Source: a virus. From it: DNA of 37,633 bases. This document shows, one piece after another, positions 1 through 37,633 of the stretch. Below the pieces are notes generated by a model. That model did not search any database. It was given only the letters and a program-made list of their open reading frames with translations, and was not told where the DNA came from. The stretch's first letter is position 1. Every line of letters starts with the position of its first letter. The DNA is taken from UHGV virus genome UHGV-0208093. One strand, 5' to 3'. The position numbers and the translations under genes are program-made.

Positions 1-9
1 TTGATAATA

Positions 10-444
10 ATGGGTTTAGTACAAAGAATAAAATTGTTATCTGATGAAAAAAAGATGTCGTTTGCTGAGTTAGAACGAAAACTAGGTTTTGCCAATAGCT
101 CAATCAGAAAATGGGATGAACGGACTCCAGGTATCGATAAGATTCAAAAAGTAGCCGATTATTTCGATGTGTCGACAGACTATCTTCTAGGGCGTACCGA
201 AAAACGTCGTTATTATGATTTAACAGAGAAGGACGAACGTGATATACAAAAAGAATTAGAAAAAATTATTGAAGACATGGGTAATTCAGAATCTATCGCT
301 TTCTCAAAAGACACAGAAGAACTATCTCCAGAAGCACGCGCTGCTATTATTTCTTCTATAGAGGAATCTTTACGTATTGGCAAAGCTCTTGCGAAGAAAA
401 AGTTCACTCCGAAAAAATATCGTGATGATTCCACGGTAGATTAG
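10..444 (+). CDS. cI/ImmR-like XRE-family HTH repressor. It has no S24 peptidase domain, so it is probably ImmA-dependent. The ATG is at 10, and the window-start TTG is in frame with it.
   Basis: N-terminal HTH pattern (SFAELERKLGFANSSIRKWD...). Divergent from the cro-like gene at the right window end. An SD GAAAGG lies at 37628..37633, 9 nt upstream when the window is circularised. An immA-like gene follows. Confidence 0.75.
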   Translation: MGLVQRIKLLSDEKKMSFAELERKLGFANSSIRKWDERTPGIDKIQKVADYFDVSTDYLLGRTEKRRYYDLTEKDERDIQKELEKIIEDMGNSESIAFSKDTEELSPEARAAIISSIEESLRIGKALAKKKFTPKKYRDDSTVD

Positions 445-457
445 GAGGTGTCTTCTC

Positions 458-886
458 ATGCTTTTATCTGATGTACCCTATGCTATTGAAGAATTAAAAC
501 AGAAATATGGAACCAATGATCCGTTTGAAATAGCCGAGAAAAAAGGAATCATTATTCTCTATGGCTATTTTGGGAATGAAGTGTATGGGTTTTATAATAA
601 ATTCCGTAGACAAAAGTTTATTCATTTAGATGCTGAATTAGATGATAATGAACAAAATTTTGTCTGCGGCCATGAGTTATTTCATGCTGTCTTTCATCCA
701 GATGAAAACACGGCAAAAATGACAGCAAACAGTTTTTGCTCGACTTCAAAAATAGAAGCACAAGCAAATTGTGGTTCTACTTATCTTCGAATTGATGGCA
801 CCCATATGAATGAGTTGTATATTCCGACTAAACAAGACATACTAAACTTTTATGGTCTCCCTCCAGAAATGGAAAGGTACTTATAA
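458..886 (+). CDS. ImmA/IrrE-family (DUF955, M78) zinc metallopeptidase that would cleave the repressor.
   Basis: HELFHAVFH motif (H-E-x-x-H-x-x-x-H). A strong SD TAGGAGGTG sits upstream. Its position between the repressor and int matches an ImmR/ImmA module. Confidence 0.7.
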   Translation: MLLSDVPYAIEELKQKYGTNDPFEIAEKKGIIILYGYFGNEVYGFYNKFRRQKFIHLDAELDDNEQNFVCGHELFHAVFHPDENTAKMTANSFCSTSKIEAQANCGSTYLRIDGTHMNELYIPTKQDILNFYGLPPEMERYL

Positions 887-932
887 TTTTTTGAATGTAG
901 ACGAACATGAGTTTTTGAAAGGGGTTTTATAC

Positions 933-2078
933 ATGGCAATGATAAAACAGTATCAAAAGAAAAACGGGGAGAAAGCATGGTATTTTAAGACGTACCTTGG
1001 AATTGATCCATTAACTGGAAAAAAGAGGTATACAACTAAGAGAGGTTTTCGAACGCAGAAAGAGGCAAAAATTGCCCTTGCGAGACTAGAAGTTCTAGCT
1101 ACAGATAAAGAGTTATTGAAAGAGACTAGTTATACTTTTGCGCAGGTAAAAGATATGTGGATGGAACAATACAAGCCTACGGTAAGAGAAAGCACCTATT
1201 TACGTGTTAAGTTTTTATTTGATAAAAACATTTCAGTTTATTTCGGAAATAAAAAAATCCAAAGCTATAACATAGCTTACTGCCAAGAAACTATTAATAA
1301 ATGGAAAGAGCAATATTCTACCTACAAAGCTTTAAAGAGTTATACATCTGCAGTTTTTGATTATGCGAAAAAGATGAAGCTTATTAAAGATAATCCCATG
1401 AAAGAAGTGACTTTTTCAAAAGGTGATCGAAAACGTAAAAAAGATAAAATAAAGTACTTCGAAAAAGAAGAATTACAAAATTTTCTTAAATGCTGCCAAA
1501 AAGACAAATTTCCTTTAACTTATCCTTTATTCAGGATTCTAGCTTTTACTGGAATGCGAAAAGGAGAAGCTTTAGCTTTAACTTGGGACGATGTGGATTT
1601 TTTTAATAAAACGATTGAGATTAATAAAACAGTCGTAAGAAATTCAGATAATAAATTAGTCACCACGCCCCCTAAAACAGATACATCTAACCGAAAAATT
1701 TCACTGGATGATGAAACGCTTAATACTTTGAGGGATTGGCAAACTCAACAAAAAAGATATTTACTTATACATGGTCAACATGTTAAAACAAAGGAACAAA
1801 TAATTTTTTCTTCTAAAAATAATAACTACATCGATATAACCCGACCAAATACCGTTTTGTCTCGGATCTGTAAAGAATATGATTTTAACGACATTACAAT
1901 ACACGGATTTCGGCATACACATTGTAGTTTATTATTTGAAGCTGGCTTATCTGTCAAAGAAGTACAGGAAAGACTAGGACATTCAGATATTCACACAACA
2001 ATGAATATTTACACACATGTAACTAAAAAACAAAAAGAAAGGTCTGCCGATAAATTTGCAGCCTATTTAAATTTTTGA
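933..2078 (+). CDS. int: Tyrosine recombinase / phage integrase. The likely start is the ATG at 933 (MAMIKQYQKK...); the track ORF begins at 852.
   Basis: C-terminal catalytic signature HGFRHTHCSLL...LGHSDIHTTMNIYTHV (R..HxxR..Y). SD GAAAGGGG lies 8 nt upstream of 933. Confidence 0.9.
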   Translation: MAMIKQYQKKNGEKAWYFKTYLGIDPLTGKKRYTTKRGFRTQKEAKIALARLEVLATDKELLKETSYTFAQVKDMWMEQYKPTVRESTYLRVKFLFDKNISVYFGNKKIQSYNIAYCQETINKWKEQYSTYKALKSYTSAVFDYAKKMKLIKDNPMKEVTFSKGDRKRKKDKIKYFEKEELQNFLKCCQKDKFPLTYPLFRILAFTGMRKGEALALTWDDVDFFNKTIEINKTVVRNSDNKLVTTPPKTDTSNRKISLDDETLNTLRDWQTQQKRYLLIHGQHVKTKEQIIFSSKNNNYIDITRPNTVLSRICKEYDFNDITIHGFRHTHCSLLFEAGLSVKEVQERLGHSDIHTTMNIYTHVTKKQKERSADKFAAYLNF

Positions 2079-2080
2079 AA

Positions 2081-2304
2081 AGTATGGTCAAAAGTATGGT
2101 CAATAAAATAAAAAAAGACTAAAAACCTTTTGTATCAAGGTTTTCAGCCTATTAAAAATCGATATAATTATTTTACTGTTATGATTTTTGTACTTTTTGA
2201 CGAACTCTAATTCTTTCTAGACGCTTTAATACCGGTATTTCTTTAGTTTATTTTTTTCTGACAAGTTCCACTTTTTCATAAAAAGTATGGTCAAAGTATG
2301 GTCA
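2081..2304. repeat. attP-like region. Four copies of AGTATGGTCA form two tandem pairs (2081-2090, 2093-2102, 2284-2293, 2295-2304) that flank an AT-rich 180-bp segment. They are candidate integrase arm-type sites flanking the core.
   Basis: Exact 10-mer direct repeats immediately downstream of the int stop. The architecture is typical of tyrosine-integrase attP (arm sites flanking a core). Confidence 0.45.
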
Positions 2305-2386
2305 TTTTATTAAAATAATACTTTTCTTTATAAAATCTTTATTAAGTGATAGAATTAACTTAAATTAATAAGCAGGAGTGTATGTA

Positions 2387-2935
2387 ATGGATTGGAAAAA
2401 AATAGGTAAAAAAGCTTTCGACATTAGTAAACAGGCAACTGAAAAAGGTACGAATTCATTCCAAGATTGGAGAAATGACCCTGAACGAATTGAGCAAAAT
2501 AGATTGAAAAAAGAGTTAAAAAACTATACCCCTATAGAAAGTGATAACATTTTATTTAATGAATTAACTAACCAATGGAATTTCAAGAAAGATAAAAAAA
2601 GTATCTACTCAAAAGATGATTTGCTCGCTTTTGAATATGTAGAAAACGACATTAGTATAACTAAAGGAGGAGCTTCGCTAGGAAGAGCTGCATTGGGTGG
2701 AGCTTTACTTGGAGGCGCTGGTGCAGTTTTAGGAGGGCTTTCTGGTAAAAAAAAGACAAAAGAAAAAGTTAAGGGTATGAAAACCGTCGTCACTTTTAAG
2801 GTTAAAAATAAAGTTAAGACCGAGACTATTTACTACTCTACAGGATCAATTGATAAATCCAGTTTTGCTTATCAAGGATTCTTAGAAAAAGCACAAAACG
2901 ATTTAGCTCTCTTAAATCTTATTTCTGATAATTAA
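2387..2935 (+). CDS. Hypothetical membrane-associated protein with a glycine-zipper segment (GGASLGRAALGGALLGGAGAVLGGLSG). It looks like a moron or lysogenic-conversion candidate.
   Basis: Own SD AGGAG 8 nt upstream of the ATG at 2387. It is followed by an intrinsic terminator. It lies on the plus strand between int/attP and the tRNA. Confidence 0.55.
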   Translation: MDWKKIGKKAFDISKQATEKGTNSFQDWRNDPERIEQNRLKKELKNYTPIESDNILFNELTNQWNFKKDKKSIYSKDDLLAFEYVENDISITKGGASLGRAALGGALLGGAGAVLGGLSGKKKTKEKVKGMKTVVTFKVKNKVKTETIYYSTGSIDKSSFAYQGFLEKAQNDLALLNLISDN

Positions 2936-2975
2936 AAAAAGGCTACCTCTCGAAATTTGAGAAGTAGCCTTTTTA
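2936..2975 (+). terminator. Rho-independent terminator (AGGCTAC...GTAGCCT then TTTTT) after the moron gene. It is preceded by an A-run, so it could act bidirectionally.
   Basis: Perfect 7-bp stem with a T-run directly after the stop codon at 2935. Confidence 0.7.
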
Positions 2976-2979
2976 GCTA

Positions 2980-3053
2980 TGGACCATACAGGACTCGAAC
3001 CTGTGACCGAACGGTTATGAGCCGTTTGCTCTAACCAACTGAGCTAATGGTCC
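2980..3053 (-). tRNA. tRNA with anticodon CAT (elongator tRNA-Met or tRNA-Ile2/lysidine). No encoded CCA.
   Basis: Manual cloverleaf on the minus strand: acceptor GGACCAT/ATGGTCC, D-arm GCTC-AGTTGGTTA-GAGC, anticodon stem AACGG/CCGTT with loop CTCATAA, T-arm ACAGG-TTCGAGT-CCTGT, discriminator A. G1-C72 and a non-GGG anticodon stem argue against an initiator. Confidence 0.85.
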
Positions 3054-3073
3054 TGAAAGAATCCTAATTTACT

Positions 3074-3460
3074 TTAAGACTCTTTGTGTATTTCCGAAAA
3101 ATTTTCTGGAAGCTCTAATGATGATCCTAGCCCTTCTTTGGTTATGAACGTCAGTACTCTATTTAATTCTGGAACAATATCTTTTAATAAATCTGTTGAA
3201 TTATCTATATCTACTAATGTCAGATTAGGATCATTATTATCAGTTTCATAAATACCATAAAAATTTAGTTGCATAAAAGAATCTTCACTTTTATCTTTAT
3301 ATAGCTCAACATGAGCATCTAATTTTAATAATTTTGATTCTTCTTTGTTTACCTCTAATTTAAATTGTCCATTTACTGATATACTCTCTTCGATTTCGGC
3401 CAAGCCAAACTGAAGAGATTCGATTCCACTATTGATTCGTTTGAATTTGATTTTTCCCAT
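3074..3460 (-). CDS. Hypothetical acidic protein (128 aa). Third gene of the accessory cassette. It overlaps the upstream gene by 88 nt.
   Basis: Strong SD AAAGGAG 7 nt upstream of the ATG at 3460. No recognisable motifs. Confidence 0.5.
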   Translation of the reverse strand: MGKIKFKRINSGIESLQFGLAEIEESISVNGQFKLEVNKEESKLLKLDAHVELYKDKSEDSFMQLNFYGIYETDNNDPNLTLVDIDNSTDLLKDIVPELNRVLTFITKEGLGSSLELPENFSEIHKES

Positions 3461-4071
3461 TTCAATTCTCCTTTAATGCGATTTTCAGTTTCAAACTCCA
3501 TTACGTTAGCAATTCTAATAATATTATTTCTTAGATCTAACTGACAACCGTATACTTTTTGAGCTATTTGTTGATGTTCAGAATAGCTATTTAATATTAG
3601 ATCCTCCAATAATTTTTCTAGTCTATTATATACTTTTTCTTTAAGAACTTTTTTTCCCTTTATTTTTACAATACATTTGTAAAAGGCATATGGGTCATCT
3701 GCTAGTCGTATCAAAGAATCAATATAATTAGCTTGAATACTACCGTTCTCAATAGAAGATAAGTTACTATAACTAATACCCAGCAATACTGAAAAATCTC
3801 TTATAGTTAGTTCGTATTTTTCTCTAATTTCTTTTACTTTTTTAGCAGATAACAAATTGTGTCTTTCTCTGTAAATATTATAGTCTTTTTCTAAATTTTG
3901 ATCTGGGTTAGAAAATGGTTCAAATAATTCATCATCTGATATTCTTTTATAATATTCATGTTTGACTTTAAATGTATCGTTTTTAATTGTAACGTCTTCT
4001 TCTAAAAAAATTACTTCGTATCTTTCATTTTGATTAGTTTCATATGAAAACTTTTCTATAATTTTAGACAT
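3373..4071 (-). CDS. XRE-family HTH protein (232 aa) with N- and C-terminal extensions. Antitoxin-like or regulator of the accessory cassette.
   Basis: HTH segment KVKEIREKYELTIRDFSVLLGISYSNLSSIENG. The start lies 1 nt after the stop of the upstream 130-aa gene. Confidence 0.55.
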   Translation of the reverse strand: MSKIIEKFSYETNQNERYEVIFLEEDVTIKNDTFKVKHEYYKRISDDELFEPFSNPDQNLEKDYNIYRERHNLLSAKKVKEIREKYELTIRDFSVLLGISYSNLSSIENGSIQANYIDSLIRLADDPYAFYKCIVKIKGKKVLKEKVYNRLEKLLEDLILNSYSEHQQIAQKVYGCQLDLRNNIIRIANVMEFETENRIKGELKWEKSNSNESIVESNLFSLAWPKSKRVYQ

Positions 4072-4072
4072 A

Positions 4073-4465
4073 CTAAATCACCTCTCCCTTATAGTCTAAT
4101 GGAAAGCAATCAATTTCTTGTTCTCTAGGATGAAAAGACATATATGCTGCAACAAAATTATTCTCTTGTGCTATCAATTCCAACTTCACATACACTTTTA
4201 TTTCATCCCAAACTAAGCCGAATTCTGTCACAGTTCTATTCGAGGCTCTGTGATGCTCTGAGGGTCCTCTAAAATAATGCTTTTCTTCTATATTTTCTAT
4301 GATAAAGTTATGCATTGCAGCAACAGTTATACCATATGCCCTTAAGAATCTAGTTGTTTTTGCATTAACTTCAGAAAAACTTACATGTCCATCAGAAACA
4401 CATTCTTTGAAAGTTGTGAGAAAAAGGTTGACTTTAGTAAATAATTCTTCACTCGACATTTCCAC
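4073..4465 (-). CDS. Hypothetical 130-aa protein. Possibly a RelE/MqsR-superfamily-like toxin; the resemblance is weak.
   Basis: First gene of an operon with its own promoter (TTGCCA-18-TGtgaTATTAT on the minus strand, about 4501..4530). It is tightly coupled to the downstream HTH gene. The C-terminal W-x-[DE]-[IV]-[KY]...Y-[LV]-K-[IL] pattern is loosely MqsR-like. Confidence 0.3.
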   Translation of the reverse strand: MEMSSEELFTKVNLFLTTFKECVSDGHVSFSEVNAKTTRFLRAYGITVAAMHNFIIENIEEKHYFRGPSEHHRASNRTVTEFGLVWDEIKVYVKLELIAQENNFVAAYMSFHPREQEIDCFPLDYKGEVI

Positions 4466-4569
4466 ACCTACTATTCACAAACTTGTTACTCTTGAATAAC
4501 ATAATATCACAATGGGTAAGTATCTGGCAAGAATATTTAAATTCATGTTACAAATCTTTAATTTCATAA

Positions 4570-4660
4570 TTACAAAAAAGAGCCACCTTGGGGAAGGCGA
4601 CTAAAAAAACAAAATCACCCACAATCTGTCGTATGACGGTGAGTGATTTTGTCATTAATT
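4570..4660 (-). terminator. Terminator region downstream of the endolysin. Two hairpins are each followed by T-runs on the minus strand. It separates the lysis module from the accessory cassette.
   Basis: Minus-strand reading: AAAATCACTCACCG...GGGTGATTTTGTTTTTTT, then a second hairpin followed by CTCTTTTTT. Confidence 0.55.
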
Positions 4661-4817
4661 GAGATTCTATAGTGAATGTCATCACTAAAGAAAGTATACT
4701 ATACAGATTTTTTTATGTAAAACAAAAACCGTCCCTTGGCAAGGACGGTTTAAGTGAATGACTCCTTTATTGTATGTCTAATATACAATTATTTTTACTT
4801 TCAGGCAAGAATTTTTT

Positions 4818-6119
4818 TCAATAGTTTAAGGTTTGCCCTGGATAAATCAAGTTAGGGTTAACTAACCCGTTTCGTTGTGCTAAAGCTTGATAAGTCGTAC
4901 CAAGTTTAGCTGCAATGCTAGATAAATTATCACCGTATTGGACTGTATAAACGTTGCTTACTACTGATCCATTGACTTTCAAAACTTGTCCAGGGTAAAT
5001 AAGATTTGGATTGGCCAATCCATTTAACGAAGCTAAGGTTTGATAGTCTGTTCCGTATTGATAAGCAATACTTGATAATGTTTCGCCGTATTGTACCACA
5101 TGGGTTGCTTCTGGTTGCTTGTCAGGAACAGTTGTTGAATCTGGCAATAATTCAATATCGCCTTTGCTAATCCATGACAAGATACCTTCAAGCAATACTC
5201 TGCTTCCAGTTACTTCTTGTACTTTATAGCTGTTTCCTTTTACCCATTGCGGAATAGCTTCACCAGTTGCCCAAGCATCGACATTAAATTTCACTTTGAC
5301 GGTATCACCAACTTTAACATCAGAATTCGGTGTTTTTTCGATTTCTTCACCTGCATCTATTGCTGGCGTGTCCGTTTCTGGTTTATTGGTTTCTGTATAA
5401 CCACTATCCGTAATTCCTGTTAAATCTACGTTACCATCTAAACCACCTGCAATATAAGCGGATGTGAATTGCCAAATGCCAATACCATTCATGCTTGGGA
5501 AATAAGCATACAATGGATATGGTGACACACCATCGATAGGATACGCAGCAATCCATAAAGAATTAGGAAACTCTTTGATGATTTGTTGATAGTTTACATG
5601 ATTTAGTGTAAATGGCTTATAGCTGTAATACATTGGAGTATAGCCAGCCTGTTTGATTCTGCGCATACCGTACAAAATTGTCTCTGTATTTGCTGCTTTT
5701 TCGGCATCTGAACTTACATATCCTCCATATCCATCTGGAACACTAGCCAACGCTCCATGTTCAAAATCTAATGCAACGATGGAATTTTTAGGCGTTTGAA
5801 TACGTGGCAAAAAGTAATCCATTGTTGTTTTCGCAATGTCCATGTTTCCCCAAGTGTCATACCAAATATAGGTATGCGCACGTTTACCTTGAGCAATAGC
5901 ACTTGCTACTTGCGTTTTATATGTGTATTGTTCATAAATACCGCTAGCATTGTAGCCACCAATCTGGGCAATAGCGAATTTATCATGCGCATAGCCAAAA
6001 CGACCTTGTTCACCTTGATAAATCGCCCAGTCAACGCCTTGGTCACCTTTTGCAGCAAATACATTTAAAGGCATAAAAAATAGAGCGACAAGCGCTCCAA
6101 CTAAAATTTTCTTTTTCAT
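4818..6119 (-). CDS. Endolysin. N-terminal cleavable signal peptide, GH25 muramidase domain, a central beta-rich domain, and two C-terminal LysM repeats.
   Basis: [25 protein letters not shown] signal peptide. [11 protein letters not shown]25 motif. Two LysM repeats near 47 aa each ([17 protein letters not shown]...YPGQVLKV and [17 protein letters not shown]...YPGQTLNY). Confidence 0.85.
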
Positions 6120-6352
6120 TTATTTGTCTCCTTTTTATCTGATAAACCAGGCGTTGTATGGTCTGTCACAATTCCTAAAATAGTTAATACAACAAACACT
6201 GCATTGACAACATCTAACAGCTGCTGATTAATCACATCAATTTGAAATTTATACCCAAAAGGGACTGCAACTACTTGAATAAGTATCAAAACTGCAGGAA
6301 TAAGAGACAACCAGAATTGTTTATTTTTTATTCTTGATTTCCAATCAATCAT
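6116..6352 (-). CDS. Holin, two transmembrane helices. The likely start is the ATG at 6352 ([14 protein letters not shown]...); the track ORF extends to 6421.
   Basis: SD GGAGG 8 nt upstream of 6352. Two hydrophobic helices with a charged C-terminus. Immediately upstream of the endolysin. Confidence 0.7.
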
Positions 6353-6569
6353 TTTTATTTCCTCCAATTCCTCGAAAGAGGGTTTTATTTTGTTCTTCCA
6401 ATCGACTAATGCGCACTTCATGGTTATTTAATCGGTCAACAGCCTGTTTTAGTTCTTTCATGCTATCTTCTAATTGAGAGAAGACATGATAGAATTTCAT
6501 TAATGCGAAGATAATTCCGCTTAAAAATGTAATCACCGCTAACCATTGTTCTAGTGTTAAGTTCATCAT
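6345..6569 (-). CDS. Small membrane protein with an N-terminal transmembrane helix and a C-terminal coiled coil. Lysis-associated, possibly XhlA-like.
   Basis: Transmembrane segment LAVITFLSGIIFALM, then a heptad-like stretch LEDSMKELKQAVDRLNNHEVRISRLEEQ. Its position is directly upstream of the holin. Confidence 0.4.
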   Translation of the reverse strand: MMNLTLEQWLAVITFLSGIIFALMKFYHVFSQLEDSMKELKQAVDRLNNHEVRISRLEEQNKTLFRGIGGNKND

Positions 6570-6639
6570 GCACCTACTTTCTACTTACAATAAAACCGCC
6601 TAGCTTTCGCTAAACGGCTATATTTGTATTATTCATTAA

Positions 6640-8430
6640 TTATGCTAACGATCCATCAGGCAATCTGTTAAGAATTGAAACAGAACCGCCATTTAAAGAA
6701 CCTTCATTCGGGAAAGGATCTTTAGTCAGCCAAGAACCTTGTACATAAGTATTTCCATTGTGTGCACTACCAAACCGGATATCTTGTGGAGATCCCTCTA
6801 CAATTGCCATGTAATTTTTAGCTGCTGATTGTGCGAATGACCATTGTGATACTGACAAGCTATTATTAAAATACGTATTTGAGATTAAATCGCCAAGCGT
6901 TCTAAAACCCATTGGCAAATCATAAATAACCGGCATATCATTACCAAATTTAGTATAATCCTTAACATTTATACGCATATTGAAAAATACCGTATTTCCT
7001 ATTCTAAAGATGTCCACTTTACTTTCCGTTGCATTGATCGCATCTTTTGCTGCCTGAACTTTATTAGACAAATCCAAAGAAGTTCGTAAATAACGATAAA
7101 CTTTGTTTTCTTCTAGTATATCTTCAGTCGATGCAATTTTTGTCCAATTAGTCCAGGTTGCAGGACTTCCTTGACGACTACGGGTATACGTTTCGCCTTT
7201 ATAGATATAAGTTTGATTGATGAACGTATTATCTGCATATACAACAAGTACACCGTACACAGCCCCGTCATAAGGCCTATTAATTCCTGAAGCACCAAAC
7301 ACTGTGTAAATACCTTTATCTAAAATCTCATTCCAATTTTGCGCTTTAATTACTGTCTTTTTAGAAACTAATGCTCCATTTTCTATATCAGTTAAGTTTA
7401 CAACACTGTCTGTAGTAGCCAAAATTTTGAACGGACTATTTTGAGAAGAATTAGGAGAAATCGTTCTAAATGCAATTAAAGGTGTTGTTAAAGAATTCAT
7501 TCTAATTTCTTGATACATAGCTCCCGCGGTGCCTGCAATGGCATGTTGATAAACATATAGAGCAGAATATTTAAATTCAGGCGGTAAATCTGCTTTGTCA
7601 GTCATTGTTCCCGCAACTGTAGCATCTAGATAATAAAAACCAGCATAACCTGATAATTCTTTAAATGAAGTTACTCCCTTTGGCAAAGGTAGACCTGAAC
7701 CATCATCATTAGTTAACTTTTTATTTTGAATGTCAAGGTTTTCCGTTTTACTTAAAAATCTATTATCAGCTTCCTGTTTCGTATAGAAGTTTCCCTCTTT
7801 AAACTTTTCAAGTGCTGCATCAACTTCATCTGTTACTGACTTCCCAATGGCTGAAATGCGACCTTCTGCATCCACCAATATATCTGTTATTTGTTTTTTT
7901 AGCGTATTTAAATCTACCTTGATCGCTTCAATACGTTTTTCAACATCATCATAATCAGTATTCATTTTATTTAGTGCAGCTTGATATGCTTCATTCAAAG
8001 CTTTTACAAGTTTATTGTATTCAGTAATAATTGTTTCAGCTTCTCCGGCATCAATGTCAGCATTTCCTTTAACAATGATTTTAAAGTCTCCCGTAGTATC
8101 TCTTTTCCCATCTTTTTGAAACGAAAAATATGCCCTTTTGTACGTCCCTTCTACGCTAAACGCTGCACTAGGAAACGTGTATTCAAATGTTCCTTTTTGC
8201 AATTCAGCGTTATTAGAAGAGACGTTTTCAGAATCAAAAACTTTCACTTTTCCGCCTGCAGGTTCTCCCTCAAAGGTAATGATTCCACCCGATAAATCTG
8301 GTATCTCATCTCGTCGAGAAATTTTCACAGTAATTGTTTGCATTTTTTCATCGCCGACGCGTCCATAAATAATCGGTGGCATGATTGGATCCTTTGAAAA
8401 ATCGAGATTTAATATCTTATTCGCCATCAA
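6640..8430 (-). CDS. Tail fiber / receptor-binding protein with a BppU-like N-terminus.
   Basis: N-terminus MANKILNLDFSKDP... resembles baseplate upper protein. Last gene of the tail module. 596 aa. Confidence 0.55.
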   Translation of the reverse strand: MMANKILNLDFSKDPIMPPIIYGRVGDEKMQTITVKISRRDEIPDLSGGIITFEGEPAGGKVKVFDSENVSSNNAELQKGTFEYTFPSAAFSVEGTYKRAYFSFQKDGKRDTTGDFKIIVKGNADIDAGEAETIITEYNKLVKALNEAYQAALNKMNTDYDDVEKRIEAIKVDLNTLKKQITDILVDAEGRISAIGKSVTDEVDAALEKFKEGNFYTKQEADNRFLSKTENLDIQNKKLTNDDGSGLPLPKGVTSFKELSGYAGFYYLDATVAGTMTDKADLPPEFKYSALYVYQHAIAGTAGAMYQEIRMNSLTTPLIAFRTISPNSSQNSPFKILATTDSVVNLTDIENGALVSKKTVIKAQNWNEILDKGIYTVFGASGINRPYDGAVYGVLVVYADNTFINQTYIYKGETYTRSRQGSPATWTNWTKIASTEDILEENKVYRYLRTSLDLSNKVQAAKDAINATESKVDIFRIGNTVFFNMRINVKDYTKFGNDMPVIYDLPMGFRTLGDLISNTYFNNSLSVSQWSFAQSAAKNYMAIVEGSPQDIRFGSAHNGNTYVQGSWLTKDPFPNEGSLNGGSVSILNRLPDGSLA

Positions 8431-10712
8431 ATCCCTCCTCTATGATATTTTCTTCTATTCTTGTTAGGCTTGTTTATTTTTTTTTCTAATTGTTCAATTT
8501 TTTCAATAAGCTGTTTATTAGTTAAACTGTTAAGCATCACTTGTTTATTCATATCTAAACTTAAATAGTGGTCTTCATTATGTTTAACACTTAAAAATGG
8601 TGAATATTGAGCAATTAGCCCAAGTTCTCTTTTATTAGAAGGCTGTTCTATTGGATTATTACTTTTATAGTTTTGCTTTCTATCAAATTCCACAAAGTTT
8701 AACTTTTTGGTTTCTTTGATACCATCAATCTTCGTATCTGTTATATTCTCCTTTAGCCGAACATCTGATTGATTTAGAATTGAAAAACCATTCATGTTTA
8801 AATTAGAGTAAAATCCTAAGTTAACATTGTTATTCACTGTAAATTTTGTACTAACACTAGTATTTACCAATGTTGAATTTTTTATTTCTCCAGACCCTCC
8901 AACATAACTTCCACCCATGTTTAAATTTGATATTTGAACCCCTGCGTCAAAAACTGTAAAGTGTCTCTCAACATCGTTCCCTGAGACTTTTTTTGCTCCG
9001 ACACTTGCTAACACTCCTGGTTCAGAATAAATATGGATTTCTTCTTTGCCTAAAGAAGTAGAAAATGCTCTACCCAGACCTCCTAACTTATTTAAAGTGC
9101 CTTCTTTGTTAAATCGCACACCATCAGAGTTTAGTTGCATCAATTCAATTTCTCTAGAATCATATATTGAAAATTTGTTAGCATCCATTGTTGATTTTAA
9201 AACATTATTATTGTAGTTCTTGATAGCTCCCTTTGACATTATAATTTTGTTATAGCCACTTTCACTTGTAATGTCACTACCTGTAATTGTCACACCTATA
9301 ATGTTAATAGCTCTCAATGTTCCTGTAGCCATCCTGTCTGCAACAATTAGCCCATTATTTGTCATTGCTAACTCATAGTTACCGTTATATCCAGTTGAGC
9401 TAAATCCCAGCCCTCCAACATTCCATCGCCAGACTTTTCTAGCAGTATTTATTCTTGTCGTATCCATAATTAATAGTTCTTGAGGATCTGCAAGCGACGG
9501 ATATATGAGCACATGACCTTTTCCTGGATTTTTGATAATATCAGATGCTTCTTTTTGCGCTTGTTCAAGCCAATCTATTTTGTCTGACAAATCATTAATA
9601 TTTTCTTTTGAGTCTTCAATTGCTTTAGCAAAATCAGTTCTCGCTTCACCTAATTCGATTGACTCATATTGATCTAAAGAAATATTCCACACAGTTTTTA
9701 CAATTTGTGCCGTTGTATTAATGTTTAATTGATTAAACGCAACCGTTACCCAATCACATAAATCTACAACCTCAAGGCTTTTAAGTTGTTCATCTGAGAC
9801 GGAACTCGCTAAGTCTACATAACTAGCTTTTATACTCACACGAGGAATCCCCACATTATTAGACTTAATAAACGATTTAACCATGCCGCGTAAAGCTTCA
9901 ACATCTTTTGGCTCTTTATCACTAAAATCAACCATTTGTATTCTACGTTCCGTATAATTACTGACATAGTCACTATCAATATATATTTCTGGTAGAGTGA
10001 TTACTTTTTCATCATCGCCATTACCGATTTTAGCCCAGCCATATATTGAAGTATACGTATTTTCAATGGATTCCTCTTGATTAATATCTGTTAAATTTTT
10101 ACCGTAGGCAATGACTACATTCGTATCGGTACCGGCTTTTGCTAACAAGCGAACTTGATTATTATTAAAAAGATATTCCCCACCGAAATTATCTAAAATT
10201 GAACCAGCGACACCGCCTAAAACTTCTTGCGCATTTTTATATTTTGCGGGGTCTGTAAAATCAATTGAAGATGTAGTCCCCACATCACTGTAAAAAGTAA
10301 AATCACTTTTAGGCTCCATCTGACTTCTTAATTGATTCAATGCTGTTTGTGCCGAAATATTAGAATATTTGGAACCGATTTTTACCATTGTGCGCAACAA
10401 TTTATAGCGATAATGCTCACAGTAAACAGTGACAATCCCTTTGATTGGTTTTGTAATTTGTGCAATTTCAAACCGTTGACTTTTAGCGACCAATGTCGGT
10501 CCAGCGTCAGCGACTATCCATCTTCCTACTTTCAGCTCATGAAACAAATTCCCTACCACTGGATACTGGAATGTCATATCATAAATACCATTACGTTCCC
10601 TTGTAGAAAGAGGATTTATTGCATCTTGTAAAGGACCTATGCCTAGGGAGTTCCAATTGTTATTTTTCTTATCATGTAAAATAATCGTGCTCATACGGCT
10701 AAAGTCCTCCAT
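8427..10712 (-). CDS. Tail-associated lysin / tail endopeptidase (Tal).
   Basis: 761 aa. Position after Dit. Coiled-coil C-terminus. Confidence 0.6.
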   Translation of the reverse strand: MEDFSRMSTIILHDKKNNNWNSLGIGPLQDAINPLSTRERNGIYDMTFQYPVVGNLFHELKVGRWIVADAGPTLVAKSQRFEIAQITKPIKGIVTVYCEHYRYKLLRTMVKIGSKYSNISAQTALNQLRSQMEPKSDFTFYSDVGTTSSIDFTDPAKYKNAQEVLGGVAGSILDNFGGEYLFNNNQVRLLAKAGTDTNVVIAYGKNLTDINQEESIENTYTSIYGWAKIGNGDDEKVITLPEIYIDSDYVSNYTERRIQMVDFSDKEPKDVEALRGMVKSFIKSNNVGIPRVSIKASYVDLASSVSDEQLKSLEVVDLCDWVTVAFNQLNINTTAQIVKTVWNISLDQYESIELGEARTDFAKAIEDSKENINDLSDKIDWLEQAQKEASDIIKNPGKGHVLIYPSLADPQELLIMDTTRINTARKVWRWNVGGLGFSSTGYNGNYELAMTNNGLIVADRMATGTLRAINIIGVTITGSDITSESGYNKIIMSKGAIKNYNNNVLKSTMDANKFSIYDSREIELMQLNSDGVRFNKEGTLNKLGGLGRAFSTSLGKEEIHIYSEPGVLASVGAKKVSGNDVERHFTVFDAGVQISNLNMGGSYVGGSGEIKNSTLVNTSVSTKFTVNNNVNLGFYSNLNMNGFSILNQSDVRLKENITDTKIDGIKETKKLNFVEFDRKQNYKSNNPIEQPSNKRELGLIAQYSPFLSVKHNEDHYLSLDMNKQVMLNSLTNKQLIEKIEQLEKKINKPNKNRRKYHRGGI

Positions 10713-11452
10713 TTTGGCTTAATTTTAAAATCAGTGATATAGGTATAATTGATAATGCTTTCGCCTGGGGGCAGAGTGATTGGGTTATAACCATCTGTAT
10801 TTAAAAAGCAATATTTTGTGATATTAAGGCCACCATCTTTATAAGCAATGCCTTCTTCGCAATCTAGCGTAATTTTTCCTGTTCCAGCTTCTTTTGCAAT
10901 CCTGAATTGTTGGCCATTAATATAAATATTACTATCTTGTGTACTACTAGTTTTATTGAAAGTTATAATTGGCAGACTAGAAAAAGCTTCTGGATTCCTA
11001 ATATCACCTCCACTTTTTATATCTCTTTCATCATCACCATCAAGACGAAAAACGAACGGCTGGCACTTAAAAACAAAATCAACATCTAACCAACTTCTTG
11101 TTTTGTCTGCCGCATCTACTTTGCTGTAGCCTAGCGCCTTATAATAGTATTCGCTATATTCACTAAAAATAAGCGGAGCGTAATCTTTTGATAAATAAAG
11201 CCACGCAGCTATATCTCTTAACTGCGCGGCAATAGTTGTATCTGCTTGTTTATACAATCGTACTGGAAAGACCTTCTCGATGTCTTTATATTTTCCTTTA
11301 TCATAAATGACATCAGAGCTCCTTCCATCTACCTCTGTAAACTGCAAAGCGGCTTCCGGAATAGTAAACGTCATTTCGTTTCTTATCCGCATAGCGAATT
11401 CATTCGATTGTTTCCCTCTAAATTGAAAATATGGATAGTTCGTTAAATCCAT
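10691..11452 (-). CDS. Distal tail protein (Dit).
   Basis: 253 aa, immediately downstream of the tape measure gene. Confidence 0.6.
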   Translation of the reverse strand: MDLTNYPYFQFRGKQSNEFAMRIRNEMTFTIPEAALQFTEVDGRSSDVIYDKGKYKDIEKVFPVRLYKQADTTIAAQLRDIAAWLYLSKDYAPLIFSEYSEYYYKALGYSKVDAADKTRSWLDVDFVFKCQPFVFRLDGDDERDIKSGGDIRNPEAFSSLPIITFNKTSSTQDSNIYINGQQFRIAKEAGTGKITLDCEEGIAYKDGGLNITKYCFLNTDGYNPITLPPGESIINYTYITDFKIKPKWRTLAV

Positions 11453-14400
11453 TATAGCCGCCCCCTTGTTTGTCGTTCTGTGAGTGTTGCCAATTGTTGA
11501 GAAGTTTCTTCAATTGATTTCTCATTAGAAAGATCTGCATGTTCAATGTTTATATTGATTGTAGGATTGTAGGTTTTCGCAAAGTTGCTATTATTTACAA
11601 TTTGGCTACCCAAATTAGCAGCGCCCATCATATTTGTGTTTAATGCTAATTCTGGACTAGTAAAGTTAAAATTTGAAAAAGCATTGTCAAATGAGAGTTC
11701 CTTAGAAATAGAATCTGCCATATTAGAAGTAAGATGTTTAACATTATCAAATCCTGCTATTATTCCCTTTTCTAAACCAAACATTAGTGCAGAACCATTA
11801 TCAATTAAAACTTTTTTATCATATGGAATTGGACCTTTTAAACTAGCGATAGTATCTGCGATACCACTAACAAAGCCTTTAACTTTTTCAAATCCCCATT
11901 TTATTCCTTTTAGTAATCCACCCATTAAAGATGTACCTGCATCCCATAGTTCATCTCCAACAATTGCAGAACCTAAACTATTTACTAATCTTTTTACTGC
12001 CTCTCTAGCCTCTTCTTTATTATTATCAATACCCTCTGCTAAACCATTAATTAATCGTATAGCTGCTTTCCACATTCTATCTGAGAAATTAATAATATTC
12101 TCAACTAATTTATCAACTAAATCTGCAGCAGCGTTTACTAATCTGTATAAATTATTTCCAATTCCTTCTATACATTTCACTACTAAATCCATACCTGCAT
12201 CAACGATTCGTGATAGATTATTAGAAATACCTTGTAGTATGCTAACGATTAACGTCACTCCGGCATCAATGATATCAGGCATTCTAGAAGATAATCCATT
12301 TAAGAAATTAATCATCAAATTAACAGCTGCATCGATAATATCTCCCATTCTATTACCGATTGCATTAACAAAATTAACGATAATACTAATTGCTTCATTA
12401 GTGACTCTGCCAATATTATTTGCAATTCCACGAAGAAAATTAACCAGCAAATTGAAACCTGCTTGCAAAATATCAGGCAAATATTTATTCAACTCTGAAA
12501 GCCACGTGATAATTAATGTAGCCATATTTTGCACTACTTTAGGTAATTGTTCTGTTATACCTTGAAGCAATGCATTTATTAAACTTGCTCCAGCTCCTAA
12601 CAACTTTGGTAATGCTTCAGTAAGTGAACCTAAAAAAGTAGTAATAATCGTCGTTGCTGATTCTATGATAGTCGGCATAACTAATAAGATACCGTTAGTC
12701 AGTGCATTGATTATTTGTACTGCAGATTGAGCAATGATAGGCAGCAGCGTGACTATTCCATTAGTAAACGCCATTATCAGTTCTCCCGCAGATACTACAA
12801 TGCTTGGCAATCCTTGTGCGATACCAGAAATAAAACCAGACACTACTTGTAAGGCTCCAGTAATAATACCTGGTAAAGCATTGGCAATCGCACCTAGAAT
12901 TCCTTGTAGCGCTGTACCAAAATTTGTACCTAATTGTGGCCCATAAGTCTTGATTCCTTCAGCTAATCCTTTAAAAGAATTCATAATTGTATCAATACCT
13001 TTATTTACATCTCCGCCACCCAGAGCTTTTGCTAGTAATTCAAAAACTTTTATAAAAAGACCAACGGGACCCATCATTCCTAGGATAACCATTTTAAGAA
13101 TTTTTAAACCTACACCAACTATATCAAATGATTTTCCAACTCTCTCAGTTGGGTTTATAAGTTTTTTTAGAGAATCTATCACATTTTTTATTGCTTTACC
13201 GATTTTCATGATATTTTGCTCACCTTTGACGGTGAATGCTCCTTCAAGAAAATTACCTAATTCGCTCATATTTTTAATTGAACCAGACATTATTTTTCCG
13301 ATTGCCTTTATCCCAAGTTTCATATCATTAATTTTTCCAGTAAAATTAATCATTCCTTGCCAAAGACTTTCAGGAAATAGCTTAATAAATTGAGACCTTA
13401 ATTCCGCGATTTTCTCTCCTGGACCATTGGTTAGCATTTCAACAAAGCCTTTACTTAAAAGCTTTAATCCTTTAAATACTTGATCAATGGGTTTCATGAA
13501 CGATTTTAAAGTCGACACCATTCCATCAACCTTATTCCTAAAAGTATCTGAAGTTTTATAAAAATAGATGAAAGCTGCGATTAATGCACCAATTCCAGCG
13601 ATAACTACAGCAAAAGGATTTGCCATCATAGCCACTTTCATTAATGAGAAAGCCGTTTTGACACCATTAATTGCTGTTTTAACACTGTTCATAATTCCGA
13701 TAGTTGCTTTGAAAGCAATAAAGCCTGCTATAGCACCAACAATAACAGAACCTAGAAATTTAATTATTTGAGCATTTTTACTAATAAGTTCAAACAATTT
13801 ATCAAAAATAGGAAATTTATCGCCAATTGAGTCTAATAGTTCTGCAAATGCCGCTTTTACATGAGGAATAGAAGCTTTGACAAAAGTAACAATCGCTCTT
13901 GGTAATGCTTTTAATATATTTCCAATCATGGGAATAAAGTTACCAAAAAGAAATGTGGCCGTTGTTTCTGCTAACTGATTTAAAGAAGGTTGGATATCTT
14001 GTCCAAGAGCCATTTTACCAAGTACATTAGATAAAGAAGCTTTCATAGCTGCGAATGAACCGCTAAGTGTCTCTGCCGCTTCTTTTGCTGTAGTTCCTGT
14101 GATATCAAGATTTTCTTGTATTGCGTGAATGGCATTGTATACATCACTTAGGTTACTAATATCATATTTAACGCCTGTAAGTTTTTCGGCATCAGAGAGT
14201 AGTCGTTGCATCTCTTCTTTTGTACCACCGTAACCTAATTTCAAGTTATCAAGCATTGTATAGTTTTGCTTTGCAAAACCTTGATAGGCATTTTGAATAT
14301 CTTGCATATTTGTACCCATTTTGTTGGCGTTGTCAGACATATCAATCATAGCCATATTTGCAACATCTGCTGCTTTTTCTGTATCGCCACCAACAGATTG

Positions 14401-14772
14401 TAGTAAACTAGCGCTAAAACTTGTTACGTTTTCCATATATGCATTCGCTGATAACCCAGATGTTTTATACGCTTCATCTGCATACTTTTTTACTTTGTCC
14501 GCACTACCTTTGAATAATGTTTCAATCCCACCGAGGGATTGTTGTAGATTTGCTCCTTCTGAAATTGCGGTAGAGAATGCAGTTTTAATTGATGAAATAG
14601 CTTTGCCTACAACTGCAGAAGCAACTTTTACTAATCCCATTGAGATAGCTAAATTTTTTATAGAAAAACCAGCTTTGTCACTACTGCCTTCCAATTGATC
14701 TAGCTGGCTGTTAAGCCCAGCTACACTTTTACCATTAACATCAACATCAATTACAACTTGCCCATCAGCCAT
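11452..14772 (-). CDS. Tape measure protein, with about 11 internal tandem repeats of roughly 20 aa.
   Basis: 1106 aa. Repeats of the form xIIDAxVNLxxNFLxGIxNNxxR. Hydrophobic segments. Position after the chaperone pair. Confidence 0.9.
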   Translation of the reverse strand: MADGQVVIDVDVNGKSVAGLNSQLDQLEGSSDKAGFSIKNLAISMGLVKVASAVVGKAISSIKTAFSTAISEGANLQQSLGGIETLFKGSADKVKKYADEAYKTSGLSANAYMENVTSFSASLLQSVGGDTEKAADVANMAMIDMSDNANKMGTNMQDIQNAYQGFAKQNYTMLDNLKLGYGGTKEEMQRLLSDAEKLTGVKYDISNLSDVYNAIHAIQENLDITGTTAKEAAETLSGSFAAMKASLSNVLGKMALGQDIQPSLNQLAETTATFLFGNFIPMIGNILKALPRAIVTFVKASIPHVKAAFAELLDSIGDKFPIFDKLFELISKNAQIIKFLGSVIVGAIAGFIAFKATIGIMNSVKTAINGVKTAFSLMKVAMMANPFAVVIAGIGALIAAFIYFYKTSDTFRNKVDGMVSTLKSFMKPIDQVFKGLKLLSKGFVEMLTNGPGEKIAELRSQFIKLFPESLWQGMINFTGKINDMKLGIKAIGKIMSGSIKNMSELGNFLEGAFTVKGEQNIMKIGKAIKNVIDSLKKLINPTERVGKSFDIVGVGLKILKMVILGMMGPVGLFIKVFELLAKALGGGDVNKGIDTIMNSFKGLAEGIKTYGPQLGTNFGTALQGILGAIANALPGIITGALQVVSGFISGIAQGLPSIVVSAGELIMAFTNGIVTLLPIIAQSAVQIINALTNGILLVMPTIIESATTIITTFLGSLTEALPKLLGAGASLINALLQGITEQLPKVVQNMATLIITWLSELNKYLPDILQAGFNLLVNFLRGIANNIGRVTNEAISIIVNFVNAIGNRMGDIIDAAVNLMINFLNGLSSRMPDIIDAGVTLIVSILQGISNNLSRIVDAGMDLVVKCIEGIGNNLYRLVNAAADLVDKLVENIINFSDRMWKAAIRLINGLAEGIDNNKEEAREAVKRLVNSLGSAIVGDELWDAGTSLMGGLLKGIKWGFEKVKGFVSGIADTIASLKGPIPYDKKVLIDNGSALMFGLEKGIIAGFDNVKHLTSNMADSISKELSFDNAFSNFNFTSPELALNTNMMGAANLGSQIVNNSNFAKTYNPTININIEHADLSNEKSIEETSQQLATLTERQTRGRL

Positions 14773-15346
14773 CTTCTTCCTCCTCTCCTAAGTCAGTATT
14801 AGGTAAGGCATATTTCCTTTTTAACTCTCGCATTCGACGTTTTTCTTTACTTGATTCCCCTTTTTGAGGTTCCCAATTCCTAATCTGAATAATCCTCTGC
14901 ATAATACAATTATCTGGTAGACTCTCTAAAAGTGCTTGAAACTCTTCCCAACTCATTTTTCCTTGTTCTTCGAAAAGATTAATACCAATTTGACGAAAAG
15001 AAGCATAGATATACTTGGCATCATAAACCAAATCTATATCTTTACTATTTATTTTAGTTGGTAATTCATTGCCTAATTCATCAGTTTCAACTTCGGAATG
15101 TTGACCTAAAAGCAGGTATTCATCATAAACGTATTTAAACATTTCAAATTTTTGTAGTATATCTAAATCAACTTCCCCAACTAAGATTAGAATCGAAAGT
15201 TCAATCTTATCTTCTAATATCAAACTCTCATCTTGTATTATTTCAAAAACATCAAGGACATGATCAAACGCTAAGTTTATTGGAAATTCTTTGCTCAAAA
15301 ACGAAAAGGATGTAGTCAGCGGATTATTCAACCGCATAATACTCAT
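14765..15346 (-). CDS. Tail assembly chaperone (gpT-like). It is in the -1 frame relative to the upstream chaperone, but it has its own ATG/SD that overlaps the upstream stop (ATGA).
   Basis: Acidic protein between the major tail protein and the tape measure. A 4-nt start/stop overlap with 15343..15762. Confidence 0.55.
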   Translation of the reverse strand: MSIMRLNNPLTTSFSFLSKEFPINLAFDHVLDVFEIIQDESLILEDKIELSILILVGEVDLDILQKFEMFKYVYDEYLLLGQHSEVETDELGNELPTKINSKDIDLVYDAKYIYASFRQIGINLFEEQGKMSWEEFQALLESLPDNCIMQRIIQIRNWEPQKGESSKEKRRMRELKRKYALPNTDLGEEEEDG

Positions 15347-15762
15347 CCTTTCTTTTTGCTAACTTTTTTTAGATATTCTTGTTTTAATTTTTTTGATTTT
15401 TTACCACGCTCATCTAATAATTCAGTCTGTTTCTTAGTGTATTCTTCAATAGATTCACTAATACCTACTGATAAATCGTAAAAGGCGTTTAGCCATGCGA
15501 TTATGTCTGGGATGTCTTTATACAAAATTGCAAACGTACCTTCACCAAGTACGGAATCATACCCTTTTGTCAACACAGAAATATATAATTCATCACTCAT
15601 TTCCTCAGAATTTTCATCTAAGTCTTTCAGTTCTTGTACGACTTTATCGTACGTTTCTTCATATTCTTTTATATGCTCTAATGAACAATCAAAGAAAAAT
15701 TCGTGCCCAGCAATTTTCACTGGAAAACCAGTACGCTCTACTTTAATCTCTAATGCTTTCAT
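15343..15762 (-). CDS. Tail assembly chaperone (gpG-like).
   Basis: 139 aa acidic protein upstream of the tape measure. Lysine-rich C-terminus with AAAAAA/AAAAAG runs. Confidence 0.55.
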   Translation of the reverse strand: MKALEIKVERTGFPVKIAGHEFFFDCSLEHIKEYEETYDKVVQELKDLDENSEEMSDELYISVLTKGYDSVLGEGTFAILYKDIPDIIAWLNAFYDLSVGISESIEEYTKKQTELLDERGKKSKKLKQEYLKKVSKKKG

Positions 15763-15890
15763 TTAATTACCTCCATAAAAAAGGACAGCCAAATAGCTGC
15801 CCTTATTTTCGTATTTATGCTTGATTATTTAGTGTTAAGGTATGTTGTGCTGTTTTCTTACCATCCTCTGTTTCGCCTTTGGTAACATAA

Positions 15891-16268
15891 TTACCAGCCG
15901 GTACTTGCTTCTGTCCAAGTAATATAACCTGTTTCAGAGACAGCAAGACCTTCTGTTACAGGCGTAATAGAATAGTTTACTTTTTTATTTGTAGCATTTT
16001 CAGGCAAAACAGTTGCTGTGATTTGTCGGCTACTTGCTGTACCCGCATTTGCTGTGGACGTTTTAGGAGAAAACTCTAAGCCTGTTACAGCAATTGGCGA
16101 TGTTTTAAATGACGGTACATCTACTTTTTCGCCGCCGTCTGCAAAACCTACTTTGTATGTTCCTGATGGAACGTCGGTGTTTGGCTCAATACCTGTAATT
16201 TCTAGAGGGCTTGGACTAGCCGGAACAATGACTTCCTCACCTTTATAAACAATATACTCTCTAGCCAT
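15891..16268 (-). CDS. Ig-like (Big_2-type) domain protein. Decoration or tail-associated.
   Basis: Beta-rich sequence ...ITATVLPENATNKKVNYSITPVTEGLAVSETGYITW. Own SD AAAGGAG. Immediately after the major tail protein gene. Confidence 0.55.
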   Translation of the reverse strand: MAREYIVYKGEEVIVPASPSPLEITGIEPNTDVPSGTYKVGFADGGEKVDVPSFKTSPIAVTGLEFSPKTSTANAGTASSRQITATVLPENATNKKVNYSITPVTEGLAVSETGYITWTEASTGW

Positions 16269-16341
16269 TCTTATTCTCCTTTCTCCATTTCAATGATTAC
16301 CCCAGTTTTAGTCGGAGTCATTTTACCGATTACTGGGGTTA

Positions 16342-16821
16342 TTATACTTTTGGGGTGATATTAGGTAAGGTATCAAAGGTAATCGTGCAGCTGAAATCTT
16401 CATACTCTGTCGCATCTCCTGCACCAGCGACAATATCTGTTACTGTTGCACGCCCTACATAAGTATCGCCATTCGTCATAATAATTTTATGCCAAATCTT
16501 ACGATTTTCTCCAATTTTGTATTTTTTACTTGCAATTAATTTTTGTGCGGGATCTTCTGGGTCATAAAATCCTTCAGGACTATAAGCACCAGAAACAGAA
16601 GTCACTGTAGTTTCTGGTGTACCATCGCCATCATAGAAACCTGCATCGTCCGTTTCTTCATCGGTATCATCGCCAATTGAACTAATGTACTTGGCAAGAC
16701 GTTTCCACTCTAACTCGGTAGTTGGTGCTGTTTCTTTCCCAGGTACATACTCAGCAATAAAATGCTGCCGTTTTGCATTTTTGTTCCGTGCAAACATTTG
16801 AATATTCATTTTTAATAACAT
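16342..16821 (-). CDS. Major tail protein. Its 3' end carries a -1 frameshift site; see findings.
   Basis: 159 aa. Position upstream of the chaperone pair and tape measure. Typical major-tail-protein sequence features. Confidence 0.75.
   Translation of the reverse strand: MLLKMNIQMFARNKNAKRQHFIAEYVPGKETAPTTELEWKRLAKYISSIGDDTDEETDDAGFYDGDGTPETTVTSVSGAYSPEGFYDPEDPAQKLIASKKYKIGENRKIWHKIIMTNGDTYVGRATVTDIVAGAGDATEYEDFSCTITFDTLPNITPKV
16348..16354 (-). promoter_or_regulatory. -1 programmed frameshift slippery heptamer C CCA AAA, two codons before the major tail stop. A stem-loop CCCCAG/CTGGGG (16300..16338) lies 9 nt downstream. The -1 frame encodes a 26-aa extension ending at 16271.
   Basis: Same heptamer and register as the capsid gene. 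A downstream hairpin with covarying stem bases. Confidence 0.6.
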
Positions 16822-17219
16822 TAATTTTCCTCCTTAAATGTGGTTAATTTTGCTTGAAAATCTAATAAAAAAACGAACCAACCTTGTTCATCAGCTTCAT
16901 TAATGAACGGTTTGCTCGTTATCATTAAATTATTACACTCAAAAGAGCCATCTTTACTTGATAATTCTTCAATACTTTCTAATACATCTGAAAGAAGCCA
17001 CAACGTATGCTCTAACTTATTACCGTCTTTTGATTTCATAGCAATTTCATAGTTTAACAACTCGTCTTTGATTCCGTCATAATATTCGGTTTCTACCTTA
17101 CCGCCCGGTAATGAGTAAATCACTAAACTTTCTAGTGCTGAAAGGTATCCTTTCCGGATATTTAACGGCAAATTTGGAATCTGATTTATCCTTTCGTTTA
17201 AACAATCAAGAAAATCCAT
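16821..17219 (-). CDS. Tail completion / tail terminator-like protein.
   Basis: 132 aa, position between the head-tail joining genes and the major tail protein. Confidence 0.4.
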   Translation of the reverse strand: MDFLDCLNERINQIPNLPLNIRKGYLSALESLVIYSLPGGKVETEYYDGIKDELLNYEIAMKSKDGNKLEHTLWLLSDVLESIEELSSKDGSFECNNLMITSKPFINEADEQGWFVFLLDFQAKLTTFKEEN

Positions 17220-17545
17220 TATTTAATACCCGCTCCTTTCAAAAAGGCACGTTCCCACGAATTCATATAAGCACCTTTTGCTTTTAAATCCCACCGTGGT
17301 CCAGTCCCAGGCGTAGTATATTTTTTTCCATTTAGATAAAATTGGCGTTTCGCATATTTTGTACCATAAATAATCTTTTCACCTTCACTTGATAAATGAG
17401 CGCTTTGCCTTAAACTATTATTTTTTCGTGGTACAAATTGATTCATATCTGCCATCGCTTGATTACCAAGCGCATATCTGCCTCGTCTCATTGCCTCAGG
17501 GCTTACTTTGGTTCTTACACCGCTTAAATTCACCTTAATCCCCAT
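17219..17545 (-). CDS. Head-tail joining protein (HK97 gp10-like).
   Basis: 108 aa, position and size. Confidence 0.4.
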   Translation of the reverse strand: MGIKVNLSGVRTKVSPEAMRRGRYALGNQAMADMNQFVPRKNNSLRQSAHLSSEGEKIIYGTKYAKRQFYLNGKKYTTPGTGPRWDLKAKGAYMNSWERAFLKGAGIK

Positions 17546-17886
17546 CAGACTACCTCAATCTCATACGAGTAGACATCATTCGAATAGGCTTCAATTACGG
17601 TATCAACTTTAGTGATTACGTGTTCTTTGTCATCGTAAATAACTACTGATTGTTCTTTGAACTCAGGCAAAGGCGTAGTCAATTCGTGATAACAGAAAAT
17701 CAATCCGTTATAAAGCAATTGTTTGCCACTTGATGAAAAAGTATATTGGCTTCCTCTGTCAATTCGGCAATACTCAATAAGGATCGGTTCCTTGTATACT
17801 GGCTTGTTCCAATCGCCCTCCCCTAAGTACTCTTTATACTCAAAGGAATCAACTAAGAATTTTTTGGGTGGCTTTGGCATTAGCAT
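17545..17886 (-). CDS. Head closure / head-tail adaptor protein.
   Basis: 113 aa, position after the connector. Confidence 0.4.
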   Translation of the reverse strand: MLMPKPPKKFLVDSFEYKEYLGEGDWNKPVYKEPILIEYCRIDRGSQYTFSSSGKQLLYNGLIFCYHELTTPLPEFKEQSVVIYDDKEHVITKVDTVIEAYSNDVYSYEIEVV

Positions 17887-18284
17887 GACGAAACACCTCG
17901 ATATAACAAACCTGTACCTTCCAGATACAAATAAACGTCTTCGGCAGTTAACGACTTACTTTCGTTATTTCCAGAAGGATTGTAGCGACTGGCATTAGAA
18001 ATACTCGTACGGCCTGCTGAAAAGCTTTGAGGGGCATTGTTGATACTTTCATACGTATCCGCACCAACATCGACAAAATACATTATTTGCGCACACAGAG
18101 CGAGTTTAAACTGTTTCACTCTAAATTGCCTAGAATCTTTCATTATATCATTGAACTGATAAAAGTAATTCGTTACGTTATCAATCGCTGCGGTGGCTTT
18201 TACTAAATATTTGTCAAAGTTATCTTTATATTCATCTGCGGCGCCTGTAAGCTCTTTAAACTCTTCAAAATCAATATAGGACAT
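17880..18284 (-). CDS. Head-tail connector (gp6-like) protein.
   Basis: 134 aa. SD AGGAGG upstream. First gene after the capsid gene terminator. Confidence 0.5.
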   Translation of the reverse strand: MSYIDFEEFKELTGAADEYKDNFDKYLVKATAAIDNVTNYFYQFNDIMKDSRQFRVKQFKLALCAQIMYFVDVGADTYESINNAPQSFSAGRTSISNASRYNPSGNNESKSLTAEDVYLYLEGTGLLYRGVSSC

Positions 18285-18302
18285 CTTAGATTCCTCCTAA
18301 AA

Positions 18303-18329
18303 AAAGAAGGAGACTAAGCTCCTTCTTCC
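18303..18329 (-). terminator. Intrinsic terminator after the major capsid gene and its extension (GAAGAAGGAG...CTCCTTCTT, then T7). Probably leaky.
   Basis: Perfect 9-bp stem followed by a T-run on the minus strand. Confidence 0.6.
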
Positions 18330-18381
18330 ATTTCAATAACAACCCCGCTTGTTGTCGGCGTTAGTTTACCAACTTTCGGGG

Positions 18382-19248
18382 CTACACTTTTGGGGCAACA
18401 CCTTTAATAATCGCTTTAGCATTTTTTTCAGGGATATATTTGCCATACTTACCTGCCGCTTGTAACGCTGTGCCTGCGAAATCTTCTGAATCCATAGCAC
18501 GTGCTACTTGAATACCTACGCCAGCTACACCTACGTTATCAGCTGAAAAAATTGCTACCTCATTTGGTTGAAATTTTTCATCTGGTAACTCTTCTAAAAC
18601 AAACCCTTTAAATTTGTATAAAGTTTGTTCATCAACATTAGCGGATGAATTTTTAGAAGTTGTTGCAAGTTTTGAATCAATTAATAAGTCGTAAACGTCT
18701 GAATTAACATAGGCAACCCATGCAACGTTTTGAGAAACATTGTTATTAACAAATTTCTTATGAGCATTAGAAAATAGTTTTGTAATACCAGCTTCATCTA
18801 ATGTAGTGGTTAGTTCTTCACTTGCATTGTCAGATAATGCTTTGCCTAACAAGTTATCCACATGTTGCGCCCAGGCAACAGCATGCAAAGCTAAGCGCTC
18901 TGCTACAACTTGATCAGGAATATCATTTACAGTAAACTGATCGACACCTTCATGAATTGAAAGTGGCGCTTCATATTTAACTTGTTTATTGACTGATTTA
19001 ACTTCTTTACGTTTACCAAAACGGCTTGAGCTGCCTGTCCCTGTTCCAAATCCTACATTTTCATCTGTCGAATATGCTTGAATAACAACGTCCGTATCTG
19101 TAACTTTCAAATCTAGAAATGTATCGTTTTGAGAGACTCCGTCTTTTGTCTGTAAAGTACCTCCGAAAGCACGTAAAAATACTGCTTTTTTAGCAAACAG
19201 TTCTGGCAAAATACCTGCATATTGTTTAGTGTAATATTTGATTGACAT
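18382..19248 (-). CDS. Major capsid protein. Its 3' end carries a -1 frameshift site; see findings.
   Basis: 288 aa. Position after the scaffold. Followed by a hairpin terminator, consistent with high expression. Confidence 0.8.
   Translation of the reverse strand: MSIKYYTKQYAGILPELFAKKAVFLRAFGGTLQTKDGVSQNDTFLDLKVTDTDVVIQAYSTDENVGFGTGTGSSSRFGKRKEVKSVNKQVKYEAPLSIHEGVDQFTVNDIPDQVVAERLALHAVAWAQHVDNLLGKALSDNASEELTTTLDEAGITKLFSNAHKKFVNNNVSQNVAWVAYVNSDVYDLLIDSKLATTSKNSSANVDEQTLYKFKGFVLEELPDEKFQPNEVAIFSADNVGVAGVGIQVARAMDSEDFAGTALQAAGKYGKYIPEKNAKAIIKGVAPKV
18388..18394 (-). promoter_or_regulatory. -1 programmed frameshift slippery heptamer C CCA AAA, two codons before the capsid stop. A stem-loop CCCCG/CGGGG (18343..18381) lies 6 nt downstream. 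The -1 frame encodes a 25-aa extension ending at 18314.
   Basis: Heptamer in the X XXY YYZ register. Downstream hairpin. The open -1 frame is homologous to the tail-gene counterpart. Confidence 0.6.
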
Positions 19249-19264
19249 AATTTATTTCTCCTTC

Positions 19265-19861
19265 TTAAATATATTTTTCAACTGCTGCTGCAAACACGTC
19301 TGTGTTTCCTTTATCATTTTTAGGATTTCCAGGGTTAACGATTTGCGGCTTTGAAGCTTGGTCTTTATCAGTTTGAAACAAAAAGGCTTTATTTTCTTGT
19401 AGTCCCTTTAATTGTTCTTCAAAACCTTGTAAATTACCGTCGACAACTTTAATAGTGTCTTTATCTAGTTGACCAAGTAAGATTTCTTCATCAAGCGCAT
19501 TCGCTTCTTTTAATGCTAATTTAATTGCGAAATCTTTTTGTTGTTCAGCTAACTGTTTTTCAGAATTATTTTTCGCTTCATCAAACTTTGTTTGTAAATC
19601 AGCTAATTTTTGCGTTAAATCATCGTTTCCTTGTGCTGATTCTTTTAAGGCCGTCAATTCTTCTTGGTTAGCTTCTAGTTCTTGCTTAGCGCTGTCACGT
19701 TCACTCTCTGCAGTAGCAACTTGCGCATTTAGTTGCGTGACCGTCTTACCATGTAAAGCCATGATAGACTTCGCTGTTTCTTCCTCAATGCCTAATGCGA
19801 TTAAATCCTCTTTTTTCATAAATCTGTTCCTCCTAAGTGTTTTTTGAGTGGCAACTCCCAC
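19265..19861 (-). CDS. Scaffolding protein.
   Basis: 198 aa. Strongly coiled-coil and acidic. Immediately upstream of the capsid gene. Confidence 0.7.
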   Translation of the reverse strand: MGVATQKTLRRNRFMKKEDLIALGIEEETAKSIMALHGKTVTQLNAQVATAESERDSAKQELEANQEELTALKESAQGNDDLTQKLADLQTKFDEAKNNSEKQLAEQQKDFAIKLALKEANALDEEILLGQLDKDTIKVVDGNLQGFEEQLKGLQENKAFLFQTDKDQASKPQIVNPGNPKNDKGNTDVFAAAVEKYI

Positions 19862-19914
19862 TGTGAGCCGTCTTTTTGAGACTTCCGAGCAGGTCTAGGT
19901 ATAAAATAAAAAGC

Positions 19915-20103
19915 CTAACGATAGTTAGACCTGTTTTCTTCTCTTTTTAAATATTCTTCGTAATCGGCATCCAATCGATCGTAAGGATCTTCCTTTGTCT
20001 CCATATTCACGCGAAACCCATATCTAATAAAAGCGATAGTGATTGCTAGTGATAAACCAATGACTGGCAATCCAATCACAATGGCGATAAATTTTATTAG
20101 CAT
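19915..20103 (-). CDS. Small membrane protein (62 aa).
   Basis: Single transmembrane helix FIAIVIGLPVIGLSLAITIAFI. Confidence 0.4.
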   Translation of the reverse strand: MLIKFIAIVIGLPVIGLSLAITIAFIRYGFRVNMETKEDPYDRLDADYEEYLKREENRSNYR

Positions 20104-20124
20104 AGAAACACCTCTTTTTTTATT

Positions 20125-20463
20125 TTATAAATCATAAAATCCCACTTCGTCTGTTACTGTTTCAATTAACGGAAAATCACGAATAACCATATAAGCAACT
20201 AAAGCAAATCGATTCACGATATCTTCGTCTTGATTGTCTATACCAGCCTCATGAGCTATAGCATGCGTTAATTCATGGATAAATGTTTGTTCTTGTTTCT
20301 CAACAGACAATTTATCCCATATTTTAATCACAGACGTTTGATAGTCGCATTCGCCCCACTTTTGGCCTCCGTCTTCAGTTGGAAGATATGAAACTAACTC
20401 AACTTGATAGTTTATGGCTCCTACTTTTATTTTAGTTGGTATTTTCATTGTATTTCTCTCCAT
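20125..20463 (-). CDS. Small HExxH zincin-like protein (112 aa) in the head morphogenesis module. The motif HELTHAIAHE has the same spacing as ImmA/IrrE (DUF955).
   Basis: H-E-x-x-H-x-x-x-H motif. Sits between the minor head protein and the scaffold. Confidence 0.45.
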   Translation of the reverse strand: MERNTMKIPTKIKVGAINYQVELVSYLPTEDGGQKWGECDYQTSVIKIWDKLSVEKQEQTFIHELTHAIAHEAGIDNQDEDIVNRFALVAYMVIRDFPLIETVTDEVGFYDL

Positions 20464-20466
20464 TCT

Positions 20467-21624
20467 CTAAAAATCGTCGTAACGAAAATCTTTTAGCAAC
20501 GTATTAACTGGGGTGTAAACTTTTTCACGGGCATAATTTCTGCCTAAATACTCATTAGAATCTACTAGTTCTCGTAGTTTCGCTTGGTTTGCTCTTACTT
20601 TCTGTTTCCATTGCTTGGCATTGTCAGTATGATCTAATGCTTCGGAAACCATTTGATTCTTTTTAAATTTGACTACTTGGCGCTCTAATTGCCGTTGACG
20701 TTTCGTCAATTCAGCAACTTTTTCATTTTCCTTTGCATCAATTTTAGGTTGATTATTTGTATTGATACCAGGGATAAAAGGAATGTGTAAATGATTGCAG
20801 TTAATCCCTCTATGCCCGCCAGCAGTTCCATATTCTGCGCCCCAATAAGGGTCGTAAATACTCTTATACTTTTCATTACTTGAAACAGATTCACGTAAAT
20901 CGGCAACGTGTCCTTGAATCTTAGAACAAGCTTTTCTAGCCCCCATATGGCTAGTGACCAGTACCGTGTGAACGTCATACTCGCTCATACGGTCTTTTCG
21001 TAACTTATCATAGGTGTTACCTAATGTAGACTTTAAAACGGTTCGAACGTAACGTTCCAAGCTCCACGTATGACCGCCTTTATCTACAAATGTTGACTTA
21101 ATCCCTTTCTGTGCCCAACTTTGTATAGTACGTTCTAACGCTTCGTCAAATGTAAATAACCCGCTGTTAAATGCAGCGACTGTCTTATTAATGATTTCAT
21201 TGTACATTTGGCTGGTGGCTGTTCCATAACCGAAGTTAGTGGATAACAACGTTTGATTTACATAGTTGTTAATATCAGACCACACTTGGTCGTGATAGGC
21301 TTTCATAATATTGTCTAAATCTGTTGGCATAGGCTTTGGATCATAAGGTAATTCTTTATCAATATCTTTTACAATTTTTTGCCCGGTACTTTCAAACATT
21401 CGCTCTATTTCAGATTCAGCAATTCCTGTTACTTGAGAAATGACTTTTGCGGTTTCTTTGTTAAACAAATGTAACTCTTGAAGCTTTTCTCTTTGCCAAT
21501 CTAAAATATTCTCGTTACCGTTTTTTAAACGCTTAGCGATGATTCGTATTAATTCGCCCTCTAACGATTGGTAGAGGTGTGACATATTAGAGGACCATAA
21601 ATCTAATTGATGAGGCGTAATCAT
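20467..21624 (-). CDS. Minor head / head morphogenesis protein (SPP1 gp7-like).
   Basis: 385 aa, immediately downstream of the portal. Confidence 0.65.
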   Translation of the reverse strand: MITPHQLDLWSSNMSHLYQSLEGELIRIIAKRLKNGNENILDWQREKLQELHLFNKETAKVISQVTGIAESEIERMFESTGQKIVKDIDKELPYDPKPMPTDLDNIMKAYHDQVWSDINNYVNQTLLSTNFGYGTATSQMYNEIINKTVAAFNSGLFTFDEALERTIQSWAQKGIKSTFVDKGGHTWSLERYVRTVLKSTLGNTYDKLRKDRMSEYDVHTVLVTSHMGARKACSKIQGHVADLRESVSSNEKYKSIYDPYWGAEYGTAGGHRGINCNHLHIPFIPGINTNNQPKIDAKENEKVAELTKRQRQLERQVVKFKKNQMVSEALDHTDNAKQWKQKVRANQAKLRELVDSNEYLGRNYAREKVYTPVNTLLKDFRYDDF

Positions 21625-23123
21625 TATTCCTCATCTCCTAGTTCATTTTCCGCCGATATTCTTTCTTGTTCTGGGTAGTCCATTTCTAACGTTTCTGCTC
21701 TAATCTCGTAAACTATTTTTTTGGCCTCTTTTTCAGTCACACCCGTTAATTTCTGAATAGCGCTTAGTTTTGATGAAAGACCAGCTGTAACTAATTTAGA
21801 GTAATAATCAGCTTTGGCATCTTGAGATTGAAAAACACCGTCATCAAAATCTATATTAATGCCTAGTTCTTTTGAATATTTGAATAGATTAAATGCTGCG
21901 GCCAATTCGAATATAGTTGTAATTAATTCTTTTAATGCTTCTTCCACAATTAAGACATTATCTGAACGGGTAGAAAAAGTCTCAGAATTTTCGCTGATGA
22001 TTTCCGTAGCTGTTTTGACTGATTGTCCATCAAAGCTAAATGTTCCACTTGAAAAACCGGTTTGTAATTCAACAATTCGTAAAATAAAATTGATTGTCTC
22101 AATAAATTCCTGTGACCGTAACGTAGGAACAAATTCACTAATAAAAGGATCGTCTGATTTCAACCGTTGATATACAGATGTCTTACTGTCAAATCGTTTT
22201 ATAGGATTCCCTTTTTCATCATATCTAACTTTGAAGAAATGATCTGAAGCTAATATTTTTCTTCTCGCTTCTTCAACTTCATTCATAAATTCATCGTATT
22301 TTTCGTTAATATCAATCAATTGGCGCTTCGCGTTGTCAATAATACCTAAACTCAATGGACTATCGATATCTATGTTGTTTTTTCCAGCTAGTTTTATATA
22401 GACAAATAATGGTCGAGTAAATCCGACTAAAGCAGTCTCCTCTTTTAGTTCCTTGTACTTGTCTAATGTCGGTAATGGTACCCTAACACCTGTTTGAGAT
22501 TGTTCTTCTGAACGATACAATTCGTTTCTGATATAGTAAGTGCTATTTTCCCACTCATGAAATTCTAAAAGTGTGTAATAAACATTTTTCTTACCTTCAT
22601 TCTGTTGTGTAATCGTAGCAATAGCTGCTTCAGATATATCATTAGTGTTGGACTGTAAAGGGTAAAAAGTATCAGCTCGGCAAAAGGATATTTTTATTTT
22701 GTTTGTCTTTGTATCTACATAGGGACGTAGGACAAGCCCTCCTATTGCATATCCTGCTTCCAGCTCTTCACCAAAGTTCTTACGAAACTTATTATCGTTA
22801 AAAACTGATTGTAAAAACTGGTCCGCTTCATCATTATCAATGCTTATCGCACACCCGTCATTAAAGACTAGCTTAGCTAATTTGCGAGAAACTACTTTTG
22901 ATACATTTAATGAATGAAAAGCCCTGTGCATACGCATACCATCACTATTAACGTAGCTCACATCAGGAAACTTATTTTTATATATGCGTTTGTTGTCTAT
23001 TATTCTATCGATTTCAGCAGTATTTACTCCGATTTTTGGATGATCTGTAATTCTATTAAGTGTTTCTACCATACCTATTTTTGCACCTCCAATCCTGAAC
23101 ATCGCTTTTAATTTGTCAAACAT
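21624..23123 (-). CDS. Portal protein.
   Basis: 499 aa, immediately downstream of terL. Confidence 0.8.
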   Translation of the reverse strand: MFDKLKAMFRIGGAKIGMVETLNRITDHPKIGVNTAEIDRIIDNKRIYKNKFPDVSYVNSDGMRMHRAFHSLNVSKVVSRKLAKLVFNDGCAISIDNDEADQFLQSVFNDNKFRKNFGEELEAGYAIGGLVLRPYVDTKTNKIKISFCRADTFYPLQSNTNDISEAAIATITQQNEGKKNVYYTLLEFHEWENSTYYIRNELYRSEEQSQTGVRVPLPTLDKYKELKEETALVGFTRPLFVYIKLAGKNNIDIDSPLSLGIIDNAKRQLIDINEKYDEFMNEVEEARRKILASDHFFKVRYDEKGNPIKRFDSKTSVYQRLKSDDPFISEFVPTLRSQEFIETINFILRIVELQTGFSSGTFSFDGQSVKTATEIISENSETFSTRSDNVLIVEEALKELITTIFELAAAFNLFKYSKELGINIDFDDGVFQSQDAKADYYSKLVTAGLSSKLSAIQKLTGVTEKEAKKIVYEIRAETLEMDYPEQERISAENELGDEE

Positions 23124-23138
23124 GTAAACACCTCTTTT

Positions 23139-24428
23139 CTAGGCGATATAGGTTTTATAAAAGTAATTATTACCATACCTTGCTTCATCAAGTGCATGAT
23201 TATATTTATCTACGGGCAATCCATTATCATTTCTCACATACATAGAGATTTCTTTTTCAAAATTATAGTGGTCAAATTCTTCTCCACATTCTAAAACTAT
23301 AAATTGGCCACTTATCATGGTGTTTTGTAGTCGTTCTATTCCAACCTCTATCTTTAAACCATTACTTGAAACTTTATCGGAGCTATTGTTATCAGCTTTA
23401 TCTGTAATAATCCCTATTAAGTCAAGCTCAGAACGTAACGTTTTACAGGCAGGATCGACAAAGAAATAATTCCAGTGTGGCAAATGGTTCCATTTTGTAT
23501 AACACCACTCAACAAACTGTTTAATCTCTTTTGCATAAATTGACATCGCTTTTGTTTCTCCCGTATCCGTTCCGCTATGATAGTAGTTTGCTAAACGATA
23601 CAGATAAAATTTCCCAGCATAGAAGGTGACAACCCAAAATGCACAGGTAGTTGCATCAGCTTGGCCACCATCAGCAGTAAAAAACGTTTCAATGATGTTT
23701 CCTTTTATTTCGGTTGCCTTGTTGTTCTTACCGAACATCGAGTAAATAACACCTTGTGGTAGCACTCTATGACCATACCAGTCACGTTCTAAAAGATATT
23801 CGCTACTTGATAACTCATCGTATAACTGCTGCTTTCTTGATTCACTTAAGATTGGATTATCATCTGGTGTCCAATGACGAAATAAAAAACGTCCTGATTT
23901 CTCAAAACGTTCTAACAATTCTAAATTAGGGTGATTCGGTGCTGGCGGATTCTGTTCGCCTAAATGATAGCGCCATTCTGCAGCAAAAGTACGTCTAAAG
24001 CACTCATTAATGAAATCTTTATGCAGCAAGTTAAATTCTAAGAAAGTAACTGAGCCTAACGACATACCCGTAATAGCACCAACCGAATTGATTTTGCCGC
24101 CGCCTTTGTAATAAATCTTTTTTTCTCCGTTAGGTGCATATAAAAGCAAATGGTCCCCATGCTCATCATGTCGAATATCTGAAACACCATCAAAGATATG
24201 CATTAAGCCTAAACCGTCACCGTCCATAAACATTCGGAAAGCTTGTTCTTGATTATAAGCAGTCACAAGATGGTTCTGGTCTGGTGAGCGTAAATAGAAG
24301 TCTGCCATTTTAAATATATCACTGGTGGTTTTTCCGCTACGAGGAGTACCTTCGTTTAATTCAAAGGTCACTTTGCTTGTGTTGAAATTAATATTCGCTG
24401 CTTGCTTATCACTAAAATTAATTGTCAT
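23139..24428 (-). CDS. terL: Terminase large subunit.
   Basis: Walker A NEGTPRSGKTT near the N-terminus. 429 aa. Overlaps the terS end. Confidence 0.9.
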   Translation of the reverse strand: MTINFSDKQAANINFNTSKVTFELNEGTPRSGKTTSDIFKMADFYLRSPDQNHLVTAYNQEQAFRMFMDGDGLGLMHIFDGVSDIRHDEHGDHLLLYAPNGEKKIYYKGGGKINSVGAITGMSLGSVTFLEFNLLHKDFINECFRRTFAAEWRYHLGEQNPPAPNHPNLELLERFEKSGRFLFRHWTPDDNPILSESRKQQLYDELSSSEYLLERDWYGHRVLPQGVIYSMFGKNNKATEIKGNIIETFFTADGGQADATTCAFWVVTFYAGKFYLYRLANYYHSGTDTGETKAMSIYAKEIKQFVEWCYTKWNHLPHWNYFFVDPACKTLRSELDLIGIITDKADNNSSDKVSSNGLKIEVGIERLQNTMISGQFIVLECGEEFDHYNFEKEISMYVRNDNGLPVDKYNHALDEARYGNNYFYKTYIA

Positions 24429-25182
24429 TGTTCACACCTCGTGATTTAACGTTGAGCAAAGCTTCTAACAATTCGTTCGCTTTGCCTCCAGCAGTTAACT
24501 TATCGGCCTGATTCGTAAGTATTTTCGCTTCTGCTTGTGTTTTTTCCATCTTCGCAGTTATCAAGCTTAATTTTGCTCTTCGTTCATCGGCTTCGTCTGC
24601 GATAGCTACAAATTGTTTAATTAAATTTGATAGTGTTCCCATTGCTCGAGATTGGGCGGCTAAAAAGTTCGCTTGTTTATCCCACGCGTATTGAACTTGC
24701 ATAGTAGAACTGCTTCCACTTTCGCCAGATGACCAACCCGACTCCTCTTTTGAGATATCTCCGACATCATTGACGTACATAATCTGTTGTGATCGGATAA
24801 TGGCTGTATATTGAATCATAATGTTATTCCAAAGAATATCTGCCGGTTCTGATTGGGAAACGGTCTCCATTATTTCTATTGTCTCTTCCGGCATCCACTT
24901 AGCAAAAATTCCGTGTTTAACTGCGTTCTTATTCCCCTTAGGGGGCGAACCGCCTTTATTCCCTTGGGCATTTTTATTGCCTTTAAGCGTATCGTAACGT
25001 TCCGTTTCAATCGGAGCGCTCCGTTTCATTGTAGTGTCCCACTTATCTTGAGATTTCCATTTTCTAATAGTGGAATCTGTAACACCTAATTCAATTGCGA
25101 TATCTTTTAATTTCTTTGTTCCTTCAGATTCTAACCAAAGATGTTTTGCCTTTTCTCTATTTGGATTTCTAGCTCTAGACAT
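24418..25182 (-). CDS. terS: Terminase small subunit with an N-terminal HTH.
   Basis: HTH LKDIAIELGVTDSTIRKWKS. Gly/Lys-rich linker. Upstream of terL. Confidence 0.8.
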   Translation of the reverse strand: MSRARNPNREKAKHLWLESEGTKKLKDIAIELGVTDSTIRKWKSQDKWDTTMKRSAPIETERYDTLKGNKNAQGNKGGSPPKGNKNAVKHGIFAKWMPEETIEIMETVSQSEPADILWNNIMIQYTAIIRSQQIMYVNDVGDISKEESGWSSGESGSSSTMQVQYAWDKQANFLAAQSRAMGTLSNLIKQFVAIADEADERRAKLSLITAKMEKTQAEAKILTNQADKLTAGGKANELLEALLNVKSRGVNNDN

Positions 25183-25222
25183 ACATTTTACACCACCTCG
25201 CCATCTGTGTTCGTTTTGTAAT

Positions 25223-25447
25223 TCATCTGTATTTACTTATATTCTCTTGTACATGCTTGTCATTCCAACACCCATGACCGCAATATAGCAACTTGCAATA
25301 GTCAATTTCTTGTGGTGTAGCTTCTCGTGTCATCTCAATGATGGAATAGTCTTTCTTAATCTGCAACGACATTACTACCCGTTTATGTTGGTTTTTCATG
25401 GGTTTCGGATAATGGTGGTTCAGAGATATGTACCAATAATTATCCAT
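25223..25447 (-). CDS. Small Cys/His-containing protein (74 aa). First gene of the late operon. Function unknown.
   Basis: SD GGAGGG upstream. C-x4-C-x-H-x-C cluster (CKLLYCGHGCWNDKH). Confidence 0.4.
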   Translation of the reverse strand: MDNYWYISLNHHYPKPMKNQHKRVVMSLQIKKDYSIIEMTREATPQEIDYCKLLYCGHGCWNDKHVQENISKYR

Positions 25448-25528
25448 CCTTCATTCCCTCCAAACAAAAAAAGAAGCCATCAAGGCAATCTCTTTTATTC
25501 TTCATTCTTATTTGTTATAATTTTATTA

Positions 25529-25637
25529 GGTAGCAACTCCTTTTATTTTTAATCAACACCTTATGTAATTCATAATTCAATGAAAAGACACATAATTTGC
25601 TACCTAACCGCTAGTATGTCACCACTAGCGGTTTTTA
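25529..25637 (+). ncRNA. Predicted small RNA 1 of a 4-member paralogous array.
   Basis: Extended -10 TGtTATAAT at 25513..25521. 5' AGGUAGC pairs with GCUACCU at 25599..25605. CUCCUUU anti-SD-like motif at the 5' end. Terminator CCGCTAGT/ACTAGCGG plus T5 at 25608..25636. Confidence 0.6.
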
Positions 25638-25685
25638 TATGCATCAGACAAGACAATTAATGAATGATTTGCTATAATTTATTTA

Positions 25686-25785
25686 CGGGTAGCGACATAC
25701 CTTAGAAAATTTCTTGCACATGAAATTCCTCATATCGTACTAGCTACCTAACCACCCATGATTAATTTCACTGGTGGTTTTTTTG
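25686..25785 (+). ncRNA. Predicted small RNA 2 of the array.
   Basis: Extended -10 TGcTATAAT at 25670..25678. 5' GGGUAGC pairs with GCUACCU near 25743..25749. ACCUU motif. Terminator hairpin CCACC/GGTGG plus T7 ending near 25784. Confidence 0.55.
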
Positions 25786-25899
25786 TTGTTCAGTAAACAT
25801 AGTTACTAACTCATCATCTGAAGCTCGATTGCAATTAATGTAAAAAAAACAAACACATAAATGTTTTACAATTTTTTTAATATTTGTTAGAATTTTTAC

Positions 25900-26007
25900 A
25901 GGCAGGAATTCCTTCTTGATGAATTTAGATTTTGCGATTTAAAATTCTATCAACAAGTCTTACTATAACTGCCTATCCGCTAATTTTCCGATATTAGCGG
26001 TTTTTTA
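25900..26007 (+). ncRNA. Predicted small RNA 3 of the array. One U:A pair is replaced by C:G relative to its paralogs, which preserves the closing stem.
   Basis: Extended -10 TGtTAGAAT at 25885..25893. 5' AGGCAG pairs with CUGCCU at 25969..25974. UUCCUU motif. Terminator CCGCTAAT/ATTAGCGG plus T6 at 25977..26006. Confidence 0.6.
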
Positions 26008-26109
26008 CATACTAAAAGAGACATTCTTAATTAATTTTATGTACTAAATATGTCATTTCTTACATAAATTGGATAATGTCTATCACTATTAATTTGCTAT
26101 AATGCTTTT

Positions 26110-26220
26110 GGGTAGCAACTCCTTAAATGCTGAAACAGTTATTTACACCTAGAAAACCCATCTTTTTGTAATATAGTCTGCTACCTATCCACTAGATTCC
26201 ATAGTCTAGTGGTTTTTTTA
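26110..26220 (+). ncRNA. Predicted small RNA 4 of the array.
   Basis: Extended -10 TGcTATAAT at 26095..26103. 5' GGGUAGCAACUCCUU. 3' GCUACCU at 26180..26186. Terminator CCACTAGA/TCTAGTGG plus T7 at 26189..26219. Confidence 0.6.
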
Positions 26221-26225
26221 CGTAT

Positions 26226-26253
26226 AAAAAAAGACTGCACGGTGAAAGTGCAG
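26226..26253 (-). terminator. Minus-strand intrinsic terminator (CTGCAC...GTGCAG, then TC and U7). It ends transcription from the tRNA-Asn/ArpU side before the sRNA array.
   Basis: 6-bp GC-rich stem with a 7-nt loop, followed by a 7-nt T-run on the minus strand. Confidence 0.6.
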
Positions 26254-26351
26254 CCTTAGATAGGAAGGAAAATCTTAACCGTCATCTGATCGTAAAGGTA
26301 GTTACATTTGACTTATTGACGATTTTTTTATTTAAGTAGCATAGCTACTTA

Positions 26352-26424
26352 CTGGAATAACGAGACTCGAACTCATGATCCTACGATTAACAGTCGTATG
26401 CTCTACCAACTGAGCTATATTCCA
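26352..26424 (-). tRNA. tRNA-Asn (anticodon GTT). No encoded CCA.
   Basis: Manual cloverleaf on the minus strand: acceptor TGGAATA/TATTCCA, D-arm GCTC-AGTTGGTA-GAGC, anticodon stem TACGA/TCGTA with loop CTGTTAA, T-arm ATGAG-TTCGAGT-CTCGT, discriminator G. Confidence 0.85.
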
Positions 26425-26490
26425 TCAAAATGTCACTTCCTATTGTTAATTATATTCTAAGGTGTATACTTCAAGTAAGGAGGTGATAAC

Positions 26491-26628
26491 ATGACTTATT
26501 CTACAGGTGAAAAGCCAGGCAAAGGCACCTATACTTGTACTAATTGCGGTCAGCAAGTTGTATTAGATGACAAAACAGATACACTGCCGCCATGTCCTAG
26601 ATGTGATAATACAAAGTATAGAAAATAA
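26491..26628 (+). CDS. 45-aa zinc-ribbon micro-protein (CxxC-x17-CxxC), MTYSTGEKPGKGTYTCTNCGQQVVLDDKTDTLPPCPRCDNTKYRK. Not in the ORF track because it is under 60 aa.
   Basis: Strong SD AAGGAGG 7 nt upstream. Candidate promoter TTGTTA-16-TATACT at 26443..26470. A terminator follows immediately. It is on the opposite strand to the flanking phage genes. Confidence 0.6.
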   Translation: MTYSTGEKPGKGTYTCTNCGQQVVLDDKTDTLPPCPRCDNTKYRK

Positions 26629-26636
26629 TTATTTAT

Positions 26637-26666
26637 AAGCAGTCTTTTAACGGACTGCTTATTTTA
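26637..26666. terminator. Bidirectional terminator between the convergent zinc-ribbon ORF and the 26664..26927 gene (AAGCAGTC...GACTGCTT, then ATTTTA).
   Basis: Perfect 8-bp stem. T-rich on the plus strand and A/T-rich on the minus strand. Confidence 0.6.
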
Positions 26667-26927
26667 TATTAATTTACGAAGTGTTTTACCTTCATCATTT
26701 AAGAGCCATACTGCAACAATTTTAAAATCTTCGTAATATGGCAGGTTAATTGCAGTTGTTTGCTCCTTACCAAATGTAATGATAATCGGGTTACTCATGT
26801 TAAAAACTTTAACTGCATTACTATCACAAGAAGTCCCTGAAACCCCTCCGATATAGTCCACTAAAAGTTTCGCTGCTTCTTTACCTTCTAATTCTTTTTT
26901 ATTAAACTTATCAATTTGCAATAACAT
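26664..26927 (-). CDS. Hypothetical protein. The likely start is the ATG at 26927 (MLLQIDKFNKK...), 87 aa; the track ORF runs to 26993.
   Basis: SD GAAAGGAAG upstream of 26927. No recognisable motifs. Confidence 0.45.
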   Translation of the reverse strand: MLLQIDKFNKKELEGKEAAKLLVDYIGGVSGTSCDSNAVKVFNMSNPIIITFGKEQTTAINLPYYEDFKIVAVWLLNDEGKTLRKLI

Positions 26928-27200
26928 ATAAATCTTCCTTTCTGTCTGTCTTTTTTTGCATATGCTAGCAATCGCCAAATATATCCCTTGCAAACTTGTA
27001 GAAAAAAGAGGAGGTTATTCACCTCACTTCATTTTATTGAGAACGTATGTCTGCAAGTGACCATCGAAAGTCAAATCAAACGGTGACTAAACCAGAAAGT
27101 GTTGTGTAATGTGTCCATTTCTTTGACTTTCGATGTTACTATATTAGCACTCAAATTCGTATAAAAACCGCCAACTTTCCGCCAAAAAACCGCCAAAATT

Positions 27201-27668
27201 TTATTTATAGGCAATTATTTTTCCATTGCGGTAAGCTTCTGCGAATTCAATCAAAGCTTCTGATTTCATTCTTTGAATACTTCTTTCGGAATAGCCGACT
27301 TCTCTAGCAATCTTGTAATTAGAGTAATGGTCCTGCACACAGAAACTATAGTGCAAAATTTGTCTGCTAGTTAGGCTTAATGCCATAAGCCCAGATAAAA
27401 TTGCGTCTCTTTCTGCTTCTGCATCTGCTAATTGTACTAGCGCATCTTCTGCTTTGTTCCCATGACTTTGGCTTTTAGGCATATCTGTAATAATTGGTGA
27501 TTTTAAATCTATCAAAGAGCGACCAGCTATTCGCTCTAAACGTCTAAAATTCTTCAACACATTTCTGGCATTCGCTTTTGTTTGTCGAAAATCTACTTCT
27601 TTTAGCAATTGAATCAAGTGGAATCGCTCCTTTTGTGGTATAATAACTATGTCGAAAATATTTCTCAC
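27201..27668 (-). CDS. ArpU-family late-gene transcriptional activator (sigma-70 region-4-like).
   Basis: C-terminal HTH YKIAREVGYSERSIQRMKSEAL. Size 155 aa. Position upstream of the packaging module. Confidence 0.75.
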   Translation of the reverse strand: MRNIFDIVIIPQKERFHLIQLLKEVDFRQTKANARNVLKNFRRLERIAGRSLIDLKSPIITDMPKSQSHGNKAEDALVQLADAEAERDAILSGLMALSLTSRQILHYSFCVQDHYSNYKIAREVGYSERSIQRMKSEALIEFAEAYRNGKIIAYK

Positions 27669-28006
27669 AGCCGGAGCAATCTGGCTTTTTTTATTTTCTA
27701 CTAAATAAACTTTTTACAATACGTACTATGAGATAGTATTTTCAAATACATTTACTCATGATATAATCATATTAACTTTCTTGGGGATTTTATTTCTGAA
27801 ATAAATTTCTCCTTTTCTATGATAACTGGCGGAAAACAGTTATCGATAGTTCCTGTCTCCACCAGAGACACAATGTCAACCTTATTTGTTGGCACTATTA
27901 GCACTTTACTTGGGAAAAGTGCTAACTACCACATTAGTCAGCCATTGGTCGGCTGGCTTTTTGTTTGCAAAAAATCGGCTAGTTATTGTAAAAAAGTTGC
28001 AATAAG

Positions 28007-28255
28007 TTAAAACTCCAATGTAATTGGCCTCCCGTATTTTAAAATTCTCCATTCGCCATCTTTTGTATTGGTTTTATTCATATGATTTCTTTCATCACGA
28101 GCTATCGTATAATCGAAAAATAAATCGGCTTGCTCTGCTCCATGTAAGTATTCAACATAAACGCCATCGACTTGCCTTCCTATGATATAAACTTCTGGAT
28201 AACTCATACGCTGGAACCTCCTAAATATAGCCCTAATCCCAAAATAAACGAGCAT
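28007..28255 (-). CDS. Hypothetical protein.
   Basis: ORF only. The start may be an internal Met (MSYPEVYIIGRQ...). Confidence 0.3.
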   Translation of the reverse strand: MLVYFGIRAIFRRFQRMSYPEVYIIGRQVDGVYVEYLHGAEQADLFFDYTIARDERNHMNKTNTKDGEWRILKYGRPITLEF

Positions 28256-28389
28256 GAAAGGAAATAAACGAGGTCACTGCTTGTTATGTCATTGCTATAC
28301 ACGAAATAGCTCACGGCTGCTTTTGCTACAAGAATCATTATTGCAATGCCACTAACTTTATTTATTACTCTTTTCCAATTGCGTTTCAT
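28204..28389 (-). CDS. Small membrane protein (61 aa). Overlaps the downstream ORF.
   Basis: Two hydrophobic segments. Confidence 0.25.
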   Translation of the reverse strand: MKRNWKRVINKVSGIAIMILVAKAAVSYFVYSNDITSSDLVYFLSCSFILGLGLYLGGSSV

Positions 28390-28572
28390 TTATTCACCAT
28401 CTTTCCACAGCACGGACATACTTTCGTTTAGTATTGCTTCTGTTAGTCCCAATTCCTTGCTGTATCCAATTAAAGCAGCAGCTAACGTGAAGACAATTTC
28501 ATTATCATCCATTCCTGTAGCATTTATACCGATTTCGTTTTCACCAGTTTTTGTTAATAAGAGTTGTTCCAT
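28390..28572 (-). CDS. Hypothetical small protein (60 aa).
   Basis: ORF with a tight junction to the upstream gene. Confidence 0.3.
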   Translation of the reverse strand: MEQLLLTKTGENEIGINATGMDDNEIVFTLAAALIGYSKELGLTEAILNESMSVLWKDGE

Positions 28573-29058
28573 TTATTTGACCTCCTCACTTAATCCCCAA
28601 AAAGGATTTACCTTGTAAAATTTCTCAACTTCTCGATTCAAAGATCGCACCATACTTTCTAAAACTGTTGCTCGCGTTCCTAATGTGACATTTTGCTTTT
28701 TCGCTTTTTTGACACTTGTAATGCCTAAGTTGTGTCTTAACTCAGAAAAAATTAGTATTCCCTGATTACTATATTTCCATTTTAAATCTGGATTGGCTTG
28801 AATCTTTTCCCATAATTCGTTAGTGACAACTAAATAGTTATAATCACCTAAAAACGTTTGTTTTGCGGAACTTTTTAAGTCTGCCAACGTTACTTTTATT
28901 TCATAACATCTAATAGTGTTGTCAGTAGAATAAGTCATAAAGTCGACTCTTTCCTTGCCAAACCAGCCAATGGTTACCTCAAAACAGCCGAATACTCCCA
29001 TTTTGTTGGTATAGTGCCACAAGCATTTCTCAGCTTGTCTGGTTAAATCAGTTTTCAT
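28573..29058 (-). CDS. PD-(D/E)xK nuclease-like protein. Candidate recombination nuclease or Holliday junction resolvase.
   Basis: RVDFMTY ... CYEIKV pattern (D ... E-x-K). Confidence 0.4.
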   Translation of the reverse strand: MKTDLTRQAEKCLWHYTNKMGVFGCFEVTIGWFGKERVDFMTYSTDNTIRCYEIKVTLADLKSSAKQTFLGDYNYLVVTNELWEKIQANPDLKWKYSNQGILIFSELRHNLGITSVKKAKKQNVTLGTRATVLESMVRSLNREVEKFYKVNPFWGLSEEVK

Positions 29059-29071
29059 TAGTTACCTACTT

Positions 29072-29677
29072 TCACTTAATTCCTAAGACGACATAACCAT
29101 CTTGTTGGGCATAATCTGTAATGTACGTTATTTCTGAGACATGGACATCACCTGTATATTGTCCCTCTTGATATTCGTTTAAGCGTAAGATATCACCTTT
29201 TTTATAGTTACGGTCATTTTTACGGATTTCAAAACGTTTATTCCCTGAAACAACCGCTTCAAAGTATTCTGGTAAAATTTTAAGCTCGTGAATGATTGGC
29301 TCTTTCTCGACTTCGTAGCCATACCTCATAGCGTCGCACAACGTAAACTGTATATCTGCACTATTACTCAACCAATCATAAAATTCTCCGCTGTAATCCC
29401 ATTTTTCAGCAACAAACCCATCTGAATCAGTTGCGTACTCAACGCTTAAAAAGAGATCAATTATATCAGTGGAATACTTATGTTTATCAAGCCATTCCGC
29501 AACAAACTTCGGTACCACGACTTTTTCTGGTTCGTCTATCTGTTTTGCTAAGCCAATCGCGTTGTTATATGCGTCTTTTTTACCTCGCGAAAAATCAGTA
29601 TAATCACTAATTTCTGCGTTGCGATTTATATTTGCTCTAATTTCTTCTAACGTTTCAATAAATTCTTGTTTATTCAT
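29072..29677 (-). CDS. Two-domain protein. N-terminus DUF1642-like. C-terminus ASCH/PUA-like (DUF3850-like: FEIRKNDRNYKKGDIL).
   Basis: Sequence pattern in the C-terminal 60 aa. Confidence 0.4.
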   Translation of the reverse strand: MNKQEFIETLEEIRANINRNAEISDYTDFSRGKKDAYNNAIGLAKQIDEPEKVVVPKFVAEWLDKHKYSTDIIDLFLSVEYATDSDGFVAEKWDYSGEFYDWLSNSADIQFTLCDAMRYGYEVEKEPIIHELKILPEYFEAVVSGNKRFEIRKNDRNYKKGDILRLNEYQEGQYTGDVHVSEITYITDYAQQDGYVVLGIK

Positions 29678-29833
29678 CGCTAATCCCCCTTGAAACTGTT
29701 AAAACAGTAGACAGATGTCCGTTATTACGCAAATATTTCAATAAGTCATCAATATCAGATACATCTTCATCTTCTCCGTAATAGATGCTTTCAATTATTA
29801 CAGCTAAATCTATATAGCTTATTTTTAATCGTT

Positions 29834-30244
29834 TCATTCTGTTCTCTCCAATAGTTTTAAGTTATCCCATACATTTCCGATGACTAATAGTTCAAAAAGT
29901 GGATATGTCTTATTTGGATCTCCTGAAAATGCCCCTAAAAAAGAGTCATAGTAATCTACACCCTCACTTTTAAACACGAATGAACAGTCTTCCCAAATAA
30001 CATCAGTGATGTATTCTGAAATACCTTCATTTGTTACTTCTATTATTTTCAAAATATCACCCTCAAAAATTTCAACGCCGTTCTTGTCTTTCAACCCTGT
30101 TGATTGTCCGACTGTTTCCTTATCAATCAGATAAACCGAATTTTCATCTGATTCATTTACGATGGCATACTGGCCAAACATAAAAGTTAGAAGTCCAATA
30201 TGCCAGTTACCTCTTTGATCTCTTGCTCTAAATTTTGGGATCAT
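29834..30244 (-). CDS. YopX-family protein.
   Basis: N-terminus MIPKFRARDQ..., matching the YopX signature M-x-x-KFRAWD. Confidence 0.6.
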   Translation of the reverse strand: MIPKFRARDQRGNWHIGLLTFMFGQYAIVNESDENSVYLIDKETVGQSTGLKDKNGVEIFEGDILKIIEVTNEGISEYITDVIWEDCSFVFKSEGVDYYDSFLGAFSGDPNKTYPLFELLVIGNVWDNLKLLERTE

Positions 30245-30264
30245 CTTCTTTACTCTCTTTCCGC

Positions 30265-30594
30265 TTAAAAATATAAATTTATATGTTCAAAGACATCTCT
30301 TTTTTTACTAGTGGTGTAGTTGTCAAAACGAACGAACAGCTCTTTCTTTACATTATTTGTTAAAAACCTGACAGAATATCCATACTTAATTCTGCTTATT
30401 TCAATGGCATCTCTGCATATTTTTCTCAGCTCATTTTTCGATAGTTTAACTCTAAAACCTAGCACTATGTCAGTAACACCATTCACGGTCTCTGTCTTAG
30501 CGGACCAATCGTCATTACAATAATGCCCATAAAATTGCCAAAGTTTATCATTATCTAACTCAAGCAAATTTATTTGCTCATTCATCTTATTCAC
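30265..30594 (-). CDS. Hypothetical protein.
   Basis: ORF only. Confidence 0.35.
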   Translation of the reverse strand: MNKMNEQINLLELDNDKLWQFYGHYCNDDWSAKTETVNGVTDIVLGFRVKLSKNELRKICRDAIEISRIKYGYSVRFLTNNVKKELFVRFDNYTTSKKRDVFEHINLYF

Positions 30595-31051
30595 CCGCTT
30601 TCATAAATACTAACCAATGTGTTTTTGCTCTTTTATTGCCGTACAATGGCTCACAATCAATTGTGCTTAATATTTCAGATAACTTGATTTGTTCCTCGTT
30701 CCATTTAAAAACTAACGTCCCATTGGGCTTCAAAACCCTCATACACTCATGAAAACCTTTTTGTATATCTTCTTTCCAAGTTTTCTCGTTTAGCTTGCCA
30801 TATTTTTTAGCCAACCAGCTGTTATTACCACACCTCAATAAATGCGGAGGATCAAATACAACATGATAAAACGAGTTATCTTCAAAAGGCATCTTTCTAA
30901 AATCTGCAACTAGATTAGGATTAACATCGATAACATGCCCACTGTCTAATTTTTCGTAATGTTCTCTGTTGTCCATAAACAAAACTTGTTCGTTTTGCTT
31001 ATCAAACCAAAACATTCTGCTACCACAGCAAGCATCAAGTATTCTTTTCAT
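30587..31051 (-). CDS. Small DNA methyltransferase, putative N6-adenine or N4-cytosine. Orphan: no cognate restriction enzyme is present.
   Basis: Motif I-like DACCGSR at the N-terminus and motif IV DPPH (VVFDPPHL). Confidence 0.45.
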   Translation of the reverse strand: MKRILDACCGSRMFWFDKQNEQVLFMDNREHYEKLDSGHVIDVNPNLVADFRKMPFEDNSFYHVVFDPPHLLRCGNNSWLAKKYGKLNEKTWKEDIQKGFHECMRVLKPNGTLVFKWNEEQIKLSEILSTIDCEPLYGNKRAKTHWLVFMKAGE

Positions 31052-31107
31052 AATTTCAAAGGAGAAAAAGCTTTTTAATGCGGCCGCAAATCTCCGCTCC
31101 TTTCTGA

Positions 31108-31335
31108 TTATTTAACTAATACATAAAATCCATTTTTCTTTGCAACGTCTCCTCGAATTCCCAAATGGCCTTCCAACTCTTCAAAGGTCCTTTTTGTAAT
31201 TTTAGAAAGTTGCGTGTCATACCCCAAATTTCTAAGTGTCACGTATTCATCTGGTGTTAATTGGTCTAAATCTATTGCCACAATTGGTGGAAACCGTTCA
31301 GCAGACGGTTTAAATGTCACACTAGTTAATTTCAT
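31108..31335 (-). CDS. Hypothetical protein (75 aa).
   Basis: ORF only. Confidence 0.3.
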   Translation of the reverse strand: MKLTSVTFKPSAERFPPIVAIDLDQLTPDEYVTLRNLGYDTQLSKITKRTFEELEGHLGIRGDVAKKNGFYVLVK

Positions 31336-31462
31336 ATTTTTTTACCTCACAATTTTACCGCTTTATTTTTCGATTTAAGGCGTTTTAAATCATTTATGAT
31401 TAATTACCCTAAACTAATTATTGAATTTAACTGTCGTTAAATTACGCCGTAAAAACAACAAA

Positions 31463-31987
31463 TTATTTCTTATTCATCCACGACTGATTACTTTTTGTTT
31501 TCTTCTTAGTTTTTTCTTGAAATGATTCTTCTTTCGCTTTTTCACGTAATTGTTTTGGCTTTTCTGGTGGAATTACAACGTTTACGACCTTTCCACCTGC
31601 CACTTCTGCAGCAAGATTCGCTAATTCATCGTCTGTAAAATGCATCGCCTGCTTAATTTGATTAGTGATATTACCCTCTTTATCAAGATACCCACTACAT
31701 TTCACTACTTTTACTTTTTCCACGTAATCACCTACTCTTTTTTTAATGTACTGCTTCATTTTTCGTATACCCTTACCTCTATCTTGTCCTTTGCGAACAA
31801 CCCAAGTGCCTGAGATAGCGAAATAATCAATAACCCCTAACGGTGAGTGAATCGCAAACTGGTGACTTGCTTCATAAAATTCGAAAGGATAACCAAGTTC
31901 AAAAATATTCTTCATTACCTCTGTACTCATAAATAAGACATGAGCTTTTCTTTTGTTTTTTAATTCTTGTGTTGGGTACTTTGTCAT
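31463..31987 (-). CDS. Hypothetical protein downstream of the replisome organizer. No Walker A, so it is not a DnaC-like loader.
   Basis: ORF, position. Confidence 0.35.
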   Translation of the reverse strand: MTKYPTQELKNKRKAHVLFMSTEVMKNIFELGYPFEFYEASHQFAIHSPLGVIDYFAISGTWVVRKGQDRGKGIRKMKQYIKKRVGDYVEKVKVVKCSGYLDKEGNITNQIKQAMHFTDDELANLAAEVAGGKVVNVVIPPEKPKQLREKAKEESFQEKTKKKTKSNQSWMNKK

Positions 31988-31990
31988 TCA

Positions 31991-32935
31991 CTATTTCCCC
32001 TCCATGTACTCTTTTATTTGTCTATCAAGTTCCAATTGTTCTTCTGGCGATAGCTTTTCTTCTTGCTGTTTATTTGGTTCTTTTGCCCATTCTGGTAAAT
32101 TTTCAGTCCTAACATTTTGACGTTGGTAAGTCGTTCGTTGTTGGCCACGTTCTTTTTCATTCTTGATTTCAAATTTTAGTTTTTCAAACTGCGTTCTTAG
32201 CTTAGAAGCACTTCTAATGTTTCCAAACCAAAATGAATTTGTCGGTAACCAATCAAGAACATAGTCAATTGCTGCAATAGTTTGTTGATCTCGTTCTTCG
32301 ATTAATCTGAAAACATCTGCCCATTTTTCAATCTTCACTTTTTTCATTTCACTTGGAAAATCATTGATTAAATTATTTTGTAATTTTTGAGCAAGACGTA
32401 AATGTTCGTCAGAATATTTACAAGGAGGTTTCTTTGACTCTTCTTTATTATCTTTATCTATTTCTTTATCTATATCTTTATCTGTTCCGTTACTCAGCGT
32501 TACATCAGCGTTACGTGTAACGTTACTAGTAACGTTACTTAATGACAGTTGCTTTTGTTTTTCTCGGTATTTCGCTTGTCTAATGCGATTTTGCTCTTTG
32601 ACTTTTTCCATACCATCAATGGCCTGGTATTCTTCCCAATTCTTAATGAAAATTACATCTTCATAGGTTGTTACCATGCTGTATTTTTCTAAAGTTAAAA
32701 TGGCAAATTTTACAAACTCAACTGTGAAATCAAAATCAGCTGCTAAATCTTCATCTGAATAGGGCAAAGTATCAGTTAAAAACAATCCGCCTTTTTGGTT
32801 GCTTTCACCAGCACGAGCTAGTAAAAATACCCAAAACAAAATTACTCGATCGCCATCTGGCAATTTGCGTATTCGTTTGATTTTCTTATTATCAGGTAAA
32901 CTAGTACTTAATTTTATCCAGCTAATTTCAGCCAC
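31991..32935 (-). CDS. Phage replisome organizer (DnaD-like N-terminal domain). An origin of replication is embedded in the gene.
   Basis: N-terminus MAEISWIKLSTSLPDNKKIKRIRKLPDGDRVILFWVFLLARAG. Internal DNA iterons at 32441..32538. Confidence 0.75.
   Translation of the reverse strand: MAEISWIKLSTSLPDNKKIKRIRKLPDGDRVILFWVFLLARAGESNQKGGLFLTDTLPYSDEDLAADFDFTVEFVKFAILTLEKYSMVTTYEDVIFIKNWEEYQAIDGMEKVKEQNRIRQAKYREKQKQLSLSNVTSNVTRNADVTLSNGTDKDIDKEIDKDNKEESKKPPCKYSDEHLRLAQKLQNNLINDFPSEMKKVKIEKWADVFRLIEERDQQTIAAIDYVLDWLPTNSFWFGNIRSASKLRTQFEKLKFEIKNEKERGQQRTTYQRQNVRTENLPEWAKEPNKQQEEKLSPEEQLELDRQIKEYMEGK
32441..32538. promoter_or_regulatory. Putative origin of replication. AT-rich TCTTTATCTA repeats (x4) are followed by CGTTAC iterons: 3 direct copies at 32488, 32498 and 32509, plus two palindromic GTAACGTTAC units at 32517 and 32529.
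   Basis: Repeats read directly from the sequence. The location inside the replisome-organizer gene is typical of Sfi21/SPP1-type origins. Confidence 0.6.
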
Positions 32936-32939
32936 TTAT

Positions 32940-33620
32940 CTAGCCTCCTATGTGTAATTTTTTGATAGTTTCTTGGTTCAATTTGATACCTTTAACATGA
33001 TATTTTTTCTTAAATGCTGTAATACCAATGTTATGTTTTTCGGTGTGATGGCATCGACACAAACCAGCGTAAGTGTATTCTGTATGGTCTACGCTTTTTC
33101 TTTTGCGACGACCTAGAGCTTTATCGAAATGGTCAATATCTGCACCAGTTTTTCCACATATGCAACAAACTCGTTTAGTGATACATTTGTAAAAGTAATA
33201 CTCTTGATTTGCTGGCAAAATGTCATAGCCTTTTCTAAATGGAATGTTATTTTCAAAGATGAAATTTAAAATAATGTTCGCTAAAATTGTTGCGTCGTCC
33301 ATTGTGTTTTCTGAATCGTTCCTGAGGCTAATTTCATAGCCCTGGAGCGCTTCAAAACGGAGATAGAACATTTCCTTTAACACTTCCGTTTCTTGCCCTG
33401 TGAAAGAGAATATATCCTCTAGCATTGCAAAGATAAATCGACGTTGGGCAACACTAAATTTTCTCGGATCAATAAATCTTATTTCAACTTCTCTTGGCCC
33501 TGTATAATCAAAATACATGGTTTTTAATCGTTCAATATTTATTGCTTCGTTTATTACTGCTGTTATTGAGTTGTTTTTCAAACTCTTAATAACAGCAGAA
33601 TAAACATTGTTTAGGTTCAT
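32940..33620 (-). CDS. HNH-type nuclease (HNHc_6-like).
   Basis: C-terminal Cys/His cluster CCICGKTGADIDH...CRCHHTEKH. Confidence 0.55.
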   Translation of the reverse strand: MNLNNVYSAVIKSLKNNSITAVINEAINIERLKTMYFDYTGPREVEIRFIDPRKFSVAQRRFIFAMLEDIFSFTGQETEVLKEMFYLRFEALQGYEISLRNDSENTMDDATILANIILNFIFENNIPFRKGYDILPANQEYYFYKCITKRVCCICGKTGADIDHFDKALGRRKRKSVDHTEYTYAGLCRCHHTEKHNIGITAFKKKYHVKGIKLNQETIKKLHIGG

Positions 33621-34540
33621 TCAATCACTTCCACTTGAATCCCGTTATTAATAATAAAATTGTTTAGAGCAACTAACTTTTGATGTTCTGCTGTTAGTCT
33701 TAACGTAACTGTTTTCTCTTGTTGTTTTTTGCAGGTTTTTGGCGCTTCTTCTGTGATGATTTCGCCTGTAGCAGTGTCAACTGTTTTATTGTTGATTGTT
33801 TCAGTTTTCAAAGCAGCAATGGCTTCGTCGTGTTCTTTTTTTGCTCTTTCACGTTCTTCTTGTTCTTTTTTTAAAGCAACGGCGGAATCAATTTCTTTTA
33901 TCAGCTCTGGTGCAGTAGACCCTTTATCAATTAATGCGACCCAAGAAAACGAGTCAAGGCCAACTGCCTTAGCATAATTTTCAACAATGAGCTTATCGTT
34001 TTTTATACGTTCTTTTTCAGATGCAACTGCTACCATCGATGCCGCTATTTCCTCAATAGTTTTCTTATTTGGTTCACCTTTAACTGTGAAAGCTGTTTTA
34101 TTAGTCCACGAACTAGGAATTTCAATTTCGTCAATGGATACATTGTAGTTTTCAGACATTTCAGCAATCACTTTTTGAAGCTTTTTGCTTCGTTTCTGCT
34201 TCTCTGCTTCTTCGTATGATTTGATGCTTTCGTTAATTTCTGAACTAACTTCACTTATTTTTTCAGTATATTTTTTTATTTTTTCCTCAAAATCTTTTAA
34301 CGGCTTATCATATTGATTTTTAACTTCTTTACGTTGATCATCTAGCAACGTTACAACTTTATTTAAGTCTGCTCTTGCTTTTTTAGCTTCAGGAATGTTT
34401 TCATCTGTGAAAATCATTGTTGAATAGTGCTTAACTGCGCTCTCAACCATCTCAGCCAACTGTGCTTCATTTTGGATAGTGATTTTACTAGCTTTAAAAT
34501 CAACATTAAACTGCAATTCTGTTGTTAATTCGTTTGTCAT
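33617..34540 (-). CDS. DUF1351-like coiled-coil protein associated with ERF. The likely start is MTNELTTELQF..., overlapping the ERF stop; the track ORF starts 57 nt upstream.
   Basis: Position directly downstream of ERF. Long coiled-coil regions. Confidence 0.45.
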   Translation of the reverse strand: MTNELTTELQFNVDFKASKITIQNEAQLAEMVESAVKHYSTMIFTDENIPEAKKARADLNKVVTLLDDQRKEVKNQYDKPLKDFEEKIKKYTEKISEVSSEINESIKSYEEAEKQKRSKKLQKVIAEMSENYNVSIDEIEIPSSWTNKTAFTVKGEPNKKTIEEIAASMVAVASEKERIKNDKLIVENYAKAVGLDSFSWVALIDKGSTAPELIKEIDSAVALKKEQEERERAKKEHDEAIAALKTETINNKTVDTATGEIITEEAPKTCKKQQEKTVTLRLTAEHQKLVALNNFIINNGIQVEVIE

Positions 34541-35217
34541 TAGCTTTGCCCCCATGTAATGTTTTCTTCTGGTTGTGGCTGGAATTGTTGTATCCATTGT
34601 TTCAGAACTTCAACAGCTTTATTGAACATACTAGACGGCATGTTTTCATTGACATCAACATTCAATTCTTTACTTAGTTCATTCCGCACATAGTCAAGTT
34701 CAGAATTCGATAACTCAGAAAGTTGTCTGATATGATCGTTTAACGTGGCTAACTGTTTACCGCTAATCAAATTAACTTTCGATGTATCATTGTTCTTTTC
34801 AGCTGCCGTTTGGCCATCGTCGTCTTTATCTGCTGCAATTCCAAACGCTGCCGAAAGTGAGTAACGTCTTGCATATGTCGTTAAACTTCCTAATCCTTGA
34901 GGATTTGTCCCGCTGTTTGGAAATTCAAAAGGTCCATGAACTATATATTGACCACTAACATGAGTAATAATTGTTGTGACTTTTAAAGCATTATTCTCAT
35001 TGACGACATTTTGTTGGAAATCAATTCCGCTTTCTGATTCTTGTGCAGCTTTTCTAATTGCTTCTTCAATCGCTTTTAGAGTTGCATATTGGAAATTCAT
35101 TGGACCTTTTTTCGTTGTATAGGCAACTTCTGCGTCAAATCTTGGTTGAATTAATTTGCTTTTTAGCTTATACATCCCATCAAACAATTCTTTTAAATTT
35201 TCGCTGTTCTCGTTCAT
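34540..35217 (-). CDS. ERF-family single-strand annealing protein.
   Basis: TYARRYSLSAAFGIAADKDDDG matches the P22 Erf motif SYARKYCLNGLFGIDD. Confidence 0.75.
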   Translation of the reverse strand: MNENSENLKELFDGMYKLKSKLIQPRFDAEVAYTTKKGPMNFQYATLKAIEEAIRKAAQESESGIDFQQNVVNENNALKVTTIITHVSGQYIVHGPFEFPNSGTNPQGLGSLTTYARRYSLSAAFGIAADKDDDGQTAAEKNNDTSKVNLISGKQLATLNDHIRQLSELSNSELDYVRNELSKELNVDVNENMPSSMFNKAVEVLKQWIQQFQPQPEENITWGQS

Positions 35218-35454
35218 TTATTCCCCTTCTTTCAGTAATGAAATAACTTTTTGAAGTCCTTCGATTAATTCAACTTGATTAAAATAAGCACTTTCATCTA
35301 AACTCTCGAATACTGTTCTAACTTCTTCATCTTCGCTATCTTGGTAAACAGCAACATGATTATTAATAGCATCCTTTTCAAAAATCAGTGATCCATAAGG
35401 TGAATGATTATCAATTAAGACAATTCTTTGCATTGAATCCACTTCCACTCTCAT
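35218..35454 (-). CDS. Hypothetical protein (78 aa).
   Basis: ORF only. Confidence 0.3.
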   Translation of the reverse strand: MRVEVDSMQRIVLIDNHSPYGSLIFEKDAINNHVAVYQDSEDEEVRTVFESLDESAYFNQVELIEGLQKVISLLKEGE

Positions 35455-35957
35455 GCTATAATTCTCCTATCAATTAATTTTGTTTGTGACTTTTTGCTTG
35501 CCGGCGGAAGTCACTTTTTTGTTTCTTGGATAAATAACGCTTCTGGAAATACAGCCTTATTTATCGCAGTGTCTGGATATTTTTCTTTAAGCTTTTGAAA
35601 TACCAGGGCTTTCGTATCCTCAACCACGTAAATTTTCAAACTATCTTTTCCTACTGCTTTAAACATCTAAATTCCCTTCTCTCTTTTTGTTGCATAATGT
35701 ATATTTGATTTTTTTGTTGCTGGTACCATAAATCAGCAAGTTTTTTCGTTTGCTGTAGTTTTTCTTTCCTTGTCATTTATTTACCTCTCTATCTTCAAGT
35801 GCCAGATCATAAAACAGTGTCCAAATGATGAATAAGCCGATATATACATTTTGGATAATCGGATTAAAATCTCCGCCTACTAGCAGTCCTAGTCCGAATA
35901 CGATTAGCAATACTGCAATTCTTCTTAAGTTATAAATTTTTCTCATTTCATTTCTCC

Positions 35958-36143
35958 TTAAATATGCATTCTATTTTGAATCTCTAAGTATCTTAAAAAT
36001 TCGAGTTCTTTTTCAATTTGATATGCTTTTCCTTCGGTCAGTTGTTCTGATTGTCTAAGCGCTGCTCTATCATCTTGTAGCTGTTTCCGCTCTTTTTTGA
36101 TTTGGTTGAGTATCCAAGCCTCTTGTTCAGTTGTATAAGCCAT
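35958..36143 (-). CDS. Hypothetical protein (61 aa).
   Basis: ORF only. Confidence 0.3.
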   Translation of the reverse strand: MAYTTEQEAWILNQIKKERKQLQDDRAALRQSEQLTEGKAYQIEKELEFLRYLEIQNRMHI

Positions 36144-36153
36144 AATGTTCTCC

Positions 36154-36867
36154 CTACGCTATGTCGTTTAAGTCAAAACTCATTTGTCTTACAACTGTTT
36201 TTGTGGCTGTGGACGGCTCCCAGTCATTGATATATTCAATTACCATTGGATAATGTTTTTCTCTTAATTGTGATCGGGTCCCCACGCCTGTGATTTGCTT
36301 AATACCTGAATTAATATCTTTGTATAGCTTGCCACGCTGTTCCTTTGTGATTTTTCCAAATCCTCTTGCTACTTCTGCTACTCGTTGATGAACTCGACGT
36401 GATAAGTAGCCATAATCATCTGCACCGATTTTTTGATTGTCTTTTAAGTCGGCTACTTCTTTTTCAATTACATCTACACGCTCATTTGTTTCTTCATTTG
36501 CTGATAAAGCAAGCATCGCCAATTGTCTTTGCGAGGTTGGAAGTTTAGGCTGTTGAATTTCTTTTTCCATTTGATTAAAAGCTTCAATGTATTTCAGTTT
36601 GAATTCCAACACTTTTTGAGTGTTATTAAAACCTAAGACTGCTAGCGTAAATCCATCTCGATTCATATAAACAACACGGTAAGCCTGTTTATTTTGCGGA
36701 TGAATATAAGTGTCTTCACAAAATAGGTCTGCATATTTTTGTGCAAGCCCCTCTTTCAAATCATCAATTGCTTTTAAAACAGCTCTATGTTCTTTTCCAA
36801 AAGTTTCTGCAACTTGTAAACTACTTGTGACCGCTTGTTGATCTTTCATAATTACTAAGTTGTTCAT
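36154..36867 (-). CDS. Rha-family phage regulatory protein / antirepressor.
   Basis: N-terminus MNNLVIMKDQQAVTSSLQVAETFGKEHRAVLKAIDDL matches the Rha N-terminal signature. Confidence 0.6.
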   Translation of the reverse strand: MNNLVIMKDQQAVTSSLQVAETFGKEHRAVLKAIDDLKEGLAQKYADLFCEDTYIHPQNKQAYRVVYMNRDGFTLAVLGFNNTQKVLEFKLKYIEAFNQMEKEIQQPKLPTSQRQLAMLALSANEETNERVDVIEKEVADLKDNQKIGADDYGYLSRRVHQRVAEVARGFGKITKEQRGKLYKDINSGIKQITGVGTRSQLREKHYPMVIEYINDWEPSTATKTVVRQMSFDLNDIA

Positions 36868-36881
36868 TTTATTTTCCTCCT

Positions 36882-37166
36882 TTAAATCTCAAAAGTTTCT
36901 TTTAAAAACCGTTGTAACTCAGATCGTTCTATTCGTATATCTTGACCGCTCCAATGCTGTACTTTTAACCCCTGCGAAATCCAGCTACTTAATTTCCCAT
37001 CACCAATTTCTAAAATCTTCCTCACCTGCGTTTTGTTTGGATAAGGTGGTAATTCAATAGTTTTAGTCAATAAATTCAAACGATTTTCAATTTCTTTTAA
37101 TACTATGAAAGTAATGTTATTTGCTAATTCGCTTTGAACCATTTCATCAGGAATGTTTAGCTGCAT
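36882..37166 (-). CDS. Small HTH DNA-binding protein. Excisionase/MerR-like or a second early regulator.
   Basis: 94 aa. Follows cro. Confidence 0.4.
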   Translation of the reverse strand: MQLNIPDEMVQSELANNITFIVLKEIENRLNLLTKTIELPPYPNKTQVRKILEIGDGKLSSWISQGLKVQHWSGQDIRIERSELQRFLKETFEI

Positions 37167-37169
37167 AAG

Positions 37170-37361
37170 TTACACCTCCTGTTTTGTTTCTAATTTAATA
37201 TCAAGAAGCTCTTCAATTTGTTTTAAACGTTCAACTGGCTTACGATTTTCTAATAAAATATCTTGAAGATATGCCATCGAAATATCCATTTGACGTGCCA
37301 GTTCTCGTTGACTCCAATCTTTATCAATCAGAGCGTGTGCGACTTGTTTCTTTAGTGACAT
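37170..37361 (-). CDS. Cro-like XRE-family HTH regulator.
   Basis: 63 aa HTH protein (WSQRELARQMDISMAYLQDI). Divergent from the repressor across the 37362..37633 control region. Confidence 0.7.
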   Translation of the reverse strand: MSLKKQVAHALIDKDWSQRELARQMDISMAYLQDILLENRKPVERLKQIEELLDIKLETKQEV

Positions 37362-37633
37362 TTGTGGTTCCCTCCTATCGATTGAATATTTTCTCCACTT
37401 ATATTCTTTTTACGCTTGACACAAAAAGGAATATAAGCTAACATGTAAGCATAAGAAATACAGCACACAAAAAGCGAGCTTTACTGATGTCCGGGAAGAC
37501 TATTTAGTTTATGCTTACGATTTTTGTATGCCATAAATAGCTTGCTTACATGAATACTATAACGGAATAAATTCCTTATGTCAACTAATTTTTAGTTTTT
37601 TTTCCTTATTTTATTTTGTAAAGCTGTGAAAGG
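37362..37633. promoter_or_regulatory. Lysogeny switch control region. A rightward promoter TTGACA(37416..37421)-17-TAACAT is present. Three related 14-bp operator-like sites are present: CATGTAAGCATAAG at 37442..37455, TTTATGCTTACGAT at 37508..37521 in inverse orientation, and GCTTACATG at 37544..37552.
   Basis: Repeats and hexamers read directly. The location is between the divergent cro-like and cI-like genes. Confidence 0.5.

Follow-up and report, generated by a model that had tools for sequence, protein, structure and literature searches.

In Lactobacillus casei phage A2, −1 frameshifting has been reported experimentally for both orf5 (major head) and orf10 (major tail), as summarized in PMC5009743, which cites Garcia 2004 and Rodriguez 2005. 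The orf5 gene ends ACC CCA AAA GCG TAA, orf10 ends GCC CCA AAA GCG TAG, and both run into Ig-like domains in the −1 frame. Ig-like domains appended to phage structural proteins by frameshifting were described more generally by Fraser et al. 2006, as cited in PMC5009743, and in phage 4995_2, ul36-type phages, and many uncultured phages the capsid gene is followed by a Big_2 domain encoded in the −1 frame. Listeria phages also recode the 3′ ends of capsid and tail genes to make long forms, with a −1 shift in cps and a +1 shift in tsh for A118 and A500 and +1 shifts in both genes for PSA. In Bacillus phage SPP1, a 3′-terminal frameshift equips a minority of the tail tube subunits, gp17.1*, with an FN3 module (PMC8718954). 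Finally, a −1 frameshift has been proposed for ORF10 of Enterococcus phage phiEf11, with a 21-residue extension that its authors called speculative; gels gave two capsid bands, mass spectrometry found no peptides from the extension, and the available text of that paper draws no link from the extension to ORF16 or to the in-frame copy in ORF15 (PMC5221750).

Here, we analyzed a 37,633-nucleotide stretch of DNA from an Enterococcus prophage (UHGV virus genome UHGV-0208093), the whole of which we call the window. Like A2 orf5 and orf10, its major capsid and major tail genes each end with an in-register C CCA AAA heptamer, one further codon (GCG in A2), a stop codon, and a downstream structure. 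As in A2, the head and tail proteins of one phage would both be affected, and the A2 −1 product likewise starts PKSV. What is added differs, however, as A2 gains complete Ig-like domains of ~85 to 95 residues, whereas the window phage would gain 26 to 27 residues corresponding to two FN3-like strands, with the rest of the FN3-like fold and an Ig-like domain encoded on a separate polypeptide. The theme is that of the class described by Fraser et al., and close relatives share the cassette, but the window extension is not an Ig-like domain and the Ig-like domain would be supplied in trans. The structural module of Listeria phages A118 and A500 is homologous to that of the window (44 to 46% identity between the tail protein and the A118 and A500 Tsh proteins, with matching Pfam families in the surrounding genes). 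Unlike the window genes, A118 cps has the 3′ end G GGA AAC TAA with an HeH-like domain beyond it, A118 tsh terminates in CCC TGA with a +1 shift that opens an Ig-like domain, and the Listeria extensions are whole domains that differ between capsid and tail, while the window tags are short and alike. Compared by description, SPP1 also adds an FN3-type module to its tail tube protein by recoding, but that FN3 is complete and covalent whereas the FN3 of the window is split in the B-C loop. Phage phiEf11 carries a homologous tag (KKIEAPKVESVIPTTDGASIVLS, then a stop) followed by a CCCC hairpin, as well as a homologous partner, ORF16 (65% identity), but its slippery site is A AAA AAA rather than C CCA AAA.

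An analogy of mechanism, with no homology to pilins, is donor-strand complementation in chaperone-usher pili, in which strands of another polypeptide complete an incomplete β-sandwich, as we propose here; in the window, the two N-terminal strands would come from the C terminus of a virion protein. Engineered complementation of FN3 fragments, on the same principle as that proposed for tag and partner, was reportedly achieved by Dutta et al. in 2005. We conclude that the cassette is of the known A2 type and that the new element is the apparent identity of the tag as FN3 strands A and B, split from the partner.

Putative frameshift cassettes at the ends of the capsid and tail genes

The major capsid gene (positions 18382 to 19248, minus strand; 288 amino acids in the zero frame) encodes a protein that matches the major head protein family phrog_840 (E = 1.5e-135) and is ~80% identical to the major capsid proteins of Lactococcus phage ul36 and the Streptococcus thermophilus 987 group. 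The gene ends GCC CCA AAA GTG TAG, and the heptamer (18388 to 18394, minus strand) lies in the X XXY YYZ register and is kept in all close relatives. The heptamer was also found on a barely related capsid family of the LL-H g34 type that bears the same tag and that BLASTP aligned to the window capsid at only 27% identity over 70 residues; there, too, the heptamer marks the boundary of similarity. A hairpin starts 6 nt after the heptamer (18343 to 18381, minus strand; outer stem CCCCG...CGGGG, inner stem GUUGGU/GCCGAC) and folds at −15.0 kcal/mol (z −2.5). The −1 frame (18314 to 18394, minus strand) reads PKSVAPKVGKLTPTTSGVVIEMEEGA and stops at 18314 to 18316. In the minimum-free-energy fold of 18300 to 18392, the −1 stop codon sits in the loop of a terminator-like hairpin (18302 to 18329, minus strand; GAAGAAGGAG CUUAGU CUCCUUCUU and then a U-run), which a consensus terminator scan did not call.

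The major tail (tube) gene (16342 to 16821, minus strand; 159 amino acids in the zero frame) encodes a protein that matches the major tail protein family phrog_820 (E = 1.3e-60), and it ends ACC CCA AAA GTA TAA TAA. Its in-register heptamer (16348 to 16354, minus strand) is kept in tail genes encoding proteins of 77 to 81% amino acid identity despite changes in the adjoining codons (AGC CCA AAA GCA/GCG). The hairpin (16299 to 16339, minus strand; outer stem CCCCAGU...ACUGGGG, inner stem UCGG/CCGA) begins 9 nt after the heptamer in the window versus 6 nt in relatives and folds at −16.9 kcal/mol (z −4.7), a stability reached by 0 of 200 shuffled sequences. The −1 frame (16271 to 16354, minus strand) reads PKSIITPVIGKMTPTKTGVIIEMEKGE and stops at 16271 to 16273, and the AGGAG ribosome-binding site that serves the following gene (16276 to 16280) falls within its final codons. 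Two other extension types were considered and rejected. A +1 "shifty stop" of the Listeria tsh CCC_UGA kind did not fit, as neither window gene has CCC directly before its stop and both +1 frames are closed after AAA GTG TAG and AAA GTA TAA. A complete appended Ig-like domain (Big_2, I-set, or FN3; ~80 to 100 residues) did not fit extensions of only 26 and 27 residues. The sequence statements of the initial annotation, which described an in-register C CCA AAA with a stem-loop 6 or 9 nt downstream in both genes, all hold on the minus strand. It had also set the site apart from those of PSA and A118; the sites do differ, but the window site is not new, being the C CCA AAA GCG TAR cassette of A2 orf5 and orf10.

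The capsid and tail −1 frames encode homologous peptides of 26 and 27 residues, as had been claimed. The two 3′ segments make up a 66-nt direct repeat of 73% identity (16276 to 16341 versus 18319 to 18384), and CCCAAAAGTRTA was found exactly twice in the window against 0.02 expected (at least two in 0 of 100 shuffles). Similarity between the two 3′ segments starts at the heptamer and stops at the −1 stop. Moreover, both segments fold as a two-tier hairpin and share one layout of heptamer, single codon, stop, and CCCC-initiated hairpin. Rfam contained no family matching the shared element.

Alignment of related phages, which had been proposed as a check, showed a heptamer in register, a conserved hairpin, an open −1 frame, and purifying selection. 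Variable columns were distributed 10/5/15 over the three codon positions of the tag frame, and pN/pS was 0.20 to 0.54 in that frame versus 0.85 to 1.4 and >1.5 in the other two, for a small sample of four diverged tag versions and ~30 variable sites. Both values bear out the earlier remark that differences between the two copies tend to be synonymous in the −1 frame. The coding-like substitution pattern includes a V/I-rich strand past the hairpin, and indels, among them one of 3 nt that keeps the tag frame, are multiples of three. Covariation in the stem, likewise claimed, is real but consists of few events. One or two pairs are compensatory, with an exchange at 11-41 between A-U (five variants) and G-C (four variants), and 87% of cells are paired versus 23 to 48% when the partner columns are slid.

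A scan of viral contigs for CCCAAAAGNNTARCCCC returned dozens of capsid and tail genes that end in PK, then A, V, or G, and a stop, and whose −1 frames read PKS[VLI][AT]P followed by a Big_2 domain, an HeH-like domain, or a short tag. Among 81 unique capsid or tail gene contexts, 90% had every base of the CCCC paired, versus 20% of 20 non-gene controls, and relatives with the same cassette carry Big_2 extensions of 88 to 92 residues. From the identity with the A2 cassette, we infer that −1 frameshifting occurs in the window phage itself. Comparative evidence from register, open −1 frame, selection, and hairpin supports the original proposal that such frameshifting gives long forms with a shared tag.

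An FN3-like fold apparently divided between two gene products

The gene directly after the tail gene (15891 to 16268, minus strand) encodes an Ig-like protein, here called the partner, that matches phrog_341 (E = 6e-45) and, weakly, Big_2. Its N-terminal ~55 residues correspond to strands C to G of an FN3 domain, which is incomplete, and a Big_2 Ig-like domain follows. The 3′ end of the partner is out of frame in the window due to a 1-nt insertion at 15905/15906, with homology running on to ~15816, and the open reading frame is intact in relatives (150 amino acids). The tail −1 stop lies 2 nt upstream of the partner ATG at 16268, and stop, ribosome-binding, and start signals intervene between tag and partner. 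The capsid tag has no partner gene behind it, and thus a single partner would have to serve both tags.

The tag aligns with strands A and B of unsplit FN3-like domains. A profile built from the window tag and the partner N terminus was run against 1.84 billion proteins. About 30 matches begin at query position 28 to 34, which corresponds to their own residue 1 to 9 and to the tag/partner junction, and nine proteins span that junction. The alignment is contiguous across the junction in P0014, P0019, P0037, P0011, and P0050, with P0014 reading PPTVESVTPTDTTASIEM...MILYLASDD..SPLILTGLEPETTYPAGTWYV..VDVPEFTT. Matches to the tag plus strand C were also seen in P0039, P0045, and P0047, which are FN3 repeats of the classical kind. 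Judged by sequence comparison, the tag and the partner N terminus together are homologous to unsplit FN3-like domains.

Structure prediction is consistent with that homology. AlphaFold2 modeled the window tag fused to the partner at pLDDT 87.5 and pTM 0.74, for an artificial covalent fusion and an alignment that included unsplit homologues. Tag residues 9 to 14 and 19 to 23 were predicted to be β-strands (pLDDT ~94), and the top Foldseek matches of the fusion model in the PDB were essentially all FN3 (probability ~1.0, TM-score 0.5 to 0.6, E 2e-3 or worse). Pfam gave no significant fn3 match for the window chimera; sub-threshold support was confined to the EH93P1 and IMEP5 chimeras, that of EH93P1 matching fn3 at E = 0.0045 over profile positions 3 to 81 of 84. 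The fusion model indicates that the sequences are compatible with an FN3 fold, binding of the halves in trans being a separate matter. We conclude that two gene products each encode part of one FN3-like fold, which is divided at the B-C loop. The initial annotation had guessed at a docking or decoration motif, and the evidence points the same way, except that the tag is not a free-standing motif but the first two strands of an FN3-like domain.

Tag and partner in other phages

Every phage that was retrieved solely because it encodes a partner homologue also has a homologous tag, borne by the gene immediately upstream, by another major virion gene, or by both. Three modes of decoding were seen across phages, −1, +1, and in frame, and the partner gene adjoins in the cases examined. 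In phiEf11, the tail protein (ORF15) has the tag in frame at its C terminus, and the capsid gene encodes it in the −1 frame. In Staphylococcus phage 187, the tail protein likewise has it in frame, and the capsid gene encodes it in the +1 frame. The tag is in the +1 frame in IMEP5, phage 47, and EH93P1, with CCC-type +1 sites in Staphylococcus phages IMEP5 and 47, and SA11 encodes a chain of three proteins built from tag and partner halves. The tag/partner split recurs in Enterococcus, Staphylococcus (siphoviruses and myoviruses), Lactobacillus-group, and uncultured phages, and the capsid and tail tags within one phage stay alike. The partner start is offset from the heptamer by 82, 86, 87, or 92 nt, such that the frame relation of tag and partner differs among phages. 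In other phage groups, the tag ends just ahead of the ribosome-binding site for the gene that follows.

In Staphylococcus phages, the partner is part of the virion, as matrix-assisted laser desorption ionization mass spectrometry (MALDI-MS) finds its homologues in virions. The phage 47 homologue was detected at its unfused mass (15,871 Da predicted, 15,875 Da observed), and so were, at unfused masses, the phage K proteins whose annotations correspond to those of the three SA11 chain genes (PMC5923470).

Proposed mechanism and alternatives

We propose that the hairpin starting 6 to 9 nt downstream of C CCA AAA would stimulate a −1 slip there in a fraction of the ribosomes ending the capsid and tail genes. 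Such ribosomes would bypass the stop one codon on and append a tail of 26 or 27 residues. The appended tail would supply β-strands A and B of an FN3-like domain rather than a complete domain, strands C to G being the N terminus of the separately translated Ig-like (Big_2) protein encoded directly after the tail gene. Tagged capsid and tail subunits would then complete the FN3 fold of the partner in trans, by fragment or donor-strand complementation. The Ig-like protein would be tethered non-covalently to head and tail, with frameshift efficiency setting its occupancy. We infer the association of the two halves in trans, and we think it probable that the frameshift tag is FN3 strands A and B and docks the Ig-like partner on head and tail by fragment complementation.

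Alternatively, frameshifting may occur but yield a functionless stub, a linker and hairpin-coding remnant of an ancestral FN3/Ig extension into which stop, ribosome-binding, and start signals were introduced, with the partner reaching the virion otherwise or never. In phage 4995_2, a close relative, the same heptamer and PKSVAP linker lead into an entire Big_2 domain; the hairpin, the ribosome-binding site, and a terminator arm coincide with much of the tag and could explain nucleotide conservation; and the partner gene of the window is itself disrupted. Coding-like substitutions, however, occur in the tag frame only and reach beyond the hairpin into the V/I-rich strand. Moreover, the split recurs across phage groups in three decoding modes, one of them in frame, the capsid and tail tags of one phage remain alike, and the partner is found in Staphylococcus virions. 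A stub is therefore unlikely.

The frameshift could instead be mainly regulatory. Shifted ribosomes would melt the tail hairpin and end 2 nt before the partner ATG, coupling partner translation to the shift rate, and on the capsid side they would meet the terminator hairpin and modulate read-through into downstream genes. The position of the tail −1 stop, the ribosome-binding site inside the tag, the capsid −1 stop in a terminator-like loop, and the recurrence in other phage groups of tags ending just before a ribosome-binding site are all consistent with such coupling. Regulation leaves unexplained, however, the conservation at the amino acid level, the in-frame tags of phiEf11, phage 187, and SA11, and the homology of the tag to FN3 strands A and B. 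We consider it improbable as a substitute for docking, although it is compatible with docking as an extra layer.

A reading without recoding, in which a non-coding element (3′ untranslated region, terminator, or RNA-stability hairpin) was duplicated to give the shared ~80 nt and the −1 frame is open only incidentally, draws on the intergenic position of both copies in standard annotation, their hairpins, and the fact that an open frame of 26 codons is not rare in AT-rich DNA. We hold it to be very improbable: the heptamer lies inside the upstream coding sequence, always in register, and persists even where the genes have diverged or are barely related; A2 has an identical cassette; the substitutions are 3-periodic, as in coding sequence; and in-frame copies of the peptide exist in real genes as well as within unsplit domains. 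Least credible is that recoding occurs twice, a read-through, hop, or further shift joining tag and partner into capsid or tail fusions with FN3 and Big_2 like those of A2 and SPP1. In its favor, the partner is in the frame of the tag with one stop between in phiEf11 and IMEP5 and at −1 to it in the window. Against it, the frame relation varies with the 82-, 86-, 87-, and 92-nt offsets, every partner starts from a start codon and strong ribosome-binding site of its own, and partner homologues such as that of phage 47 appear in virions at unfused masses (PMC5923470).

Docking by fragment complementation may also extend beyond the window phage. Whether half-FN3 tags, decoded by −1 shift, +1 shift, or in frame, join five-strand partners in trans as a widespread mode of decoration, apparently undescribed in the literature, is in our estimate an evenly balanced question. 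If so, Ig-like domains would be tethered to both head and tail, and Staphylococcus myoviruses would even chain three proteins in this way. The efficiency of recoding would fix the occupancy of the virion, and tag and partner would constitute a natural split-protein tag/catcher pair.

Probable recoding cassettes at the capsid and tail gene ends

Two structural genes on the minus strand of the window carry matching 3′ ends. One encodes a 288-aa major head protein (18382..19248; phrog_840, E=1.5e-135) and ends GCC CCA AAA GTG TAG; the other encodes a 159-aa major tail protein (16342..16821; phrog_820, E=1.3e-60), 44 to 46% identical to the Tsh proteins of Listeria phages A118 and A500, and ends ACC CCA AAA GTA TAA TAA. 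An A118/ul36-like morphogenesis module (scaffold, Minor_capsid_1/2, tail terminator, and Gp15) surrounds both genes, and the nearest relatives of the window, by DNA and by protein, are Enterococcus (pro)phages. Pfam returned no meaningful family for the window capsid and tail proteins.

The initial annotation proposed that both genes end in the same in-register slippery heptamer, C CCA AAA, with a stem-loop 6 or 9 nt beyond it, and that a −1 shift would append homologous peptides. All three elements were recovered. The heptamer is in register in both genes, and the −1 frames encode PKSVAPKVGKLTPTTSGVVIEMEEGA (capsid) and PKSIITPVIGKMTPTKTGVIIEMEKGE (tail), each followed by a stop; we refer to these 26/27-aa extensions as tags. 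The 3′ regions of the two genes match each other as a 66-nt repeat with 73% identity, the likeness running from the heptamer to the −1 stop, and folding gives a two-tier hairpin in each, 6 nt (capsid; z, −2.5) or 9 nt (tail; z, −4.7) beyond the heptamer. Moreover, CCCAAAAGTRTA occurs exactly twice in the window versus 0.02 occurrences expected by chance. Given that count, the shared repeat, and the hairpin z-scores, we conclude that the paired cassette is real and not due to chance. An A-run of just four bases led us to reject transcriptional slippage. No Rfam family matched the hairpin.

The tail spacer has a window-specific 3-nt insertion (16339-16341, minus strand), reading GTA TAA TAA CCCC versus GTA TAA CCCC in all relatives. 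As a result, the zero frame has two stops in a row, the tag gains one Ile, and the hairpin stem starts 9 rather than 6 nt after the heptamer, with the −1 frame of the tail copy intact. Directly 3′ of the capsid tag is a terminator-like hairpin with a U-run (18302-18329, minus strand), which was not called by a consensus terminator scan. The −1 stop TAG falls in its loop, and GAAGAAGGAG, its 5′ arm, corresponds to the ribosome-binding site of the tail copy. The arrangement suggests a possible interaction between frameshifted ribosomes and termination at this site.

The initial annotation likened the system to Listeria phages PSA and A118 while holding that it uses a different site. The site does differ: in A118, G GGA AAC TAA directs a −1 shift into the HeH-like ORF7 and CCC TGA a +1 shift into the Ig-like ORF13. 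It is not new, however, because orf5 and orf10 of Lactobacillus phage A2 carry the same cassette, ending ACC CCA AAA GCG TAA and GCC CCA AAA GCG TAG, respectively, in the deposited sequence. The A2 −1 frames start PKSV and continue into Ig-like domains, and a major head component and a tail protein of A2 each require a −1 frameshift (Atkins et al. review, PMC5009743). Paired head and tail frameshifting at C CCA AAA is thus already known from A2.

Viral contigs were scanned for CCCAAAAGNNTARCCCC. Among the matches listed, at least dozens of capsid or tail genes end in PK[AVG] and a stop, with −1 frames that read PKS[VLI][AT]P and then a Big_2 domain (∼90 aa), an HeH/SAP-like domain (∼50 to 60 aa), or a short tag (18 to 26 aa). 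The CCCC after the stop was fully paired in the minimum free energy fold in 90% of the 81 unique gene-context cassettes among the matches listed, versus 20% of 20 listed control occurrences that lacked a long upstream open reading frame (ORF). In Enterococcus phage 4995_2, the C CCA AAA heptamer and PKSVAP linker of the window are also present and lead into a whole Big_2 domain. The 26-aa tag alone gave no tblastn match in the phage collection, and matches to a strict DNA pattern for TPTxxGVxxEM were confined to a close Enterococcus prophage group.

Other candidate slip sites were seen at related gene ends. Capsid genes of the Lactococcus ul36 type and Streptococcus thermophilus 987 group (L011 to L035 and similar loci), ∼80% identical to that of the window, end ACA AAG TAA or, in others, A AAA AAA, and their −1 frame is open across a long Big_2 domain (SNKVIAPKSVTLNKTTLSL...) that is absent from the annotation in the records listed. 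In Latilactobacillus phage TMW 1.706 P2, the capsid and tail genes end GCG TCA AAA TAA CAGCCCC (regions 4850-4935 and 7080-7170); unlike the heptamer of the window, the slip site there is A AAA before the stop. Its short −1 tags are KITAPTLSAAPTADGATITGK and KITAPEAVAVTGTKDGGNVTAQ, and a 73-aa ORF of the partner type described below follows the capsid tag.

Conservation and coding signal of the cassette

Alignment of relatives was one of the checks that the initial annotation had proposed, and the heptamer, the open −1 frame, and the hairpin pairing were all kept among the relatives compared. C CCA AAA is in register in both genes of close relatives from the viral contigs, even where tail proteins are only 77 to 81% identical, and in those diverged relatives the flanking codons differ while the heptamer stays. 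The tag cassette of the window was also found on a Lactobacillus LL-H g34-type capsid gene, the product of which is 27% identical to the window capsid over 70 residues. Because the same cassette sits on a barely related capsid, with similarity that begins exactly at the heptamer, the cassette behaves as a mobile unit.

Four diverged tag versions were compared (capsid, window tail, and the tails of loci L001 and L102). Differences fell at −1 frame codon positions 1, 2, and 3 in the ratio 10/5/15, and pN/pS was 0.20 to 0.54 in the −1 frame versus 0.85 to 1.4 and >1.5 in the other two frames, values that come from a small sample. These counts bear out the earlier remark that several differences between the extensions are synonymous in the −1 frame. 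The covariation claimed for the stem was also recovered: one hairpin pair is A-U in 5 sequences but G-C in 4, and 87% of hairpin cells were paired overall versus 23 to 48% when partner columns were slid. In this small sample, the coding and structural signals point the same way, and −1 frameshifting probably adds the tags to capsid and tail.

The tag, the neighboring partner gene, and FN3 homology

Directly after the tail gene, a gene at 15891..16268 (minus strand) encodes an Ig-like protein with a Big_2 domain (phrog_341, E=6e-45), here called the partner. Its ATG lies 2 nt past the tail −1 stop, and its ribosome-binding site is inside the tag. The window carries a specific 1-nt insertion at 15905/15906 (minus strand; GAAGCAAGTACC versus GAAGCAGTACC in the 99%-identical locus L005), such that the partner ORF ends at 125 aa and the last ∼30 Big_2 residues lie in another frame, to ∼15816. 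In every relative the 150-aa ORF is intact, and the insertion could mark a pseudogene, a sequencing error, or a recent mutation. Immediately 3′ of the partner gene, a consensus intrinsic terminator (15781-15804, minus strand) separates it from the tail-chaperone genes 15343..15762 and 14765..15346 (DUF6673, Gp15).

A profile query made of the window tag and the N-terminal 61 residues of the partner was searched with HMMER against 1.84 billion representative proteins. Some 30 matches start at query position 28 to 34, which is their own residue 1 to 9, as split partners. Other proteins (P0014, P0019, P0037, P0050, and, in several repeats, P0011) align contiguously across the junction, and in the classical FN3 repeat proteins P0039, P0045, and P0047 the match takes in both the tag and strand C. 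The unsplit domain of P0014 reads PPTVESVTPTDTTASIEM-NSGNGITGST-MILYLASDDSEVTSSTSPLILTGLEPETTYPAGTWYV...VDVPEFTT, and its split counterpart in the window reads PKSVAPKVGKLTPTTSGVVIEM-EEGA|MAR-EYIVYKGEEVIVPASPSPLEITGIEPNTDVPSGTYKV...VDVPSFKT. The domain alignment was made on trimmed domains; full-length MAFFT put the tag out of register. A word-indexed protein search with the chimera of tag and partner N terminus found no more than 10 close partner homologues, which matched its partner portion.

AlphaFold2 modeled the covalently fused window chimera at a pLDDT of 87.5 and a pTM of 0.74 from a 46-row alignment that included unsplit homologues, and at a pLDDT of 28 from the single sequence. In the former model, tag residues 9 to 14 and 19 to 23 are strands (pLDDT, ∼94) and the junction is a loop, and the best Foldseek matches in the PDB were essentially all FN3 domains. 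Pfam found no meaningful family in the window chimera, and sub-threshold fn3 and Big_6 matches appeared only in the chimeras of phages EH93P1 and IMEP5. Because unsplit homologues span the junction and the model and its Foldseek matches are FN3-like, we assign strands A and B to the tag and strands C to G to the partner N terminus. We conclude that the two are very likely halves of one FN3-like domain, split in the B-C loop.

Six further phages, reached solely by way of partner homology, have a homologous tag as well. In phiEf11, SPSVESVTPTFDGASTELS forms the in-frame end of tail protein ORF15, directly upstream of partner ORF16, and A AAA AAA in capsid ORF10 is followed in the −1 frame by KKIEAPKVESVIPTTDGASIVLS. 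The phiEf11 report calls the 21-aa extension speculative, draws no link to ORF16 in the portions available, and describes mass spectrometry in which extension peptides were not detected (PMC5221750). Staphylococcus phage 187 has the tag in the +1 frame of the capsid gene, beside the partner gene, and in frame in the tail protein, and CCC-type sites precede a +1-frame tag in IMEP5, phage 47, and EH93P1. Finally, SA11 gp079 ends in a tag, PKNVTVTAKETTADITAE; gp078 has a partner half at its start, then a Big_2 domain, and ends in a further tag, PTDVTVDPKETTADITA; and gp077 is a partner half alone. The phage 47 partner homologue was found in virions at its unfused mass by MALDI-MS (15,871 Da predicted and 15,875 Da observed), as were phage K proteins of 23.1, 17.7, and 7.8 kDa that are annotated like the three SA11 genes (PMC5923470).

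In Staphylococcus phages 187, IMEP5, and 47 and Enterococcus phage EH93P1 (L203, L204, L205, and L206), the +1 tag follows CCC TAA, CCC TCG TAA/TGA, or CCC AGC TAA, and then CCCCAAAA...GGGG long-range stems (e.g., −35 kcal/mol in IMEP5). Such gene ends resemble the +1 recoding sites of Listeria tsh or SPP1 and appear to have gone unannotated in Staphylococcus phages. The split halves of SA11, a Staphylococcus myovirus, form a chain of three consecutive genes (L207; NC_019511, 934-2329). Other short-tag groups (L093/L168, L141, L191, L192, and TMW 1.706 P2) have a homologous N-terminal stretch of ∼55 residues in the ORF right after the tagged capsid gene, with or without Big_2/FN3. Viral contigs L115 and L188 carry another type of short tag (..AAKVGTAKLGGK, ..SAKVGDATL, and ..TAKVGDTKVGIAKL); the small ORFs that come next have a tail-fibre-like N terminus and a Gly-X-Y stretch resembling collagen. 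These contigs may represent a second tag/partner family.

Proposed docking in trans and its alternatives

The organization suggests a mechanism. As the cassette is that of A2, some ribosomes would slip −1 on C CCA AAA and place the tag on a minority of capsid and tail subunits. The partner, as laid out in the sequence, is translated from its own start codon with a first domain that is two strands short. The tag would then complete that domain in trans and anchor the Ig-like protein on head and tail, and frameshift efficiency would set partner occupancy on the virion.

Consistent with docking in trans, the split is found repeatedly, with three modes of decoding; the tags on the capsid and tail of a given phage remain alike; and partner homologues are present in virions at unfused masses. 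Complementation of FN3 fragments has also been reported; Dutta et al. (2005) are said to have obtained it with high affinity. Docking is weakened by the lack of extension peptides in the phiEf11 mass spectrometry, by a model that is a covalent fusion built on an alignment with unsplit homologues, and by the out-of-frame final ∼30 Big_2 residues of the window partner. On balance, we give association of tag and partner in trans an even chance or slightly better.

We rank docking above the alternative that the tag is a functionless stub remaining where a full domain was lost. A purely regulatory role, by translational coupling to the partner or interference with a terminator, also ranks lower; the tail −1 stop adjoins the partner start and the capsid −1 stop sits in the loop of the terminator-like hairpin, and such a role is compatible with docking as an additional layer. 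Below docking, too, we place a duplicated noncoding element. Fusion of tag and partner by a second recoding event was rejected because the frame relationship between them varies among phages and the partner has an unfused mass.

A short shared tag that is half of a split FN3 domain, completed by the product of a neighboring gene, appears to be new; in the literature searched, coverage of which was incomplete, we found no prior description of a split FN3 domain or of decoration by strand complementation in phages. If the frameshift part alone is true, the window is one further case of the A2 type. If docking is true, it would account for virion attachment of orphan Ig-like proteins (phrog_341), often misannotated as "major tail protein," in phages of Enterococcus and Staphylococcus, among them phage K-like phages used in therapy. 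It would also give a reason for the existence of recoded extensions of ∼20 to 26 aa and for the match between capsid and tail tags in one phage, and would mean that in hundreds of phage genomes recoded tails have been missed and the partner misnamed. The pair would offer a small, natural, noncovalent split-FN3 tag and partner for phage display or virion decoration. Moreover, one peptide module reached by −1, +1, or in-frame decoding would be a clean natural case of recoding that sets stoichiometry.

What the first reader, a model, noticed from the sequence alone, without database searches (positions are those of the whole stretch)
25513..26220. Tandem array of four paralogous small structured RNA genes, each with an extended -10 promoter, an anti-SD-like CCUU motif, a closing stem and an intrinsic terminator
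Four units share one architecture on the plus strand, opposite to all flanking phage genes. Their 3' anchors sit near 25599, 25743, 25969 and 26180.

Each unit has a TGnTA(T/G)AAT promoter. A 5' segment (A/G)GGUAGC lies about 7 nt downstream. Directly after it comes a CUCCUU, ACCUU or UUCCUU motif that mimics the 16S anti-Shine-Dalgarno sequence. A variable 50-65 nt core follows. A 3' GCUACCU segment can pair with the 5' end. A (A/U)CC linker follows. Last comes a GC hairpin plus a U6-7 terminator.

Unit 3 carries AGGCAG...CUGCCU instead of GGUAGC...GCUACC. This is a compensatory U:A to C:G exchange that preserves the 5'/3' helix, a hallmark of selection on RNA structure. The terminator stems also differ between copies but stay complementary.

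Spacing is irregular (146, 227 and 210 bp), so this is not CRISPR. No conserved ORF spans the units; a 26-codon frame in unit 1 is not conserved in the other units.

The array sits between the ArpU region and the first late gene, diverging from the late operon. It could encode translational repressors that titrate SD sequences of phage or host mRNAs, lysogeny-expressed regulators, or an uncharacterised RNA-based system. I do not recognise it as a known family.
Basis: partly seen in the sequence, partly recalled or inferred. Interest (0 to 1): 0.85.

Follow-up and report, generated by a model that had tools for sequence, protein, structure and literature searches.

The report
Tandem prophage small-RNA genes, Enterococcus
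Four neighbouring genes in an Enterococcus faecalis prophage each encode a roughly 100-nucleotide structured RNA of an unannotated family that is common in these phages, whose relatives are transcribed in a lysogen, and that probably regulates gene expression by base pairing.

Summary
Window 25513-26219 (+) carries four separate units. Each has an extended -10 promoter, a 5'/3' closing helix, an exposed C/U-rich motif, a unit-specific core and an intrinsic terminator.

A covariance model built from 8 units finds only these four in the window (62-92 bits; next best E>1). It finds 111 matches in 68 of 80 related ArpU-type E. faecalis prophage loci, always on the strand opposite arpU and the late genes. 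Pairing is kept in 97-98% of cells. Compensatory changes and G-U pairs fit only the + strand.

Public dRNA-seq of strain V583 lists three 'orphan' start sites whose upstream sequences are identical to promoters of family members. One is among the stronger of the start sites I saw in that table. They are not in that paper's sRNA table. Rfam 15 has no matching family.

So these are real, expressed, undescribed sRNA genes. Function is not shown. The most likely mechanism is base pairing through the exposed anti-Shine-Dalgarno-like seed. The likeliest first target is the phage's own late transcript, which apparently must be transcribed antisense through them.

This is a new family within a known kind (prophage sibling sRNAs), of moderate interest.

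The parts
25513..25521 (+). U1 extended -10 promoter TGTTATAAT
   Evidence: Read. The same TGnTAnnnT box lies at -12/-13 in 27 of 31 distinct upstream contexts of family members.
25528..25638 (+). U1 sRNA (about 110 nt): P1 helix 25528-25536 with 25597-25605, CUCCUU 25537-25542, core, terminator 25606-25636
   Evidence: R1 89.7 bits, E 3e-15. MFE -29 kcal/mol, z -6.5. Near-identical orthologues in L008, L004 and L023.
25670..25678 (+). U2 promoter TGCTATAAT, with -35 AAGACA at 25650
   Evidence: 10 of 12 consensus matches, TG present.
25687..25786 (+). U2 sRNA (about 100 nt): P1 25687-25693 with 25743-25749, ACCUU 25699-25703, terminator 25750-25786
   Evidence: R1 62.6 bits, E 5e-10. z -4.7. 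Orthologues in L023, L004 and L114.
25885..25893 (+). U3 promoter TGTTAGAAT, with -35 TTTACA at 25865
25900..26006 (+). U3 sRNA (about 107 nt): P1 AGGCAG 25900-25905 with CUGCCU 25969-25974, UUCCUU 25909-25914, terminator 25977-26006
   Evidence: R1 92 bits. Orthologues in IME197, L011 and L105 keep the core nearly invariant while P1, promoter and terminator differ.
26095..26103 (+). U4 extended -10 promoter TGCTATAAT
26110..26219 (+). U4 sRNA (about 110 nt): P1 26110-26116 with 26180-26186, CUCCUU 26119-26124, terminator 26189-26219
   Evidence: R1 88.9 bits. z -3.4. Orthologues in L006 and L105.
26231..26257 (-). Intrinsic terminator of the tRNA-Asn transcript, back to back with the U4 terminator
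   Evidence: The same back-to-back arrangement is seen in L033.
26352..26424 (-). tRNA-Asn(GTT), co-oriented with the late genes and upstream of the array
27168..27196 (-). Three TTGGCGG direct repeats (ArpU boxes) directly after the arpU stop codon. The late promoter is expected just downstream, near 27140.
   Evidence: The same boxes in phiFL2A are required for ArpU-dependent terS expression (PMC3753634). A V583 start site lies right after identical boxes.
27201..27668 (-). arpU (late transcription activator)
   Evidence: TIGR01637, 131.5 bits. 95% DNA identity over the matched stretch that includes phiFL1A gp34.
25223..25447 (-). First late-side ORF (74 aa, phrog_1202, function unknown), divergent from U1. 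80 bp lie between its ATG and the predicted U1 start.
   Evidence: The same ORF lies 65-81 bp from the distal sRNA in 47 of 68 loci.
24418..25182 (-). Terminase small subunit
   Evidence: PF10668, E 7.5e-23. phrog_509.

Best explanation
The four units are independently transcribed genes, with housekeeping-sigma extended -10 promoters, for stable sRNAs of about 100-110 nt. They belong to a family carried in 1-4 copies by ArpU-type temperate phages of Enterococcus faecalis and, as shown for three homologues in V583, expressed from the prophage in the lysogen.

Each RNA has four parts. A 7-9 bp helix joins its 5' and 3' ends and would shield the 5' end. Directly 3' of that helix lies an exposed C/U-rich (anti-Shine-Dalgarno-like) stretch. 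A type-specific AU-rich core follows. An intrinsic terminator hairpin ends the RNA.

The most likely mode of action is RNA-RNA base pairing. The exposed CCUU-type seed, perhaps together with the core, would pair with ribosome-binding regions and block translation or trigger decay.

The genes lie antisense in what appears to be the only path from the ArpU-dependent late promoter (next to arpU) to the first late gene. The most probable first target is therefore the phage's own late transcript. Its leader would be fully complementary to the sRNAs, and convergent transcription would add interference. The effect would be to keep packaging and lysis genes silent in the lysogen, or to delay them after induction.

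Shown: gene anatomy, family membership, conserved pairing, strand, and start sites of homologues in a lysogen.

Inferred: that pairing is the mechanism, the identity of the targets, and the direction of the effect. My rough split is own late operon about 0.35, host or competitor mRNAs about 0.25, within a total of 0.6 for base pairing.
For: Family and specificity:
- R1 hits only the four units in the window.
- It gives 111 hits in 68 of 80 ArpU-anchored loci, all on the strand opposite arpU.
- It gives 129 hits in 79 pattern-anchored loci. There ArpU (46 of 46), the 74-aa ORF (55 of 55) and TerS (19 of 19) are always on the opposite strand.

Structure:
- 97.5% and 98.2% of cells are paired. 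8-9 pairs carry changes on both sides, and 0 of 500 shuffles reach that. Slid controls give 20-52%.
- G-U pairs, 12 distinct at pair 1, would be A-C on the other strand.

Promoter:
- TGnTAnnnT lies at -12/-13 in 27 of 31 distinct contexts.

Expression:
- The V583 dRNA-seq table lists orphan + strand start sites at 1949783, 1949936 (step height 10458) and 1950111.
- Their upstream sequences are identical to family promoters. The start sites fall within 2 nt of the first base of P1.

Seed:
- A CCU-containing motif lies within about 12 nt after P1 in 6 of 7 distinct 5' variants. It is predicted to be unpaired, p about 0.9.

Core:
- It is nearly invariant between lineages whose ends differ.

Antisense position:
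- The only ArpU boxes are at 27168-27196. A V583 start site follows identical boxes.
- The 65-81 bp between the sRNA start and the first late ATG is largely filled by the sRNA promoter. No sigma-70-like late-strand promoter was found there. No late-strand start site is listed there in V583.
- The phiFL2A 5' RACE end maps to a tRNA 3' end, which implies a long processed late leader.
Against: - No target was found. There is no extended complementarity of the cores to the rest of the window, to neighbouring RNAs in the loci beyond a same-strand control, or to 50,697 phage records.
- Duplex energies against start regions in the window show no outlier.
- An anti-SD seed is inherently unspecific.
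- Late transcription would have to read through at least three terminator-like hairpins. That requires antitermination, which is not shown.
- phiFL2A and 12 of 80 loci lack the sRNAs, so they are dispensable for the lytic programme.
- In phiFL1A- and V583-like loci an inserted gene with its own promoter separates the array from terS. That would bypass a gate.
- P1 is conserved in sequence as well as in pairing, which could indicate a protein-binding site instead.
Confidence: 0.6

Rival explanations
1. A pure transcriptional roadblock or insulator. What matters is the act of convergent transcription from strong promoters placed after the tRNA, ROOL or toxin genes and before the late operon. The RNA product itself would have no function.
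For: Orientation and boundary position are strict. Terminators are back to back with the upstream co-directional RNA genes. Cores vary and copy number is 1-4. One promoter is strong in the lysogen.
Against: The 5'/3' helix is maintained by compensatory changes, which shows selection on the RNA. The CCU motif is conserved and exposed. The core is conserved across lineages with different ends. A roadblock requires none of these.
Confidence: 0.1
2. A protein-binding RNA: a decoy, sponge or scaffold. The conserved helix (GGUAGC/GCUACC) plus terminator hairpin would be a protein handle and the variable core a cargo or guide. Possible roles are an anti-defence decoy or a partner of a phage protein such as the divergently encoded 74-aa phrog_1202 protein.
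For: P1 is conserved in sequence, not only in pairing; 39-44 of 45 distinct sequences keep the common pair at each position. Evolution is mosaic, with a conserved scaffold and swappable cores. Some cores carry repeated UAGCAAYC modules. The sRNAs co-occur with the phrog_1202 ORF: 53 loci have both and 1 has the ORF alone. A similar GGUAGC..GCUAC hairpin follows the phage tRNAs. The hot spot also holds ROOL RNA and tRNAs.
Against: No protein partner was identified. The phrog_1202 protein has no Pfam, NCBIfam or PADLOC hit, and its single-sequence model is unreliable. 15 loci have the sRNA without that ORF, and in some loci the ORF is truncated to 25 aa. The co-occurrence may be simple linkage.
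Confidence: 0.15
3. Antitoxin RNAs of a type I or type III toxin-antitoxin module.
For: The same hot spot in L053 and L040 holds a type I-like module: an rli28-like RNA carrying a 28-aa hydrophobic ORF, convergent with a RatA-like RNA. The sRNAs have constitutive promoters.
Against: No hydrophobic or conserved small ORF overlaps or adjoins the four units on either strand. There is no RatA or other antitoxin match in Rfam even at E<=10. The units are not short identical repeats in front of a toxin gene. Simple loci such as L033 contain only a tRNA, a terminator, the sRNA and the late gene.
Confidence: 0.03
4. DNA-level repeats: packaging (pac or cos) sites or regulator-binding sites, with no RNA product.
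For: The array lies directly upstream of the packaging genes. The IME197 record is linearised inside the -10 box of its first unit.
Against: Primary 5' ends map to the predicted starts in V583. Pairing is conserved through compensatory and G-U changes that are strand-specific. Every intact copy has a promoter and a terminator. The ArpU boxes are elsewhere.
Confidence: 0.02

Closest known systems
LhrC1-5 sibling sRNAs of Listeria monocytogenes (Rfam RF00616; own knowledge)
   Same: Several paralogous sRNA genes of about 100 nt sit in tandem, each with its own promoter and intrinsic terminator. They use C/U-rich single-stranded motifs that pair with Shine-Dalgarno regions, in a low-GC Gram-positive host.
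   Different: LhrC is chromosomal, not phage-borne, and is under LisRK control. It has three UCCC motifs in loops and no helix joining the 5' and 3' ends. There is no sequence or model similarity; Rfam gives no hit at E<=10.
csRNAs of streptococci and RoxS/RsaE of Bacillus and Staphylococcus (own knowledge)
   Same: Anti-SD-like C-rich seeds, and multicopy in the case of the csRNAs.
   Different: csRNAs depend on CiaR boxes, and none lies near the units. RoxS/RsaE use CCCC motifs. All of these are core-genome genes. Rfam gives no match.
Prophage-encoded sRNAs of enterobacteria (DicF, IsrK, AgvB/AsxR; own knowledge)
   Same: sRNA genes sit at conserved positions of lambdoid prophages, are expressed in the lysogen, and are often multicopy across prophages. 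IsrK controls late-gene antitermination.
   Different: They have different hosts, depend on Hfq (E. faecalis lacks Hfq, by my own knowledge), and have a different architecture. There is no homology.
Phage cis-antisense RNAs (lambda OOP and anti-Q, P22 Sar, P1/P7 c4; own knowledge)
   Same: Short, constitutively made RNAs are encoded opposite to a phage transcript that decides lytic gene expression.
   Different: Those RNAs overlap coding regions or immunity genes. Here the overlap would be with a late leader, is inferred rather than shown, and involves up to four different tandem genes with a shared scaffold.
ROOL RNA, phage tRNAs and the rli28/RatA-like module found in the same hot spot
   Same: They share the genomic niche, the arpU-terS gap.
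   Different: They lie on the opposite strand, co-oriented with the late genes, and are unrelated in sequence and structure. The sRNA family is the only element there that is transcribed against the late direction, apart from the RatA-like RNA in L053.

Membership tests
Any Rfam 15 family | Covariance-model match at or above the family's gathering score | tested here: not met
   Only two tRNAs pass in the window. At E<=10 the region gives only sub-threshold, terminator-driven matches: Ref84 at 25.8 bits against a gathering score of 52, and NsiR1 and ncr1175. Related loci also show no family over the units.
LhrC-type sibling sRNAs | Tandem paralogous genes, each with its own promoter and terminator | tested here: met
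LhrC-type sibling sRNAs | Homology to LhrC (RF00616), with three UCCC motifs in loops or a single strand | tested here: not met
   No Rfam match. The units carry one, sometimes two, YCCU motifs located next to a closing helix.
csRNA (CiaR regulon) | CiaR direct repeat TTTAAG-N5-WTTAAG upstream of the -10 box | tested here: not met
   The only window match lies at 17523, far from the units, and is at chance level.
Trans-acting anti-SD sRNA (functional class) | A conserved, single-stranded C/U-rich seed | tested here: met
   The motif is present in 6 of 7 distinct 5' variants, with unpaired probability about 0.9.
Trans-acting anti-SD sRNA (functional class) | A demonstrable target ribosome-binding site with specific complementarity | tested here: inconclusive
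   No outlier among start regions in the window. The host genome was not available to the tools.
Cis-antisense phage RNA (functional class) | An opposite-strand transcript overlaps the gene | not testable with these tools
   This is inferred from the position of the ArpU boxes and the V583 late start site, and from the absence of a promoter or start site in the 65-81 bp gap. A minus-strand 5' end inside one V583 unit (1949984) is listed. Induced-state RNA-seq is needed.
Type I antitoxin (RatA-like) | An adjacent or overlapping small hydrophobic toxin ORF | tested here: not met
   No RatA match to the units.
Type III antitoxin (ToxI-like) or CRISPR array | Short near-identical direct repeats at a regular period | tested here: not met
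   Tandem Repeats Finder finds nothing. The units align at a mean column identity of 62-68%, counted over the whole units. Spacing is irregular. Each unit has its own promoter and terminator.
tRNA or tRNA-like | A cloverleaf recognised by ARAGORN or by Rfam tRNA | tested here: not met
   Searches find only the tRNA-Met and tRNA-Asn genes.

The most novel reading that the evidence does not exclude
The family could be a modular 'scaffold plus exchangeable core' RNA system. The conserved GGUAGC/GCUACC helix and terminator would form a handle for a protein, for instance the divergently encoded phrog_1202 protein or a host factor. The dozen or so core types would then act as interchangeable specificity modules, serving as guides or decoys in phage-phage or phage-defence conflict, rather than as ordinary anti-SD regulators.

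A related fringe reading rests on my recollection of the Firmicute 16S 3' end (..AGGUAGCCGUA..CACCUCCUUU). The 5' AGGUAGC-AACUCCUUU segment would mimic that end and act as a decoy for a ribosome-targeting nuclease.
Probability: 0.08. Interest if true: 0.85.

Novelty: new member of a known kind. Interest (0 to 1): 0.5.

Why it matters
E. faecalis is a major hospital pathogen, and its prophages shape its fitness and gene transfer. Its sRNA biology is poorly known, and by my own knowledge it lacks Hfq.

This family is abundant in E. faecalis prophages: 1-4 copies in 68 of 80 ArpU-type loci. At least one member is among the stronger of the start sites I saw in the V583 table. Yet the family is absent from genome annotations, from Rfam, and from the published sRNA list of the study that mapped its start sites.

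The genes sit exactly at the switch point between early and late phage genes. The same hot spot also houses tRNAs, ROOL RNA and a type I toxin-antitoxin module.

If the RNAs gate the late operon, they would add an RNA layer to ArpU/RinA-type late control, which governs packaging and hence transduction. If they act on host mRNAs, they would be a new lysogenic-conversion factor. Either reading can be tested directly with the coordinates and the model given here.

Tried and rejected
- Guide or antisense against other sequences. Exact complementarity of the four cores to the rest of the window is only 10-12 nt, at chance level. blastn of these cores and of ten other core types against 50,697 phage records at E<=10 found only the homologous units themselves. 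In-locus complementarity to late-strand RNAs is no better than a same-strand control.
- RNAduplex of the unit interiors against 60 start regions in the window gave no outlier.
- Pairing of the seed with the ribosome-binding site of the adjacent first late gene: I saw no co-variation between seed variants and neighbouring SD sequences (by eye).
- Coding potential: only short, non-conserved frames without an SD.
- Other genera: seven ArpU loci from other Enterococcus species and a Lacticaseibacillus gave no hit; the best was 17.9 bits at E 0.34. The plasmid collection gave only two E. faecalis records.
- Purifying selection from near-identical four-unit loci: these are over 99% identical, so the comparison was uninformative.
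- The 74-aa neighbour: no Pfam, NCBIfam or PADLOC hit. PDB gave only E about 0.4 to the eS31 zinc ribbon. The single-sequence AlphaFold model had pLDDT 55, so no fold search was attempted.
- Literature: nothing on these RNAs in Fouquier d'Herouel 2011, Shioya 2011, the main text of Innocenti 2015, or the Michaux 2022 Grad-seq paper. The Innocenti supplements were not available.
Full report
**What is in the sequence.** Window 25450-26260 contains four units on the + strand. Each begins with an extended -10 box:
- TGTTATAAT at 25513
- TGCTATAAT at 25670
- TGTTAGAAT at 25885
- TGCTATAAT at 26095

Two units also have a recognisable -35. About 7 nt downstream comes (A/G)GGUAGC, or AGGCAG in unit 3. 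Next comes a C/U-rich stretch (CUCCUU, ACCUU or UUCCUU), followed by an AU-rich core of 40-56 nt that differs between units. The complementary GCUACCU (CUGCCU in unit 3) follows, then a 2-3 nt linker, a GC-containing hairpin and a T-run.

The terminator scan finds 5 sites in 2 kb against 0.8 expected. Three of the five belong to units. Unit 2 has an interrupted stem and is missed.

Each unit, folded alone, closes its 5' and 3' ends into a helix and forms the terminator. Free energies lie 3.4-6.5 sd below shuffled controls.

The units are not simple repeats. Tandem Repeats Finder reports nothing. They align at only 62-68% mean column identity over the whole units, with the cores differing most. 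No conserved or hydrophobic ORF lies on either strand.

**It is a family.** The window is an Enterococcus faecalis temperate phage related to the phiFL phages. phiFL1A and IME197 each carry two such units at the same place. These include further helix variants, AGACAGC/GCUGUCU and GGGUAGC/GCUACCC.

A covariance model built from these 8 units (R1; 15 pairs, core left unstructured) hits only the four units in the 37.6 kb window. Scores are 62-92 bits, and the next best match has E>1.

- In 80 IMG/VR loci retrieved through the ArpU protein, not through the RNA, the model finds 111 matches in 68 loci, 1-4 per locus. All are on the strand opposite arpU and downstream of it.
- A second collection was retrieved through a DNA pattern of the 3' module. 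It gives 129 matches in 79 loci and overlaps partly with the first set.
- Wherever ArpU (46), the 74-aa ORF (55) or TerS (19) is present in that second set, it lies on the opposite strand.
- Together the two sets hold 66 distinct sequences. By eye I count roughly a dozen core types.
- Seven ArpU loci from other Enterococcus species and a Lacticaseibacillus give nothing significant.
- blastn against the phage and plasmid collections finds only E. faecalis records, with no annotated feature under any match.

**RNA, and which strand.** On the two model-fitted alignments, 97.5% and 98.2% of cells form standard pairs. 8 and 9 of the 15 pairs carry changes on both sides, and 0 of 500 column shuffles reach that. 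Sliding the 3' partners drops pairing to 20-52%.

These alignments lean towards the model, and the sequences are related. The weight therefore rests on the independent helix variants listed above, and on G-U pairs. Twelve distinct sequences have G-U at the first pair, which would be A-C mismatches on the opposite strand.

Of 31 distinct upstream contexts, 27 carry TGnTAnnnT at -12/-13. The other four are truncated or disrupted copies.

**Experimental support from public data.** Table S1 of Michaux et al. 2020 (PMC7724050) reports dRNA-seq of strain V583 and prints 50 nt upstream of each start site. Three 'orphan' + strand start sites lie between EF2020 and the ArpU gene EF2024 of a V583 prophage, which I take to be pp4 by locus-tag range, from my own knowledge. 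Their upstream sequences are identical to promoters of family members in my loci:

| Start site | Step height | Position relative to P1 |
|---|---|---|
| 1949783 | 840 | 2 nt before AGACAGC |
| 1949936 | 10458 | the A of AGGUAGC |
| 1950111 | 442 | the third base of AGGUAGC |

(one search compared). For scale, trigger factor in the same table has a step height of 9873.

None of the three appears in that paper's table of predicted sRNAs. The older E. faecalis sRNA surveys that I could read do not mention them. Rfam 15 has no family for them.

These data concern homologues in another prophage, not the four window units themselves. V583 has no start site with the window's own promoter sequences.

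**Context.**
- arpU is at 27201-27668 (-).
- Directly after its stop codon lie three TTGGCGG repeats, at 27168-27196. They are the only copies in the window.
- In phiFL2A the same repeats are required for ArpU binding and for ArpU-dependent terS expression (Quiles-Puchalt et al. 2013, PMC3753634).
- In V583 a start site (1952358, minus strand) lies just after identical repeats.
- The phiFL2A '5' RACE start', 118 bp before terS, falls at the 3' end of a tRNA-Arg gene about 650 bp downstream of the repeats. I read this as a processing site on a long late leader.

In the window the order on the minus strand is:
1. arpU
2. the ArpU boxes
3. a short leader with a terminator-like hairpin
4. an 87-aa ORF
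5. a bidirectional terminator shared with a + strand zinc-ribbon ORF
6. tRNA-Asn with its own promoter, a GUAGC hairpin and a terminator (26231-26257)
7. the four sRNA genes, convergent
8. the 74-aa ORF (phrog_1202)
9. terS and terL

In simple loci such as L033 the order is arpU, boxes, leader, tRNA, terminator, one convergent sRNA, 65 bp, first late gene.

The gap between the sRNA start and the late ATG is 65-81 bp in the 47 loci where the phrog_1202-type ORF follows directly, and about the same, by eye, in loci where a different gene follows. It is largely occupied by the sRNA promoter. I found no sigma-70-like late-strand promoter there, and V583 lists no late-strand start site there.

The inference, which is not shown, is that late transcription starts next to arpU and reaches the late genes by reading through terminators and, in antisense, through the sRNA genes.

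**Mechanism.** The features to explain are these:
- strict position and orientation
- a constitutive promoter, active in the V583 lysogen for three homologues
- a helix that sequesters the 5' end and is kept by compensation
- a CCU-containing motif immediately after that helix, present in 6 of 7 distinct 5' variants and predicted unpaired with p about 0.9 in nearly all members
- cores that differ between types but are nearly invariant within a type, even where promoter, helix and terminator have diverged
- 1-4 different types in tandem

Base pairing explains most of these. An exposed anti-SD-like seed is the standard device of Gram-positive sRNAs. The end-to-end helix and terminator would give a stable RNA. 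A selected core suggests added specificity. I put 0.6 on base pairing as the mechanism.

Because of the antisense position, I consider the phage's own late transcript the likeliest first target, at about 0.35. Host or competing-phage mRNAs are next, at about 0.25.

Against any specific claim: no target emerged from the window, from neighbouring RNAs or from the phage database. The host genome could not be searched. The RNAs are dispensable, being absent from phiFL2A and from 12 of 80 loci. In phiFL1A- and V583-like phages an inserted gene with its own promoter lies between the array and terS.

Rival readings:
- A pure transcriptional roadblock (0.1) does not explain selection on the RNA.
- A protein-binding scaffold or decoy (0.15) fits the sequence conservation of the helix and the mosaic evolution, but has no identified partner.
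- An antitoxin (0.03) is contradicted by the anatomy.
- A DNA site (0.02) is contradicted by the start-site data.

**Comparison with known systems.**
- Functionally the closest are sibling sRNAs with C/U-rich seeds: LhrC1-5, the csRNAs and RoxS/RsaE.
- Ecologically the closest are prophage sRNAs such as DicF, IsrK and AgvB/AsxR.
- Positionally the closest are phage antisense RNAs such as OOP, Sar, c4 and anti-Q.
- It is a member of none of these. There is no Rfam match, no CiaR box, no toxin ORF and no regular repeats.
- It is a new family within a known kind.

**Verdict.** The function is open. Interest is moderate, 0.5. The family is abundant, expressed and unannotated, in a clinically important species. 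It sits at the early/late switch inside an RNA-rich hot spot. But prophage sRNAs and anti-SD sibling sRNAs are established concepts, and no mechanism is demonstrated here.

Noticed in passing
L046 4840-5418 (+); L053 4320-4629; L040 5204-5383; tRNAs in L033, L005, L012, L083 and L002: The arpU-terS gap of these phages is an RNA-gene hot spot. Different relatives carry a ROOL RNA (263 bits), tRNA-Trp, Glu, Arg or Asn, and an rli28-like RNA convergent with a RatA-like RNA. The rli28-like RNA contains a 28-aa hydrophobic ORF (MSVFEALSLMIAFATLVLLIIDHTNTKK), so the pair is probably a type I toxin-antitoxin module.
   Followed up: partly
window 27168-27196 (-); L083 about 3036: Three TTGGCGG ArpU boxes follow the arpU stop codon. 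A V583 dRNA-seq start site lies just after identical boxes. The published phiFL2A late 'start', 118 bp before terS, coincides with the 3' end of a tRNA-Arg about 650 bp downstream of the boxes. It is therefore probably a processing site, and the late leader is long.
   Followed up: partly
window about 27000-27030 (-), 26635-26662 (both strands), 26231-26257 (-): Three terminator-like hairpins lie between the predicted late promoter and the late genes. The first (GAGGUgaauaACCUC plus a U-run) is conserved in phiFL2A and L014. Late transcription may therefore need antitermination, and no factor for this is known to me.
   Followed up: no
window 26333-26352 (-); L033 4920-4939; L083 3019-3037: A short hairpin (A/G)GUAGC-NNN-GCUACU follows the 3' end of the phage tRNA in every locus I inspected, including phiFL2A, which lacks the sRNAs. 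Its 5' arm is identical or nearly identical to the 5' strand of the sRNA closing helix (AGGUAGCA). Shared processing or recognition is possible but untested.
   Followed up: no
window 25223-25447 (-): This 74-aa ORF (phrog_1202, function unknown; C-terminal CxxxxCxxC and His residues) is the first late-side gene in most sRNA-bearing loci. It is cut to 25 aa plus a terminator in phiFL1A- and V583-like loci, where another gene is inserted. PDB gives only a weak, non-significant resemblance to the eS31 zinc ribbon (E 0.4). The AlphaFold single-sequence model is unreliable.
   Followed up: partly
L014 4690-5275; L083 3110-3700: An apparently non-coding stretch of about 600 nt, richer in GC, lies between the late leader and the tRNA in phiFL2A-like loci. 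This is the position where ROOL sits in L046. It has no Rfam match at E<=1, and its MFE z-score is only -0.6.
   Followed up: partly
V583 chromosome 1949984 (-), from PMC7724050 Table S1: A TEX-enriched minus-strand 5' end (step height 788) maps inside the most highly expressed family member. It is either an antisense start or a cleavage product of a sense-antisense duplex.
   Followed up: no
L001 1-14 and L186 1-40 (IME197 record ends): The IME197 GenBank record is linearised inside the -10 box of its first sRNA unit. I could not determine whether this reflects a physical genome end or an arbitrary choice.
   Followed up: no
window 26491-26628 (+): A 45-aa zinc-ribbon ORF (PF07295, DUF1451-like; E 1.5e-11) lies on the + strand. 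It has a strong SD and shares a bidirectional terminator with the 87-aa ORF at 26664-26927 (-).
   Followed up: no
window 2980-3053 (-): A tRNA-Met gene lies where gene orientation changes from + to - near the left end of the window. It may mark the prophage boundary or attachment site.
   Followed up: no
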